64,000 nt of DNA from Ranitomeya imitator. Its lineage: Eukaryota. Below the pieces are notes generated by a model, which ran no database searches, had not been told where the DNA came from, and worked only from the letters and a program-made list of their open reading frames with translations. The position numbers and the translations under genes are program-made. How positions within the stretch are numbered: the first letter of the stretch is position 1; the number at the start of each line of letters is the position of its first letter. This document shows, piece after piece, positions 1 through 64,000 of this stretch. The stretch is taken from assembly GCF_032444005.1 (NCBI RefSeq), contig NC_091289.1, forward strand, positions 171,182,001 through 171,246,000, written 5' to 3'.

Positions 1-195
1 CACGTCCTTTTTGAAGAAATTGTAGAATAGTGGAGACGGGAATTTCACTAGATAACGCCGATGGATAGAGATTTAGAAATTTCTTCCACACTCTCACATA
101 TATGTCAGTAGTGGATCTTTTTCTACTTGTCAACAAGGTATTAATTACACTATTGGAGAAGCCTCTTAGTTTTAACAGCTGCCTCTCAAATTCCA
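1..195 (-). CDS. DIRS1 tyrosine recombinase N-terminus (continues beyond the window)
   Basis: My translation of a frame overlapping the methyltransferase stop reads LEFERQLLKLRGFSNSVINTLLTSRKRSTTDIYVRVWKKFLNLY...ILQFLQKGR, which resembles the start of DIRS1 recombinases. Confidence 0.8.
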
Positions 196-885
196 GGCTG
201 TCAACCTTAGTCCCTTCACATGAGGGTGGTTCAAGGGCCCCTGGGAAAGAAGACTCTGATCCTCCGGGAGGATCCACGGATCCGAGATGGACATGGCTCT
301 GAGCAGGGAAAACCATGGTCTTTTTGGCCAAAATGGGGCAATCAGGATTATATTTGCCCGGTCCTCCCTTATCTTCCTGATTACTGTTGGTAGAAGAATC
401 AGAGGAGGAAAAGCGTATGCTTTCTGAAATGTCCAAGGAGTCTGAAGGGCATCGAGAATGTCGGGATTGTCGGCCCGGAACATTGAAGCGAATCTTTTTA
501 GTTGTCGGTTTTGTCTTGTGGCGAAGAGATCTATCTCGGGTGTACCCCATTTCATAGTTATCATTTTGAAAATTTGATGATTTAGGACCCACTCCCCTTG
601 GTGGAGGGTATGACGACTGAGGAAGTCTGCTCTTGAGTTGTCCACTCCTCTGACATGTAGCGCTGACAGGGACAGAAGATGTTCTTCGGCTATGGTTAGA
701 ATGTCTTCGGTTATAGACATGAGCGTTCCTGATCTTGTTCCTCCTTGATGATTGATATAGGCGACTGATGTCATGTTGTCGGACAGAATTCTGGTATGTG
801 TCCCGTGTAGCTGCGGAAGGAATTCACATAGAGCATGATAGATAGCTTTTAGCTCTCTTATATTGGAAGAGTCGTCTGACTCCAT
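172..885 (-). CDS. DIRS1 RNase H C-terminus plus DNA N6-adenine methyltransferase-like domain
   Basis: NIRELKAI...ILSDNMTSVAYINHQGGTRS...HVRGVDNSRADFLSR (RNase H), then GEWVL...WGTPEIDLFATRQN...AYAFPP...LIAPFWPKRPW (DIRS methyltransferase domain). Confidence 0.9.
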   Translation of the reverse strand: MESDDSSNIRELKAIYHALCEFLPQLHGTHTRILSDNMTSVAYINHQGGTRSGTLMSITEDILTIAEEHLLSLSALHVRGVDNSRADFLSRHTLHQGEWVLNHQIFKMITMKWGTPEIDLFATRQNRQLKRFASMFRADNPDILDALQTPWTFQKAYAFPPLILLPTVIRKIREDRANIILIAPFWPKRPWFSLLRAMSISDPWILPEDQSLLSQGPLNHPHVKGLRLTAWNLRGSC

Positions 886-1110
886 GACTGACCATAATCC
901 TTGGACTAAATGGTCTTTTAAATGTGCGCCCCAGCCAGTAGGACTGGCATCAGTATATGTTATATTTGAGGGTTTAACTACCCAGGGGACTCCACTGACC
1001 AGGTTTTTTGGATCTAGCCACCATATCAGAGATTGGATTACTTTATTAGAAAGGGAAATTTTAATATTTAAATGACCATGAGATCTTTCTTCTTCATGTA
1101 AAATTGCATA

Positions 1111-2115
1111 CTATAAATGCCTCGAGTGAAATTGGGCCCATGGAACCGCTGGAATACATGACGTGAAGGAGCCAAGAAGGGACATGCCTTCTCTCAAAGA
1201 AATTAGGGATTTATCTATTACCGACTGAACTTTATTCCTAACCGTTATCTGTTTATTTTCCGGAAGGAAACATTTCTGGCTTGTAGAATCTAATATAATC
1301 CCCAGGAAAATTTGCCGAGTTGTTGGGATAAGTCTAGATTTTTCCCAGTTTATTATCCAACCCAATCTTTGCAGAGATGCTATCATATCACACAACCGTT
1401 GTTGACATTGCGAAGGAGAATTTCCTACTACTAAGATGTCATCTAAGTAGGGAATTACGAGAGTGTCTTTTAGTCTTAGATATGACATTACCTCCGCCAT
1501 TAGTTTAGTGAATACTCTTGGGGCTATAGATAGCCCAAAAGGCACTGCAGTATACTGAGAGTGTCGGACACACCCATTCAATACAATCGCTACCCGTAGA
1601 TATTGTTGATGCTCTGCAAAATTAGGTAGATGGTAATACGCATCTTTAAGGTCGAGAACTGTCATAAAGCAATAGGGAAACAGGAGTTTAATGGTGGACT
1701 GGATAGACTCCATCTTAAAGGTTTGATTTTCTAGGTAGATGTTTAATTTTTTAAGATTAATAATAGTTCTGAATGTCCCATCTGGTTTAGGGATTAAAAA
1801 TAACGGGGAATAGAATCCCTTTCCCTCCTGTAGGAATGGAACCTCCACCAAGACTCCCTTAGCTAGGAGATTTATTACCTCCTGCTCCAATGCCTCTTGT
1901 TGTAACTGAGACTTTAATGAAGTCAATAGAAATGAGTCCGGAGGGACTCGGGAAAATTTTAATTGTAACCCAGAGGTAATAAGGTTATTTGCCCAAATAT
2001 TTGTTGTTATGGCCCGCCATTGATTAGCGAAGGAGGACAATCTGCCTCCCACAGGTAGATCTGTCCTAACGGGGTTTTTCTTCAAACTTGAAAGGGTGCT
2101 TCCCAAAGAACGCAC
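1111..2115 (-). CDS. DIRS1 reverse transcriptase; frameshifted before the RNase H part
   Basis: Motifs YSPLFLIPKPDGTFRTIINLKKLN, LDLKDAYYH, PFGLSIAPRVFTK and YLDD. Confidence 0.93.
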   Translation of the reverse strand: MRSLGSTLSSLKKNPVRTDLPVGGRLSSFANQWRAITTNIWANNLITSGLQLKFSRVPPDSFLLTSLKSQLQQEALEQEVINLLAKGVLVEVPFLQEGKGFYSPLFLIPKPDGTFRTIINLKKLNIYLENQTFKMESIQSTIKLLFPYCFMTVLDLKDAYYHLPNFAEHQQYLRVAIVLNGCVRHSQYTAVPFGLSIAPRVFTKLMAEVMSYLRLKDTLVIPYLDDILVVGNSPSQCQQRLCDMIASLQRLGWIINWEKSRLIPTTRQIFLGIILDSTSQKCFLPENKQITVRNKVQSVIDKSLISLREGMSLLGSFTSCIPAVPWAQFHSRHL

Positions 2116-3299
2116 CCCTTTTGTTTTGTGTCTCTTGTGGCCCAGCGATCCTGGTTCTTAAACTCCTTCCTTTTATTAAATGCGGGCTTTCGGAACTCTC
2201 TCCTATAAAATGGAACGTAATTATTACTATTTGGAAAGCCTTTCTTCCTTTCCCCTGCTTTAGTTAAGATCTCATCCAGTTTGGTACCAAACAGGTACTC
2301 ACCCTGACATGGGAGGCTGCATAACTTAGACTTGGTCTGAGGGTCACCTTTCCAGCCCTTAAGCCATAGGGCCCTACGTGCTGCATTGGTTAATCCTGCT
2401 GACTTGGCTGCCAGGCGTATAGAGTCGGCAGATGAGTCCGCTAGAAAAGCTGTGGCACCTCTAATTAGGGGTATAGAGGACAATAATTTTTCTCGAGAGA
2501 GACCTCCTTTCAGCCCTTCTTCCAAGTCACTCAGCCAAAACAGCATGGATCTTGCGGTGCATGTGGATGAGATTGCCAGTTTAAAAGCCCCTGCAGAAGT
2601 CTCCCATGCTCTTTTAAGGAGCGAATCGGCTTTGCGATCTAGAGGATCTTGTAACGAGCCTGAATCCTCTACAGGCAGTAAGGATTTCTTTGATGTAGAC
2701 GCCACAGCTGCGTCTACTTTTGGGGCTTTTGACCATGTTGTGAATTCTTCATCATTAAAGGGGTAGCGTCTCTTTGAGGATGGTGGTAACCCCCTCTGCC
2801 CCTGGCTTTCCCACTCTTTTTTGATCAAAGTTTTTACTGCCGTTATTACCGGAAAAGAGGGTCTCTTCTTTTCGGATAGGCCAGCAAACATAATGTCTTG
2901 CTGTGTTTTAGGGACTTTAAGATCTTCTATGCCCATGGTATTGCAAACTGATCTCACCAGATTGTCAATGCTATCTGTGGGGAAGCACGTATCCTGATCC
3001 TCATCTGAGGATATCTCCTGCTGCGAGCTATCTGAGTTTGCTTCCTCTAACTCAGAGGCCTGATCGGATACAGGTGAAACGTATCCTCTTTTCTCCTTAA
3101 TACGTGGCTCTTTGTCAACGCTTTGTAGGGCTCGTAATTCTTCCCTAATCATGGCCCTTATATCCTCTGATTTAACTGAGGCTTCCTCACGTAACGTTGA
3201 TTTTATACATTAATCACACAGCCTTTTAGTGTAACTATCCGGAAGGGGCTGGACACATAACGCACACTGCTTGTGTTTTGCTTTTTCCTTCCTTTTTGC
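2082..3299 (-). CDS. DIRS1 ORF1 (gag-like), with one premature stop in the N-terminal Cys-rich part
   Basis: 356-aa ORF 2082-3152 has the motifs (PKVDAAV, DPLDRKAD, RRALWLKGW, LFGTKLDE) typical of vertebrate DIRS1 gag. The same frame extends upstream as KHKQCALC...KRLCD*C. Confidence 0.8.
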
Positions 3300-4134
3300 C
3301 TATTATAAAGGGAGAGGGACAATAATCAGACTAGTGGGGTAGATGCACACTCACCCAGAAGCTGACCGATCAGGTACCGGCTGAGGAGGAGACACAGATG
3401 CAGGTGGCTTCCTTTTGGACGATCCGCTCTGCCTAGAGCGGCTGCTGCTGCTGGCATGGCTGCGAGGGGTGACGGTGGTAACCTCTAGAGAAGGTACCGC
3501 AGGCTCTCTTGCAGAATCCATTCTGGACGCCGGGATGCAGCGCCGGCGTCCTTTTCACATGGGGGCCGCCATGTTCTTCCTGTTGAACCCGGAAGTGCTA
3601 ACCACTTCCGGGTCGCGGCCATATTGGATACTCCGGCGCTGTTACCGGCTTCAGCGCCGGCGTCGTCTCACTCCTCCCGCACCCCGGAAGCTTACCAGCA
3701 CTTCCGGGGGCATGCACTGGGCTCCACACCGCACAGGCGTCCGCCGAGGACGGCGCGACGCTACCACCTGGTGCTTGCCCCGCAGACCGCCGGACATCTG
3801 CCGCGAACCGGCTCCCACGACCCGGTCTCGCGACGTCTGCCAGCAGAGGGGGGAAAACTGAGTCAGCACCCCCGACGCTGCATCCAGTCCTGGAGCCCTT
3901 GCCGTCCTCACAGGTAAACTGCGCAAGCGGCGTCCAGGCTGGGAATCCTCTTCTCCATGGATCTTCCCGTAGGAACAGGAAACCAAACTGTGGGAGCGAG
4001 GGGGACCGCCCCTTTTATCTCTCCGTAGGGTTTCCTGTTCCTATGGGCGGATCCCCTCTCTCAGTGGGTGCTGTCGTGGCGAAGAGAAAATGAAGAATTA
4101 AACTCAAAGATATTGTTAAACAGGATAAAGTTAA

Positions 4135-4846
4135 GGTACCTTCACACTGAACGATATCGCTAGCGATCCGTGACGTTGCAGCGTCCTGGCTAGCGATATC
4201 GTTCAGTTTGACAGGCAGCAGCGATCTGGATCCTGCTGTGATGTCGTTGGTCGCTGCAGAAAGTCCAGAACTTTATTTCGTCGCTGGACTTCCTGCAGAC
4301 ATCGCTGAATCGGCGTGTGTGACGCCGATTCAGCGATGTCTTCACTGGTAACCAGGGTAAACATCGGGTTACTAAGCGCAGGGCCCGCTTAGTAACCCGA
4401 TGTTTACCCTGGTTACCAGCGTAAACGTAAAAAAAACAAACACTACATACTTACCTTCTGCTGTCTGTCCCCGGCACTGTGCTTCTCTGCACTGGCTGTG
4501 AGCGCCGGCCAGCCGGAAAGCAGAGCGGTGACGTCACCGCTGTGCTTTCCGGCCGCTGTGCTCACAGTCAGTGCAGGAAGCTGAGCGCCGGGGACAGACA
4601 GCGGAATGTAAGTATGTAGTGTTTGTTTTTTTTACGTTTACGCTGGTAACCAGGGTAAACATCGGGTTACTAAGCGCGGCCCTGCGCTTAGTAACCCGAT
4701 GTTTACCCTGGTTACCAGGGGACTTTGGGATCGTTGGTCGCTGGAGAGCTGTCTGTGTGACAGCTCTCCAGCGACCAAACAGCGGCGCTGCAGCGATCGA
4801 CATCGTTGTCGGTATCGCTGCAGCGTCGCTGAGTGTGAAGGTACCT
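4135..4846. mobile_element. Non-autonomous DNA transposon (MITE), T2/Kolobok-like; related copy at 35007-35730
   Basis: Terminal inverted repeats (ggtaccttcacact...agtgtgaaggtacc), TTAA at the flanks, internal inverted repeats, no ORF. Confidence 0.85.
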
Positions 4847-4942
4847 TTAATATCCTCAAGCAGAAAGTTGCGATGGTGTGCCGGCATAGGATGGAACTTA
4901 AGTAAATATTACTAAGCAGCTTCCAGGCCTTACTCATGGGGG

Positions 4943-5296
4943 AAAAACGAAGAAAAAGATTGGAGCGCACTTACCCAGGTAAAATAGTCACCACTTTATT
5001 AGGACTTTGTACAAAAAGCAGGGAAGGGAGTGGATAAAGATCGGACTTTATCCACTCCCTTCCCTGCTTTTTGTACAAAGTCCTAATAAAGTGGTGACTA
5101 TTTTACCTGGGTAAGTGCGCTCCAATCTTTTTCTTCATTTTTCCTTTATGAACTCTGTATGCTTTTGTTGGATGCAGCACCCCGTTGGTAATGAAAAGGA
5201 AATTATCAGCCATATACGCCCTTTGCATGTGGTTTTTGCTGTTGTGCACATTGGGGTCAGATTTTCGGGGCAGTGCGGAAGTAGAACTTTCTTTTA
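4943..5296. mobile_element. Small retroposed insertion with a 91-bp perfect hairpin and a 15-bp target-site duplication
   Basis: ccttactcatggggg occurs at 4928-4942 and 5297-5311. Arms are 4949-5039 and 5046-5136 with a 6-nt loop. Confidence 0.8.
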
Positions 5297-5798
5297 CCTT
5301 ACTCATGGGGGATACTGCAGTGCACAGCTGTGAGAAAGCATACAATACCCCCGGTCTCCGAACCAAGGGACCCCAGTTTATTAATCACTAGGGTGCACAC
5401 TGTTTTTTTCTATTTCCAAAACTCCCAGTTATTCATTAAAGGGGTATTCCAACCACAGGAAATGTATGCGCTATCCATAGCCCATATCTGGAGCCCCACC
5501 AATCAGAACTAGGTTTCTCTGATACCTGCTCAGCAATCTATACATGTCCATTGCTGAAATACACCATGAATGTCAATTATAGGAATTTCTCTTTAAAGCC
5601 ATGGACCAATCTGAGATCAGGATTACTACTTCTTTTAGTTGGAGAATATCGCTTACTGATTTGTATGCTTTGTGTCAATCCCTTTAATGTCACTACTCCA
5701 TTCACACATTGCAATGTATAATCTGACAGTGCTGTGGAAGCCTTGGCACGATACTGTCAAAATGAAATCTTTAAGACTCAGGCTAATATCTGTTATTA

Positions 5799-6065
5799 CT
5801 AGTGATGAGCGAACGTGCTTAGGTAAGGTGTTATCTGAGCATGCTCGGGTGCTAACCAAGTGTCTTCGATATGCTCGAAAAATAAGTTTGAATCGTCAGC
5901 TGTAACACATGCAGGGATTTCCTGTTTGTAAGGTAATCCCTGCATGTGTTGCAGCTGTCGAAAAGCCACGGCGACTCGAAAGTAGTATTCGAGCACACCA
6001 AAGACACGTGGTTACCACGCAAGCATGCTCGGATAGCACCTTATCTGAGCACATTCGCTCACTAG
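5799..6065. mobile_element. MITE
   Basis: Inverted ends ctagtgatgagcgaa / ttcgctcactag and a palindromic interior. Confidence 0.75.
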
Positions 6066-6072
6066 TCATTAC

Positions 6073-6221
6073 CTCTGTTTTATCAGAATCTTCTACGAGA
6101 TCATCTTCTTCTTCTCTGGATCGGTGTCCCTGCTGGTCACCTGGAGTCTCCTCTGGATCACCGATACTAACAGTAGTGGCGTCAGGGTTTGCAGCTAATA
6201 GATTAGTTGCATCGTCAAATT
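6073..6221 (-). CDS. YIPF1: YIPF1 second coding exon
   Basis: AG acceptor and GTAATG donor. 149 nt encoding (E)FDDATNLLAANPDATTVSIGDPEETPG...EDSDKTE, which matches the vertebrate YIPF1 N-terminus; phase fits the preceding exon. Confidence 0.93.
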
Positions 6222-6845
6222 CTTAAATAAAAAGAGAGAAGAAAATCAATTAAAAGAATAAATAAATGTAGATTTGGTAATAATTTTATATACAAACAAA
6301 TAAAAGTCCATTCTAACTTCTGTTATGCAGCTTTGTACAGTGAATATAAAACTAAAATAATGTGGTTGCATAAGTCTGAACACCCTCTTATAATTAGGGA
6401 TGAGTTTCTGTTCAGAATTAGCCAACCACATTGCACTCATGTTACGTAGTAGTCCGTGAACGGCTGCATCATTTACAAAGATTCAGGTTAAATCCATATT
6501 AAGTTTAGAAGTTCTACAAGGATTTTCCTGACATTTTCTTAGTTGCATTTTACAGCAAACGCCATGGTCCGAAAACAGCTTACAACACAGCAAAGGGATC
6601 TCATTATTGAACGTCATCAGTCAGGAGAAGGGTACAATAAAAACTTTGAGGAGTTAAAACAGCAGACAGACTCCCTTTAAGCCTCTAGTACCCCATAGTT
6701 GATCCCATTTATCTTGTTTAGCGTTAGCTGTATGCTAATTAAGCGGAGCCAAAAAGCTGCTGTAAACTGTGACTGCAGCTTAGCTGTACAGTAGGAATAA
6801 GAACGTTTCATCAGTTGCTGCTCCTTTATTCCTTCTTTTGCTTAA

Positions 6846-7173
6846 AGGGACTCTGTCACCTGAATTTGGCGGGACTGGTTTTGGGTCATATGGGCGGAGT
6901 TTTCAGGTGTTTGATTCACCCTTTCCTTACCCGCTGGCTGCATGCTGGCTGCAATATTGGATTGAAGTTCATTCTCTGTCCTCCATAGTACATGCCTGCA
7001 CAAGGCAAGATTGCTTTGTGCAGGCGTATACTATTGAGGACAGAAAATGAACTTCAATCCAATATTGCAGCCAGCATGCAGCCAGCGGGTAAGGAAAGGG
7101 TGAATCAAACACCCGAAAACTCCGCCCATATGACCCAAAACCAGTCCCGCCAAATTCAGGTGACAGGTTCCCT
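6846..7173. mobile_element. Kolobok/T2-like palindromic MITE
   Basis: TTAA on both sides, ends agggactctgtcacc / ggtgacaggttccct, and near-complete self-complementarity. Confidence 0.85.
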
Positions 7174-7847
7174 TTAAGGCTGGGATGTATACAGCCATAT
7201 ACAGACAACAATGTCTGAACTGACTATGGGTCTCCTCCAAGCTTTCAACCTCGTTTTATGCCTATCCGGGCACACTCACACCGCCATATACATCGGACCC
7301 GTGCTAATCAATTTTTTAATCGAATAGGACTCAGACCAATGTTATTCAATGGAGTATTGTTGATGCCCAATTTTTTTTTCAGTAACAGAATCTGTCAGTG
7401 AAAACAAATCTCAGTATGCTATGAGTTCATTTTACAATCGGAAGACACTTACCCTTTCAAGTCTATGGGTGCATGGAAAATATCGGACTGCACTCAGATG
7501 ACAGCAGAGTGCAGTCTGATTTCCACAGACTCACAGAATGGAAAAGATGGAGAAATGTTGTTCTTCATCTTCTCCTCACAGTGTGCTCCAATTCTCTCAT
7601 CCAAGAGATAACAGTGTAATCAGTATCATTAGCATAATTGGTCCGATTCTCTCGGATCGTGGACTCTATGGCCGTTTGAGCGAAGCATGAGGCGGTAAAT
7701 TTGGGTCAGGAGACCCTCTGTCAGTCCAGGCATTGTGGTTAGCGAAATATGGTGGTCTGAATCCTGCCTTTGGCCACGTTTACATGTTCAGTATCGGGGG
7801 GGGGGGGGGGGGGGAAGTTTGTGAGTTTCTGGAACGTGTTGTCTTAC

Positions 7848-7878
7848 CTTGAAACTTGAGGTCATCTCGGGCCTCCAT
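7848..7878 (-). CDS. YIPF1: YIPF1 first coding segment (exon 7848-7896, ATG at 7878)
   Basis: Encodes MEARDDLKFQ+G (human MAAVDDLQFE). GTAAG donor at 7843-7847 and AG acceptor at 7897-7898. Confidence 0.88.
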
Positions 7879-8195
7879 TCATTCACTTTGTTGAACCTAC
7901 AATAACGAAAACAGTAATAGGACTGTCGTTATCACTCACACGTTGTCACGTCTCATTGCTTTCCTGCCTATGGACTCGTTCACATGAGCAGATTTGCAGC
8001 CTGAAAGAACTCAGACCAGTTGTTTTTTCACTGACTGACTAGTGCACTAGCTTCTTCTGTATATCTGACACTCCCCCATTCAAGTCTATGGGTGCACAAA
8101 TAAAAAAAAATCTGATCCTGTACGGAGGAATGGTATAGCATCCAGTATTTATGGACACATTGCAATTCTGTAACATAGGAAACAAAACAGTCTAA

Positions 8196-8706
8196 GGCTG
8201 GATTCACATCACAGCGTTTGATCAGCATGCGCCATGCGTCCATATATATAACATGGTGTACGCATGGACATGTGTTTGCTTGCTTTTGTGTACGCATGCG
8301 TTGTTTCGCGGTGTGCGGCTGGGCTCGGCAAAGGCAACATGTTGCATTTTTGGAGGCGTCAAATATGCACAGGCATGCGCACGTGGATGAGAGCGTTAAA
8401 ACAAAACCATTGCGGTCTATGGGAACGCATGCGTACGCAAGGACGTGTACGCATGCGTTCGATGCGCTCGTGTACTTCGGACTACGCATGTCCAGGAACA
8501 TGTCCATTGAGACACTTGTTCCCTCCTGGAAATATCAAACGCATGCGCATAAACAACACAAACGCAAGCAAAAACGCATGCACATGCAGCGGTTTTTTGC
8601 CGTAATGCAGATGCGGATAAAAAACACTGCGTCTGCATGCGTTTTGGCATCCGTTTGCGCATGCAGATGATGCGCTCCGTACATATACGCAAATGTGAAC
8701 TTAGCC
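8196..8706. mobile_element. Harbinger-like MITE
   Basis: Ends ggctggattcacat / atgtgaacttagcc flanked by TAA/TTA; interior rich in gcatgcg. Confidence 0.7.
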
Positions 8707-9370
8707 TTATAAATGATTAATGGCTGCTGCTTTAAAAAAAACGGATTGTATACGGAGGACAAGTGAGAAAAGAAATAGTCAGGTTTCTGGATGGTGAGTG
8801 CTGGTTGTTTTATTTATATTACATTACCTGCTGTTATACATTAAGAAATGTAAATAAATAAAAATTATTAAGAAATGGACAATTCCTTTAAGAGTTTTCC
8901 CAAAATTGCAGGTTATCCTTCATCCATAGGACAGGGGATGACTGGCTGATTGCTGAGGGTCTGACTAGTAGGATCTCATGAGAAGGGGATAAAATTGTGA
9001 ATTTGGCAAACTGTTCCGGAATGTGGGAGTCGCTGGTTGACAGAAAGTCCAAACTTGTCCTGCCTGGTGCTGCAATATAATTCCTGACTGCAAACTACAA
9101 CTCCCAGCATGCCCTGACAGCCTGGTCGGGGAAGGCATGCTGGGAGCTGTGGTTTCTAGCCTGGAGATTTCCAATTCTACCACTTGCAGACACAAAGCCA
9201 TTGCAGCCCACAGACACCAGTGGGGCGTGCTCAGTGACTAGGCACCCACACAGTGCACGGTCTGTAACAAGGCGGCGTCTCCACCGGCTCACACAGCACC
9301 ACAAGTCTCAGCAAGCACTGGTCACATGACTAGGGAGCAGATACATAGAATAGAACACACAGAAGGAGCC

Positions 9371-9560
9371 ACTTACAGTCCAGATCACGTGACGATGCAG
9401 CTGTTGCCGGAAGTCAGCGCGCAATTAATCACGTGGTCTTCCGTATAGCCAATCAGAGCGGTTGTTAGTCTGCCCCGCCTCCCGGAAGTGATAGAAGCCG
9501 GATCTTGGTCACGTGACTGTGAAACCCGGTGGCTGCCACCTCCTGTAGGGAATGTACTAC
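9371..9560 (-). promoter_or_regulatory. YIPF1: Probable YIPF1 promoter and non-coding first exon
   Basis: CpG-rich patch with a GTAAGT donor at 9371-9376 on the minus strand, CCGGAAGT at 9407 and 9482, CCAAT at 9449, a GC box, and three CACGTG E-boxes. Confidence 0.7.
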
Positions 9561-10802
9561 AAGTCCCAGAATCACTGTGCAGAGGAGTATTACTATAGAA
9601 CGGGCTCTGAGTGCGCCGGGAGTCACCCATTAGATATGAAGAGTAATCATAAACATTCACCTCATATAAAAAGTTGTGAGCTCTGAACAAGTCTGTCCAT
9701 AATATTCCTTAGAGGGGTTCAGATATTGTTATGGATTTGGCCACGAAAAAAAAATGATAGAATGTGATTTTTTTTTTAACTTGTTACATGGATTTTGTGT
9801 CTTTGTGTAAATTCACAATGTAAAGTTGCTCCAGTTCAGAATTTACTCTTTGGCTTTGTTCACACTTTGTTTTTCAAGGGTAAAAAAATGCAGCGTTTTC
9901 CAGCCCCAGCAAAGCCAAGGCGATTTCTGAAAGCTCGTTGTGCACACGCTGCTTATTTTTTTTCTTTGCAGATCTGAACCATTAGAACATTTTTGCAAAC
10001 CTGCAGCGTGTCAGTCAGTAAAGCGTTCTTCACCAATTTATATGAACAGGGGGGAAACGGACTCATCAAAGACGCACGACGTTTGTCCTGCTTAATTTTT
10101 GGTGCAGAAAAATCTGCAATAACTCAATGTGTGCGCATGGCATTAGGGAATGTTCACACCAGGATTTTATACAAATCCAAAGTGGTTATTAAGAATCAAA
10201 AATCCATCCCTGTTTTTTTTATTTTCTCCAGCCATATAGCCGTATTAGGGCTTGTTTTTTGTACTTTTGACTAACACCATTGATTTTACCATATAGTGTC
10301 ATGGAAAATAGAAAAAAAAAGTCCAAGTGCTGTGAAATGGCAAAATAAGTGCAATTCCACAAATGTTTTTTTTTTCTTTTATTTACCATGTTCACTATAT
10401 GGTATTCCACGGGTTAGTACGAGAAAGCAGATACCAAATGTATGTATATTTATGTTTTTTATTTAGTGAAAAAAAAATCCGAAATTTGCATGAAAAAAGT
10501 TTTCTCATTGGTCGCCATTTTCCAAGACCTGAAACGTTCTCCTTTGTAGGGATCTACGGTTGGGTGAGGGCTTATTTTTGCCGACATTTTTATTGATACC
10601 ATTTTGAGGTAGATACGATCTTTTCATCGCCTTTTGTTGCATTTTATTGCAATGTTGAGGTGACCAAAAAAGGGGGTGATTTGAACTTTTTATATTTTTC
10701 TTTTAAACTTTTTTTTTTTTTGATGACTTAAGTAGTAGGAGACTTGAAGCTAGAATCGTCCAATCGCCTGTGCTATACATAGCAGTGATTCAGCTTGACT
10801 AA

Positions 10803-11205
10803 GGCTACTTTCACACTAGCGTCGTACGACGCACGACGCAATGCATCGTGGTGACGTACCGACGCATGCTGTGAAAGCGCAGCACACCAGGGGCAGCGGA
10901 TGCAGTTTTCCAACGCATCCGCTGCCCCATTGTGAGCTCCGGGGAGGAGGGGGCAGAGTTCTGGCCGCGCATGCGCGGTCGGAAATGGCGGACTCAACGC
11001 ACCAAAAAACGTTACATGCAACGTTTTTTTGGTGCCGACAGTCCGCTACAACACAATGCAACCGTCGCACGACGGTTGCGACGTGTGGCAATGCGTCGCT
11101 AATACAAGCCTATGGAGAAAAAACGCATCCTGCAGACAACTTTGCAGGATGCGTTTTTTCTGCAAAATGACGCATTGCGACGTGCGTCGTGCGACGCTAG
11201 TAGCC
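10803..11205. mobile_element. Harbinger-like MITE
   Basis: Ends ggctactttcacactagcgtcg / cgacgctagtagcc (right end partly deleted), TAA flanks. Confidence 0.7.
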
Positions 11206-13169
11206 TAAGCCATCAAGTTCAGGGAAAGGTGCTGGCTCTGTGTCGAATCCGACATCAAAGGCAGGTACACGTCCAATGTCGTAAATCGATTGGGAAGGGG
11301 TTAAATTATTCCTATTTAAAAACTATTTCCGCTTGGCAGACCCAACCGACTAAGAGCCTGATTGATCATTTTGCACCTTTTTTCCTGTCTGGCTTCTGGT
11401 GTTTCTTTCCTATTTTAATTTGCACCTTTTTTTTTATTTGCTCCTTATCTTAATGTCAATTTCTTATAGTTGCCTGTGTTATTTTTTTTTTATTCATTTG
11501 TCATTGTCGCCATGGTTTGGTGTTTCCAGATGTTTTAAGCTAATTAATCAAATGTGATTTTTTTTTTTTTTTAAAGTCCCCATATGTTTCTGCAAATGTA
11601 CTCCAGCCACCCATTCCTCCCCATCCTTCTGTGATTTTATGTACGACTGTCATTTTTTCTGCATTTTTTTGTGAAATTTTAGTGGAGCATGGGATTTTTT
11701 TGTGCTAAAAAGTCACGAAAAAGGTTAAAAACAAAAATAAAGAACTTTTTTTTGTTATTTTCCACCAAATTCAGGAACACAATATATGACAATATATGAC
11801 AAAACAAACTCAATATATGACACAAGACAATTTAAAGAAAAGGACTTGGGGGGGGAAAAAATGCAAATGATGAATCGGACCCTAAATTATTACTTGTTGG
11901 GCAACTCCCTAAATATTTTCAGCAGTTGCATCTGGAACGCGGCGGTGTGTTACATTTCCCAATTTTTCAGATTTTGTCAGTGCCCGTGAGATTTCAGTGA
12001 CATATATATCTTGGGATGCAAAGTGATATTCTCAATTTAGAGGAGTTGTCCCACTAAATACATTTATCTCATATTCACAGAATCAATGACAAATGTAGGC
12101 TCTCTGGGACCACCTTAATGCTTCCTTAATGAATGTAGTAATAAGTAGTATTGGGAATGTGTAACCAATTCTTCATTCTCGTTTATGGAACGGACTGAAC
12201 CAATTTAGTCGTTAGGCCCATAGGAGTGAACTGAGCAGAGATCACACATGCACAACATCGTTCACAAAGGGACGTTATGATCCCTGTTGTTTTTTTTTAA
12301 TAACTAATTTTTATTAAATTTTTATAAAAATTTTACAATCATTAATAAGACAAAACAATGATAATTTGGCTTGCAAATTAGATGATCAGAAAGAATGGAG
12401 TACAATTAGAATGAACTCTTGGAAGATGATTCCATCCACATCCACCTATAACAATTCTTATAAAACCACAATACTAAATAAGACGAGAAGGGAGGAAGAA
12501 ACCTGTTCAAAAACCAATATGCTCCCAACTGTTGTTTTGGGCCCTAAAATAGTCTCAGGAGCCCAGACGGTCCCAAATCCGTCCAAACTCGCATTCAATA
12601 AGGTTGTCATGTGCTCCATCCTGTGGATATCGGCTATTCTATCCAAAACCTTCTGATAAGAGGGGGAGTATTCTGTCTCCAGTGAAGGGCAATCAAACAT
12701 CTAGCTGCCATCAACAACATTCTGGTCGAATTCCTCCCCATCCCTCTACGAGAAACATTTAGTAGGTATTTAGCAGGGTCCAGCTCAACCACCACATATA
12801 GAACCTTTTGTATTAAGGTTTTCACTCTTTTCCAAAATCCAGCTAGACCAAAGCAAGACCAGAAAATGTGGAACTGAGAACCCGGTGGTGAGCAATAACG
12901 CAAGCAAATGTATGGAGCTGGTGGTTCAGCCTATGAAGGAGCTCTGGAGTGTGATACCAAAACATCAAAATTGTATATTAGTTTTCCTTATAAAGGGTGC
13001 AGCTAGAGGATTTGGCCGCCTTTTCCCACATATTCTGCCAGCATTGGGTAGGCAGCGTTTTTCCCAGGAGAGACTCCCATCTAATCATATATGGATGTTC
13101 CAACAATGAAGAGTTAATGAAAAGGACGGCACAAGAGGAATGCAGACTCTTTAGGACTTTGGACTCATA

Positions 13170-15285
13170 AATAACTGATCTGCAGTTGTCACGAATTAAC
13201 AGGGTATACGGTGCTCTGCAATTTTAAGCGTATAGCTGGATGAACATCAAAACAAGTAAGTATGCGGCACTCACCCTTTTTTTTTTGCTGTGTATTCGTG
13301 CTCTTTATTGGATATAGCTTGTACAAGTTTATACATCCATATTAGGACATCAGGTTCACAGGAGGGTGCGGTAGTGGAGAGTGGACGACGGCCGTTTCGC
13401 ACGGAATGTGCTTCAACGGGTCCAGGTGATTGATTACCAAACGCCATTTCCCTTTAAAGGGATTTAGACGTGCATGCAAATACATACATGAAAAAAACAT
13501 TAAAAAACAAGTGAAAGTGACTTAATAACAAGTACAGGAAAGAAATATATCTTGGTAAAAGGTATCAACCACTGAGGACTCTCAATTCTAAATATTTTAA
13601 TAACAAGTAATCATCTCTAAAATGCAGACTTACAACCTTTAATATTAATACGGACCCTTTTTTATTGCGTTGAAAGCGTTTATAAAAATACTGACATATC
13701 TAATCTGTCGTTTAGGCCAATTGGACCTTGTGCATTGGAATTTAGAATCCATCTGGCTTCTTTTTGTAATAATAACCTATTTTGATCGCCTCCTTGCGGA
13801 GGATATTTTACAATTTCTAAGCCAGCGAATTTTAGCAAGTTTGGATTAGAATTATGTACCTCTTTCATATGTTGGATTAGCCTCAGACAGCCTTTGCCTG
13901 TTGTTATTGAGTTATAGTGTTCTTTAAATCTCGTTACCAGCGGTCTAATTGTTTTGCCAATATAGAAATATAAGCAGGGACAAAAAAGAACATAAACTAC
14001 AAATTTACTCTTACAGAAAATGAAATCCCCAACTTTATGTGTTATAGAGCCTAATTGGATGGGATTGTGTGTTATATGAAGGTGACAGAACCTGCAATTC
14101 CCGCACTTGTGATTTCCCTCTGGAATATTGCTTGTCAACCAGTTTTTTCTCGGTAATAAGATTTTATTGTGCACTAGCATATCTGACAAATTATGGGCTC
14201 GTTTATAAGCAAATTTGGGCATACTGGTGTGTATGTGTGCCAGATCTTTATCTGTCTGTAACACATGCCAGTTTTTCCGTATTGATGCGTGCACAATATT
14301 ATCCATATTACTATGCTTAAAGCAGAAAGCGAACCTCTCTTCATTAGTATTCTCCTCTTGGGGAGATTTTCTTTTTCTTTTTAGAACATCTGCTTGTGAA
14401 CACTTACTAATACGGTTTTCAGCTTCTTTTAAAACCTGCAGGGGATAGCCTTCATAAAGCGTGATTTTAACTCACCTATTTGTTCATTGAAAATTTGGTT
14501 ATTATTCTTGATTTTTCGTAATCTAACCATTTGGCTAAATGGGAGTCCTCTCTTAGTATGCATCGGGTGTGCACTATCAAAATGCAACAAGTTGTTAGTT
14601 ACCGTAGGTTTTTTGAAGACTTTAGTTGTTATCTCACCTTCTATAATTTCAATTTTCACATCTAAATATTCTAGACTGTCAGCTCCATAGCAAGATGAAA
14701 ATCGCATGTTATCTGTGTTACATAAATTCAGGTATTCTACAAAGTTATCGAATTCCGCCTTATTTCCGTCCCAGATTATAAAAATATCGTCCACAAATCT
14801 AATAAAAAGATGAATGTGTTTGAGAAAGGGGTTATTTATGTTGGTAATATATGTATCTTCGAAGACTGCTAAGAAAAGATTTGCATAAGTACATGCAGTG
14901 GGCGTACCCATTGCGGTCCCTACTAATTGTTTGTACCGTTTATCCATAAATTTAAAGGAGTTATGGGAGAGTATAAATTCTAACCCCTCTATAATAAAAG
15001 AAATTATCTCCAAATCGAGATTTCTGTCTTGTAGAATTTTTTGAATAGCTTGTATGCCTTTCTCTTGAGGAATACGGGTATACAGATTCACTACGTCGAT
15101 TGATGTTAGTGAGAACGTGCATTGCCAGTCTATCTTTTTTAAAGCTAACACCAGATCTCCAGAGTCTTTGATATACGATGGGATTGTTGGTAAAAGTGGT
15201 TTTAATAACCAATCTATATAATGGGACAGAGATTCTGTTACCAAATTGATCTCTATCTAACACAACAATATTTCCTCCTTTGTCT
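13170..15285 (-). mobile_element. Penelope-like element, left (inverted) copy: RT, GIY-YIG endonuclease and pseudo-LTR
   Basis: ORFs 14429-15244 (RT: GTAMGT, RFVDD) and 13680-14306 (CKSKFVVYVLFCPCLYFYIGKTIR...EH) are separated by a frameshift. Confidence 0.93.
13382..13424 (-). ncRNA. Minimal type I hammerhead ribozyme-like motif, CCGUUGA core variant, GUC triplet
   Basis: TGGAC-CCGTTGA-A-GCAC attcc GTGC-GAAA-CGGCCG-TC-GTCCA: stems I and II pair and stem III is palindromic. Confidence 0.7.
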
Positions 15286-15297
15286 TATAAGAAGGGC

Positions 15298-17460
15298 AGA
15301 CAAAGGAGGAAATATTGTTGTGTTAGATAGAGACTACTATATTAGAGAAGCCTTCACACAATTAAATGATCCTGTCACCTATTGTCCGCTACCAAACAAT
15401 CCCACCCAGAAATATAAAACAAAATTAAGAACACTAAGAAAATTTGTAGATAAAGGAGTATTATCTAAAAAACGAGCAGAAAGCTTATTGCCAGAATTTC
15501 CTCAATACCCTTACTGGTATAGCATACCAATGAATAGTGCGTAAGTGCATAAAAGAACCGCCAGGTCGTCCTATAATTTCCGGGATCAATTCGGTAACAG
15601 AATCTCTGTCCCATTATATAGATTGGTTATTAAAACCACTTTTACCAACAATCCCATCGTATATCAAAGACTCTGGAGATCTGGTGTTAGCTTTAAAAAA
15701 GATAGACTGGCAATGCACGTTCTCACTAACATCAATCGACGTAGTGAATCTGTATACCCGTATTCCTCAAGAGAAAGGCATACAAGCTATTCAAAAAATT
15801 CTACAAGACAGAAATCTCGATTTGGAGATAATTTCTTTTATTATAGAGGGGTTAGAATTTATACTCTCCCATAACTCCTTTAAATTTATGGATAAACGGT
15901 ACAAACAATTAGTAGGGACCGCAATGGGTACGCCCACTGCATGTACTTATGCAAATCTTTTCTTAGCAGTCTTCGAAGATACATATATTACCCACATAAA
16001 TAACCCCTTTCTCAAACACATTCGTCTTTTTATTAGATTTGTGGACGATATTTTTATAATCTGGGACGGAAATAAGGCGGAATTCGATAACTTTGTAGAA
16101 TACCTGAATTTATGTAACACAGATAACATGCGATTTTCATCTTGCTATGGAGCTGACAGTCTAGAATATTTAGATGTGAAAATTGAAATTATAGAAGGTG
16201 AGATAACAACTAAAGTCTTCAAAAAACCTACGGCAACTAACAACTTGTTGCATTTTGATAGTGCACACCCGATGCATACTAAGAGATGACTCCCATTTAG
16301 CCAAATGGTTAGATTACGAAAAATCAACAATAATAACCAAATTTTCAATGAACAAATAGGTGAGTTAAAATCACGCTTTATGAATAGAGGCTATCCCCTG
16401 CAGGTTTTAAAAGAAGCTGAAAACCGTATTAGTAATTGTTCACAAGCAGATGTTCTAAAAAGAAAAAGAAAATCTCCCCAAGAGGAGAATACTAATGAAG
16501 AGAGGTTCGCTTTCTGCTTTAAGCATAGTAATATGGATAATATTGTGCACGCATCAATACGGAAAAACTGGCATGTGTTACAGACAGATAAAGATCTGGC
16601 ACACATACACACCAGTATGCCCAAATTTGCTTATAAACGAGCCCATAATTTGTCAGATATGCTAGTGCACAATAAAATCTTATTACCGAGAAAAAACTGG
16701 TTGACAAGCAATATTCCAGAGGGAAATCACAAGTGCTGGAATTGCAGGTTCTGTCACCTTCATATAACACACAATCCCATCCAATTAGGCTCTATAACAC
16801 ATAAAGTTCGGGATTTCATTTTCTGTAAGAGTAAATTTGTAGTTTATGTTCTTTTTTGTCCCTGCTTATATTTCTATATTGGCAAAACAATTAGACCGCT
16901 GGTAACGAGATTCAAAGAACACTATAACTCAATAACAACAGGCAAAGGCTGTCTGAGGCTAATCCAACATATGAAAGAGGTACATAATTCTAATCCAAAC
17001 TTGCTAAAATTCGCTGGCTTAGAAATTGTAAAATATTCCCCGCAAAAAGGCGATCAAAACAGGTTATTATTACAAAAAGAAGCCAGATGGATTCTAAATT
17101 CCAATGCACAAGGTCCAATTGGCCTAAACGACAGATTAGATATGTCAGTATTTTTATAAACGCTTTCAACGCAATAAAAAAGGGTCCGTATTAATATTAA
17201 AGGTTGTAAGTCTGCATTTTAGAGATGATTACTTGTTATTAAGTCACTTTCACTTGTTTTTTAATGTTTTTTTCATGTATGTATTTGCATGCACGTCTAA
17301 AACCCTTTAAAGGGAAATGATGTTTGGTAATCACCTGGACCCGTTGAAGCACATTCCGTGCGAAACGGCCGTTGTCCACTCTCCACTACCGCACCCTCCT
17401 GTGAACCTGATGTCCTAATATGGATGTATAAACTTGTACAAGCTATATCCAATAAAGAGC
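15298..17460 (+). mobile_element. Penelope-like element, right copy, 5'-truncated
   Basis: RADKGGNIVV...PPGRPIISG, RT 15537-16289, a premature TGA at 16287 where the other copy has GGA, GIY-YIG 16305-17159, and a terminal repeat ending in aataaagagc. Confidence 0.93.
17336..17378 (+). ncRNA. Minimal type I hammerhead ribozyme-like motif, CCGUUGA core variant, GUU triplet
   Basis: Same fold as 13382-13424 with C17 changed to U. Confidence 0.68.
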
Positions 17461-17469
17461 TCAACCTAC

Positions 17470-17690
17470 TGAACAGCCGCACAGCCAGCTCTTCCCTCTC
17501 CTAGTGTATCCTCACCCACCCCCTGCAGACTGTGAGCCCTCGCGGGCAGGGTCCTCCCTCCTTATGTACTCGTGTGCCTTGTTATCTGCTCATGTTTAAT
17601 GTATTTGTCTATATTTGCCCCGTATTCACATGTAAAGCGCCATGGAATAAATGGCGCTATAAAAATGTATAATAATAATAATAATAATAA
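17470..17690 (+). mobile_element. 3' tail of an L2-like LINE or SINE ending in (AAT)n
   Basis: agcgccatggaataaatggcgctataaaa followed by an (aat)n tail; similar tail at about 21810-21880. Confidence 0.6.
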
Positions 17691-18778
17691 AAAAGAGCTC
17701 ATATATGGATGTTTCAAGGGGGGGGGGAGGGTCAGTCCGAGGAGAACCCAAGGTCCTGTAAATATCTGATATTAACCCTTTAGTTGATGTGCCTTTCTTA
17801 CAAAGCCTCTCCAATTCCGTTGGTTGAGAAACCGTCAATGAGCCATATAGTGAAGGCTCCAGGTGCTTAATCTGCATGAACTGGAAGAACTCTATTACAG
17901 CAAATTTAGATTTTATATAAACAAACGAGAACTTTCAATGTGTTTCCATCCACCAAATCCACAAATCGAAACAATTCTGCCAAAATCCACTGGTGGACCA
18001 TTGTCGGTTCCAAACTGGTATCAGAGGCTGGTATATAAAAGATATCATTGGGGGAGAACAAACCGAAGCGCCTTGCACATGGGAGCCAAAGATCCCTCGT
18101 AAACTGCATAGGGCCCAACAAAGTAAATGGTATCTTAATAGACTTAGTCGACCATAAAAGGGAGTTCTGGTGGATTGGAGCCAACCATATCTTTTCTATT
18201 TCAGTCCAAATATTGGAACCGACAAGCCCCCTTGTGATCTATGACATGTGAGAACACTTTTGGATATTCTCTTTCGTTCCATATGAACTTCATTATAACA
18301 GCTTGTAGGCACCTAAGTTCCCGAAGGGTAACCTTAATGGGGAGAGTCTCAAAATAATAAAGTAGCTTAGGCAGGAGTGTCAACTGAAGCTATGCGGGCA
18401 ATCAGTGAGAGTGAAAATGGCATCCACTTAGTCAAAAGCCTCCTCAACCCTCCAAAAAGAGATGGATAGTTACAATTATATAAATTGTTATAGGAAGAGG
18501 ACAGATTAACCCCCCAGTATTTAATAACCTCATTTTTTTAATCTAAATTTAAAGTTTGTCTTAAATAGTCAAGGATATTAGGGGAAATGTTCAAGGGTAA
18601 GGCCTCTCTTTTAGAGGTATTTAATTTATTTCCTGACAGCTGTCCATACTCCTTCAAAGTGACAATGAGGTTGGGGAGTGTTATATGAAGTTTAGTGAGG
18701 GTCAGTAAAACATCATCAGCAAATAATGAAATCTTAAATACCTTATTTTTTTACTTCCACCGCTGAGATATTATATTA

Positions 18779-21243
18779 CATAGTAACATACATAGTAACA
18801 TAGTTAGTAAGGCCGAAACAAGACATTTGTCCATCCAGTTCAGCCTATATTCCATCATAATAAATACCCAGATCTACGTCCTTCTACAGAACCTAATAAT
18901 TGTATGATACAATATTGTTCTGCTCCAGGAAGACATCCAGGCCTCTCTTGAACCCCTCGACTGAGTTCGCCATCACCACCTCCTCAGGCAAGCAATTCCA
19001 GATTCTCACTGCCCTAACAGTAAAGAATCCTCTTCTATGTTGGTGGAAAAACCTTCTCTCCTCCAGACGCAAAGAATGCCCCCTTGTGCCCGTCACCTTC
19101 CTTGGTATAAACAGATCCTCAGCGAGATATTTGTATTGTCCCCTTATATACTTATACATGGTTATTAGATCGCCCCTCAGTCGTCTTTTTTCTAGACTAA
19201 ATAATCCTAATTTCGCTAATCTATCTGGGTATTGTAGTTCTCCCATCCCCTTTATTAATTTTGTTGCCCTCCTTTGTACTCTCTCTAGTTCCATTATATC
19301 CTTCCTGAGCACCGGTGCCCAAAACTGGACACAGTACTCCATGTGCGGTCTAACTAGGGATTTGTACAGAGGCAGTATAATGCTCTCATCATGTGTATCC
19401 AGACCTCTTTTAATGCACCCCATGATCCTGTTTGCCTTGGCAGCTGCTGCCTGGCACTGGCTGCTCCAGGTAAGTTTATCATTAACTAGGATCCCCAAGT
19501 CCTTCTCCCTGTCAGATTTACCCAGTGGTTTCCCGTTCAGTGTGTAATGGTGATATTGATTCCCTCTTCCCATGTGTATAACCTTACATTTATCATTGTT
19601 AAACCTCATCTGCCACCTTTCAGCCCAAGTTTCCAACTTATCCAGATCCATCTGTAGCAGAATACTATCTTCTCTTGTATTAACTGCTTTACATAGTTTT
19701 GTATCATCTGCAAATATCGATATTTTACTGTGTAAACCTTCTACCAGATCATTAATGAATATGTTGAAGAGAACAGGTCCCAATACTGACCCCTGCGGTA
19801 CCCCACTGGTCACAGCGACCCAGTTAGAGACTATACCATTTATAACCACCCTCTGCTTTCTATCACTAAGCCAGTTACTAACCCATTTACACACATTTTC
19901 CCCCAGACCAAGCATTCTCATTTTGTGTACCAACCTCTTGTGCGGCACGGTATCAAACGCTTTGGAAAAATCGAGATATACCACGTCCAATGACTCACCG
20001 TGGTCCAGTCTATAGCTTACCTCTTCATAAAAACTGATTAGATTGGTTTGACAGGAGCGATTTCTCATAAACCCATGCTGATATGGAGTTAAACAGTTAT
20101 TCTCATTGAGATAATCCAGAATAACATCCCTCAGAAACCCTTCAAATATTTTACCAACAATAGAGGTTAGACTTACTGGCCTATAATTTCCAGGTTCACT
20201 TTTAGAGCCCTTTTTGAATATTGGCACCACATTTGCTATGCGCCAGTCCTGCGGAACAGACCCTGTCGCTATAGAGTCACTAAAAATAAGAAATAATGGT
20301 TTATCTATTACATTACTTAGTTCTCTTAGTACTCGTGGGTGTATGCCATCCGGACCCGGAGATTTATCTATTTTAATCTTATTTAGCCGGTTTCGCACCT
20401 CTTCTTGGGTTAGATTGGTGACCCTTAATATAGGGTTTTCATTGTTTCTTGGGATTTCACCTAGCATTTCATTTTCCACCGTGAATACCGTGGAGAAGAA
20501 GGTGTTTAATATGTTAGCTTTTTCCTCGTCATCTACAACCATTCTTTCCTCACTATTTTTTAAGGGGCCTACATTTTCAGTTTTTATTCTTTTACTATTG
20601 ATATAGTTGAAGAACAGTTTGGGATTAGTTTTACTCTCCTTAGCAATGTGCTTCTCTGTTTCCTTTTTGGCAGCTTTAATTAGTTTTTTAGATAAAGTAT
20701 TTTTCTCCCTATAGTTTTTTAGAGCTTCAATGGTGCCATCCTGCTTTAGTAGTGCAAATGCTTTCTTTTTACTGTTAATTGCCTGTCTTACTTCTTTGTT
20801 TAGCCACATTGGGTTTTTCCTATTTCTAGTCCTTTTATTCCCACAAGGTATAAACCGCTTACACTGCCTATTTAGGATGTTCTTAAACATTTCCCATTTA
20901 TTATCTGTATTCTCATTTCTGAGGATATTGTCCCAGTCTACCAGATTAAGGGCATCTCTAAGCTGTTCAAACTTTGCCTTCCTAAAGTTCAGTGTTTTTG
21001 TGACTCCCTGACAAGTCCCCCTAGTGAAAGACAGGTGAAACTGCACAATATTGTGGTCGCTATTTCCTAAATGCCCAACCACCTGCAGATTTGTTATTCT
21101 GTCAGGTCTATTAGATAGTATTAGGTCTAAAAGTGCTGCTCCTCTGGTTGGATTCTGCACCAATTGTGAAAGATAATTTTTCTTGGTTATTAGCAGAAAC
21201 CTGTTGCCTTTATGGGTTTCACAGGTTTCTGTTTCCCAGTTAA
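18779..21243 (-). mobile_element. CR1-clade LINE, 5'-truncated, with an uninterrupted 756-aa ORF2 (endonuclease C-terminus plus RT)
   Basis: ORF 18893-21163 has LDLILSN...GNSDH, PGPDGIHP, YRPVSLTS, DFSKAFD, GVPQGSVLGP and FADD; octamer-like catagtaa repeat tail at 18779-18800. Confidence 0.93.
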
Positions 21244-23230
21244 TATTGATGTATCGTTGCCGCTAGAGGCTCTATACACATTACGTATACATATGGGGAA
21301 AGAGGGCATCCCTGCCTTGTGCCATTCGAGATGAGAAAAGAGTTAGACACAAAAGGGCAATTTAATCGAGGCTGATGGGGATCTATACATTGCCCTTAAA
21401 TGCTGTAAAAAAGCTCACAAGATACCAAATGTTTTCACTGTTTCAAACAAGAAAGACCAGTTACAGTAAGTCGGTCAAATGCCTTCTCTGCAACTAAACT
21501 TAAAATAAGCGTTTGTGTTTTTATTGCCCTTCTGGTGTCCCCTCACTGGCAAAAAGGGACAAAGCCTACCTGATCCTTACTAATAAGCCGGGGCAGCCAC
21601 TGATTAAGGCTATTAGCCAACATACGGGGAGATATTTTCAAGTCCAAGTTTAGTAAGGGCTATCGGATGATAATTAGAGCAATCCAGAGGGTCTTTTCCC
21701 ACCTTAGGAATAAATATCAAGTATAAATGTGACAAGGTATCTGGTATGGGAGAGCCTCCATGAATGAGTTAAACATTTTAGTTCCTCTGCAAAAGTTTTA
21801 TAACAATGTGTGCAAACCTGTAAAGTGCTGCGGAATATGTTAGCGCTATATAAAAATAAAGATTATTATTATTATAATAAAGATATGTCAGCCCATCTGG
21901 GCCAGGAGACTTTCCCGAAGGCAAGTCTTTCAAGATTTGGCTATTTCCTCTTGAGTAACCGGAATATTAAGAGCGTTTATCGCTTCAGGGGCAAGGACTG
22001 GTAAATTTAAATTGGATAAATAATTTTTTCAAAAGGGAGTCTCTTCTATTCTCATCCATTTACTATAGAAATTATGAATTAAATTAGAAATCTCAGATGG
22101 ATTGTAGTGTATAGAGCCATCTTCACTTCTTATTGCTTGGGGATTCGAGGACGAAGCCTTTTCCTTCGATCGCCTCGCCAATAGTGTATGCCCTTTATTG
22201 CCCCTTTCATAATAGTCTTTCTGTGTGTATAAAAGTAGTTTCTCTACCTTTCACACACATAGGTCTTTGAACTTACCTCTAACCTCTACCACCCTCCTCA
22301 AAACCCGCAGAGAAGGAAATGCAGTTTATGTTCTTCTCTTTTGAGTTGCAATGAAAGATTATTATATTCAAGTTTGGAATTTTTTTTCACTTTGGAACCC
22401 TCTTTAATACAGTGACCCCCTCATTACTGCCTTACGAGCCTCCCACAGCATTGAAGGAGAAGAAACCGAGCCCTCATTTAGGTGGAAAAAGTCAGACAGA
22501 TGCTCAAGTAGAGTTTTCCTAACGTTGAGGTCCTCTCCATTCCAGAGATATGGCCTCCTCTTCCTTCTATGTAAATCTAGTCTTGCCAAGTGGGCAAGGT
22601 TCACAACTCTTCTGGGTGGCCATCTTTAGGACCACACCCTCTCGTCTTAAATTATTAGCTTTATATCCAGGGAAAAGAAAGTCATATCTCAAGTGTAAGA
22701 ACAAAAGAAAAACAACGCTGGATTCTGGAGAATAGTGTCATTTACACCAGGTTAAAAACCAACAAGTCTGCAGTCCCTCTGTGTGACTGACCACAAGTGG
22801 TGACATAGTGAGTAAAGGCTTTATTACGGTATATTATCTGGGTTGAACATTTAGTTTAAGAAGGGGTTGTCCTAGTAGTGGACAACCCCTTTAAGTCCTC
22901 GAAGGAAACTGTAATGTAAAGCTTCCTTGCGGCTCACTACAACCTGCTATTGAGAAATCCAGAGCACATAGGAACATTAATTAAAGTGAAAAGAGATTAT
23001 AAAATGCAAATTAGCTGGCTACAAAACAAACAAAGAGGTCGAGTAAATTCCTTCCTTCCCGTCCCATTGATCTTATCTGTGTTTGGATGAGTACTGACAT
23101 GCACATAAATAAGAGTGTATATAATAAACTACTGAAGCAATACTTTGCATACTGGAATTATACAACTAAAAAAACTGAATTATTTAATATTCTGCTCATT
23201 CCAAGCAGTAAATGGCAAAATCTAGGTTAA

Positions 23231-24744
23231 CCCTTCCCGCCACGGCCCTTTTTCGTTTTTGCATATTCGTTTTTCGCTCCCCTCCTTCCCAGAGCCATAA
23301 CTTTTTTATTTTTCTGTCAATAAGGTCATGTGAGGGCTTATTTTTTGCGGGATAAGTTGTACTTCTGAACGACACCATTGGTTTTACCATGTCTTGTACT
23401 AGAAAACGGGAAAAAAATTCCAAGTGCGGTGAAATTGCAAAAAAGTGCAATCCCACACTTGTTTTTTGTTTGGCTTTTTTGCTAGGTTCACCAAATGCTA
23501 AAACTGACCTGTTATTATGATTCTCCAGGTCAAGACACCTAACATGTCTAGGTTATTTTTTATCTAAGTGGTGAAAAAAAAGTCAAAACTTTGCTTTAAA
23601 AAACCGCCATTTTCCGATACCCATAACGTCTCCATTTTTCGTGATCTGGGGTCAGGTGAGGGCTTATGTTTTGCGTGCCAAGCTGACATTTTTAATGATA
23701 CCACTTTTGTGCAGATACATTCTTTTGATCGCCCGTTATTGCATTTTAATGGAATGTCGCGGCGACCAAAAAAACGTAATTCTGGCGTTTCAAATTTTTT
23801 TCTCGCTATGCTGATTAGCGATCAGGTTAATGCTTTTTTTTTATTCATAGATCGGGTGATTCTGAACGCAGCGATACCAAATATGTGTAGGTTTGATTTT
23901 TTTTATTGTTTTATTTTGGATGGGGCGAAAGGGGGGTGATTTAAACTTTTATATTTTTTTTATTTTTTTCATATTTTTAAAAACATTTTTTTTTACTTTT
24001 GCCATGCTTCAATAGCCTCTGTGGAAGGCTAAAAGCTGGCATAGCCTGATCGGCTCTGCTACATAGCAGCGATCATCAGATCGCTGCTATGTAGCTGAAT
24101 TGCAGGCTTGCTATGAGCGCCGACCAAAAAAACACACACAAAATTTCAGCTCACCCTTCTTGAATGGTCTCCATAAGACATAATCAATCCGAGCACGGAA
24201 AGGGCTTCTGCCAAAGCTCTCCACTTGCTGTGGACTAAGAACACCTAGTGTTCGAAACGCATTCAGCGGTATCATGGTCGTCCTTCCGTTTTTTGGATAT
24301 TGTTGATTTTTGACATGCAGTGTTTCCTCTCTTTTTAAAAAATAACTTGGAATAAAATTTTGATTTTATATATTTTTATGAGCGCCGACCACAGGGTTCA
24401 CAGCAAGCCGGCATCAGTAACTATAGAGGTCTCAAGGACCTCTATGGTTACCATCCTGACGCATCGCCGACCCCCGATCATGGGACGGGGGTCGGCGATG
24501 CGCTCATTTCCTGCCGCGCGGCTGGAAGCGGTAGTTAAATGCTGCTGTCAGCGTTTGACAGCGGCATTTAACAGGTTAATAGCGGCGGGTGAATCTCGAT
24601 TTCACCCGCCGCTATTGCGCGCACATGTCAGCTGTACAAAACAGCTGACATGTCGCGACTTTGATTTGGGCTCAGCGCTGGAGCCCACATCAAAGGGGGA
24701 GACACGACATGCGCAGTACTAGTACGGCGGAGGTCGGGAAGGGG
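23231..24744. mobile_element. piggyBac-like non-autonomous element; a related fragment lies at about 10150-10790
   Basis: TTAA at 23227 and 24745; ends cccttcccg / cgggaagggg; no transposase ORF. Confidence 0.8.
24127..24376 (+). mobile_element. 250-bp retroposed insertion with a 15-bp target-site duplication and a degenerate hammerhead-like motif (24227-24267)
   Basis: tatgagcgccgacca at 24112-24126 and 24377-24391; GCTG-TGGACTA-A-GAACAC cta GTGTTC-GAAA-CGCA-TT-CAGC. Confidence 0.75.
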
Positions 24745-24976
24745 TTAAACATTAAGGTTCAAGGAGACCCCCTAAAAAGTAGCAACATCATGGAAGAGTT
24801 GTGGAGTCTCCTGGATGCCGCACAGACCTCCAACAACGTTTTCCTTGCCGTGAGGCTCAGATCCTACATGATCACACTCATCGCTGTGGACCATATTCAT
24901 ATTCAGGAGTGAAATAAGGGCATGAAAAGTGCGTGGTCTGTGAAAAAAGTGGCCTACCCTTTATACATCCACATTA

Positions 24977-25714
24977 GGCTGGTTTCACATTTGCGTTTTT
25001 TTTTTGTGTTTTTGCGGAAAAAAACGCAAAAAAAGCATGCGTTTTTCCCCCCTATATTTAACATTAAAAACGCATGCGTTTTTTTTGTATGCGTTTTGAT
25101 GCGTTTTTGCAACGCATGCGTTTTTTTCTGCATGTGTTGTGTTGCAGAAATGAAACATGTAGTATTTTTAGCGGCTTTTTTGCCGCCAAAAAACGCATGC
25201 GTTTTTTTGCGGTAAAAAATGCATTGCTGTCTATGTAAACGCATGCGTTTTTAACCACATGTGTTTGCATGCGTTAAAAACGCATGCATTTTAAAAAAAA
25301 ACAACAAAAAAAACACTAATAAACCACCCCACACCATAAAATTGATAAAGGGATCCTACCCCTAACCCTACCCCTACCACTAACCCTACCCCTACCCCTA
25401 ATCCCTTTAAGGGTAGGGTTAGGGTTACGATCCCTTTAGGGGTAGGGTTAGGGTTAGGATCCCTTTAGGGTTAGGGTTAGGATTACTTTATTTTGATGAT
25501 TGGCAGCTGTCACACATTTATCTGCATGCGTTTAAAAAACGCAAACGCATGAAAAAAACGCATGTAAACGCGTTAAAACGCCGAGTTTTTTTCACCACAT
25601 GCAAAAACGCATGCGTCAAAAAAACGTGGCGTTTGCACGCGTTTACATGCGTTTTTTCACCATGCGTTTTTTTTTTAAACGCATGCGTTTTAAAACGCAA
25701 GTGTGAAACCAGCC
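24977..25714 (+). mobile_element. Harbinger-like MITE carrying telomere-like repeats (copy A)
   Basis: TTA duplication; ends ggctggtttcac / gtgaaaccagcc; CCCTAA- and TTAGGG-like tracts at 25355-25481. Confidence 0.85.
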
Positions 25715-25729
25715 TTAGTGGTGACATAT

Positions 25730-26960
25730 TAGCTGAAGACGTTCATCATAGCGTCTTGTCTTCTCTTCTGGTATTCGATTCTTTATCAATATGGTCATGA
25801 TTGGTAGCAGTATAAAGTGGCCCTAAAAGAAATAAGGCCGTTCGGGTAGCTAACGTGGTTGTAATTAAGAAGACAGAGATGGTGAAGAACCGAAGCAGAT
25901 GGAATACATTGATATAACAGGGTTCATCTGTTGTCTAAATGGAACTTAAAGCTCCTTGTCAAAGGGACTATTCCGCTTCGGAGTGTATACAATCTGTAAT
26001 TGATGCGTTTTCCATGTGAATTCTGTTTCTTTGATCCTGGAAAGCAAGATACAGAAGTGAACAGAGCCAAATTCAGAATTTACACTGTGCCTTGGTCGCT
26101 GTCCATGACTCTGTAGGGGGCTTCTGTCCCAATACCCCCAAAAAAAGGTGTGACCCAAATGGAGCCACTGACTTTAATAAGTCTAAAGGAGTCCATCTTT
26201 ATAGCCTTTACTGTTATATCTAAGTAGACAGACGCTGATGGAAAAGAGGTAAAACGGAGTTCAAAGTTCTGAACAATGGCTCCAGCTGGGACTCGTCTTA
26301 ATCTTGTTTTTCGGATATTTACATAAGAGCCCCTGACACAATAATTAATAAAGGCCAAGACATGGTTTGATCCTTCTCTTACTCTGTCTTTTGTAAGAAA
26401 TATACCAGATTGGTAGTATCGCGATAGGCGGGCTGCACTTGCAGGAATGAAGAGATCTTGATAATAGAAATAAGGTTTTTATTACACCAACACATTTTGG
26501 TGCATTTCTCAAGGTAAAGGACATTATAAGGTTTCTTACTTTGAGAAAGGCTCTGGCCCGGCGCTGAAACACATTGATGTTAAAGGAACTTTATTTCTAC
26601 AACCAAAACTTCTGCAATCCCGCAAGAGCAGTCTGCCTATTGTGATACCCTCAATCTGATAAATTGCTATCTGGAAGATTATCCTCCAGCCAGGAAATGT
26701 AAGGATCTTTTAGGTGTTCTCCTTTGTTGCCTATGGTATTGCCCTATTTTGTGCGCTTTTGTCCCATCCAGATTTCTTCTGTAAGGAATGGGCACCATAC
26801 ATGTGATGGTTGTACAAATGGAAACAACACTCTACCACTTCAATGTACAGTAACCCCTTTAGGGTCCTGAATGGTGGGTAGGTTCTACGTTCATATTAAA
26901 TTAATCTCATGAGTATCTGGAATCTGCAACTATCTTGGCTCAATGCGAGCCTTTACCTTG
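25730..26960 (-). mobile_element. Old degenerate Penelope-like fragment
   Basis: Minus-strand remnants such as RDTTNLVYFL followed by a KRRIK-like segment resemble a GIY-YIG endonuclease; many frame breaks. Confidence 0.4.
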
Positions 26961-26980
26961 AGTTTGACTCATGACAGTTA

Positions 26981-28907
26981 GGCTGTGTGCCCACGTTGCA
27001 TTTTTTATGCATTTCTGCCGCAGCGGAAATGCATAATAATGCTTAAAAACCGCATTCCCATGCAATCCTATGGGACAGTTGCTGTGCCCATGCTGCGGAT
27101 ATTCAAGCTGCGGAATCGCTTAGCGGTAAAATCCGCAGTATGTTTATTATTTTTGCGGAATCGCGGTGATTCCGCATCCTTAGGATTGCATTGAAACACT
27201 CACTTTACGCATGTGGCTATGCCCACCATGCGTAAAGTGAGCACTTCATGTGCGGAGGGTACCCGGGTCTGGAGGAGAGGAGACTCTCCTCCAGGCCCTT
27301 GGAAACCATATTTCTGAAGAAAAAAAAATAATTAAAATAGGACTATCAGCTGTGTATCCACCAGACTTCTGCACAACACAACTGATGGTCCCAACCCCAT
27401 TTATAAGGCAAGAAATCCCACTTATTAAACCTGACAGGGCACACCTGTGAAGTGAAAAACATTTCCGGTGACTACCTCTTGAAGCTTATCAAGAGAATGC
27501 CAAGAGTGTGCAAAGCAGTCATCAAAGCAAAAGGTGGCTATTTTGAAGAACCTAGAATATAAGACATAATTTCAGTTTCACACTTTTTTGTTAGGTATAA
27601 AATTCCACATGTGTTAATTCATAGTTTTGATGCTTTCACTGTGAATGTACAATTTTCATAGTCATGAAAATACAGAAAAATCTTTAAATGAGAAGGTGTG
27701 TCCAAACTTTTGGTCTGTACTGTACTTACCTTCTGACGGCCCCCGGAGTCCTCCTGCCTCTCAGCGGTGCATGTGGCGGCTTCCGTTCCCAGGGATGTAT
27801 TGCGTGAATCTCCTGAGATGACGTCGCAGTCACACGACCATGACGTCACAAAGGTCTGCGCAAAGCATCCCTGGGAACGGAACGTACCGGGAGCGCCGCT
27901 GAGGAGATCGGGGCCGTCGAAAGGCGAGAATAACCATATTTTTTTATTTTTTTATTATTTCTAACATAGGCAGCATCAATAGTAAAAAGTTGGTCACACT
28001 TGTCAAGCACTATGCTTGACAAGTGTGACCAACCTGTCAATCACTTTTCCAAGCGATGCTTCAAATAGCTTGGAAAACGCAAGCCTTTTGCAAGCTAAAA
28101 ACGCTTGCAAAACGCATGCGAATTCCGCATGCGTTTTACCCACGGCATGGAGTTGTGGAAATGCTGCGGACATTTGGGATAGCTGACGCACCACTGCAAT
28201 ATGCAGATATATAGAGGGGGTGCTTCCCCTGACGAAGCTGTCCTAGAACAGCGACACGCGTTGGGCTTCTCCTCCGGTCGCATTTGCCCTGTGACTATTC
28301 AGCCTCACAGCCTCCTGCAGCAGGATTTATCCTATGGTGCTTTCTCCAGCACTACCTTCACCTTTTGACCACTCCTAGGATCAGACTATGCAGGGTGTTT
28401 CAGGGTATATATTTGGACATCCTCCCCTGTCCCTTTCTCTGGATATCTAGGGCAGTTTATTTTATCTGCTCCTCTGGGTCCATAGGGGTTTTTTGCTGGA
28501 AGCTGCATATTGTGGTGGGGTGTTGCATGCTATTTGCATGCTGTGTGGCTTGTATTATACTTGACTGTGTGCATAATTGTTGTTATATGGTTGTATACAG
28601 CGTGTTCATTCCAAATTTTGACTATATATAGTTACATTAATAATATTAAGTGCAGAGGGCAGGGACACGTCTGTAAGATTTCATACGTTTATATATCTAT
28701 GTATATTTTGGCATACAGTGTTCACAGGGGCATCTGCACGGAGGTTATGTGTGATTTTAGATGTTTTTAATTATGTTCCCAATAAAGCTTATATTATTTT
28801 TATCATAACTTTGGTGGTGTGCAGATATTTTGATGGCTCTTGTTTCTTGTGCTTTTGTCAATGCTGCGGACATTTCCGCAGCATTTCTGCAACGTGGGCA
28901 CATAGCC
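26981..28907. mobile_element. Harbinger-like MITE with nested Tc1 derivative (about 27340-27722) and a Penelope-type terminal repeat (about 28190-28820)
   Basis: Ends ggctgtgtgcccacgttgc / gcaacgtgggcacatagcc with TTA flanks; 27340-27722 matches end sequences of the Tc1 at 45641-47259. Confidence 0.75.
28226..28265 (+). ncRNA. Hammerhead-like motif with a damaged GAAA (GACA)
   Basis: CCC-CTGACGA-A-GCTGT cctaga ACAGC-GACA-CGCG-TT-GGG. Confidence 0.65.
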
Positions 28908-29362
28908 TTAAGGGCATGTGTCCCCAAAAATTGCATCCTCCACTATCAAGTTGATGAAACATGGCCACAGTTTTTTTTACATAATAAGCTTAATTGTCTT
29001 TTTCAGTAATTGAACGTTCTCATAATTTGCCTGTGGATGTGGTGTATCCATTCCTAAATAATCAGGTATGTCATTGAGGCACCTCTGTGATGCCTTGGCG
29101 AGACGTAGTATGGGTGACAGGTATACTTTTGTCTACTGATATATTGTATATCACAATAATACTTCTATTTTCTTTATACCCCCATCACTTTTTCATATAG
29201 CGCGTTTGGTAAAAGGAAACACCTAGCTTTTGCTGGCTGCCAACAAATATTTCCCCGAGGGGACAATCTCCATGAAGCAGGTTTGGCCACTTAAAAGAAA
29301 AAAAAATACTTTGTACAAGCTTTAAATTTCACAGTTCCTTGTTGGGTCCACTCATATTGGAG

Positions 29363-29705
29363 ATGTCTGCTCAGCTGTTAAAATGTGCGGTGCGGTGTGT
29401 GCAGAAGACTCTGGTGTTCTGCTATGTTTGTCTATACGTTGTTGTGGGTAAGACCCGCATGTTCCTGGCTCCGAAAACTATGGAAAGTATCCTGAAATCT
29501 CGCTTTGAGATGACTGGAGCCAACGTCTCAAAATTCCAGTATGAAGATTATGGACCGACGTTCTTCAGTTTTAAATTCTTGTGGTCGCTTCTCCAAATTA
29601 TGTGGCTTCGCTTGGAAGATGAAGCGTTTTTGGGCCAAGTTGCCCCGAATACACCAGTGGTGGACATGAATGGAGAACTACATCATATTTGGGATTATTT
29701 CCGAG
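29363..29705 (+). CDS. DIO1: Type I iodothyronine deiodinase exon 1
   Basis: MSAQLLK...YVVVGK...KSRFEMTG...FQYEDYGPTFF...WLRLEDEAFLGQVAPNTPVVDMNGELHHIWDYFR+G, then a GTAAG donor; 343 nt. Confidence 0.95.
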
Positions 29706-31227
29706 GTAAGAACACGACGCTGATATCTTCTTTCTTTAAAGACTGATGATAAATAGATGCCCCATAATGTAGTAAATATAGTTAAGGTAACACATGCTAT
29801 AAAGGTAATGAAACTAAAGATAATGACTTTTAAGAAAATATAATAAAAAGTTAAAATTCACTATTGTATTAGGTACGTTGGATGGATTTTAATTTTTTCA
29901 CGTGTCAAAGTAGCTCATAGGGTCAATTGCAAAATGTAATATTTAGTGTACTCCACTGAAAAAGTAAAAATTATTTCCATGGGTTTTTTTCAGTCCCATT
30001 TTTGGGGTTTTGTGTCCAATTTGCCACTTTCTCTGTTTTTTTTTGTGTTGTTCCAATGCACACAAAGGAAATAAATGTCTCTAACAAAACGTGTAATTTC
30101 AATAATTTTCTGGGAGAAATTCTTCATTTTCTGGAACAATTTCAATGGTGCCAACACCTTCAGCCATGACTGTATATGGCACTATACTAATATCATTCAC
30201 TTATAATTTATATTTCCCCAAAGTTTGTCTGATTTAGAAAAACTATTTTGAAATTCCGCTAGAGAATTCTGATTCATAAATAATGTTTTTTTCTTTGGAA
30301 CCCTCATCTACTGGGGGGAATGGAGAGTTGACATGTCTGTATGTTACATGGACAACCGCTGATTATTTTTCCTTTATGTGGCTCTGTGTGGGAATTGAAC
30401 ACTAAGACCCCGATTCATCAATTACAGTTTTTTTTAAGTCACTTTTCTTTTTCGTCTTGTGGCATCAGTTGCTGTTTTGGTGCCAAATACATCAAAATGG
30501 CGCAAGCGATTCATGAATTTGGCGCAAAGTAACAAAAAAAGGGCTTTATTCTTGTCTTGAACTGTTTGAGTCCAAATTTTCAAAAAATGCACAAAAATGC
30601 TGGCGTACTCAAAAATACACCGGGGGGGGGGGGGGGGGGTTATTTTTGCCATATTTTGTGAGTTTTTAAAAAGTCGCAGTTGATGAATCAGCCTATAACA
30701 ACTGGAATTGCTAAACTTCGCTCACAAGGTGGAAAACCACAGGATAAAAAAGGCCAAGCACATAGAAAATAGACTTAAAGAAAGGAGCAAAGGGAGTAAT
30801 GAAGTGGGTCCAAACAAAAAAAAAAAAACACACAAAACAGGCGCAAACAAAATGATGAATTGGGGCCTAAGGCCTCATTTATCAAAATCGTCTTAAAGAA
30901 AATCTGTCTTTGTAGCCCATAGCAACCAATCAGAGTTAAGCTTTCATTTTGTAAACTGTTCTGGTAACATGAAGCTGTGCTGTGATTGGTTGCTATGAGT
31001 AACAGACAATTTTTCATTAAACGGGTTTGATACGTGCCGAGTTCTTCCATACTGATCACTGTGGGTGAAGATTGCTGCATTGAGACCTCCTATAATCAGT
31101 TATGATCGGGGACATTTTAACAAAAAAAGATGATAACCCCTGTAAAGCCTTGACATTTTTCTTTATATTTCAGAGCTGGAGATGCTCTTTATGAGAATGT
31201 CATTATAATCGCCATGTGCTTGATATA

Positions 31228-32759
31228 CAGGTGCATCTCACAAAATTAGAATATCATCAAAAAGTTAATTTATTTCAGTTCTTCAATACAAAAAGTGAAA
31301 CTCATATATTATATAGAGTCATTACAAACAGAGTGATCTATTTCAATTGTTTATTTCTGTTAATGTTGATGATTATGGCTTAGAGCCAATGAAAACCCCA
31401 AAGTCATTGTCTCAGTAAATTAGAATACTTTATAACACCAGCTTTAAAAAATTATTTTAAAATCCGAAATGTTGTCCTACTGAAATGTATGTTCAGTAAA
31501 TCCACTCAATACTTGGTCGGGGCTCCTTTGGCATCAATTACTACATCAATGCGGCGTGGCATGGAGGCGATCAGCCTGTAGCACTGCTGAGGTGTTATGG
31601 AAGCCCAGGTTGCTTTGATAGCAGCCTTCAGCTCGTCTGCATTGTAGGGTCTGGTGTCTCTCAATACCCCATAGATTCTCTATTGGGTTAAGGTCAGGCG
31701 AGTTTGCTGCCAATCAAGCACAGTGTTACTGTTGTTTGTAAACCAGGTATTGGTACTTTTGGCAGTGTGGATAGGTGCCAAGTCCTGCTGGAGAAATAAA
31801 TTTCCATCTCCAAAAAGCTTGTCGGCAGAGGAAAGCATGAAGTGCTCTAACATTTCCTGGTAGACGGCTGCGCTGACTTTGGTCTTGATAAAACACAGTG
31901 GACCTACACCAGCAGATGACATGGCTCCCCAAACCATCACTGATTGTGGAAACTTCATACGAGACCTTAAGCAGCTTGGATTGTGGTCTCTCCACTCTTC
32001 CTCCGGACTTTGAGACTTTGAGTTCCAAGGTCTAGAGTGAAGTTTCCACAATCAATGATGGTTTCGGGAGCCATGTCATCTGCTGGTGTAGGTCCACTGT
32101 GTTTTATCAAGACCAAAGTCAGTGCAGCCTTCTACCAGGACATTATAGAGCACTTAATGTTTCCCTCTGTCGACAAGCTTTTTGGAGGTGGAAATTTCAT
32201 TCTCCAGCAGGACTTGGCACCTTTCCACACTGCCAAAAGTACCAATTCCGGGTTTAAAAACAACAGTATCACTGTGCTTGATTGGCCAGCAAACTCATTT
32301 AACCGTAACCCCATAGAGAATTTATGGGGTATTGTAAAGAGGAAGATGAGACACCAGACCCAACAATGCAGAAGAACTGAAAGCTGCTATTAAAGTAACC
32401 TGGGCTTCCATAACATCTCAGCAGTGCCACAGGCTGATCGCCTCCATGCCACGCCGCATTGATGCAGTAATTGATGCAAAAGGAGCCCCGACCAAGTATT
32501 GAGTGCATTTACTGAACATACATTTCAGTAGGCCAACATTTCGGATTTTAAAATAATTTTTCAAGCTGGTGTTATAAAGTATTCTAATTTACTGAGATAA
32601 TGACTTTTAGGTTTTCATTGGCTGTAAGTCATAATCATCAACATTAACAGAAATAAACACTTGAAATACATCTCTCTCTAATATACGAGTTTCACTTTTT
32701 TGCATTGAAGAGCTGAAATAAACATTTTGATGATATTCTAATTTTGTGAGATGCACCTG
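31228..32759. mobile_element. Tc1-derived palindromic element made of two inverted transposase 3' halves (DIO1 intron 1)
   Basis: TA flanks; ends caggtgcatctcacaaaattagaatatc at both sides; MKFPQS.MV.GAMSSAGVGPLCFIKTKV encoded on both strands, meeting near 32035. Confidence 0.9.
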
Positions 32760-33764
32760 TATGTTATGTAATGTTATAAGCTACAAGTTTTAGTAATTAT
32801 TGCCTGCAGCAAAAAAAAAGCTCAACACCCTGAGATATGTAGAAACTAGTTAGAGGGGTTCAACTAAAATTTCCCTTCAAAGAAATTCGATCCTGTTAAA
32901 GATTTCACACTGCCACCAACCCCATTGATCCTCACCATAAAGAAGATCCATTGCCCATTCTGCTCCATCACAGTGTTTACCCCAATGGACAAAGTGACTT
33001 TATTCTCTTAGTTCTTGTGGTCAACAGCGTTCCTAATGCTGGAGTCATTTTTAACATCATCTTTCACATACTGTAATTTCTATGTAATTTAAAGCTCGTT
33101 TTCCTAATAATAAAGTAATCTTATATAAAGACATAGATAGATACAGTATATAGATAACCATCAGATATTTTAAAAGCACTGTGGAGCTTATCTGGCAGCT
33201 TTTTAGGAAGAAATGTAAAAAAAATAATGTGAGGTCCCACTATTTTTAATAACCAGCTAAGGGGAAACAGACAGCTGTGAGCTGAACTTATTAGTCTGGG
33301 AAGGGGCCAGTATCCATGGAGCTTCCCAGCCTATTAATATCAGCCCACAGCTGTCTATTTAGCCTTTGCTGGTTATTACAAATAGGGCGGCCCCACATTT
33401 TTAGGGCACTCCCTGCAGCCAATCATTGAGCTCAGTGGCTCTGCCTGAGAGTATACAGCAGAAGCAACTGAACTCACTGATGGCCGCAGTACTGTTGATA
33501 TGATTTCAGCACTGAAGACAATAGCAGACACTTCTTTAAGTCTCTAAAAAAGGCAGACAAGATGTAATTGATGCAATCTAGTTTTAATTAGCAGTCATAT
33601 TAGTATTTTTCTAAAAACTACATAAAGCCTCCTAACAAATAACAAATATACTTGAATTTATTTTTGCATAAGAAAAATTACTAAACAAATAGAATGAGAG
33701 CGTTCAAGAGCTATAATATGTGAAAATATGTTTCTTATGTAATTTTATATATTTTTTTTCTCAG

Positions 33765-33908
33765 GTCAGCGTCCTTTGGTCCTCACATTTGGCAGCTGCA
33801 CATGACCGCCGTTCTTTTTCAGGCTTAGCGAGTACAATAAGCTTGTCCAGGATTTCTCCTCGGTGGCAGATTTTTTGATTATCTACATTGATGAAGCACA
33901 TGCAGAAG
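33765..33908 (+). CDS. DIO1: DIO1 exon 2 with the selenocysteine codon TGA at 33803-33805
   Basis: (G)[47 protein letters not shown]; canonical splice sites; phases fit both neighbours. Confidence 0.97.
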
Positions 33909-35006
33909 GTATGAGAATATTGGATTGTTTGTATGAATTGCCAAGGACCATTTTTGGGGAGACTGGCTTTACGTAAAAGATAAGCACACCTTCACCTTCA
34001 GGGTCATCTTTTCCTTAACGCATGTGTTTTGGGCTAAAAATCATTTTAGCAATTGGATTGTGTTAAAAATTTTGCAACGTTTGACTTTTACAGGCTGTTA
34101 GTTTCCCTGCGCATTGCTGGCTGCAGAGTGAGTTAACTCTGAGAATCCATATAATAAAACACAGTGTGAACATACCCTTATAGAAAACCTCCATGAGAAA
34201 AAGTGAACAAAAAACCTCCTGTAACTAAGTAAATAAAAAAAAACAAAAAGTGCATTTAAATAACACCGAGCTTTTAATAATACTGTTTTTGATAAAAAAA
34301 TAGCATAAAATCTATCCCACCACGACAAGGTAACTCTGATTGGAACAGTCCTACACTGTATAATATTAAAACCTTACCATGTGTCAATGTTGACCTCAGT
34401 GTGACTAAGGGCAGACAAAAAGGACCGGGCCCAACCGGTGAAACACCAGTCTGGGAAAGCCTTATATACAATCTTTAGGATCAGAAAAAAGAAGGCCACA
34501 CCCTGGCTTGCACAGAATGCAATTATACAAAGAAAAAACACAAAAATTGAGCTTCACTTGAGTTGGTACACTTGCAGCTCATAAGCGCATGTTCACATTG
34601 GCCATGAAACATATAAAACCTGCAAGAGACAAAGTGAGCAAAAAAAACCCTGCTGTAACTAAGTAAATAAAAAGCAAAAAGTGCATTTAAATAACAGAGT
34701 TTTTAGTAATACTGTTTTTGATCAAAAATAGCATAAAAGCCTCCCACCACGTCAAGGTAACTCTGATTGGGACGGTCATACACCCTTATAGAAATTGGAG
34801 ATTTTCTTTATTTTTTTGTTCTGCTACTTATTTTCACACACAAAGAAGCAACAGACCCAGTAAAGTGGAGGAGATTTATGTAAATCTAATGCACACTGTG
34901 CTGTTTTTTTTTTACACTGCATTAATTGACCTGTGATTTTGAAATTCACAGTATGTTAATTTTTCTTGTATGTTTTTGGGGGTTTTTTTTTCGGATTTTC
35001 CCCTAA

Positions 35007-35730
35007 AGGTACTGTCACACTAGACGATATCGCTAGCGATCCGTGACGTTGCAGCGTCCTCGCTAGCGATATCGTCCAGTGTGACAGGCAGCAGCGATCA
35101 GGCCCCTGCTGGGAGATCGCTGGTCGGGGAAGAAAGTCCAGAACTTTATTTGGTCACTGGACTCCCCGTAGACATCGCTGAATCGGCGTGTGTGACACCG
35201 ATTCAGCGATGTCTTTGCTGGTAACCAGGGTAAACATCGGGTAACTAAGCGCAGGGCCGCGCTTAGTAACCCGATGTTTACCCTGGTTACCATCCTAAAA
35301 GTAAAAAAACAAACACTACATACTTACCTACAGCCGTCTGTCCTCCAGCGCTGTGCTCTGCTCTCCTCCTGCACTGGCTGTGAGCGTCGGTCAGCCGGAA
35401 AGCAGAGCGGTGACGTCACCGCTCTGCTTTCTGGCTGCCCGGCGCTCACAGCCAGACCAGAGAAGCAGAGCGCCGAGGACAGTCAGCAGAAGGTAAGTAT
35501 GTAGCGTTTGTTTTTTTACTTTTTAGGATGGTAACCAGGGTAAACATCGGGTTACTAAGCGCGGCCCTGCGCTTAGTTACCCGATGTTTACCCTGGTTAC
35601 CGGGGACCTCGGGATCGTTGGTCGCTGGAGAGCGGTCTGTGTGACAGCTCTCCAGCGACCAAACAGCGACGCTGCAGCGATCCGGATCATTGTCGGTATC
35701 GCTGCAGCGTCGCTATGTGTGACGGTACCT
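35007..35730. mobile_element. MITE of the same family as 4135-4846
   Basis: Shared sequence (acgatatcgctagcgatccgtgacg; ggtaaccagggtaaacatcggg) and inverted ends. Confidence 0.85.
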
Positions 35731-36888
35731 TTAGACTTGTTAGGGTGGTCTGCAAGTCAGACCCTCAGGGATATTGGATGGTTGCCAAATGTGTGAGTTT
35801 CTCCAGAGAAATGACGGACAAAGATCAGATGTGGTATCTGTATCAGCCGTGTTTATTCAAGGAAGGACATTCAGTTATATACACTTTTTAGTAGGCGTAT
35901 ACATTATGTTCGTGCGCAAATCAACTGTTTATTACATATGAGATCATTCTTAATTCATCAGGTGATCTTTACCAAAAGGTAACTTGGGTTTGAGACACGT
36001 AGGGGCTAATGTCCTAAGTCTCCTTTCTTGATTAGGTTTTTACCTTATCTCAGCAGTCCTAGTAGTCAACAAGATGACTTAGCAGAGTCAGACATGTCTG
36101 GACATATTCAGAGACATATATATGAATTATGAAAACCCATTAAGGTGGTCCCTGATTTCCCTATCAGACTTGAATGAGATGCTAACAAATCCAGTGATAA
36201 TAACTGCGTTTGTGTTTTTTTTATTGCATTTCCGTAGCAGAAACACAGTAAAAACACATGTAATACGCACATGACTGTATCAATAAAGCTAGGTAACTCA
36301 GCAAACCGGAAGGGCATGATTAATAATTTGCATTTTTTGTCTTCTGGTATTTGTTGATGTTTTTTTTAGCTAAATTCTTAAAAATAGCGCACGAGGTTAT
36401 CAAATTTTGTGCTAAATCAAATATTATCTTTATTTTCGTCTGTGACATTTTATGAATGATGAATCAGCCGAAATCATCTGGAAACCCCATACTTAACCCA
36501 CAATGGTGAAACATAAAAAAAAAAAATCAGGCAAATACATTTATAATAGACTTCTAAAAAAAATCCACAAGTTCAAATAATAAGGCTCAAATAAAAAAAA
36601 GTAAAAAATAAAAGAAAATAGACCAAAAAAGGCGCATATTCGATAATGAAACGAGTTTCAAAATCAAAGTAGATTTATTTAAAACATGATCTACCAAAAT
36701 GGGACAAAAAAAGCAGCAGAAAAAAATTGCTAAAAATACATGTTAAAAAAAACCCTCACTAATAAAATGCAATTAAAAAAAACGCAAGAAATGAAAGAGC
36801 TAATAGGAGTGGAAATACTGATGAAAATCCACAGGATCAAGTCTGCATTGTGTGAACTTTGCTTTATTGTGATTGACAATCACAAAGT

Positions 36889-38250
36889 CCTTACATCCCT
36901 CCCCAGAGACCTTACATCCCTCCACGGAGACCTTACGTCCCACCACGGAGACCTTACATCCCACCATGGAGACCTTACATCCCTCCATGGAGACCTTACA
37001 TCCCACCATGGAGACCTTACATTCCTCCATGGAGACCTTACGTCCCTCCATGGAGACCTTATATCCCTCTACTGAGACCTTACATCCCTCGACTGAGACC
37101 TTACATCCCTCGACTGAGACCTTCACATCCCTCCACAGAGACCTTACATCCCTCCGGAGACCTTACATTGCTTCACGGAGACCTTACATCCTTCCATGGA
37201 GACCTTATATTCCTCTACTGAGACCTTACATCCCTCCACGGAGACCTTACATCCCTCCACGGAGACCTTACATCCCTCCACTGAGACCTTACATCCCTCA
37301 ACGGAGACCTTACATCCCTCCACTGAGACCTTACATCCCTCCACGGAGACCTTACATCCCTCCACTGAGACCTTACATCCCTCCACGGAGACCTTACATC
37401 CCTCCACGGAGACCTTACATCCCTCCACGGAGACCTTACATCCCTTCACGGAGACCTTACATCCCTCCACGGGGACTTTACATCCCTCCACGGAGATCTT
37501 ACATCCCTTCACGGAGACCTTACTTCCCTCCACGGAGACCTTACTTCCCTCCACGGAGACCTTACATCCCTCCACGTAGACCTTACTTCCCTCCACGGAG
37601 ACCTTACATCCCTTCACGGAGATCTTACATCCCTCCATGGAGACCTTACATCCCTCCACAGAGACCTTACATCCCTCTATGGAGACCTTACATCCCTTCA
37701 CGAAGACCTTACATCCCTTCACGGAGACCTTACATCCCTTCACGGAGACCTTACTTCCCTCCCCGGAGACCTTACATCCCTTCACGGAGACCTTACATCC
37801 CTCCATGGAGACCTTACATCCCTCCACAGAGACCTTATATCCCTCCACGGAGACCTTACATCCCTTCACGGAGACCTTGCTTCCCTCCCCGGAGACCTTA
37901 CTTCCCTCCCCGGAGACCTTACATCCCTTCATGGAGATCTTACATCCCTCCATGGAGACCTTACATCCCTCCACAGAGACCTTACATCCCTCTACGGAGA
38001 CCTTACATCCCTTCACGGAGACCTTATATCCCTCCACGGAGACCTTACATCCCTTCACGGAGACCTTGCTTCCCTCCCCGGAGACCTTACATCCCTCCAC
38101 GGAGACCTTACATCCCTCCACAGAGACCTTATATCCCTCCACGGAGACCTTACATCCCTTCACGGAGACCTTGCTTCCCTCCCCGGAGACCTTACTTCCC
38201 TCCCCGGAGACCTTACATCCCAGAACAGAGACCTTATATGCCTCCACAGA
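36889..38250. repeat. 21-bp minisatellite, about 65 copies (acggagaccttacatccctcc), in DIO1 intron 2
   Basis: Direct reading; the 7-aa periodicity of the spurious ORFs (ETLHPST) confirms the period. Confidence 0.95.
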
Positions 38251-38392
38251 GCAGCCTCATGGGATCGAACAGCACTGACACTTAATTGCTCTCATCAATC
38301 TGATGCTTTGACGAGTTTGATAGCTAATCCAGTAGAATATTGGCTCCAGTATCGATGCATGTGTGAATGTCTTCGTTTTATTCCATTTCTAG

Positions 38393-38592
38393 ATGGTTGG
38401 GCTTTTAAAAACAATATATTAATAAAGAAACATCAGAACATCCAGGACCGTCTGGCTGCAGCTAAACGCCTGCTGGAGGAGCTGCCATCTTGTCCTGTGG
38501 TGTTAGATACCATGCAGAATCTATGTAGCGCCAAGTATGCCGCCCTGCCCGAGAGGCTTTACATCCTGCAAAAGGGTAAAGTCATTTATAAG
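38393..38592 (+). CDS. DIO1: DIO1 exon 3
   Basis: (D)[27 protein letters not shown]...[10 protein letters not shown]...[19 protein letters not shown]; AG/GT boundaries; 200 nt. Confidence 0.97.
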
Positions 38593-40250
38593 GTAATTAT
38601 GGAAAAGTGGTGTCACCAGTAACTACAGCATGAAATGTCTAGTATATTATTACTGTATATATAACGTTTGCAATTTTTTCCTTCCCTTCTTCTAAGGCCT
38701 CATTCACACTTCCGTTTTATTTTCATGAGTTTTTCTCAAATGAGAACAAACTGTTTCTCCACCTTCTCCTATCTAATAGCCGATTTTAATCCGACACTCA
38801 GATGAATATCAGAGACGTCTCGGCGATTCTGCGCAAACCACCTTGTTCACAAAAAATCATAGATTATATCAGCTATGAGTGCTATCCGTGAAAAACACGG
38901 AAAAAACTCGTACGCAACGAACAGATGTCTGAATGTGTTCCAAGAGCCTTAGCCTTTTTGATTTTTGCATTAACATAGCAGTATGAGGGCTTGTAGTTTT
39001 TTTTTTTTTTGTTCGTTGTTGTTTTCAATGACACCATTAATTTTACCATATAATGTGCTGAAAAATGGGACACAAATTCCAAATGAGGTGAAAATGGTGA
39101 AGAAAAATAAAAAAACTACACAGTCATTGGTTTTTTTAATTTTCTTTTTACTGTGTTTATTGTGTAATAGCATACATTATTCTCTGGGCGAGTACAATTA
39201 TGGGGATACCAAATTCGTTAAGTTCCTTTTATTATTTTATTGGCGTAAGACAATTCTGAACAATATTAATTATGTTTCATTTTTTTTTATTACAAGTAAA
39301 ACTTTTGTATTTGTTTATTGTTTTTTTTATTTCTATTTTTTGTATTTAGTCCCCTATTTTAACTTACAATTGTTTTATTATTTGATGTACAGTTGTGCTC
39401 AAAAGTTTACATACCCCGGTAGAATTTTTGTTTTCTTTGCCTTTTTTTTCAGAGAATATGAATGATAACACCAAAACTTTTTCTCCACCCATGGTTAGTG
39501 GTTGGGTGAAGCCATTTATTGTCAAACTACTGTGTTTTCTCTTTTTAAATCATAATGACAACCCAAAACATCCAAATGACCCCAATCAAAACTTCACATA
39601 CCCTGGTGATTTTGGCCTGATAACATGCACTGTGTTAGGGCCAATTCACACAATCATATTGCAATTGTATTTTCTCATGTGTGTTACACACCGCTCCTCT
39701 ACTTTTCTGTTGCCACCGCCCTTTGCTGTGCTCGACGTTGGGTCATAAAAGTGGCCCTATGTTCTTCAGTGACATCATCTCCCAAGGCCTTTTAAGGCCC
39801 AGTTAACCAGTGATATCAGTCAGTGATATGTTCAGTTGCCATTTGTTTTGGAGTTTGCCACCTTCCAGTTTCTTCTGCTGCTGCCATCTCCTCAGATTCC
39901 TTTGGTTCATACAACTTTCTTCTACTCCTCCAAATACCAACTGAATAACCCATCGTTTGCTGTAAGCATTATGAACTGCTTCTTAGAGACTGTTCCATTA
40001 TATTGCAATCATCTTTGCAAATTCCTGAGGTTTCTACTACCTGCATCTATTCTCTTGGTTGTTTGGCTCTGGTGTCCCCTTCCATGCTTGTCTTCCTGGC
40101 TTCCAGTATTGCCAATTGTCAAGGTCCTCTCTGTGCCACGTGTCATCTGACAAACCCAGCCTGCTGCGTCTTTGCTCTCGGTCTGTGTGTTTACATGCCT
40201 TATAGCTTTGTGGATCCACCTCACTAGGTGAGCGCTAACAATCCATGTTA

Positions 40251-41016
40251 GGCTGGTTTCACACTTGCATTTTAAAACGCATGCGTTTTTTTTTTTAAAA
40301 ACGCATGGTGAAAAAACGCATGTAAACGCGTGCAAACGCCGCATTTTTTTGACGCATGCGTTTTTGCATGTGGTGAAAAAAACGTGGCGTTTTAACGCGT
40401 TTACATGCGTTTTTTCATGCGTTTGCGTTTTTTAAACGCATGCAGATAAATGTGTGACAGCTGCCAATCATCAAAATAAAGTAAAAACCCCACTATAAAC
40501 AGAAAGAGCTAGGGTTAGGGTTAGGGGTAGGGTTAGGGATCCTAACCCTAAAGGGATCCTAACCCTAACCCTACCCCTAACCCTACCCTTAAAGGGATTA
40601 GGGTTAGGGTAGGGTTAGGGGTAGGGTTAGGGGTAGGATCCCTTTATCAATTTTATGGTGTGGGGTGGTTTATGAGTGTTTTTTATTGTTTTTAAAAAAA
40701 AATAAAAACGCATGCGTTTTTAATGCATGCAAACGCATGTGGTTAAAAACGCATGCGTTTACATAGACAGCAATACATTTTTTTGCTGCAAAAAAAGCAT
40801 GCGTTTTTTTGCGGCAAAAAAAAGCAGCTCAAATTTACTACATGTTGCATTTCTGCAACACAACGCATGCATAAAAAAGACGCATGCGGTGGCAAAACGC
40901 ATGCAAAAAAACGCATGCGTTTTTAATGTTAAGTATAGGGGAAAAAACGCATGCTTTTTTTGCGTTTTTTACCGCAAAAATGCAAAAAAAAAAACCCCGC
41001 AAATGTGAAACCAGCC
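40251..41016 (-). mobile_element. Harbinger-like MITE carrying telomere-like repeats (copy B, inverted relative to copy A)
   Basis: TTA flanks; interior is the reverse complement of 24977-25714; TTAGGG/CCCTAA-like tracts at 40511-40640. Confidence 0.85.
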
Positions 41017-41642
41017 TTACAAACGCAAGTTCCAGCCTGACAGCGGGACAAGTGACGTCAACTACCAGCATGATAAACATATATGATGCTGTTAGTCCAG
41101 ATTATGGCACCCACAGTAAGGCCAAGACTTACAGCTGTAATACAGACTAGAAACTACAGCTTCTATATGGCTGTGTGAATAAGACCTCAAAGGGGTTGTC
41201 TCATCAGAATATCAAATTGCTTGGGTCTGACGCCCCTACTGATCAGCTGACACAAACCAGGCCCTGTGCGGCTCCATTCAATGTGTAGCAGTGGCAGCAG
41301 AGTACTGAAGATCAACTCCTATTCTTTTCAATAGTAGCTGGTCTGCAGTACCCGGAAGCTACCACTACACATGGTTCCATGTGTTTCCATCCGGCCACAG
41401 CTGGTAACAACTGATCGGTGACGGTGCCAATCAGAAATTGATGACCCATCCTTTAAATAGATCATTGATATAATCTGATCAGACAAGTCCTTGTTTAAAA
41501 AAAGGAAATGCCCTAGTAATGATCTGGTTAACGTGCGAGAACAAGAATAAAAGCCAATGATTAGTATTACCAGAACTTATGTAACGTACGAATGTGATTG
41601 TGTAATTGTTTTCATAAAGTAATAAAAATAATGTAATTACAG

Positions 41643-41708
41643 GGCAACCCGGGCCCCTATGGCTACAAACCGGAGGAGGTGCGTTCTGTGCTGGAGAAAA
41701 TAAAATAG
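41643..41708 (+). CDS. DIO1: DIO1 exon 4 coding part and stop
   Basis: GNPGPYGYKPEEVRSVLEKIK* matches the DIO1 C-terminus; total protein 250 aa. Confidence 0.95.
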   Translation, partial: GNPGPYGYKPEEVRSVLEKIK

Positions 41709-41872
41709 TTTGTGTAATTTACTTCCAGAAGAACAACATCCCGTCCTGTGATCACAGACCGCCCGTGAATGGTTGTACGTGTTCATCGCCTGATCGCTAC
41801 GAACTATAAATCCCAGACGCATCAGACACATTCTCTATATCCGCCACAGGTTTACATTCAGAAACAGGCGCT

Positions 41873-41948
41873 TCCATATATTCGTTTGTGAAGTTTGTGG
41901 CCTAAAGCAATACTGCTGGCCACAGTCTGATTTTTGTAAATATCTGGA
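41873..41948 (+). promoter_or_regulatory. DIO1: SECIS element of DIO1 (type II fold, GUGA core)
   Basis: Helix I tcca-t-atatt / aatat-c-tgga; GTGA at 41888 and TGAT at 41928; helix II agtttgtggcc / ggccacagtct; unpaired AAA at 41904-41906; mini-helix gca/tgc. Confidence 0.92.
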
Positions 41949-41975
41949 GATGTCCTGTGCCCTGAAGCAAAAAAA

Positions 41976-41981
41976 AATAAA
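41976..41981 (+). terminator. DIO1: Probable DIO1 polyadenylation signal
   Basis: First AATAAA downstream of the SECIS. Confidence 0.6.
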
Positions 41982-42713
41982 AATATTAGAACATAACAGG
42001 TTTGTTAATCATTAATTTCCATTTGTTTTGGCATTTTAAAGCACAAAATGAAGAGTGCATGCGACAGAAATGAGAATCTGTTCATTAGTCAGAATTGGGT
42101 AAATCATTGGAATTCACGCAAAGATCAAAAACATTTTACTTGTCCGTTTTAAAGTTGCAATTTTGCTGTAAAGGAAAAAAAAACTAAAAAAAAAACAACA
42201 AATTGTTCCAAGTCGATTCAGATGAGTGAAACGGATTTTTGATTGCAGAAATGTGTGAATATTTCTTACTACGGCGCCATTGTTTAAACACAAATGTTGT
42301 AGATTGTATCGATACATTTACCCATCTCTTACAAAGCAGTAACCTTTTTCGAGGAAGGATGGACATGTATGCCCTCTGTCAGGTGCTGGTATAAAGAACC
42401 GGATCAGGAGCTGAACTCCCTCCATACACAGCGGGTGCCGGCTGTGGTATAACAGGACGGCTGCATTTAAACGGTTGTGATTGCCGTGTGCGCAGGTTGC
42501 TGATACCAAGCTGTTCACCATGGCAGCTGGGAGCTTACTGAATGCTCCATGTCACTGCACATCACTGCCATGTTTGTATTCCCATAAAGTCCAACCTGAT
42601 ATTGGGCTTTATAGGAAATTCTAAAATTTACTACATATGGCAATACTGGAGTATCGCGGTGCATAGTACAAGTGATCAAACAATAGGAGGTACAAGTCTC
42701 AAGGTGGGAATAA

Positions 42714-42907
42714 GGCTGCCGTCACACTAGCAGTATTTGGTCAGTATTTTACATCAGTATTTGTAAGCCAAAACCAGGAGTGGGTGATAAATGCAGAAGT
42801 GGTGCATATGTTTCTATTATACTTTTCCTCTAATTGTTCCACTCCTGGTTTTGGCTACAAATACTGATGTAAAATACTGACCGAATACTGCTAGTGTGAC
42901 GGCAGCC
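42714..42907. mobile_element. Short palindromic MITE
   Basis: ggctgccgtcacactagcagtatt ... aatactgctagtgtgacggcagcc with TAA flanks. Confidence 0.85.
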
Positions 42908-42976
42908 TAAAAAATAATGTGAAGGTAAAAATAAAACAGTAATAAATTATGCATATAATTTTAATATATTAAGTGA

Positions 42977-43018
<42 letters not shown>

Positions 43019-43269
43019 GGTAACTTTACAATAGAGTATAAATATTTCATATATTTTTATAATTTAATTTTTTTATAACATATTTTGCTTTTATTCATAT
43101 ATAAAAAATATTTTACATATTAAAATTATTTACACTGCACAAAAAACATAAAGGGAACACTAAGAAACCACTTCGTAGATATTACTGAATAAAATATTCC
43201 AGTTACAAATCTTTATTCATTGCATAGTGGAATGCGTTAATGACAATAAATCATAAAAAAATGGTCAAT

Positions 43270-44780
43270 GTAAATTAGTATCCCATGGAGGTCTGGTTTT
43301 GGAATGATAGTTAAAATCAAAGTGGAAAATCAAATTACAGGCTGATGCAGCTTCAGTAGAAATGCCTCAAGACAAGGATATGATGCTCAGTAGTGTGTGT
43401 GGCCTCCACGTGCCTGTATGACCTCCCTACAATGCCTGGGCATGCTCCTGATGAGGTGGTGGATGTTCTCCTGAGGGATCTCCTCCCAGACCTAGATTAA
43501 AGCAATCAGTCAACTGCTGGCCAGTCCGTAGCATCAGTGCCTTCATCATGCAGGAACAGCTGACACACTTCAGCCACGAGATCTAGCACTGCCACGCATC
43601 AGAAGAAACACAGGGCCCAATGCACCTGCATATGGTCTCACAATGGGTCTGATGATCTCATCCCGGTACCTAATGGCAGTCAGGGTACCTCTGGCGAGCA
43701 CATGGAGGGCTGTACGGCCCTCTAGAGAAATGCCTCCCCACACCATTACTGACCGACTGCAAAACCGGTCATGCTGGAAGATGTTGCAGGCAGCAGAACG
43801 TTCTCTATGGCGTCTCAAGAATCTGTTGCGTCTATCACGTGTTCAGTGTGAACTTGCGCTCATCCATGAAAAGCACAGGGCGCCAATGTCGAATCTGCCA
43901 ATCTTGGTGTTCTCTGGCAAATGCCAATAGCCCTGCACGGTGTTAGGATGTATGTACAACACCACAGATTATATATATACAGTAAAATGAGATTGTCACC
44001 TCCTCCTCTGGTTAATATGTCCTCCAGGCTGCACGGATCCACTGGGTGAAGATTGATATGCATCAAATAGTTGACATCCAGCGCCTCTTTGGACGAACAA
44101 TCCCAGGAAATCCAAGCTTTCTTAAAACATCTATTTATTTCTTCATATTAAAAACAGGTAACAAAAAAGGTCAGGCAGTTTGGATACACCCATGATTTGT
44201 AAAAAGGCATAGAAACCAACATGTTTCGACCCAGACAGGGCTTAATCATGGAGTTGCAACTGCCTAATGGAGGTCATTTTGCAGGGCTGTGGCACTGTTC
44301 CTCCTTTCACAAAGGAGGAGGTAGCGGTCCTGCTCCTGGACTGTTCCCTTCCTATGGCCCCCTCTACATCTCTGGTTTACTGGCCTGTCTCCTGGTATCT
44401 GCTCCATGCTCTGGACACTGTGATGACAGACACAACTACCCTCCTTGCCACAGCTCACATTGATGTGCCATCCTGGATGAGCTGCACTACTTGAGCAACT
44501 TCTGTGGGTTCTAGACAGCGCCTCATGCTACTTTACTGTACATCTAGGGATGAGAGCAATGACAAAATGCAAAAGTGACCAAAACACCAGCCCAAGAGGA
44601 TACGAACAGAGAAATGGTCTGTAGTCACCCCTGCAGAACCACTCCTTTATAGGGGTTGTCTTGCTAATTGCATATCATTCCTACCTGCTGTCTCTTCCAT
44701 TGGCACAACAGCAGGGGAAATTGATTCACAGTGTTGCTTCATAACTGGACAGGCTGATTTCACAGAAGTGTGATAATGTA
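43270..44780 (-). mobile_element. Degenerate Tc1 transposon with an internal Penelope-type insertion (about 43955-44255)
   Basis: Remnant SVMVWGGISLEGRTALHV...YRDEIIRPIVRPYAGA is a Tc1 transposase fragment. Confidence 0.8.
44216..44251 (-). ncRNA. Hammerhead-like motif with A3-U8 core (AUGAUUA)
   Basis: CC-ATGATTA-A-GCCC tgtct GGGTC-GAAA-CATG-TT-GG; palindromic stem III ACATGT; stem I is only 2 bp. Confidence 0.5.
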
Positions 44781-45640
44781 TATTCCGCTGGCAACAAAAG
44801 TGATTACACCCCTAAGTGAAAATGGCAAAATTGTGCCCAAAATAGAAATATTTTGTGTGGCCACCATTATTTTCAAGCACTGCCTTTACTCTCTTGGACA
44901 TGGAGTTCACTAGAGCTCTGGAATCCTCTTCCACTCCTCCATGAAGACATCATGGAGGTGGTGGATGTTAGATATCTTGGCTCCTCCACCTTCCATTTGA
45001 GGATGCCCCACAGATGCTCAATATTATTTAGGTTTGGAGATACGCTGGGCCTGTCTGTCCTGAACATTTACCCTTACTTTCTTTAGCAAGGCAATGGTGG
45101 TCTTGGAGGTGTGTTTGGGTCGTTATCATGTTGGAATGCTGCCCTGCAGCCCAGTTTTTGCTCTGCTTCAGTATGTCACAGTACATTATGGCAAGCTAAA
45201 CTGATCGTTTTGGTTCCATTTGGTGGGTGTACACTGCATGGTTACCTGTGTCCCCCAATGAAGCGATAGAAAATTACTGTTTTCAGAATTGTGTGACACT
45301 AACCATTTTATTTTTTTTCACAAAGTTGTGAATTTTATTTAACCACTAAATACATACACACATACATACACATATACTGTACACACATACGTACGCATAC
45401 ACAAACACACATACATACAAACACATACATGCTTACACATACATACACACAAACATACTCATACATACATACATTACATATACATACATATGCGTACACA
45501 TACAAATACACATAAACACACACATACACATATATACACATACATATGCATAGACATATATATACACTCATACATACATACTGTACATACTCATATATAC
45601 ACAAATACACATACACACATATACATACATAAACATACAT

Positions 45641-47259
45641 TACAGATCAAAAGTTTGGACACCTCATTTAAAGATTTTTCTGTATTTTCATGACTATGAA
45701 AATTGTACATTCACACTGAAGGCATCAAAACTATGAATTAACACATGTGGAATTATATACTTAACAAAAAAGTGTGAAACAACTGAAATTATGTCTTATA
45801 TTCTAGGTTCTTCAAAGTACCCACCTTTTGCTTTGATGACTGCTTTGCACACTCTTGGCATTCTCTTGATGAGCTTCAAGTGGTAGTCACCGGGAATGGT
45901 TTTCACTTCACAGTTGTGCCCTGTCAGGTTTAATAAGTGGGATTTCTTGCCTTATAAATGGGGTTGAGACCATCAGTTGTGTTGTGCAGAAGTCTGGTGG
46001 ATACACAGCTGATAGTCCTACTGAATAGACTGTAAGAATTTGTATTATGGCAAGAAAAAAGCAGCTAAGTAAAGAAAAATGAGTGGCCATCATTACTTTA
46101 AGAAATGAAGGTCAGTCTGAAAAATTGGGCGAACTTTGAAAGTGTCCCCAAGTGCAGTGGCAAAAACCATCAAGCGCTACAAAGAAACTGGCTCACATGA
46201 GGGCCGCCCCAGGAAAGGAAGACCAAGAGTCACCTCTGCTTCTGAGGACAAGTTTATCCGAGTCACCAGCCTCAGAAATTGCAGGTTAACAGCAGCTCAG
46301 ATTAGAGACCAGGTTAATGCCACACAGAGTTCTAGCAGCAGACACATCTCTGCAACAACTGTTAAGAGGAGACTTTGTGCAGCAGGCCTTCATGGTAAAA
46401 TAGCTGCTAGGAAACCACTGCTAAGGACAGATAACAAGCAGAAGAGACTTATTTGGGCTAAAGAACACAAAGAATGGACATTAGACCAGTGGAAATCTGT
46501 GCTTGGGTCTGATGAGTCCGAATTTGAGATCTTTGGTTCCAACCACCGTGTCTTTGTGCGACGCAGAAAAGGTGAACGGATGGACTCTACACGCCTGGTT
46601 CCCACCGTGAAGCATGGAGGAGGTGTGATGGTGTGGGGGTGCTTTGCTGGTGACACTGTTGGGGATTTATTCAAAATTGAAGGCATACTGAACCAGCATG
46701 GCTACCACAGCATCTTGCAGCAGCATGCTATTCCATCTGGTTTGCGTTTAGTTGGACCATCATTTATTTTTCAACAGGACAATGACCCCAAACACACCTC
46801 CAGGCTGTGTAAGGGCTATTTGACCAAGAAGGAGAGTGATGGGGTGCTACGCCAGATGGCCTGGCCTCCACAGTCACCAGACCTGAACACAATCGAGATG
46901 GTTTGGGGTGAGCTGGACCGCAGAGTGAAGGCAAAAGGGCCAACAAGTGCTAAGCATCTCTGGGAACTCCTTCAAGATTGTTGGAAGACCATTCCCGGGG
47001 ACTACCTTTTGAAGCTCATCAAGAGAATGCCAAGAGTGTGCAAAGCAGTCATCAAAGCAAAAGGTGTCTACTTTGAAGAACCTAGAATATAAGACATAAT
47101 TTCAGTTGTTTCACACTTTTTTGTTAAGTATATAATTCCACATGTGTTAATTCATAGTTTTGATGCCTTCAGTGTGAATGTACAATTTTCATAGTCATGA
47201 AAATACAGAAAAATCTTTAAATGAGGTGTGTCCAAACTTTTGGTCTGGTCTGTACTGTA
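45641..47259 (+). mobile_element. Tc1 transposon (DD34E), near full length; transposase N-terminus disrupted
   Basis: Long inverted ends (aaaagtttggacac); ORF 46136-47092 with SDES, QQDNDPKH and SPDLNTIE; the upstream start MARKKQLSKEK is followed by TGA and a frameshift. Confidence 0.93.
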
Positions 47260-47872
47260 CATACATACACACACACAGGGCCGCCATCAGGGCATTACAG
47301 GCATCACTGCCGTATGGGGCCCGGTGATGAGGAGCAAAAAGGGGGGCCCGAGCGAGCACGCTGGCAGCCGGTCCGGTCCGGTCCGCGCTCTGCTCGGGCC
47401 CCCCCTGACATTTTTATTCAGGCTGCGGCTGCAGTGCCACTGTGCTGTGCCTGCTGTCTCTAAATGAGCCTTGTACCTTTAAGGCGGCCGGGCCCGCGGT
47501 GATTCATGGGCCCGCCCGCCGCAAGTTAGTGACGTCACACGCTGCCCTGCTCCACTTCCTCATTCCGGGACCAGAGCAGAGCAGCGTGCGGCGGCACACC
47601 ACGTGGACGGCGGAGGCCGAGGGAGCAGAGAAGAGGCAGCGGGGGACCACCGGACAACGAGGGACCCGGCGGAAGAGAAGAGGCAGGCGGCAGCGGGGGA
47701 CCGGTCACTGGCAGAGGAGAAGAGGGCAGAGGCAAGCGCCGGCGGCAGCGGGGCCCGGGGGACCGGCAGAGCAGAGGAGAAGAGGCAAGCACCGGCGGCA
47801 GCGGGGCCCGGGGGACCGGCAGAGCAGAGGAGAAGAGGCAAGCGCCGGCGGCAGCGGGGCCCGGGGGACCTG

Positions 47873-48575
47873 TCAGTGGGGCAGAAATGCTGGACACAGT
47901 GGGGCAGAAATGCTGGACACAGTGGGGCAGAAATGCTGGACACAGTGGGGCAGAAATGCTGGAAACAGTGGGGCAGAAATGCTGGACACAGTGGGGCAGA
48001 AATGCTGGACTCAGTGGGGCAGAAATGCTGGACTCAGTGGGGCAGAAATGCTGGACACAGTGGGGCAGAAATGCTGGACACAGTGGGGCAGAAATGCTGG
48101 ACACAGTGGGGCAGAAATGCTGGACACAGTGGGGCAGAAATGCTGGACTCAGTGGGGCAGAAATGCTGGACTCAGTGGGGCAGAAATGCTGGACTCAGTG
48201 GACAGTGGGGCTGAAATGCTGGACACAGTGGGGCAGAAATGCTGGACACAGTGGGGCAGAAATGCTGGACACAGTGGGGCAGAAATGCTGGACACAGTGG
48301 GGCAGAAATGCTGGACACAGTGGGGCAGAAATGCTGGACTCAGTGGGGCAGAAATGCTGGACTCAGTGGGGCAGAAATGCTGGACTCAGTGGGGCAGAAA
48401 TGCTGGACTCAGTGGGGCAGAAATGCTGGACTCAGTGGGGCAGAAATGCTGGACTCAGTGGGGCAGAAATGCTGGACTCAGTGGGGCAGAAATGCTGGAC
48501 ACAGTGGGGCAGAAATGCTGGACACAGTGGGGCAGAAATGCTGGACGCAGTGGGGCAGAAATGCTGGACACAGTG
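47873..48575. repeat. 23-bp minisatellite, about 30 copies (cagtggggcagaaatgctggaca), decaying to about 49090
   Basis: Direct reading. Confidence 0.93.
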
Positions 48576-49639
48576 ACAGGGGCAGAATGCTGGACACAGT
48601 GACAGGGGCAGAATGCTGGACACAGGGGCAGAATGCTGGACATTGGGGCAGAATGCTGGACATTGGGGCAGAATGCTGGAAATTGGGGCAGAATGCGAGA
48701 CACGGGGCAGAATGGAGATACAGGGCATGATTGGAGACACGGGGCAGGATGAAAGACATGGGGGCATGACTGGAGACAGATGGGGGAGGATTGGAGACAG
48801 ATGGGGCAGAATGGAGACACAGGGGGCATGATTGGAGACAAGTGGCTGGATTTCAGACATGAGGGCATGGTTGGAGACATAGGGGGCAGAATGGAGACAT
48901 GGGGCATGATTGGAGACAGATCGTGCAGGATCATGGGGCAGGATGGATATGATGCAGAAAGATGGGGCAGGATGGAGAGATCACATGGGGCGATCATATG
49001 GGGCAGGATGGGGAGATCATATGGGGCAGGATGGGGAGATCATATGGGGCAGAATGGATACTCATGAGGGCAGGATGGGAGAACATGTGGCTGACGCCAG
49101 GAATGAGACACACGGTGGCCAGGCTGGGGGATATTATTACCATAGGGGCTAATTTAGGGATATTATTACTGCAGTGATGTATTTATTTTATTTTTTGAGG
49201 ACACGGTTTTAAATGGGGGGGCGGTCCTGTTACTGTGTAGAGTGACACTATGTCGCCTCTTTTTCTTCATGTGGTGTAATGTAGAAGGTGGGAAAAATTA
49301 AGTAATGTATTCTACAAGCGGAGCTCGAGATAACTGTGTTATTTCCTGCAGAGAGAAGTCCTGGCTGGATTAAATGATGGCGGTCTGTGCTGGATGAAAG
49401 ATGAAGGACTTCACCTAGAGACGTCACTGGTGAGTCAGTGTGTTACCTATATACTGACACTATACACTGTATACAGAGCTCCTGTGTATAATTTCACGAG
49501 TGATCACTGTATTATCTGTACACAGACACTGCATACTAAGTACAGATCTCCTGTGTATAATGGCACTTATGGTGATAGTATGGTGCTTTTTTTTAATTAC
49601 TGATCAGAATTGTAGTATTCAGTCACTATGTGGTGGTAA

Positions 49640-49905
49640 TATGTGGTCTGGACATGGTGTTGCGGTATTTGTTCCTTGTATGTGATATTATTCGATCACT
49701 GTGGTGGTAATATGTCATCTGGTCATGGTGTAGCGGTATTTGTTCCTTGTATGTGATATTATTCGATCACTGTGGTGGTAATATGTCATCTGGTCATGGT
49801 GTTGCGGTATTTGTTCCATGTATGTGATATTATCCGATCACTGTGGTGGTAATATGTCATCTGGTCATGGTGTAGCGGTATTTGTTCCTTGTATGTGATA
49901 TTATT
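49640..49905. repeat. About 71-bp tandem repeat, about 4 copies
   Basis: atgtgatattattcgatcactgtggtggtaatatgtcatctgg recurs at 49680, 49751 and 49822. Confidence 0.8.
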
Positions 49906-50496
49906 GGTCATTTTAAAAATTGAAAAATAAATAAAAATATACCTAAATTGTATTGCATATTTTAACAAATATTTAATAGGTTACAGTAGAGTAGGGCCCG
50001 GCCAAAAGTGTCTACCGTGTTATGGTGGCGGCTTAAAAAATCTTTTGGCCAAAACAAAAGCTGCTGGCTATATGTGTGATCTGGTGATGGGAACTGTTGA
50101 TGTGTGATAGGTGAGAAGTGGAGTTTTTCCAAGAGAGAGCGGTGGGTCTGTGGACAGTTCGAGGGGTGGAGCGTGGAGGCGGGGCTGGGGTGGAGCCTGG
50201 GCGGAGTCTCAAGGGGGCCCCGAAAATTTTGCCAGTATGGGGCCCCGAAATTTCTAGTGGCAGCCCTGCACACACACACACATATATACATACATACACA
50301 CACATATACATACACATACATACAATATACACATATAAGAAAAAGCAAACAAAAGAAAGGGAATGGTGACTCACCGAGTATTATATGGTAGGTAGCCTCT
50401 GATACTGCAGTTAGAATCCAGATTCCATTTGACCATCGGATAAATTAGGTAAAAAAACTGGATCAGCAAACTCAATTTCAATAAAAAAAATTCTTC

Positions 50497-50534
50497 TTCT
50501 ACGACTAAGGGCTACGGCCAGAAACGCATAAGAA
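50497..50534 (+). ncRNA. Degenerate hammerhead-like motif with A3-U8 core (ACGACUA)
   Basis: TTCT-ACGACTA-A-GGGC tac GGCCA-GAAA-CGCA-TA-AGAA; stem II and stem III carry mismatches. Confidence 0.45.
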
Positions 50535-50560
50535 TGCTACATGATTTTATCATGTCTGGA

Positions 50561-51535
50561 CAGGGTGGATAAAAATCAATGTTTTTTTTAAAAAAATCAA
50601 AAAAATCTGATTTTTTTTATTTAAATCGGATTTTTTTTATTTAAATCGGATTTTTTTTATTTAAATCGGATTTTTTTTTTTATTTAAATCGGATTTTTTT
50701 CAATAAACTCCTTTTTGAGGAAAATATTTTACGATCCAAAGGTTCTTCCATCATGAGATAAAGCTGAGTTGTTTAACTCAGTAGAATAAAGGCTGTATAT
50801 GTGTAACATTCACAATGCCATGCTCTTCCAGAGGTTTCTGTAGGATTAGTGGGCAGTTTCTCTCCTATATTATCACAGACGCTTGCTTTACTTACGCAGT
50901 TCTCAAAACTGAATTTGACTCCGCAGAGGTCCCAGCCTCTTCTTCACGGCAAAAATGTTACAACATGAACAGAGTTGAGAAAAGGACCTTAATCCTATTG
51001 TTCTACAAACCTATGAATACAGAATCAACCCCTTCAGTGCCAAGTCCAAAAAGTTAGACAATATGTTTCTGATTGTTTGGAGTGGAATAGATCTGCACAA
51101 CACAAGAAGAATGTGAATCTAAGTGTGAGGAGGAGGAAGGGCAAGCAGACAAGAAAATGAAAGTGAAACTTTGAGCACAATACTGCAGCATAGCCACAGA
51201 CAGACAAGTCTGGATCTGTTTGTGTGTGCGATCTGAGGTTTATTACATTCTTTCCTTATAATGGCAGCAGGCCGTAAAAGAGACCCAGTTTGGGAATATT
51301 TTAATTAAGCTCCTTCGCCTATCGGTAAGGCAGGCATGCGTGCAAAATGTAAAAAAGTAATATAAAAAGTGATTCTAAAAATCTTCATCTACTTGCATGT
51401 TAAAGTAGCAAGAACTAGTTTAGGTAGAAACTTTGATTTAAATCACTGATTTAAATCAAGCCTTACTGACTAGTGATTTAAATCGTGATTTAAATCGTGA
51501 TTTAAATCAGTTAGATTTAAATCAAATCCACCCTG
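50561..51535 (+). mobile_element. hAT deletion derivative
   Basis: Exact 8-bp duplication tgtctgga; ends cagggtggat / atccaccctg; BED-finger-like remnant MAAGRKRDPVWEYF near 51260. Confidence 0.9.
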
Positions 51536-51591
51536 TGTCTGGACTAACTTTTTGTAAAGAATTAAAAAAAAGAATATTTTTTTTAATGATA

Positions 51592-51928
51592 NNNNNNNNN
51601 NNNNNNNNNNNNNNNNNNNNNNNNNNNNNNNNNNNNNNNNNNNNNNNNNNNNNNNNNNNNNNNNNNNNNNNNNNNNNNNNNNNNNNNNNNNNNNNNNNNN
51701 NNNNNNNNNNNNNNNNNNNNNNNNNNNNNNNNNNNNACTTACACACATATACATAAGTGCNNNNNNNNNNNNNNNNNNNNNNNNNNNNNNNNNNNNNNNN
51801 NNNNNNNNNNNNNNNNNNNNNNNNNNNNNNNNNNNNNNNNNNNNNNNNNNNNNNNNNNNNNNNNNNNNNNNNNNNNNNNNNNNNNNNNNNNNNNNNNNNN
51901 NNNNNNNNNNNNNNNNNNNNNNNNNNNN
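51592..51928. other. Masked or assembly gaps (two N runs)
   Basis: N at 51592-51736 and 51761-51928. Confidence 0.98.
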
Positions 51929-52282
51929 CAGACATACATATACACACACACACATATACACATTCATACACAACACACAATTTGAAATTCACCATAAAGG
52001 AATTGACCTGCATAATGAATGATGTAAAAAACAAAACCCTAAAAACAATGACAGAAGAAGGTTACCTCCCTTCTCCATATTTGTCTACATATAAGGCGAA
52101 GAATTGTGGCGCCTTTAATTTTTATTTAAAGAAAATGTAAATAAATTTGTAACTAGGCACTGTATAACATTTATTTATTGCACAAAATAATGAGTTTGTG
52201 TCACGTTACAAAAATATTTAGAATTGAGGGTCCTCAGTGGTTGATACCTTTTAATGGCTAACTGAAAAGATGGTAACAAATT

Positions 52283-52319
52283 GCAAGCTTTCGAGACTAC
52301 ACAGGTCTCTTCATCAGGC
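52283..52319 (-). ncRNA. Minimal hammerhead ribozyme motif with canonical CUGAUGA/GAAA core, sense to IFT25
   Basis: GC-CTGATGA-A-GAGAC ctgtgta GTCTC-GAAA-GC-TT-GC; palindromic AGCU stem III; predicted cleavage between 52285 and 52284. Confidence 0.72.
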
Positions 52320-52477
52320 GAAGACTAAAAGAAATTCTGAAGAATCACATATTTATGCACAACATAGCACAGAAAAAAAAAGTGAAAAACCATGGATAAG
52401 CCATGGTTTTCCCCCTTTTTTTTTCTGTGCTATGTTGTGCATAAATATGTGATTCTTCAGAATTTCTTTTAGTCTTC

Positions 52478-52513
52478 GCCTGATGAAGAGACCTGTGTAG
52501 TCTCGAAAGCTGC
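52478..52513 (+). ncRNA. Second hammerhead copy lacking one U at the cleavage site (probably inactive)
   Basis: GAAAGCTGC instead of GAAAGCTTGC. Confidence 0.6.
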
Positions 52514-52766
52514 AATTTGTTACCATCTTCTCAGTTAGCCATTAAAAGGTATCAACCACTGAGGACTCTCAATTCTAAATATTTTTCTATCTACTGGCTA
52601 ACACGGTACCAAGATATATTTCTTTCCTGTCCCGTTACAAGAAGATCTATTCCAGAGGATTTCCATCTTCCCTTAATTACAGAAAACTTTGACAGGTCCT
52701 TGCAGGGTCGGCTTCACGTGACCTGGGTCAGTCCTTTCCACCGATTGTCTCACATGGTGCCGTCAT

Positions 52767-52865
52767 TCATATTGTGCTCTCAGCCGATACACTGCGAATG
52801 GAGACAAAATGATCGTATCCAGAGAGGATCACAAAACGCAAATGAATGGCCTGAACCCCAGGAAG
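52767..52865 (-). CDS. IFT25: IFT25/HSPB11 last coding exon
   Basis: LPGVQAIHLRFVILSGYDHFVSIRSVSAESTI*; CAG acceptor; TGA at 52767-52769. Confidence 0.93.
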   Translation of the reverse strand, partial: LPGVQAIHLRFVILSGYDHFVSIRSVSAESTI

Positions 52866-53558
52866 CTGTGGAGAAAGAACGAAATTACATTTTTGGAATA
52901 TCTGACAATTTCTTTTTTTCATGCTTATTTATTCACAGCCTCTATACATATTACGGATACAGAAACTGGACGCTCCAACCCAAGTTTACATGGAAAAGTT
53001 TGAAACTTTCTTATAAAATAAGGCAATTTCTTCTGCTTTGTGGTGTTAAAGGGGTTGTACCATAAATGCAAGTTATCCCCTAAACACAGGATAGGTGATA
53101 CCATACTGATCGTTAGGGGCCCTCACAAATCCTGAGAATGGGGTACTAGGCTACACTATTTAAACTGTATTGGTGGCCGTGCATGTGTGTATCCTCTGGA
53201 TAAGTGGAGGGGTGATAAATTCCTTTTTTGGTACATCTTCTGTAATTAGGGGTGTCGGGACATTCAAAAAGTTTCCCAGACAGAACTTGTTTGTGATTAA
53301 TGTGGTCCCATATTAATGTCATGTGACCACACCAATATGGATAACCAGTCACTGTTGCTGTATTGGTTTCCTACCATTGCAAAGTTCCTACAAACTAAAA
53401 ATAATTGGTGCTATATACAAGTGTACATGTATATTACAAAATGTCCGCACATAAATTGCTTGCACTGCACCTTGTTATGTGAAAGCACGTGTGCTCTAGA
53501 ACAGACAAATCCGCTATAAATTACAAATGTGTTTAATGGGACGTAGCGCCATACTTAC

Positions 53559-53602
53559 AGTGATCTCCTCTGTTTGGAACTGGCCTTCCACATGCTCAAG
53601 TT
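53559..53602 (-). CDS. IFT25: IFT25 coding exon 4
   Basis: (E)LEHVEGQFQTEEIT; 44 nt; AG/GTAAGT boundaries. Confidence 0.92.
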
Positions 53603-53940
53603 CTTGAAAGAAGAAAAGTCACATTACATATTTATAGTAATCATGAATATGCCAGATATCCGTTTGCGGAATAATTTTTGTGTTGATATAACGTAATCCA
53701 GCCAAGAGGTGGTAAAAGTAAAAATGTGTAAAATATCCAGCAAATTACACAAAATGTATCACACATTTCCTCTCGGGCAGTCTGCACATTATACGGACTG
53801 CACTCGTATCTACTGACAGTATGTCATTCCTTATATCCCCTATGGTGCCATTGCTGCGCGAGGGAATTTTTCTCAGTAGTACAACATTCTGTGATCACCT
53901 AAATTTTAAGCCACCCTTCCGGAGAAGACAACTCTTTTAA

Positions 53941-54285
53941 AGGGAACCGGTCACCAGCAAAAACGCTATTAATCTGCAGACATGGGGTTAATCTGCAGGT
54001 TAATAGCGTTACTAACCTGTCTGGCGCCTGCACATAGCCGAAGGCTGCATGGAGAAAATGGTAACTGACAGCCAACCCCAGTGAAGAGCCAGTGTCGGTC
54101 AGGTCCGCGGGTACGATTACATCTGCTGCTCCCTATACTCAGAGCGGTGACTGAACCCGAATGCTGCTGGAGGGAATAAAGTTAAATTTCTCCCTCCGGT
54201 GTTCGGCTACATGCAGGTGCCAGACAGGTTAGTAATCCCATATCTGCAGAGTGATAGCATTTTTTTTGCTGGTGACAGGTTCCCT
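53941..54285. mobile_element. Kolobok/T2-like MITE in an IFT25 intron
   Basis: TTAA duplication; ends agggaaccggtcaccagc / gctggtgacaggttccct. Confidence 0.85.
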
Positions 54286-54313
54286 TTAACAAAATAAACA
54301 TGGCTGCTCTTAC

Positions 54314-54382
54314 CTCTTTCCATGCATGGCTCAAAGTTTGTTGCTTCTTTGGATGCACTTGTGTAGATTTTTAAGCTTCGTA
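54314..54382 (-). CDS. IFT25: IFT25 coding exon 3
   Basis: (V)RSLKIYTSASKEATNFEPCMER; 69 nt; phases fit. Confidence 0.9.
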
Positions 54383-54498
54383 CTAGAAAAGAACAAGAAG
54401 AAAATAGAATAATATATTAAAGGGAACCTGTCAGGCAATTCAACCACAGGCAGCCTCAATCAGAGAGCAGCTCCAAAATGACAAATATCCATGTTTTA

Positions 54499-54724
54499 GG
54501 CCGGTTTCACATGTCAGTGGCTCCGGTACATGAGGTGACAGTTTCCTCACGTACCGGAGCCACTGACACACGTAGACGCATTAAAATCAATGCATCTGTG
54601 CAGATGTCATTGATTTTTTGCGGACCGTGTCTCCGTGTGCCACACTGATGTGCCAAAGAAACGCACCAGCACACGGACACAGATAATTCCGGTACCGGAA
54701 TTATCTGGACGTGTGAGACCGGCC
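54499..54724. mobile_element. Harbinger-like MITE
   Basis: Ends ggccggtttcacatgtc / gacgtgtgagaccggcc with TTA flanks. Confidence 0.7.
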
Positions 54725-55597
54725 TTACTCTGAGATACAATTTTTTTTTATTATTCTGGCTGCTCGCACATGTGCATCACTAACCCTATAGACCAATAGG
54801 AGAAAACAGGGTGGCAATCACATCGGTTCTTGTGAGGGGTCCCGGCTGTCAGACCACCAATCAATATATATTAATTCCATATGCTTTGGATAAGGGATAA
54901 ATGTGAGACATGAGACAACCCCTTTAAAGGGATATTTTCACAATCATAAAAGGGGTTGTCTGATGATTTCTGGCAGGAGCATGCTATTCCTCAACCTCCC
55001 GACTTCCTGCTTGATTGACAGATCAGACTGTGGCATTGTCACACCTCTAACCCGAACTACACTGTCCAATCAGGCATGTTTGCCTCTGCGTAAATCGGAA
55101 GAGCGCAGTTGTACTGATGCTGGCCGGATTGGGAGTTAACAGTGTGCTCCAGCGATCCCGGCCAGCTTCAAACGCAGCTGATAGAAAAGAGCTTGTAAAC
55201 AGCGCACATGTTCGTTCACCACTGCAAGTCTGCAGCAGTGGCAGGTAACCTAGGCAAAATAATAAATAAAATAAAAAATTACTTAAAGTAACAATTAATT
55301 GGTAAATTATTTAAAGTAAATGGAAATGAGAATTGCAAATACAATGATTTAGTCCAAACTAGCAGATATTCTGATGCGATGTGTTTCTTGTCACCTGATT
55401 TCTAGCAGTTACGCGCTCCCACAGTTCTCGTGACTAGCATTCGCAGTGAAATCCGTTCTGTTCCTACAGCATGCACAAGTCTGCGGGTATAACTGCACAG
55501 TGAGAGCAGCTGCAGTGTAAAGCACTCCTTTTGTTCCTGGAGGAAGCAGTTGGTTGCGCTTGCGCCGTCACAATCTATACGGCTCGGGCTTACCTAC

Positions 55598-55704
55598 CTA
55601 ATGAACTCTCAAGAGTAATTTTTCCGACCTTCTGTAAGCCGTTCATGCTGATAATGAATTCTTGGGGAAACATTCCTGTCGTTGTCCATAAAGTCTCTGG
55701 ATTT
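55598..55704 (-). CDS. IFT25: IFT25 coding exon 2
   Basis: (G)NPETLWTTTGMFPQEFII... matches human NPETFWTTTGMFPQEFII. Confidence 0.95.
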
Positions 55705-56180
55705 CTAGTAGGAGGTGAGGAAATTTTGTAAGTTTGGTCGCACCGGAAGAACGCTTTTACAAGGCAAGACAACAAACGTCTCCAAACATTTGTCCTAGAG
55801 CCCCGACATCCCCTCACACTCACCAGGGTTAACATATAACTCCCAGACATTTTGCGGGTTCGATTCCCAGTATTTGTGTCCCTTTATAGAAAATTGTGTC
55901 ACGCCTTCAGATTTTTGAGGTGTGAATTCACTCCTATTTCTGACCCCTCTAGGCCCCTGGGAAACCCCGTGACAGGTCACTGCCTGCTGCTACAGGCGAG
56001 CAGAATCTACACCAGAAGAAGCTAATGATCAAATACTACAGCAACCAATCAGAGCAATGCTATCATTTTCCAACTTGAAGCTGTAAACTGACAGCTGGAT
56101 TCTGATTGGTTGTTAAGAGCAATAGCTCCGCCTATTTCCTGCCGGACTTAGATGAGGTCCCTAAAAACTGCGCAGCTCAC

Positions 56181-56281
56181 CCGTCAATCATGCGCTCGGC
56201 CGGGTGTCTCTCATCGCTGGAGGTGGCCAGAGACACTCGAGCTCCCGCCGAGCTCAGACACAGGTTACCCGCCCGGGTCAT
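56181..56281 (-). CDS. IFT25: IFT25 coding exon 1
   Basis: MTRAGNLCLSSAGARVSLATSSDERHPAERMID(G); GTGAG donor at 56176-56180. Confidence 0.93.
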
Positions 56282-56760
56282 GTCACCAGATAGCAGGGAA
56301 CTCCGGTTCGCCTCTTGTTGATATGCCGTTACTAGGAAACAGAAAGGTTTTCCGGAAATGATCACATAACCCGGAAGTGCACGGGTAATTTATCCTCTTT
56401 AAGCACCGAGAAGAAACGTTCCGAATGAGAAAGGTTCCGGAGCGCTGTGCACCCGGGGACAGAGGTGAATTACCTTGTAGTAAGGAGAGGGGGGGCACAC
56501 CGTCCTTGCGAGGGTTAAAACTATAATATTCAGTGGTGGGAAATGGGGTTTAATGTAATTTTACTGCTTTTGAAAAACTTTACAAAAAGTGCTGTACTAG
56601 TCACCACTGCCATTACTTACCGGCATTTAAAGGGTAAAACAGGTTTCAGATTTTTAGAAAATGCATAAAAAGGTGATTTTAAAGTTTCCTGAGGTGAGTC
56701 GGCGCGGTGTCCTAGCAACAAGCCTGTCGCAAATAGGGCTGAATTGGCGCTAAGCTAATG
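56282..56760. promoter_or_regulatory. Probable bidirectional promoter for IFT25 and LRRC42; candidate LRRC42 non-coding exon donor gtgagt at 56694-56699
   Basis: CpG-rich; CCGGAAGT at about 56371 and other ETS-like cores; head-to-head gene arrangement. Confidence 0.6.
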
Positions 56761-58076
56761 GAAAATGGGGGTAAAGAAGCTTATTGGCGCTGACTGGGCT
56801 TATTTCCTAGATTTTACTGCCATATTAATCAGATTTAAGTGCTGGTTATGGGGGTCCGACCACTGGAACCGCAAGCGATCCTGAGATCAGGCCTCTTTGA
56901 TGGAGTGACGATGCACATGCTCGAGCTCTGTCCTGTTTGTCTAGGGGGCTCCCAGAGGAAGTACAGCGCTCGGTTATTTCCGGCAGTGCTATAGACAATT
57001 AATGGTGTGGAGACTGAGCATGTGGACGGATCAAAAGTGCCCTGTCCTGACATTAGTGGGGGTCCCAGGTACTAACTGCTATATGGAGAAAACCCCAAAA
57101 GATCGGACATCAGGAGATTGGCCAGTTTTTCTACTTCCATTAGGATCCCAGTTCTGTCCTGCAGCAATGACGTCCCCAGCTACTCACATGAATGTGAAAC
57201 ACTACCTTATGTTTAAAAGGAATTTGTCAGCAGGTTTTTGCTATGTAATCCGAGAGTAGCATGATGTAGGGGAAGAGAATCTGATTGCAAGGATGTGTCG
57301 CTTATTTGATTATATGCTGTAGTTTCACCATAATCAGTGTTTTATCAGCAGGAAATTATCACTGCTGTACTTGATCTCACATGCACAGCAGTCCAGCTAA
57401 TCTGTGGAACCCCGCCCCACCACTGATTGGCAGCTTTCTGCCTATGCGCAGTGTACACAGGAGGCTGTCAATCAGGGGTGTGGGCAAGGTTATACACAGC
57501 TCAGCATTCAGAGACTTGCTAAATCTACGGCAGAGAAAACATCTATCAAAACTGTACCAAGCAGTCCAGAAAGCGATACATCGCTGTAATCAGGGTCTCT
57601 GCCCCTATATTATGCTGCAGTGGGAGGAGAAAGCAGCTGGGTCAGGAGTTGAAGAGGGGGATGATGAATACAGGAACAAGAGACTTCCTGTTTCTACATA
57701 GAGTAGAGAACAGAGGAGAATTAGTGGGGTAGAAAGGCAAAAATGAGCAATTGTAAGTACACAGTGCTGTATAATATCATGACTGCAATATATTAAGAGG
57801 ATAAAAAACTTTGCTGGGAGGACGAGGGCTTCTTTAAATCAATGTTTGTGCAGGGGATTTGGAGCTCTGTATTAGAAAAGAAAAGTTGAATCTGTAATAT
57901 AGATATATTAGGAAATAATTCAGAACAGAATTTTAAAGCGATTTTTATAGAATAAGTGTGTACCATCACAATTTAGAAACCCACCATCTGTCGTCACTAT
58001 ATACAGGGGAAAGCTGAGTGTTTTGGGGTGTCAAATGAATGTCATATATTATCCCTTTTCTCCTTTTGATATTCAG

Positions 58077-58528
58077 ATGTCACAGTTTTCAGACTTTCGA
58101 GGAAATGAAGATCTCGGACCTGTCTTTGTGCGGGAGAAAGGTCAGCTCTTTTTGGCAGGATCTCATTGTGCCCGGATAAATACCTCTCCCGTCAGACTCT
58201 TCTCCAAAGGTTTCTCCGTGCAGCTGTGTGTGAATCAAGGGGACCACTGTAAACCCAAAGAGAAGCCATTTATATTCACATACACAGAGCAGGGGAGCCT
58301 GCGATACTCCGCCAAGCCTCTGTTCACCATGGCGCTGGATCTGATTGCGGATAATATTCGGCACGTGGACTCGCTGCTTGGGTTTCCTGAGCAAGTTGCA
58401 GAGAGATTGTTCACAGCTGCGGAGGCCAGGCTGCAGTTCTGCCATCCCCAGAATGGCCTGGTCGCCCTCCGTAAATTCACAGAGGCTTATGGAGACCTGA
58501 TGCTCTCGTCACTATGTCTGCGGGGCAA
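58077..58528 (+). CDS. LRRC42: LRRC42 first coding exon
   Basis: MSQF...DLGPVFVREKGQL...RLFSKGFSVQLC...FIFTYTEQGSLRYSAKPLF...GFPEQVAERLF...FTEAYG...SLCLRG; ATG directly after a CAG acceptor; GTAAGT donor. Confidence 0.95.
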
Positions 58529-59535
58529 GTAAGTATACACACAGGATTTTGCAGCTTAGGCTTCATTCACATGTATGCTAGCTCATCCAATAGAAGCATT
58601 CTGCTCTAATCTTTATTTTTTTTTTACACTGTTGGGTACCGTAATGGGGACTTGGCAGATCCCATTGCAGCTAACGGGGCTCCATTTGTGTCCATCATAT
58701 AACACAAGGATTTCCAACTCAGTCGGGTAAATTTTCTGCATGTAGAAAACAAGTTTAAATTTGACAGGCTGCAGTTTTTGCAGAACGAGATGACGTTTTC
58801 AGTGATAAAAATGTTTTTCCATATGACCTTTTCATACATTTTCTTAATAATTTTTGGTATGTTTTTTTTTTTTTTTTTTAATTCATTTTTGTAATTGTGT
58901 TTATTGTATGGATGATGGTGCAGGTTTATAGCTGTGGTCGTTCCAAATGCAGCAACACAGACAGAACACTTACTTTTTTTGCTTGGTTTTTGTAACAGAG
59001 CATCTTTAGTGGCAAAATATTTTTCTGTTTTTTTTTTTTTTTTTTTTTTTTCATTTTTCTTTAATTTCCTTTGGCCCCATGTAATAATTCTGGCCCTTGT
59101 CCTACTGCTCTTCACACACATTTAGAAAAAAAAAAAGATTTGTCTCACTTGTACTTGTTCCCTTGGCAAACAGCATGATTCTCCACAGCCGGGGTGGTGC
59201 ACGGCAGTGACGTCCTCTGAGGTTTTCAGATTTGTTAAAAAGTTGTGATAAAGTAGATAATATTGCAAAATAAATACCTATCTCTTTACCCTTGAGTCTC
59301 CCGGACTCCGCCCTGGTGGTCCCCATTGGTTTTGTGATGACGTTTCCCTCCTCACTCATGTGACTTCTTATTGAGGTTTAGGTTAGTAAGTAAATAAGAA
59401 AACCGCCTGTTAGTCATGGTCCAAGGTTTTGTGTGTTTTTGTTTGTTTGTTTTTTTATTTCTTACTGTGACATAAGTTTTTTTGTTCTCATATTTAGATA
59501 TATTGGGACGTGTAATCTTTGTGTGTCTTGCGCAG

Positions 59536-59667
59536 GTACTTGTTGGTTTCCGAGAAGCTGGAGGAGATCAAATCATTTCACGGTCTGCGGAGTTTGGACT
59601 TGTCATGTTGTAAATTGGGGGATGGACATGAGCTGTTTGGACACCTTTGCACAGAGGCTATGGACAG
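59536..59667 (+). CDS. LRRC42: LRRC42 coding exon 2
   Basis: (K)YLLVSEKLEEIKSFHGLRSLDLSCCKLGDGHELFGHLCTEAMD; phases fit. Confidence 0.95.
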
Positions 59668-59774
59668 GTATGGTGGTGATGCTTGGCCAGACTCAAATAA
59701 ATAGAACTGTTTCCTGTTCACTTCAATAGGAGCTGAGCTGCGCTACCTCACAAATAGCTAATACAGCATGTGTG

Positions 59775-60230
59775 GCTCTGTAGTGTTCCGGGTCCGTCAT
59801 GCGTGGCAGTGTGGTGTTCCGGCTCTGTCACATGCGGCACTGTAGTGTTCTGGCTCCATCATGTGTGGCACTGTAGTGTTCCGTCATGCGTGGCACTGTA
59901 GTGTTCCGTCACGGGCGGCACTGTAGTGTTCCGTCACAGGCGGCATTGTAGTGTTCTGGCTCTGTCACGGGCGGCACTGTAGTGTTCTGGCTCTGTCACG
60001 GGCGGCACTGTAGTGTTCTGGCTCTGTCACGGGCGGCACTGTAGTGTTCTGGCTCTGTCACGGGCGGCACTGTAGTGTTCTGGCTCTGTCACGGGCGGCA
60101 CTGTAGTGTTCTGGCTCTGTCATGGGCGGCACTGTAGTGTTCTGGCTCTGTCACGGGCGGCACTGTAGTGTTCCGTCATGCGCGGCACTGTAGCGTTCTG
60201 GCTCAGTCACGCGCGGCACTGTAGTATTCC
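59775..60230. repeat. About 31-bp minisatellite with deletion variants (ggcactgtagtgttctggctctgtcacgggc)
   Basis: Direct reading. Confidence 0.88.
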
Positions 60231-60830
60231 GGCTTTGTAACACTTTTTAAGTTCAGTAGACGTGGGACCTGCTAACAGCCTATCAGTGGGGGTTCCAGGT
60301 GTCGGACTCCCGTCAATCTGATGAATGACCTATCCATGTGAAACCAGCCTCACTTTAACTCCATTATATATTATTATGTGAAGGTGTATGGAGTTGGCTA
60401 AGGAGCAGTCAGCTCCACACATGGCAAGTGCCAGCTGTGTTATACAGTAGGTACCTTCCTGTATCAGCAGTAACCAGGGCTAGCTCTGATCACTGCTGAT
60501 TAATCATGTAAATTGTGAGAATCTGGTGGGTCCACCATTCCGACACCCATGTTCCGACAATCATGTTCCCAGGTCAATTTTTATTGCGCCTTTTTTTTTT
60601 TTCTTCCATTTTTCAGTACATAATTTCGTAAACTGAGTGATGCTACTCCAAATTACAATTGGCCCGGAAAAAAGAAACCCTCTTGTGGCTATGTTGACGT
60701 TAAAAATAAAAAAGTGAAATAAGGGGAGAAAAAAAATTGGAAGCGCAAAAATAAAACTTGTCTGTGAATGAGACAGTTAATAGTTTTGTTTTTTGTGTCA
60801 CGGAATCATTGTTGGTTTCTGCCTCCACAG

Positions 60831-60949
60831 CCTGAGGGCGCTCTACCTAAAGGATAACTGTCTGTCTGACACTGGGGTCCGGAAGTTGACTGCTCCTGTC
60901 CGGGTGCTGCATAGAGGCCTTGGGAAACTGACCCTCCTGGACGTGTCCT
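60831..60949 (+). CDS. LRRC42: LRRC42 coding exon 3
   Basis: (S)LRALYLKDNCLSDTGVRKLTAPVRVLHRGLGKLTLLDVS. Confidence 0.95.
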
Positions 60950-61645
60950 GTAAGTCTCTCCTGTGCTCTGTTCACATGGGGATATGACGCAGTAATGTGT
61001 TCGATTGCTTCAGTTCTGGCTAAATCAGATGATTGTGATCCAGACTGTGTCCAGAACAAAACAGCTCATTTCTGTAAATCCTATCAGGTTAACCTCTCTC
61101 CAACCAGCTCATTACCAGGCAGACATTTTTGTGTTTTTACTTATTTATTTTTTCATAGTCTTTTTTTTTTCTTTCTTTACATGCTGTTTTGATAGCTGTA
61201 AAAAATAATAAATATATATATAATCTCTATTATTTTTATTTATTTTTTTGCAAATATCAAAGGAACATGTTATGTTATTCTTCATAGTATTTGTTATTTT
61301 TTTTCTTTAAATTGTTTCCTCTTCTGTAACAGTTATTTTTGTGTATCCGACATGCAATTTTGTTTTCTCCCTTTAATCGGGAGCAGGGATATTAACAGTA
61401 GTTGGGACAGGAAGAAGCTTTTAAATATACATTATATAACACAGTCATCCTGTATGGAGTGGGTTTACCGTATACCTGCTCCAAATCCAAGACACAAACA
61501 TAAATGTACATCATGGAGGGGGAAGGAGGTAAATATTCCCTTGTGCAAATGTAGGGGAACAGATGGTAAAATGAAAATGCGATGCAGGAATGAAGGAGGA
61601 CATAGTTAGATGTAGATACACAGAGGTCCTTACTTATTATGCTTT

Positions 61646-61875
61646 GCTTCTAGAGCGCCATCATATTCCGCAGCGCTCTACAGACATTATCACCACTGTC
61701 CCCATTGGGGCTCACAATCTAGATTCCCTATCAGTATGTCTTTGGAGTGTGGGAGGAAACCAGAGAACCTGACGGAAACCCAGGGAAACACGGGGAGAAC
61801 ATAGAAATTCCTTGCAGATGTTGTCTTGCTGAGATTAGAGCTGCAAGGCTGCAGTGCTAACCACTGAGCCACCAG
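61646..61875 (-). mobile_element. V-SINE-like tRNA-derived SINE
   Basis: Minus strand starts ggtggctcagtggttagcactgcagccttgcag (tRNA-like head), has a V-domain-like ggtttcctcccacac segment and an L2-like tail; B-box region appears eroded. Confidence 0.7.
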
Positions 61876-62798
61876 ACAGTGCTAACCACTGAGCCACCAT
61901 ACAGTGCTAATCACTGAGCCACCATACAGTGATAACCACTGAGCCACCATACAGTGCTAACCACTGAGCCACCATACAGTGATAACCACTGAGCCACCAT
62001 ACAGTGCTAATCACTGAGCCAGCATACAGTGCTAATCACTGAGCCACCATACAGTGCTAACCACTGAGCCACCATACAGTGATAACCACTGAGCCACCAT
62101 ACAGTGATAACCACTGAGCCACCATACAGTGCTAACCACTGAACCACCATACAGTGCTAACCACTGAGCCACCATACAGTGCTAACCACTGAGCCACCAT
62201 ACAGTGCTAATCACTGAGCCACCATACAGTGCTAACCACTGAGCCACCATACAGTGCTAACCACTGAGCCACCATACAGTGCTAACCACTGAGCCACCAT
62301 ACAGTGCTAATCACTGAGCCATCATACAGTGCTAATCACTGAGCCATCATACAGTGCTAACCACTGAGCCACCATACAGTGCTAACCACTGAGCCACCAT
62401 ACAGTGCTAATCACTGAGCCACCATACAGTGCTAATCACTGAGCCACCATACAGTGCTAATCACTGAGCCAGCATACAGTGCTAATCACTGAGCCAGCAT
62501 ACAGTGCTAATCACTGAGCCAGCATACAGTGCTAATCACTGAGCCACCATACAGTGCTAATCACTGAGCCACCATACAGTGCTAACCACTGAGCCACCAT
62601 ACAGTGCTAACCACTGAGCCACCATACAGTGCTAACCACTGAGCCACCATACAGTGCTAACCACTGAGCCACCATACAGTGCTAACCACTGAGCCACCAT
62701 ACAGTGCAAACCACTGAGCCACCATACAGTGCTAATCACTGAGCCACCATACAGTGCTAATCACTGAGCCATCATACAGTGCTAACCACTGAGCCATC
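61876..62798. repeat. 25-bp tandem array, about 37 copies, derived from the SINE head (atacagtgctaaccactgagccacc)
   Basis: Direct reading; each unit contains TGGCTCAGTG(G/A) on the minus strand. Confidence 0.93.
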
Positions 62799-63143
62799 AT
62801 GCTTCTGTTTGTTGCTCTGCAGATTTTTTCATAAGGCGTGTATTTCTGGGTATTGCCATCTGTCACAGTCCTTTCATACCTTACATTCTGGCAGAGAGAC
62901 AATTGTAGAGTCGATGTCGGTTTTCTGCCGTCCATAGTACGGTCCCTTCTCTTGTTGCACATTTGCTGCATTTCTCTTGTTTTTTTTTCCCCCTCCGTTT
63001 CAGGTAGTGAAATACATATAGAAAATCTCTGTTCACTGCTAAAAGTAAAGAGCGATTCCGCCGATATGTAACCGGTTGCAGAGAGGATTTGCGCACATTG
63101 CCTTTCTGCAGGCCGTCCATGGTTATGTGCTTCTCTCCTGTAG

Positions 63144-63232
63144 GTAATCCTGAGATCACGGAGACGGGGGTGAGCTTCCTGCTTGTATTCAATCAGCTAG
63201 AATACCTGGACATCTCTGACACGGGTGTACAG
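63144..63232 (+). CDS. LRRC42: LRRC42 coding exon 4
   Basis: (C)NPEITETGVSFLLVFNQLEYLDISDTGVQ. Confidence 0.95.
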
Positions 63233-63940
63233 GTAATATGTTACAGCATAAGCGTGCACACTGGCGGTGACCGACAGCAGAGGGTCCTGTGCAACAACGA
63301 TATATGGGCGATTTACAGTCCAGTGGCATCAAAATGCACAACTGCACCTGCTTTGGAGATGAAGGTGGCCCCCCTACCTCTTGGGACCCAGTGAGAGTTG
63401 CAGTTCGGCGATGGCTTCGAAGCCACAGGGTGCATTCATTAAATGGATCAGTGGTCTCCGATGTGACTGAGGGGGCGGGATTACTTACCACTTGGTCAAC
63501 AATAGGGAATACTGTAGTGAGATTTGTCAAAAAGATTTGCAGGACCCTGGGCCAGCAGCCACTGCAGGAGTCATTATGCTGTATATTAGGCTCTATAACA
63601 TCGTGGGAGCCTGGTAATCAGAAAGGGATGCTGCAGGCAGGAGGAAGGTAACAGGTCTGTGATCTGGCAGCCATGGTTAACCTATGCGGCCATTTTACCT
63701 GGGTCCTGAAAATCTTTTTACTCCACTCTAGCAGTCAGCAACCCTTTTGAAACTACAACCCCCAGCATTCCCTGACAAGCTGCCGTTATTTAGGCATACT
63801 TAGAGTTGAAGTTTCATGTTAGCTGGCGTGCCGCAGGTTGCTGACGCATGATCTAGTGTGTTTTCGCTGTAGGGAACTCTACCTCCCATGTGCATTCCTT
63901 ACACCTATTGGTATTTTTTTATTTTTTTTTCTCTTTTTAG

Positions 63941-64000
63941 GATCCCATTGCAACCTGTAAGAAAATCCAAACAAGAATGGGCCTGATTCAGTCCATGAAA
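63941..64000 (+). CDS. LRRC42: LRRC42 coding exon 5 (truncated by the window edge)
   Basis: Long pyrimidine tract and TAG acceptor; DPIATCKKIQTRMGLIQSMK aligns with human DIKTVKHKLQTHIGLVHSK. Confidence 0.85.

What the first reader, a model, noticed from the sequence alone, without database searches (positions are those of the whole stretch)
52170..52769. Sense-strand hammerhead ribozyme caged in a self-antisense hairpin in the predicted IFT25 3' UTR
Seen: after the IFT25 stop (52767) I find no AATAAA or ATTAAA on the minus strand until 52255-52250 (the element's own ATTAAA) and 52179-52170, so the mRNA should include the whole fold-back. The polymerase would first copy the arm antisense to the damaged hammerhead (52586-52401), then a 5-nt loop, then the intact CUGAUGA/GAAA hammerhead (52319-52283), whose cut site lies about 30 nt before the first poly(A) signal. 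Inference: the ~185-bp stem would hold the ribozyme inactive, while unwinding, ADAR editing or dimerisation through the AGCU palindrome could release it and remove the poly(A) tail. This would be a transposon-built stability switch on a ciliary transport gene; the stem alone could also drive editing, Staufen binding or siRNA production. Caveats: stem I is only 2 bp, minimal hammerheads cleave poorly as monomers, and the transcript end is not known.
Basis: partly seen in the sequence, partly recalled or inferred. Interest (0 to 1): 0.8.

Follow-up and report, generated by a model that had tools for sequence, protein, structure and literature searches.

The report
Penelope-type inverted insert in IFT25 UTR
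The hairpin after the frog IFT25 gene is one ordinary Penelope-type retroelement insertion made of two inverted end-fragments, each with a minimal hammerhead motif; it does seem to sit in the mRNA, but nothing suggests that the ribozyme cuts or acts as a switch.

Summary
There is a near-perfect fold-back (arms 52211-52395 and 52401-52585, 5-nt loop). Each arm has a CUGAUGA...GAAA hammerhead core, and the sense copy lies on the IFT25 mRNA strand. No canonical poly(A) signal lies between the stop codon and the element.

The fold-back is a single 420-bp Penelope-like-element (PLE) insertion, 52211-52630. It has a 10-bp target duplication (9/10 identical), two inverted 5'-truncated 185-nt terminal copies, and a 45-nt "tail" at one end only. 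This is the published PLE insertion signature. A 65-bp micro-insertion with the same two termini and a perfect 10-bp duplication lies at 13534-13598.

The motif shows the published hallmarks of metazoan PLE "min-hammerheads". Rfam's hammerhead models do not detect it.

Spliced RNA contigs reach the element from the IFT25 exons. Another RNA contig leaves the element and ends at 52107, 14 nt past an AATAAA. The mRNA therefore probably carries the hairpin.

The switch idea is unsupported:
- Helix I is 2 bp here, against 4 bp in the family majority.
- Single min-hammerheads are reported to be inactive in vitro.
- Freeing the motif costs about +67 kcal/mol.

Generic dsRNA effects are the only plausible function. 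Earlier follow-ups in this scan described similar inverted hammerhead insertions elsewhere in this genome.

The parts
52767..52865 (-). Last coding exon of IFT25/HSPB11, with stop TGA at 52769-52767
   Evidence: Translation matches the C-terminus of human HSPB11 (PDB 1tvg, E 7.7e-6). The spliced RNA contigs give a joint at 52865|53559. The 5-exon CDS has GT-AG introns.
52107..52766 (-). Inferred IFT25 3' UTR (about 660 nt) that contains the insertion
   Evidence: The IFT25 contig runs to 52601 in X1, X2 and X6. A separate contig covers 52107-52240 in the same three RNA runs (depth 62/7/16 against 94/41/22). The introns are uncovered. Continuity across the repeat is not shown.
52631..52640 (-). 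Target-site duplication, upstream copy (TTGTAACGGG)
   Evidence: 9/10 identical to the downstream copy
52211..52630 (.). One PLE-type insertion (420 bp): inverted tail, antisense arm, loop and sense arm, read along the mRNA
   Evidence: The TSDs bound it. The k=31 contigs stop at 52601 and 52240, which is exactly 30 nt inside the termini at 52630 and 52211. The same two termini bound the insert at 13534-13598. If the shared T at 52211 is counted in the TSD, the element ends at 52212.
52586..52630 (+). 45-nt 'tail' extension, present at this end only
   Evidence: The right arm continues 45 nt past the point where the left arm and the 13.5-kb copy end. The family depth at 52592 is still in the thousands to tens of thousands in all four runs, so the tail is part of the family. 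It matches the PLE tail described in PMC8557442 and PMC11167929.
52401..52585 (+). Right arm: 5'-truncated terminal copy, sense on the plus strand, so antisense in the mRNA
52480..52511 (+). Hammerhead core of the plus-strand copy, which lacks the cleavage-site U (G at position 17)
52396..52400 (.). 5-nt loop (ATAAG) between palindromic CCATGG arm ends
52211..52395 (-). Left arm: 5'-truncated terminal copy, sense on the mRNA strand, ending without a tail
52281..52321 (-). Min-hammerhead motif. Helix I 5' strand 52321-52318; CUGAUGA 52317-52311; extra A 52310; helix II 52309-52305 / 52297-52293; GAA 52292-52290; AGCU 52289-52286; U17 52285; helix I 3' strand 52284-52281. Predicted cut at 52285/52284.
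   Evidence: The hallmarks are those listed in PMC4209133. Rfam gave no hit.
52202..52211 (-). Target-site duplication, downstream copy (TTGTAACGTG). Its first T may belong to the element instead.
52114..52126 (-). AATAAA (52126-52121) and ATTAAA (52119-52114), just upstream of the RNA contig end at 52107. This is the likely poly(A) signal and site.
52170..52179 (-). RNA contigs run through it.
13534..13598 (+). 65-bp micro-insertion of the same family. It joins 24 nt of inverted tail end to the last 41-43 nt of the tail-less end, flanked by a perfect 10-bp TSD (AATAACAAGT, 13524-13533 and 13599-13608).
   Evidence: It is absent from the mirror arm of the 4.2-kb Penelope fold-back.

Best explanation
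The fold-back is the footprint of one integration event of a Penelope-like retroelement, or of a non-autonomous derivative that uses the PLE machinery.

How it formed. A staggered cut of the target gave the 9-10-bp duplication. cDNA synthesis was primed from both DNA strands. One synthesis started at the inner reverse-transcription start site, which gives the end ...AAATATTTT. The other started 45 nt further out, which gives the 'tail' ending ...TTTCCTGT. Both copies were 5'-truncated at the same point, 185 nt from the tail-less end, and were joined head to head. Each arm carries the family's minimal hammerhead, 74 nt upstream of the tail-less end.

What it does now. The insertion landed about 135 nt past the IFT25 stop codon, upstream of the poly(A) site near 52107. 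The mRNA most likely carries a ~185-bp near-perfect RNA duplex. The hammerhead is a decayed passenger: it has no helix III, a 2-bp helix I, and is locked inside the duplex. It most likely never cleaves. Any effect on IFT25 would come from the duplex itself (ADAR editing, nuclear retention, Staufen or Dicer access), as with inverted SINE pairs in mammalian 3' UTRs.

Shown: the anatomy, the duplications, the tail, the family termini and the RNA on both sides of the element.
Inferred: the two-strand priming mechanism, continuity of the mRNA through the hairpin, and inactivity of the ribozyme.
For: - TSD TTGTAACGGG / TTGTAACGTG sits exactly at the ends of a 420-bp unit.
- The arms are 185 nt with only 6 differences. 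Both share the derived C at helix I position 2.3 (52320 and 52477), where 82-100% of family contig depth has U. Both arms therefore came from one template.
- The 45-nt tail is at one end only. PMC8557442 describes this pattern: an inverted 5'-truncated copy adjacent, and a 30-40-bp tail often at only one end.
- PMC11167929 reports that a PLE protein cleaves and extends both strands, and starts reverse transcription at two internal sites that delimit the tail. These lie about 85-92 nt downstream of the hammerhead cut (from the positions given in PMC11167929), against 74 nt here.
- A second insert at 13534-13598 has the same two termini and a perfect 10-bp TSD.
- Contig depth rises from the arm interior to the terminus (about 14,500 at 52331 to about 143,000 at 52259 in X15). 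This is a 5'-truncation gradient.
- The contig breaks at 52601 and 52240 equal the termini minus or plus 30 nt for k = 31.
- A canonical PLE with RT then GIY-YIG hits and the same hammerhead architecture lies at 13300-17460.
- The motif shows four of the min-hammerhead hallmarks: an extra nucleotide after A9, the G10.1-C11.1 pair, palindromic 15.2/16.2, and a short helix I (against PMC4209133).
- Dual min-hammerheads on opposite strands 100-700 bp apart are reported (PMC4209133).
- The hammerhead-competent fold costs +66.6 kcal/mol. The isolated arm does not adopt it either.
Against: - No genome-wide set of family copies could be aligned, so the consensus, the covariation in the helices and the link to a particular autonomous PLE are indirect.
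- The arms have no RT ORF nearby.
- The identical truncation point of both arms is not explained by simple two-strand priming. It needs a template switch or self-priming at the palindromic CCATGG.
- Only assembled contigs were available, not raw reads. Continuity of the mRNA through the hairpin, editing, and ends at the cut site could not be examined.
- Inactivity of the ribozyme is argued from published work on other min-hammerheads, not measured on this one.
Confidence: 0.8

Rival explanations
1. The sense hammerhead is a caged but releasable ribozyme. Unwinding, ADAR editing or AGCU-mediated dimerisation frees it, it cuts at 52285/52284, removes the poly(A) tail and tunes IFT25 mRNA stability.
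For: - All invariant core nucleotides and U16.1-U17 are intact in the sense copy.
- The mRNA appears to include the element.
- The cut site lies upstream of all the usable poly(A) signals.
- An active PLE's hammerhead can be protein-assisted (PMC11167929), so a trans factor could in principle help.
Against: - Helix I is 2 bp, there is no helix III, and no Rfam hammerhead model matches even at E <= 10 on 84 nt.
- Single min-hammerheads gave no detectable cleavage, and dimers gave low activity at non-physiological Mg2+ (PMC4209133).
- No in vivo ends were seen at a PLE hammerhead site (PMC11167929).
- The penalty to free the motif is +66.6 kcal/mol.
- The downstream UTR piece is present at 18-73% of the upstream depth in RNA runs, so any cleavage is at most partial.
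- The architecture is fully explained by the integration mechanism.
- Editing would also hit essential core adenosines (inference).
Confidence: 0.04
2. The hairpin matters as double-stranded RNA, independently of the ribozyme. The ~185-bp duplex in the IFT25 3' UTR is hyper-edited by ADAR and/or causes nuclear retention, Staufen binding or siRNA production, and so measurably lowers or gates IFT25 output. This is compatible with the best explanation and concerns consequence only.
For: - The duplex is long and nearly perfect, and it is probably in the mature transcript.
- A>G changes on the hammerhead-sense strand at 52249, 52259 and 52274 make up 0.8-31% of family contig depth in the RNA runs. 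In X15, which looks like DNA because its contigs cover the intron unspliced, they make up 0.1-0.5%. Other variant types are mostly within about two-fold of X15 in X1 and X2, with two of them three- to four-fold higher in X2.
- Inverted Alu pairs in human 3' UTRs behave this way (PMC11263572, PMC4378195).
Against: - The A>G signal comes from contigs of thousands of paralogous copies, not from the IFT25 copy.
- The library type of X15 is not on record.
- In X6 all variant classes are elevated.
- No small-RNA, localisation or expression data were available.
- IFT25 contig depth is unremarkable.
Confidence: 0.3
3. The hairpin is not part of the mature IFT25 mRNA. The transcript ends or is processed at the edge of the element, and the RNA at 52107-52240 belongs to another transcript.
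For: - No contig bridges 52240-52601.
- Contigs carry no strand information.
- In X2 the downstream depth is only 18% of the upstream depth.
Against: - There is no AATAAA or ATTAAA between the stop codon and the element.
- The contig breaks at 52601 and 52240 are what a k = 31 assembler produces at a high-copy repeat.
- The downstream contig ends at the same base (52107) in three runs, 14 nt after a minus-strand AATAAA.
- Nothing beyond 52107 is covered, and the introns are not covered either.
Confidence: 0.1

Closest known systems
Minimal hammerheads (min-HHRs) of metazoan Penelope-like elements (Cervera & De la Pena 2014, PMC4209133)
   Same: CUGAUGA and GAAA boxes; an unpaired nucleotide between A9 and G10.1; the G10.1-C11.1 pair; palindromic 15.2/16.2 with no loop 3; a short helix I; thousands of copies in an amphibian genome; pairs on opposite strands 100-700 bp apart.
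   Different: Helix II is 5 bp, against the 7-8 bp typical of the Schistosoma families. Helix I in this copy has decayed to 2 bp. The partner copy has lost the cleavage-site nucleotide. No covariation set is available here.
PLE insertion architecture: inverted 5'-truncated copy plus one-sided 30-40-bp tail (Craig et al. 2021, PMC8557442; Frangieh et al. 2024, PMC11167929)
   Same: 5' truncation, an adjacent inverted copy, a tail at one end only, a target duplication, and a hammerhead about 75-90 nt upstream of the reverse-transcription start site.
   Different: Both copies are very short (185 nt) and there is no full-length copy or ORF. The tail is 45 nt. The two arms are truncated at the same nucleotide, giving a hairpin with a 5-nt loop.
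Non-LTR retrozymes of amphibians and their monomers in last exons / 3' UTRs (Li, Clavereau & Pollet 2026, bioRxiv 10.64898/2026.07.22.740005)
   Same: A non-coding hammerhead-bearing repeat related to PLE terminal regions. The few copies that overlap exons lie mostly in 3' UTRs.
   Different: There is no tandem array here. Retrozyme status (circular RNA, tandem units) was not tested.
Inverted Alu/SINE pairs in mammalian 3' UTRs (PMC11263572, PMC4378195)
   Same: Two inverted retroelement copies form a long intramolecular duplex in a 3' UTR. The expected consequences are the same.
   Different: A different element class and a different host. The arms come from one insertion event, not two. The loop is 5 nt. 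Editing and retention are not shown here.
Discontinuous hammerhead in rodent Clec2 3' UTRs (Martick et al. 2008; reviewed in PMC2950038 and PMC6155905)
   Same: A hammerhead core within a 3' UTR upstream of the poly(A) site.
   Different: From my own recollection of Martick et al. 2008, not checked here: the Clec2 ribozyme has complete helices I-III with tertiary contacts and cleaves efficiently. This motif lacks helix III and has a 2-bp helix I.

Membership tests
PLE min-hammerhead (PMC4209133) | Catalytic boxes CUGAUGA and GAAA flanking helix II | tested here: met
   Both arms have them. Only these two hits occur in 64 kb, against 0.005 expected.
PLE min-hammerhead (PMC4209133) | [quoted passage not shown] | tested here: met
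   A at 52310
PLE min-hammerhead (PMC4209133) | G10.1-C11.1 pair closing helix II | tested here: met
   G 52309 pairs with C 52293. The stem GAGAC/GUCUC is 5 bp.
PLE min-hammerhead (PMC4209133) | Palindromic 15.2/16.2, with minimal or absent loop 3 | tested here: met
   A15.1-G-C-U16.1 (AGCU) at 52289-52286
PLE min-hammerhead (PMC4209133) | U16.1 followed by H17 (not G) at the cleavage site | tested here: met
   The minus copy has U-U at 52286-52285. The plus copy does not meet this (G after AGCU).
PLE min-hammerhead (PMC4209133) | Helix I of about 4-5 bp | tested here: not met
   This copy has 2 bp (GC/GC). The family majority has U at 2.3 (52320 G>A in 82-100% of contig depth), which gives 4 bp GCAA/UUGC.
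PLE min-hammerhead (PMC4209133) | Families with covariation and compensatory changes | not testable with these tools
   No search of this frog genome is possible. Only two arms and contig summaries were available.
PLE min-hammerhead (PMC4209133) | Self-cleavage | not testable with these tools
   Only assembled contigs were available, so no read ends could be seen. No bench test was possible.
Rfam hammerhead families (types I, II, III, HH9, HH10) | Score against the curated covariance models | tested here: not met
   No hammerhead match at the gathering threshold on the whole window, nor at E <= 10 on 601 nt or 84 nt.
PLE-type insertion (PMC8557442, PMC11167929) | Target-site duplication bounding the unit | tested here: met
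   10 bp with 9/10 identical here, and a perfect 10 bp at the second insert.
PLE-type insertion (PMC8557442, PMC11167929) | An inverted 5'-truncated copy adjacent to a direct copy | tested here: met
   Two 185-nt terminal copies lie head to head. The contig depth shows a 5'-truncation gradient.
PLE-type insertion (PMC8557442, PMC11167929) | An optional 30-40-bp tail at one end only, from two alternative RT start sites | tested here: met
   The 45-nt tail at 52586-52630 is at one end only. The same tail terminus and tail-less terminus occur at 13534-13598. The tail is slightly longer than the quoted range.
PLE-type insertion (PMC8557442, PMC11167929) | RT plus GIY-YIG ORF of the same family | tested here: inconclusive
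   There is no ORF in this insert. A PLE with weak RVT_1 and GIY-YIG hits lies at 13300-17460, but it belongs to another sequence family.
Regulatory 3' UTR hammerhead (Clec2 type) | A complete three-helix hammerhead able to form in the mRNA | tested here: not met
   There is no helix III and helix I is 2 bp. The competent fold is +66.6 kcal/mol above the MFE.
Inverted-repeat dsRNA element in a 3' UTR (IRAlu-like) | Both arms present in the mature mRNA | tested here: inconclusive
   RNA contigs abut both ends of the element at similar depth, but none bridges it. All 14 sampled words of the stretch 52590-52770 (unique UTR plus tail) are held by several RNA-type runs.
Inverted-repeat dsRNA element in a 3' UTR (IRAlu-like) | Clustered A-to-I editing in the arms | tested here: inconclusive
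   There is RNA-enriched A>G at 52249, 52259 and 52274 at the family level only, and the nature of the control run is uncertain.

The most novel reading that the evidence does not exclude
The IFT25 mRNA carries, in sense orientation, a functional PLE recognition module: the hammerhead plus the inner reverse-transcription start site. When PLE protein is expressed, it binds the UTR, opens the duplex and assists hammerhead cleavage (a protein-assisted ribozyme, as reported for the anole element). This would cut off the poly(A) tail or use the IFT25 mRNA as a template for retrocopying. IFT25 output would then be coupled to transposon activity.
Probability: 0.03. Interest if true: 0.7.

Novelty: new member of a known kind. 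Interest (0 to 1): 0.25.

Why it matters
For the gene: the IFT25 mRNA of this frog probably carries a ~185-bp perfect RNA duplex. That makes it a reasonable candidate for ADAR editing or nuclear retention in a non-mammalian vertebrate. It is one of many such cases to be expected in a genome full of these elements.

For transposon biology: this locus, together with the 65-bp micro-insertion at 13.5 kb, gives clean in vivo footprints of what was recently shown in vitro for a Penelope-like element. Those are priming from both target strands, and two alternative internal reverse-transcription start sites that delimit the 'tail'.

For the ribozyme question, the result is negative. The motif is a decayed passenger, and the 'cage' is an integration by-product.

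Tried and rejected
- Rfam scans at three scales. They returned only spurious long-hairpin matches (plant miRNA precursors, snoRNAs) well below the gathering scores, and no hammerhead.
- Alternative hammerhead registers. I tried (a) a type-III-like layout using the inner fold-back as helix I, which fails because positions 16.1/17 would be A and G, and (b) a helix III hairpin with loop UUGCAAUUU and a cut after GUUA, which fails because no helix I follows. Both were read directly from the sequence.
- MITE or DNA-transposon reading of the palindrome. I rejected it because the termini are asymmetric (tail at one end), the contig depth shows a 5'-truncation gradient, and the 65-bp copy has the same two different ends.
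- Splicing as the origin of the junction in the 65-bp copy. I rejected it because the junction is not at the CAG acceptor-like site and shows only TA microhomology.
- Supplementary tables of the 2026 retrozyme preprint, to look for hspb11/ift25 among 3' UTR cases. Only an oligo-order sheet is held, so nothing usable came of it.
- Earlier scan notes searched by sequence and by combined words came back blank.
- Second run search, on the stretch 52590-52770 (unique UTR plus tail). Only organism A holds it, so there is no information on whether related species share the insertion.
- Editing calls. Only Logan contigs were available, the single read-laying run is spent, and family paralogues cannot be separated from the IFT25 copy.
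Full report
**1. What is in the sequence**

The region 52207-52589 is a near-perfect inverted repeat. Two contiguous blocks are 96-97% complementary, around a 5-nt loop. As RNA, 52170-52620(-) folds into one ~185-bp stem at -324.6 kcal/mol, against -94 +/- 5 for shuffles (z = -44.7).

The same 32-nt string, from CUGAUGA to GAAAGCU, occurs once on each strand: 52317-52286 on the minus strand and 52480-52511 on the plus strand. A descriptor was run over the window: CUGAUGA, 0-1 extra nucleotide, a stem of at least 4 bp closed by G-C, then GAAA. It hits only these two places in the 64-kb window. Shuffled windows give 0.005 hits.

An arm-to-arm alignment shows only six differences. One of them is a missing T in the plus copy, which puts G at the cleavage position.

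There are two more, at 52126-52121 and 52119-52114.

**2. The gene**

The last exon translates to a peptide that matches the C-terminus of human HSPB11/IFT25 (PDB 1tvg, E = 7.7e-6; Chlamydomonas IFT25 matches weakly).

Spliced contigs in three RNA-type runs define five exons with GT-AG introns: 56181-56327, 55598-55704, 54314-54382, 53559-53602 and 52601-52865. The open frame begins MTRAGNLCLSS and ends at TGA 52769-52767.

**3. The element is bigger than the fold-back and is one insertion**

A BLAST of the region against the window found that the outer 43 nt of the arm recur at 13556-13598. It also found that 24 nt lying just outside the fold-back (52630-52607, minus strand) recur at 13534-13557.

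At 13.5 kb these two pieces form a 65-bp insert flanked by a perfect 10-bp duplication, AATAACAAGT. The insert is present in the left arm of a 4.2-kb Penelope fold-back and absent from its mirror arm.

At the IFT25 locus the same two termini bound a 420-bp unit, 52211-52630. It is flanked by TTGTAACGGG and TTGTAACGTG.

Read along the mRNA, the unit has this order:
- the inverted 45-nt extension;
- the antisense arm;
- the loop ATAAG;
- the sense arm, which ends ...AAATATTTT.

Read arm by arm, each arm is the last 185 nt of the same element, pointing outward. One of them continues 45 nt further.

**4. Independent support from sequencing runs (Logan contigs only)**

- The repeat has word depths of 10^3-10^5, against 22-94 for the unique IFT25 mRNA contigs and 56 for the unique sequence in X15. 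It is therefore a family of thousands of copies.
- Depth climbs from the arm interior (about 14,500 at 52331 in X15) to the terminus (about 143,000 at 52259). That is what 5' truncation produces.
- The tail still has a depth of about 34,000 at 52592 in X15 and of thousands in all four runs. The tail is therefore a family feature carried by a minority of copies.
- The unique contigs stop at 52601 and 52240. With k = 31, that is exactly 30 nt inside termini at 52630 and 52211.
- Nearly all family contigs read U where both arms here have C (52320 and its mirror 52477). The two arms therefore share a derived change and come from one template.

**5. What kind of element**

The features match the published description of Penelope-like element (PLE) insertions. 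These are frequent 5' truncation, an inverted 5'-truncated copy adjacent, and a 30-40-bp tail often at only one end (PMC8557442).

The anole PLE protein cleaves and extends both target strands. It starts reverse transcription at two internal RNA sites whose spacing is the tail. From the positions given in that paper, these sites lie about 85-92 nt downstream of the hammerhead cut site (PMC11167929). Here the cut site is 74 nt from the tail-less terminus and 119 nt from the tail terminus.

A PLE with RT and C-terminal GIY-YIG hits, both below Pfam's cut-offs, lies at 13300-17460. It has the same hammerhead layout: a 4-bp helix I, an extra A, a 4-bp helix II and a palindromic helix III. Its core has two substitutions.

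Earlier notes of this scan identify the genome as a poison frog. They list many hammerhead retrozyme or PLE insertions with inverted arms and target duplications. I did not re-test those.

**6. The hammerhead**

The motif shows the hallmarks that Cervera & De la Pena give for metazoan PLE min-hammerheads (PMC4209133):
- a nucleotide between A9 and G10.1 (A 52310);
- the G10.1-C11.1 pair;
- palindromic 15.2/16.2 with no loop 3 (AGCU);
- a short helix I.

The same paper reports about 9,000 such motifs in Xenopus tropicalis, and pairs on opposite strands 100-700 bp apart. Rfam's hammerhead models do not see the motif at any threshold tried. This fits a motif that lacks helix III.

In this copy helix I is 2 bp. 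In the family majority it is 4 bp.

**7. Is it in the mRNA?**

There is no canonical signal between the stop codon and the element.

The IFT25 contig enters the element in X1, X2 and X6. A second contig leaves it and ends at the same base, 52107, in all three runs. That base is 14 nt after AATAAA 52126-52121. The depths are 62/7/16 against 94/41/22 upstream. Introns and the sequence beyond 52107 are not covered.

Several RNA-type runs of organism A hold all 14 sampled words of 52590-52770, a stretch that includes the tail. No contig bridges the repeat, so continuity is inferred. No joint that removes the hairpin is among the listed joints for the RNA-type runs; 73 further joints were not shown.

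**8. Does the ribozyme work?**

Forcing the hammerhead-competent local fold within the 660-nt UTR costs +66.6 kcal/mol. The sense arm alone does not adopt it, and two copies do not dimerise through AGCU in co-folding.

Published tests found no cleavage by single min-hammerheads and low activity by dimers (PMC4209133). An active PLE's hammerhead needed the element's protein and left no detectable ends in RNA-seq (PMC11167929).

The mRNA has one sense copy only. I therefore rate the switch at about 4%.

**9. What the hairpin itself might do**

A long perfect duplex in a 3' UTR is the substrate class known from inverted Alu pairs (PMC11263572, PMC4378195).

At the family level, A>G changes on the hammerhead-sense strand (52249, 52259, 52274) make up 0.8-31% of depth in the RNA runs. 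In X15, whose contigs cover the intron unspliced, they make up 0.1-0.5%. In X1 the other variant types are within about two-fold of X15. In X2 most are too, but 52321 and 52592 are three- to four-fold higher.

This hints at editing of family transcripts. It is not evidence for the IFT25 copy, because X15's library type is unknown and X6 shows elevation of all variant classes.

**10. Verdict**

The origin as a transposon insertion and the inclusion in the mRNA are supported. The regulatory ribozyme switch is not.

This is a new instance of a known kind. Its modest value is as a clean natural footprint of two-strand priming and dual start sites in PLE integration.

Noticed in passing
window 13524-13608: A 65-bp micro-insertion of the same family lies in one arm only of the 4.2-kb Penelope fold-back. 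It joins 24 nt of inverted tail end to 41-43 nt of the tail-less end, with TA microhomology, and is flanked by a perfect 10-bp TSD (AATAACAAGT). It is therefore younger than that fold-back. It shows that even tiny inserts carry both kinds of terminus.
   Followed up: yes
window 13300-17460: The large Penelope fold-back has weak RVT_1 (E 4e-5) and GIY-YIG (E 2e-3) hits on the minus strand of its left arm. Its hammerhead has the same architecture (4-bp helix I, extra A, palindromic GGCC loop) but a doubly substituted core (CCGUUGA). The cut site lies about 88 nt from the outer end.
   Followed up: partly
window 52249, 52259, 52274 (also 52306): At the family level, A>G changes on the hammerhead-sense strand are 6-19 times more frequent in RNA runs X1 and X2 than in the DNA-like run X15. 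Most other variant types are near 1x. This may reflect ADAR editing of transcripts of this repeat family.
   Followed up: partly
window 52601 and 52240: The unique RNA and DNA contigs stop exactly 30 nt inside the repeat termini. With k = 31 assemblies this gives a base-exact, independent read-out of where a high-copy family ends.
   Followed up: yes
window 52181: All three RNA runs read T where the window has C, at 100% of the contig depth. This is probably an allele private to the assembled individual. X1 also differs at 52196, 52655 and 52715.
   Followed up: no
window 53929-54728 and 57129-57900: Other high-copy repeats in IFT25 introns have contig depths of 10^2-10^4 in all runs, and many internal joints in 57239-57589. 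They were not identified.
   Followed up: no
window 51592-51736 and 51761-51928: Two N runs lie about 180 nt downstream of the inferred IFT25 poly(A) site, next to a CA/TA-rich microsatellite-like stretch at 51929-51972. They were left untouched.
   Followed up: no
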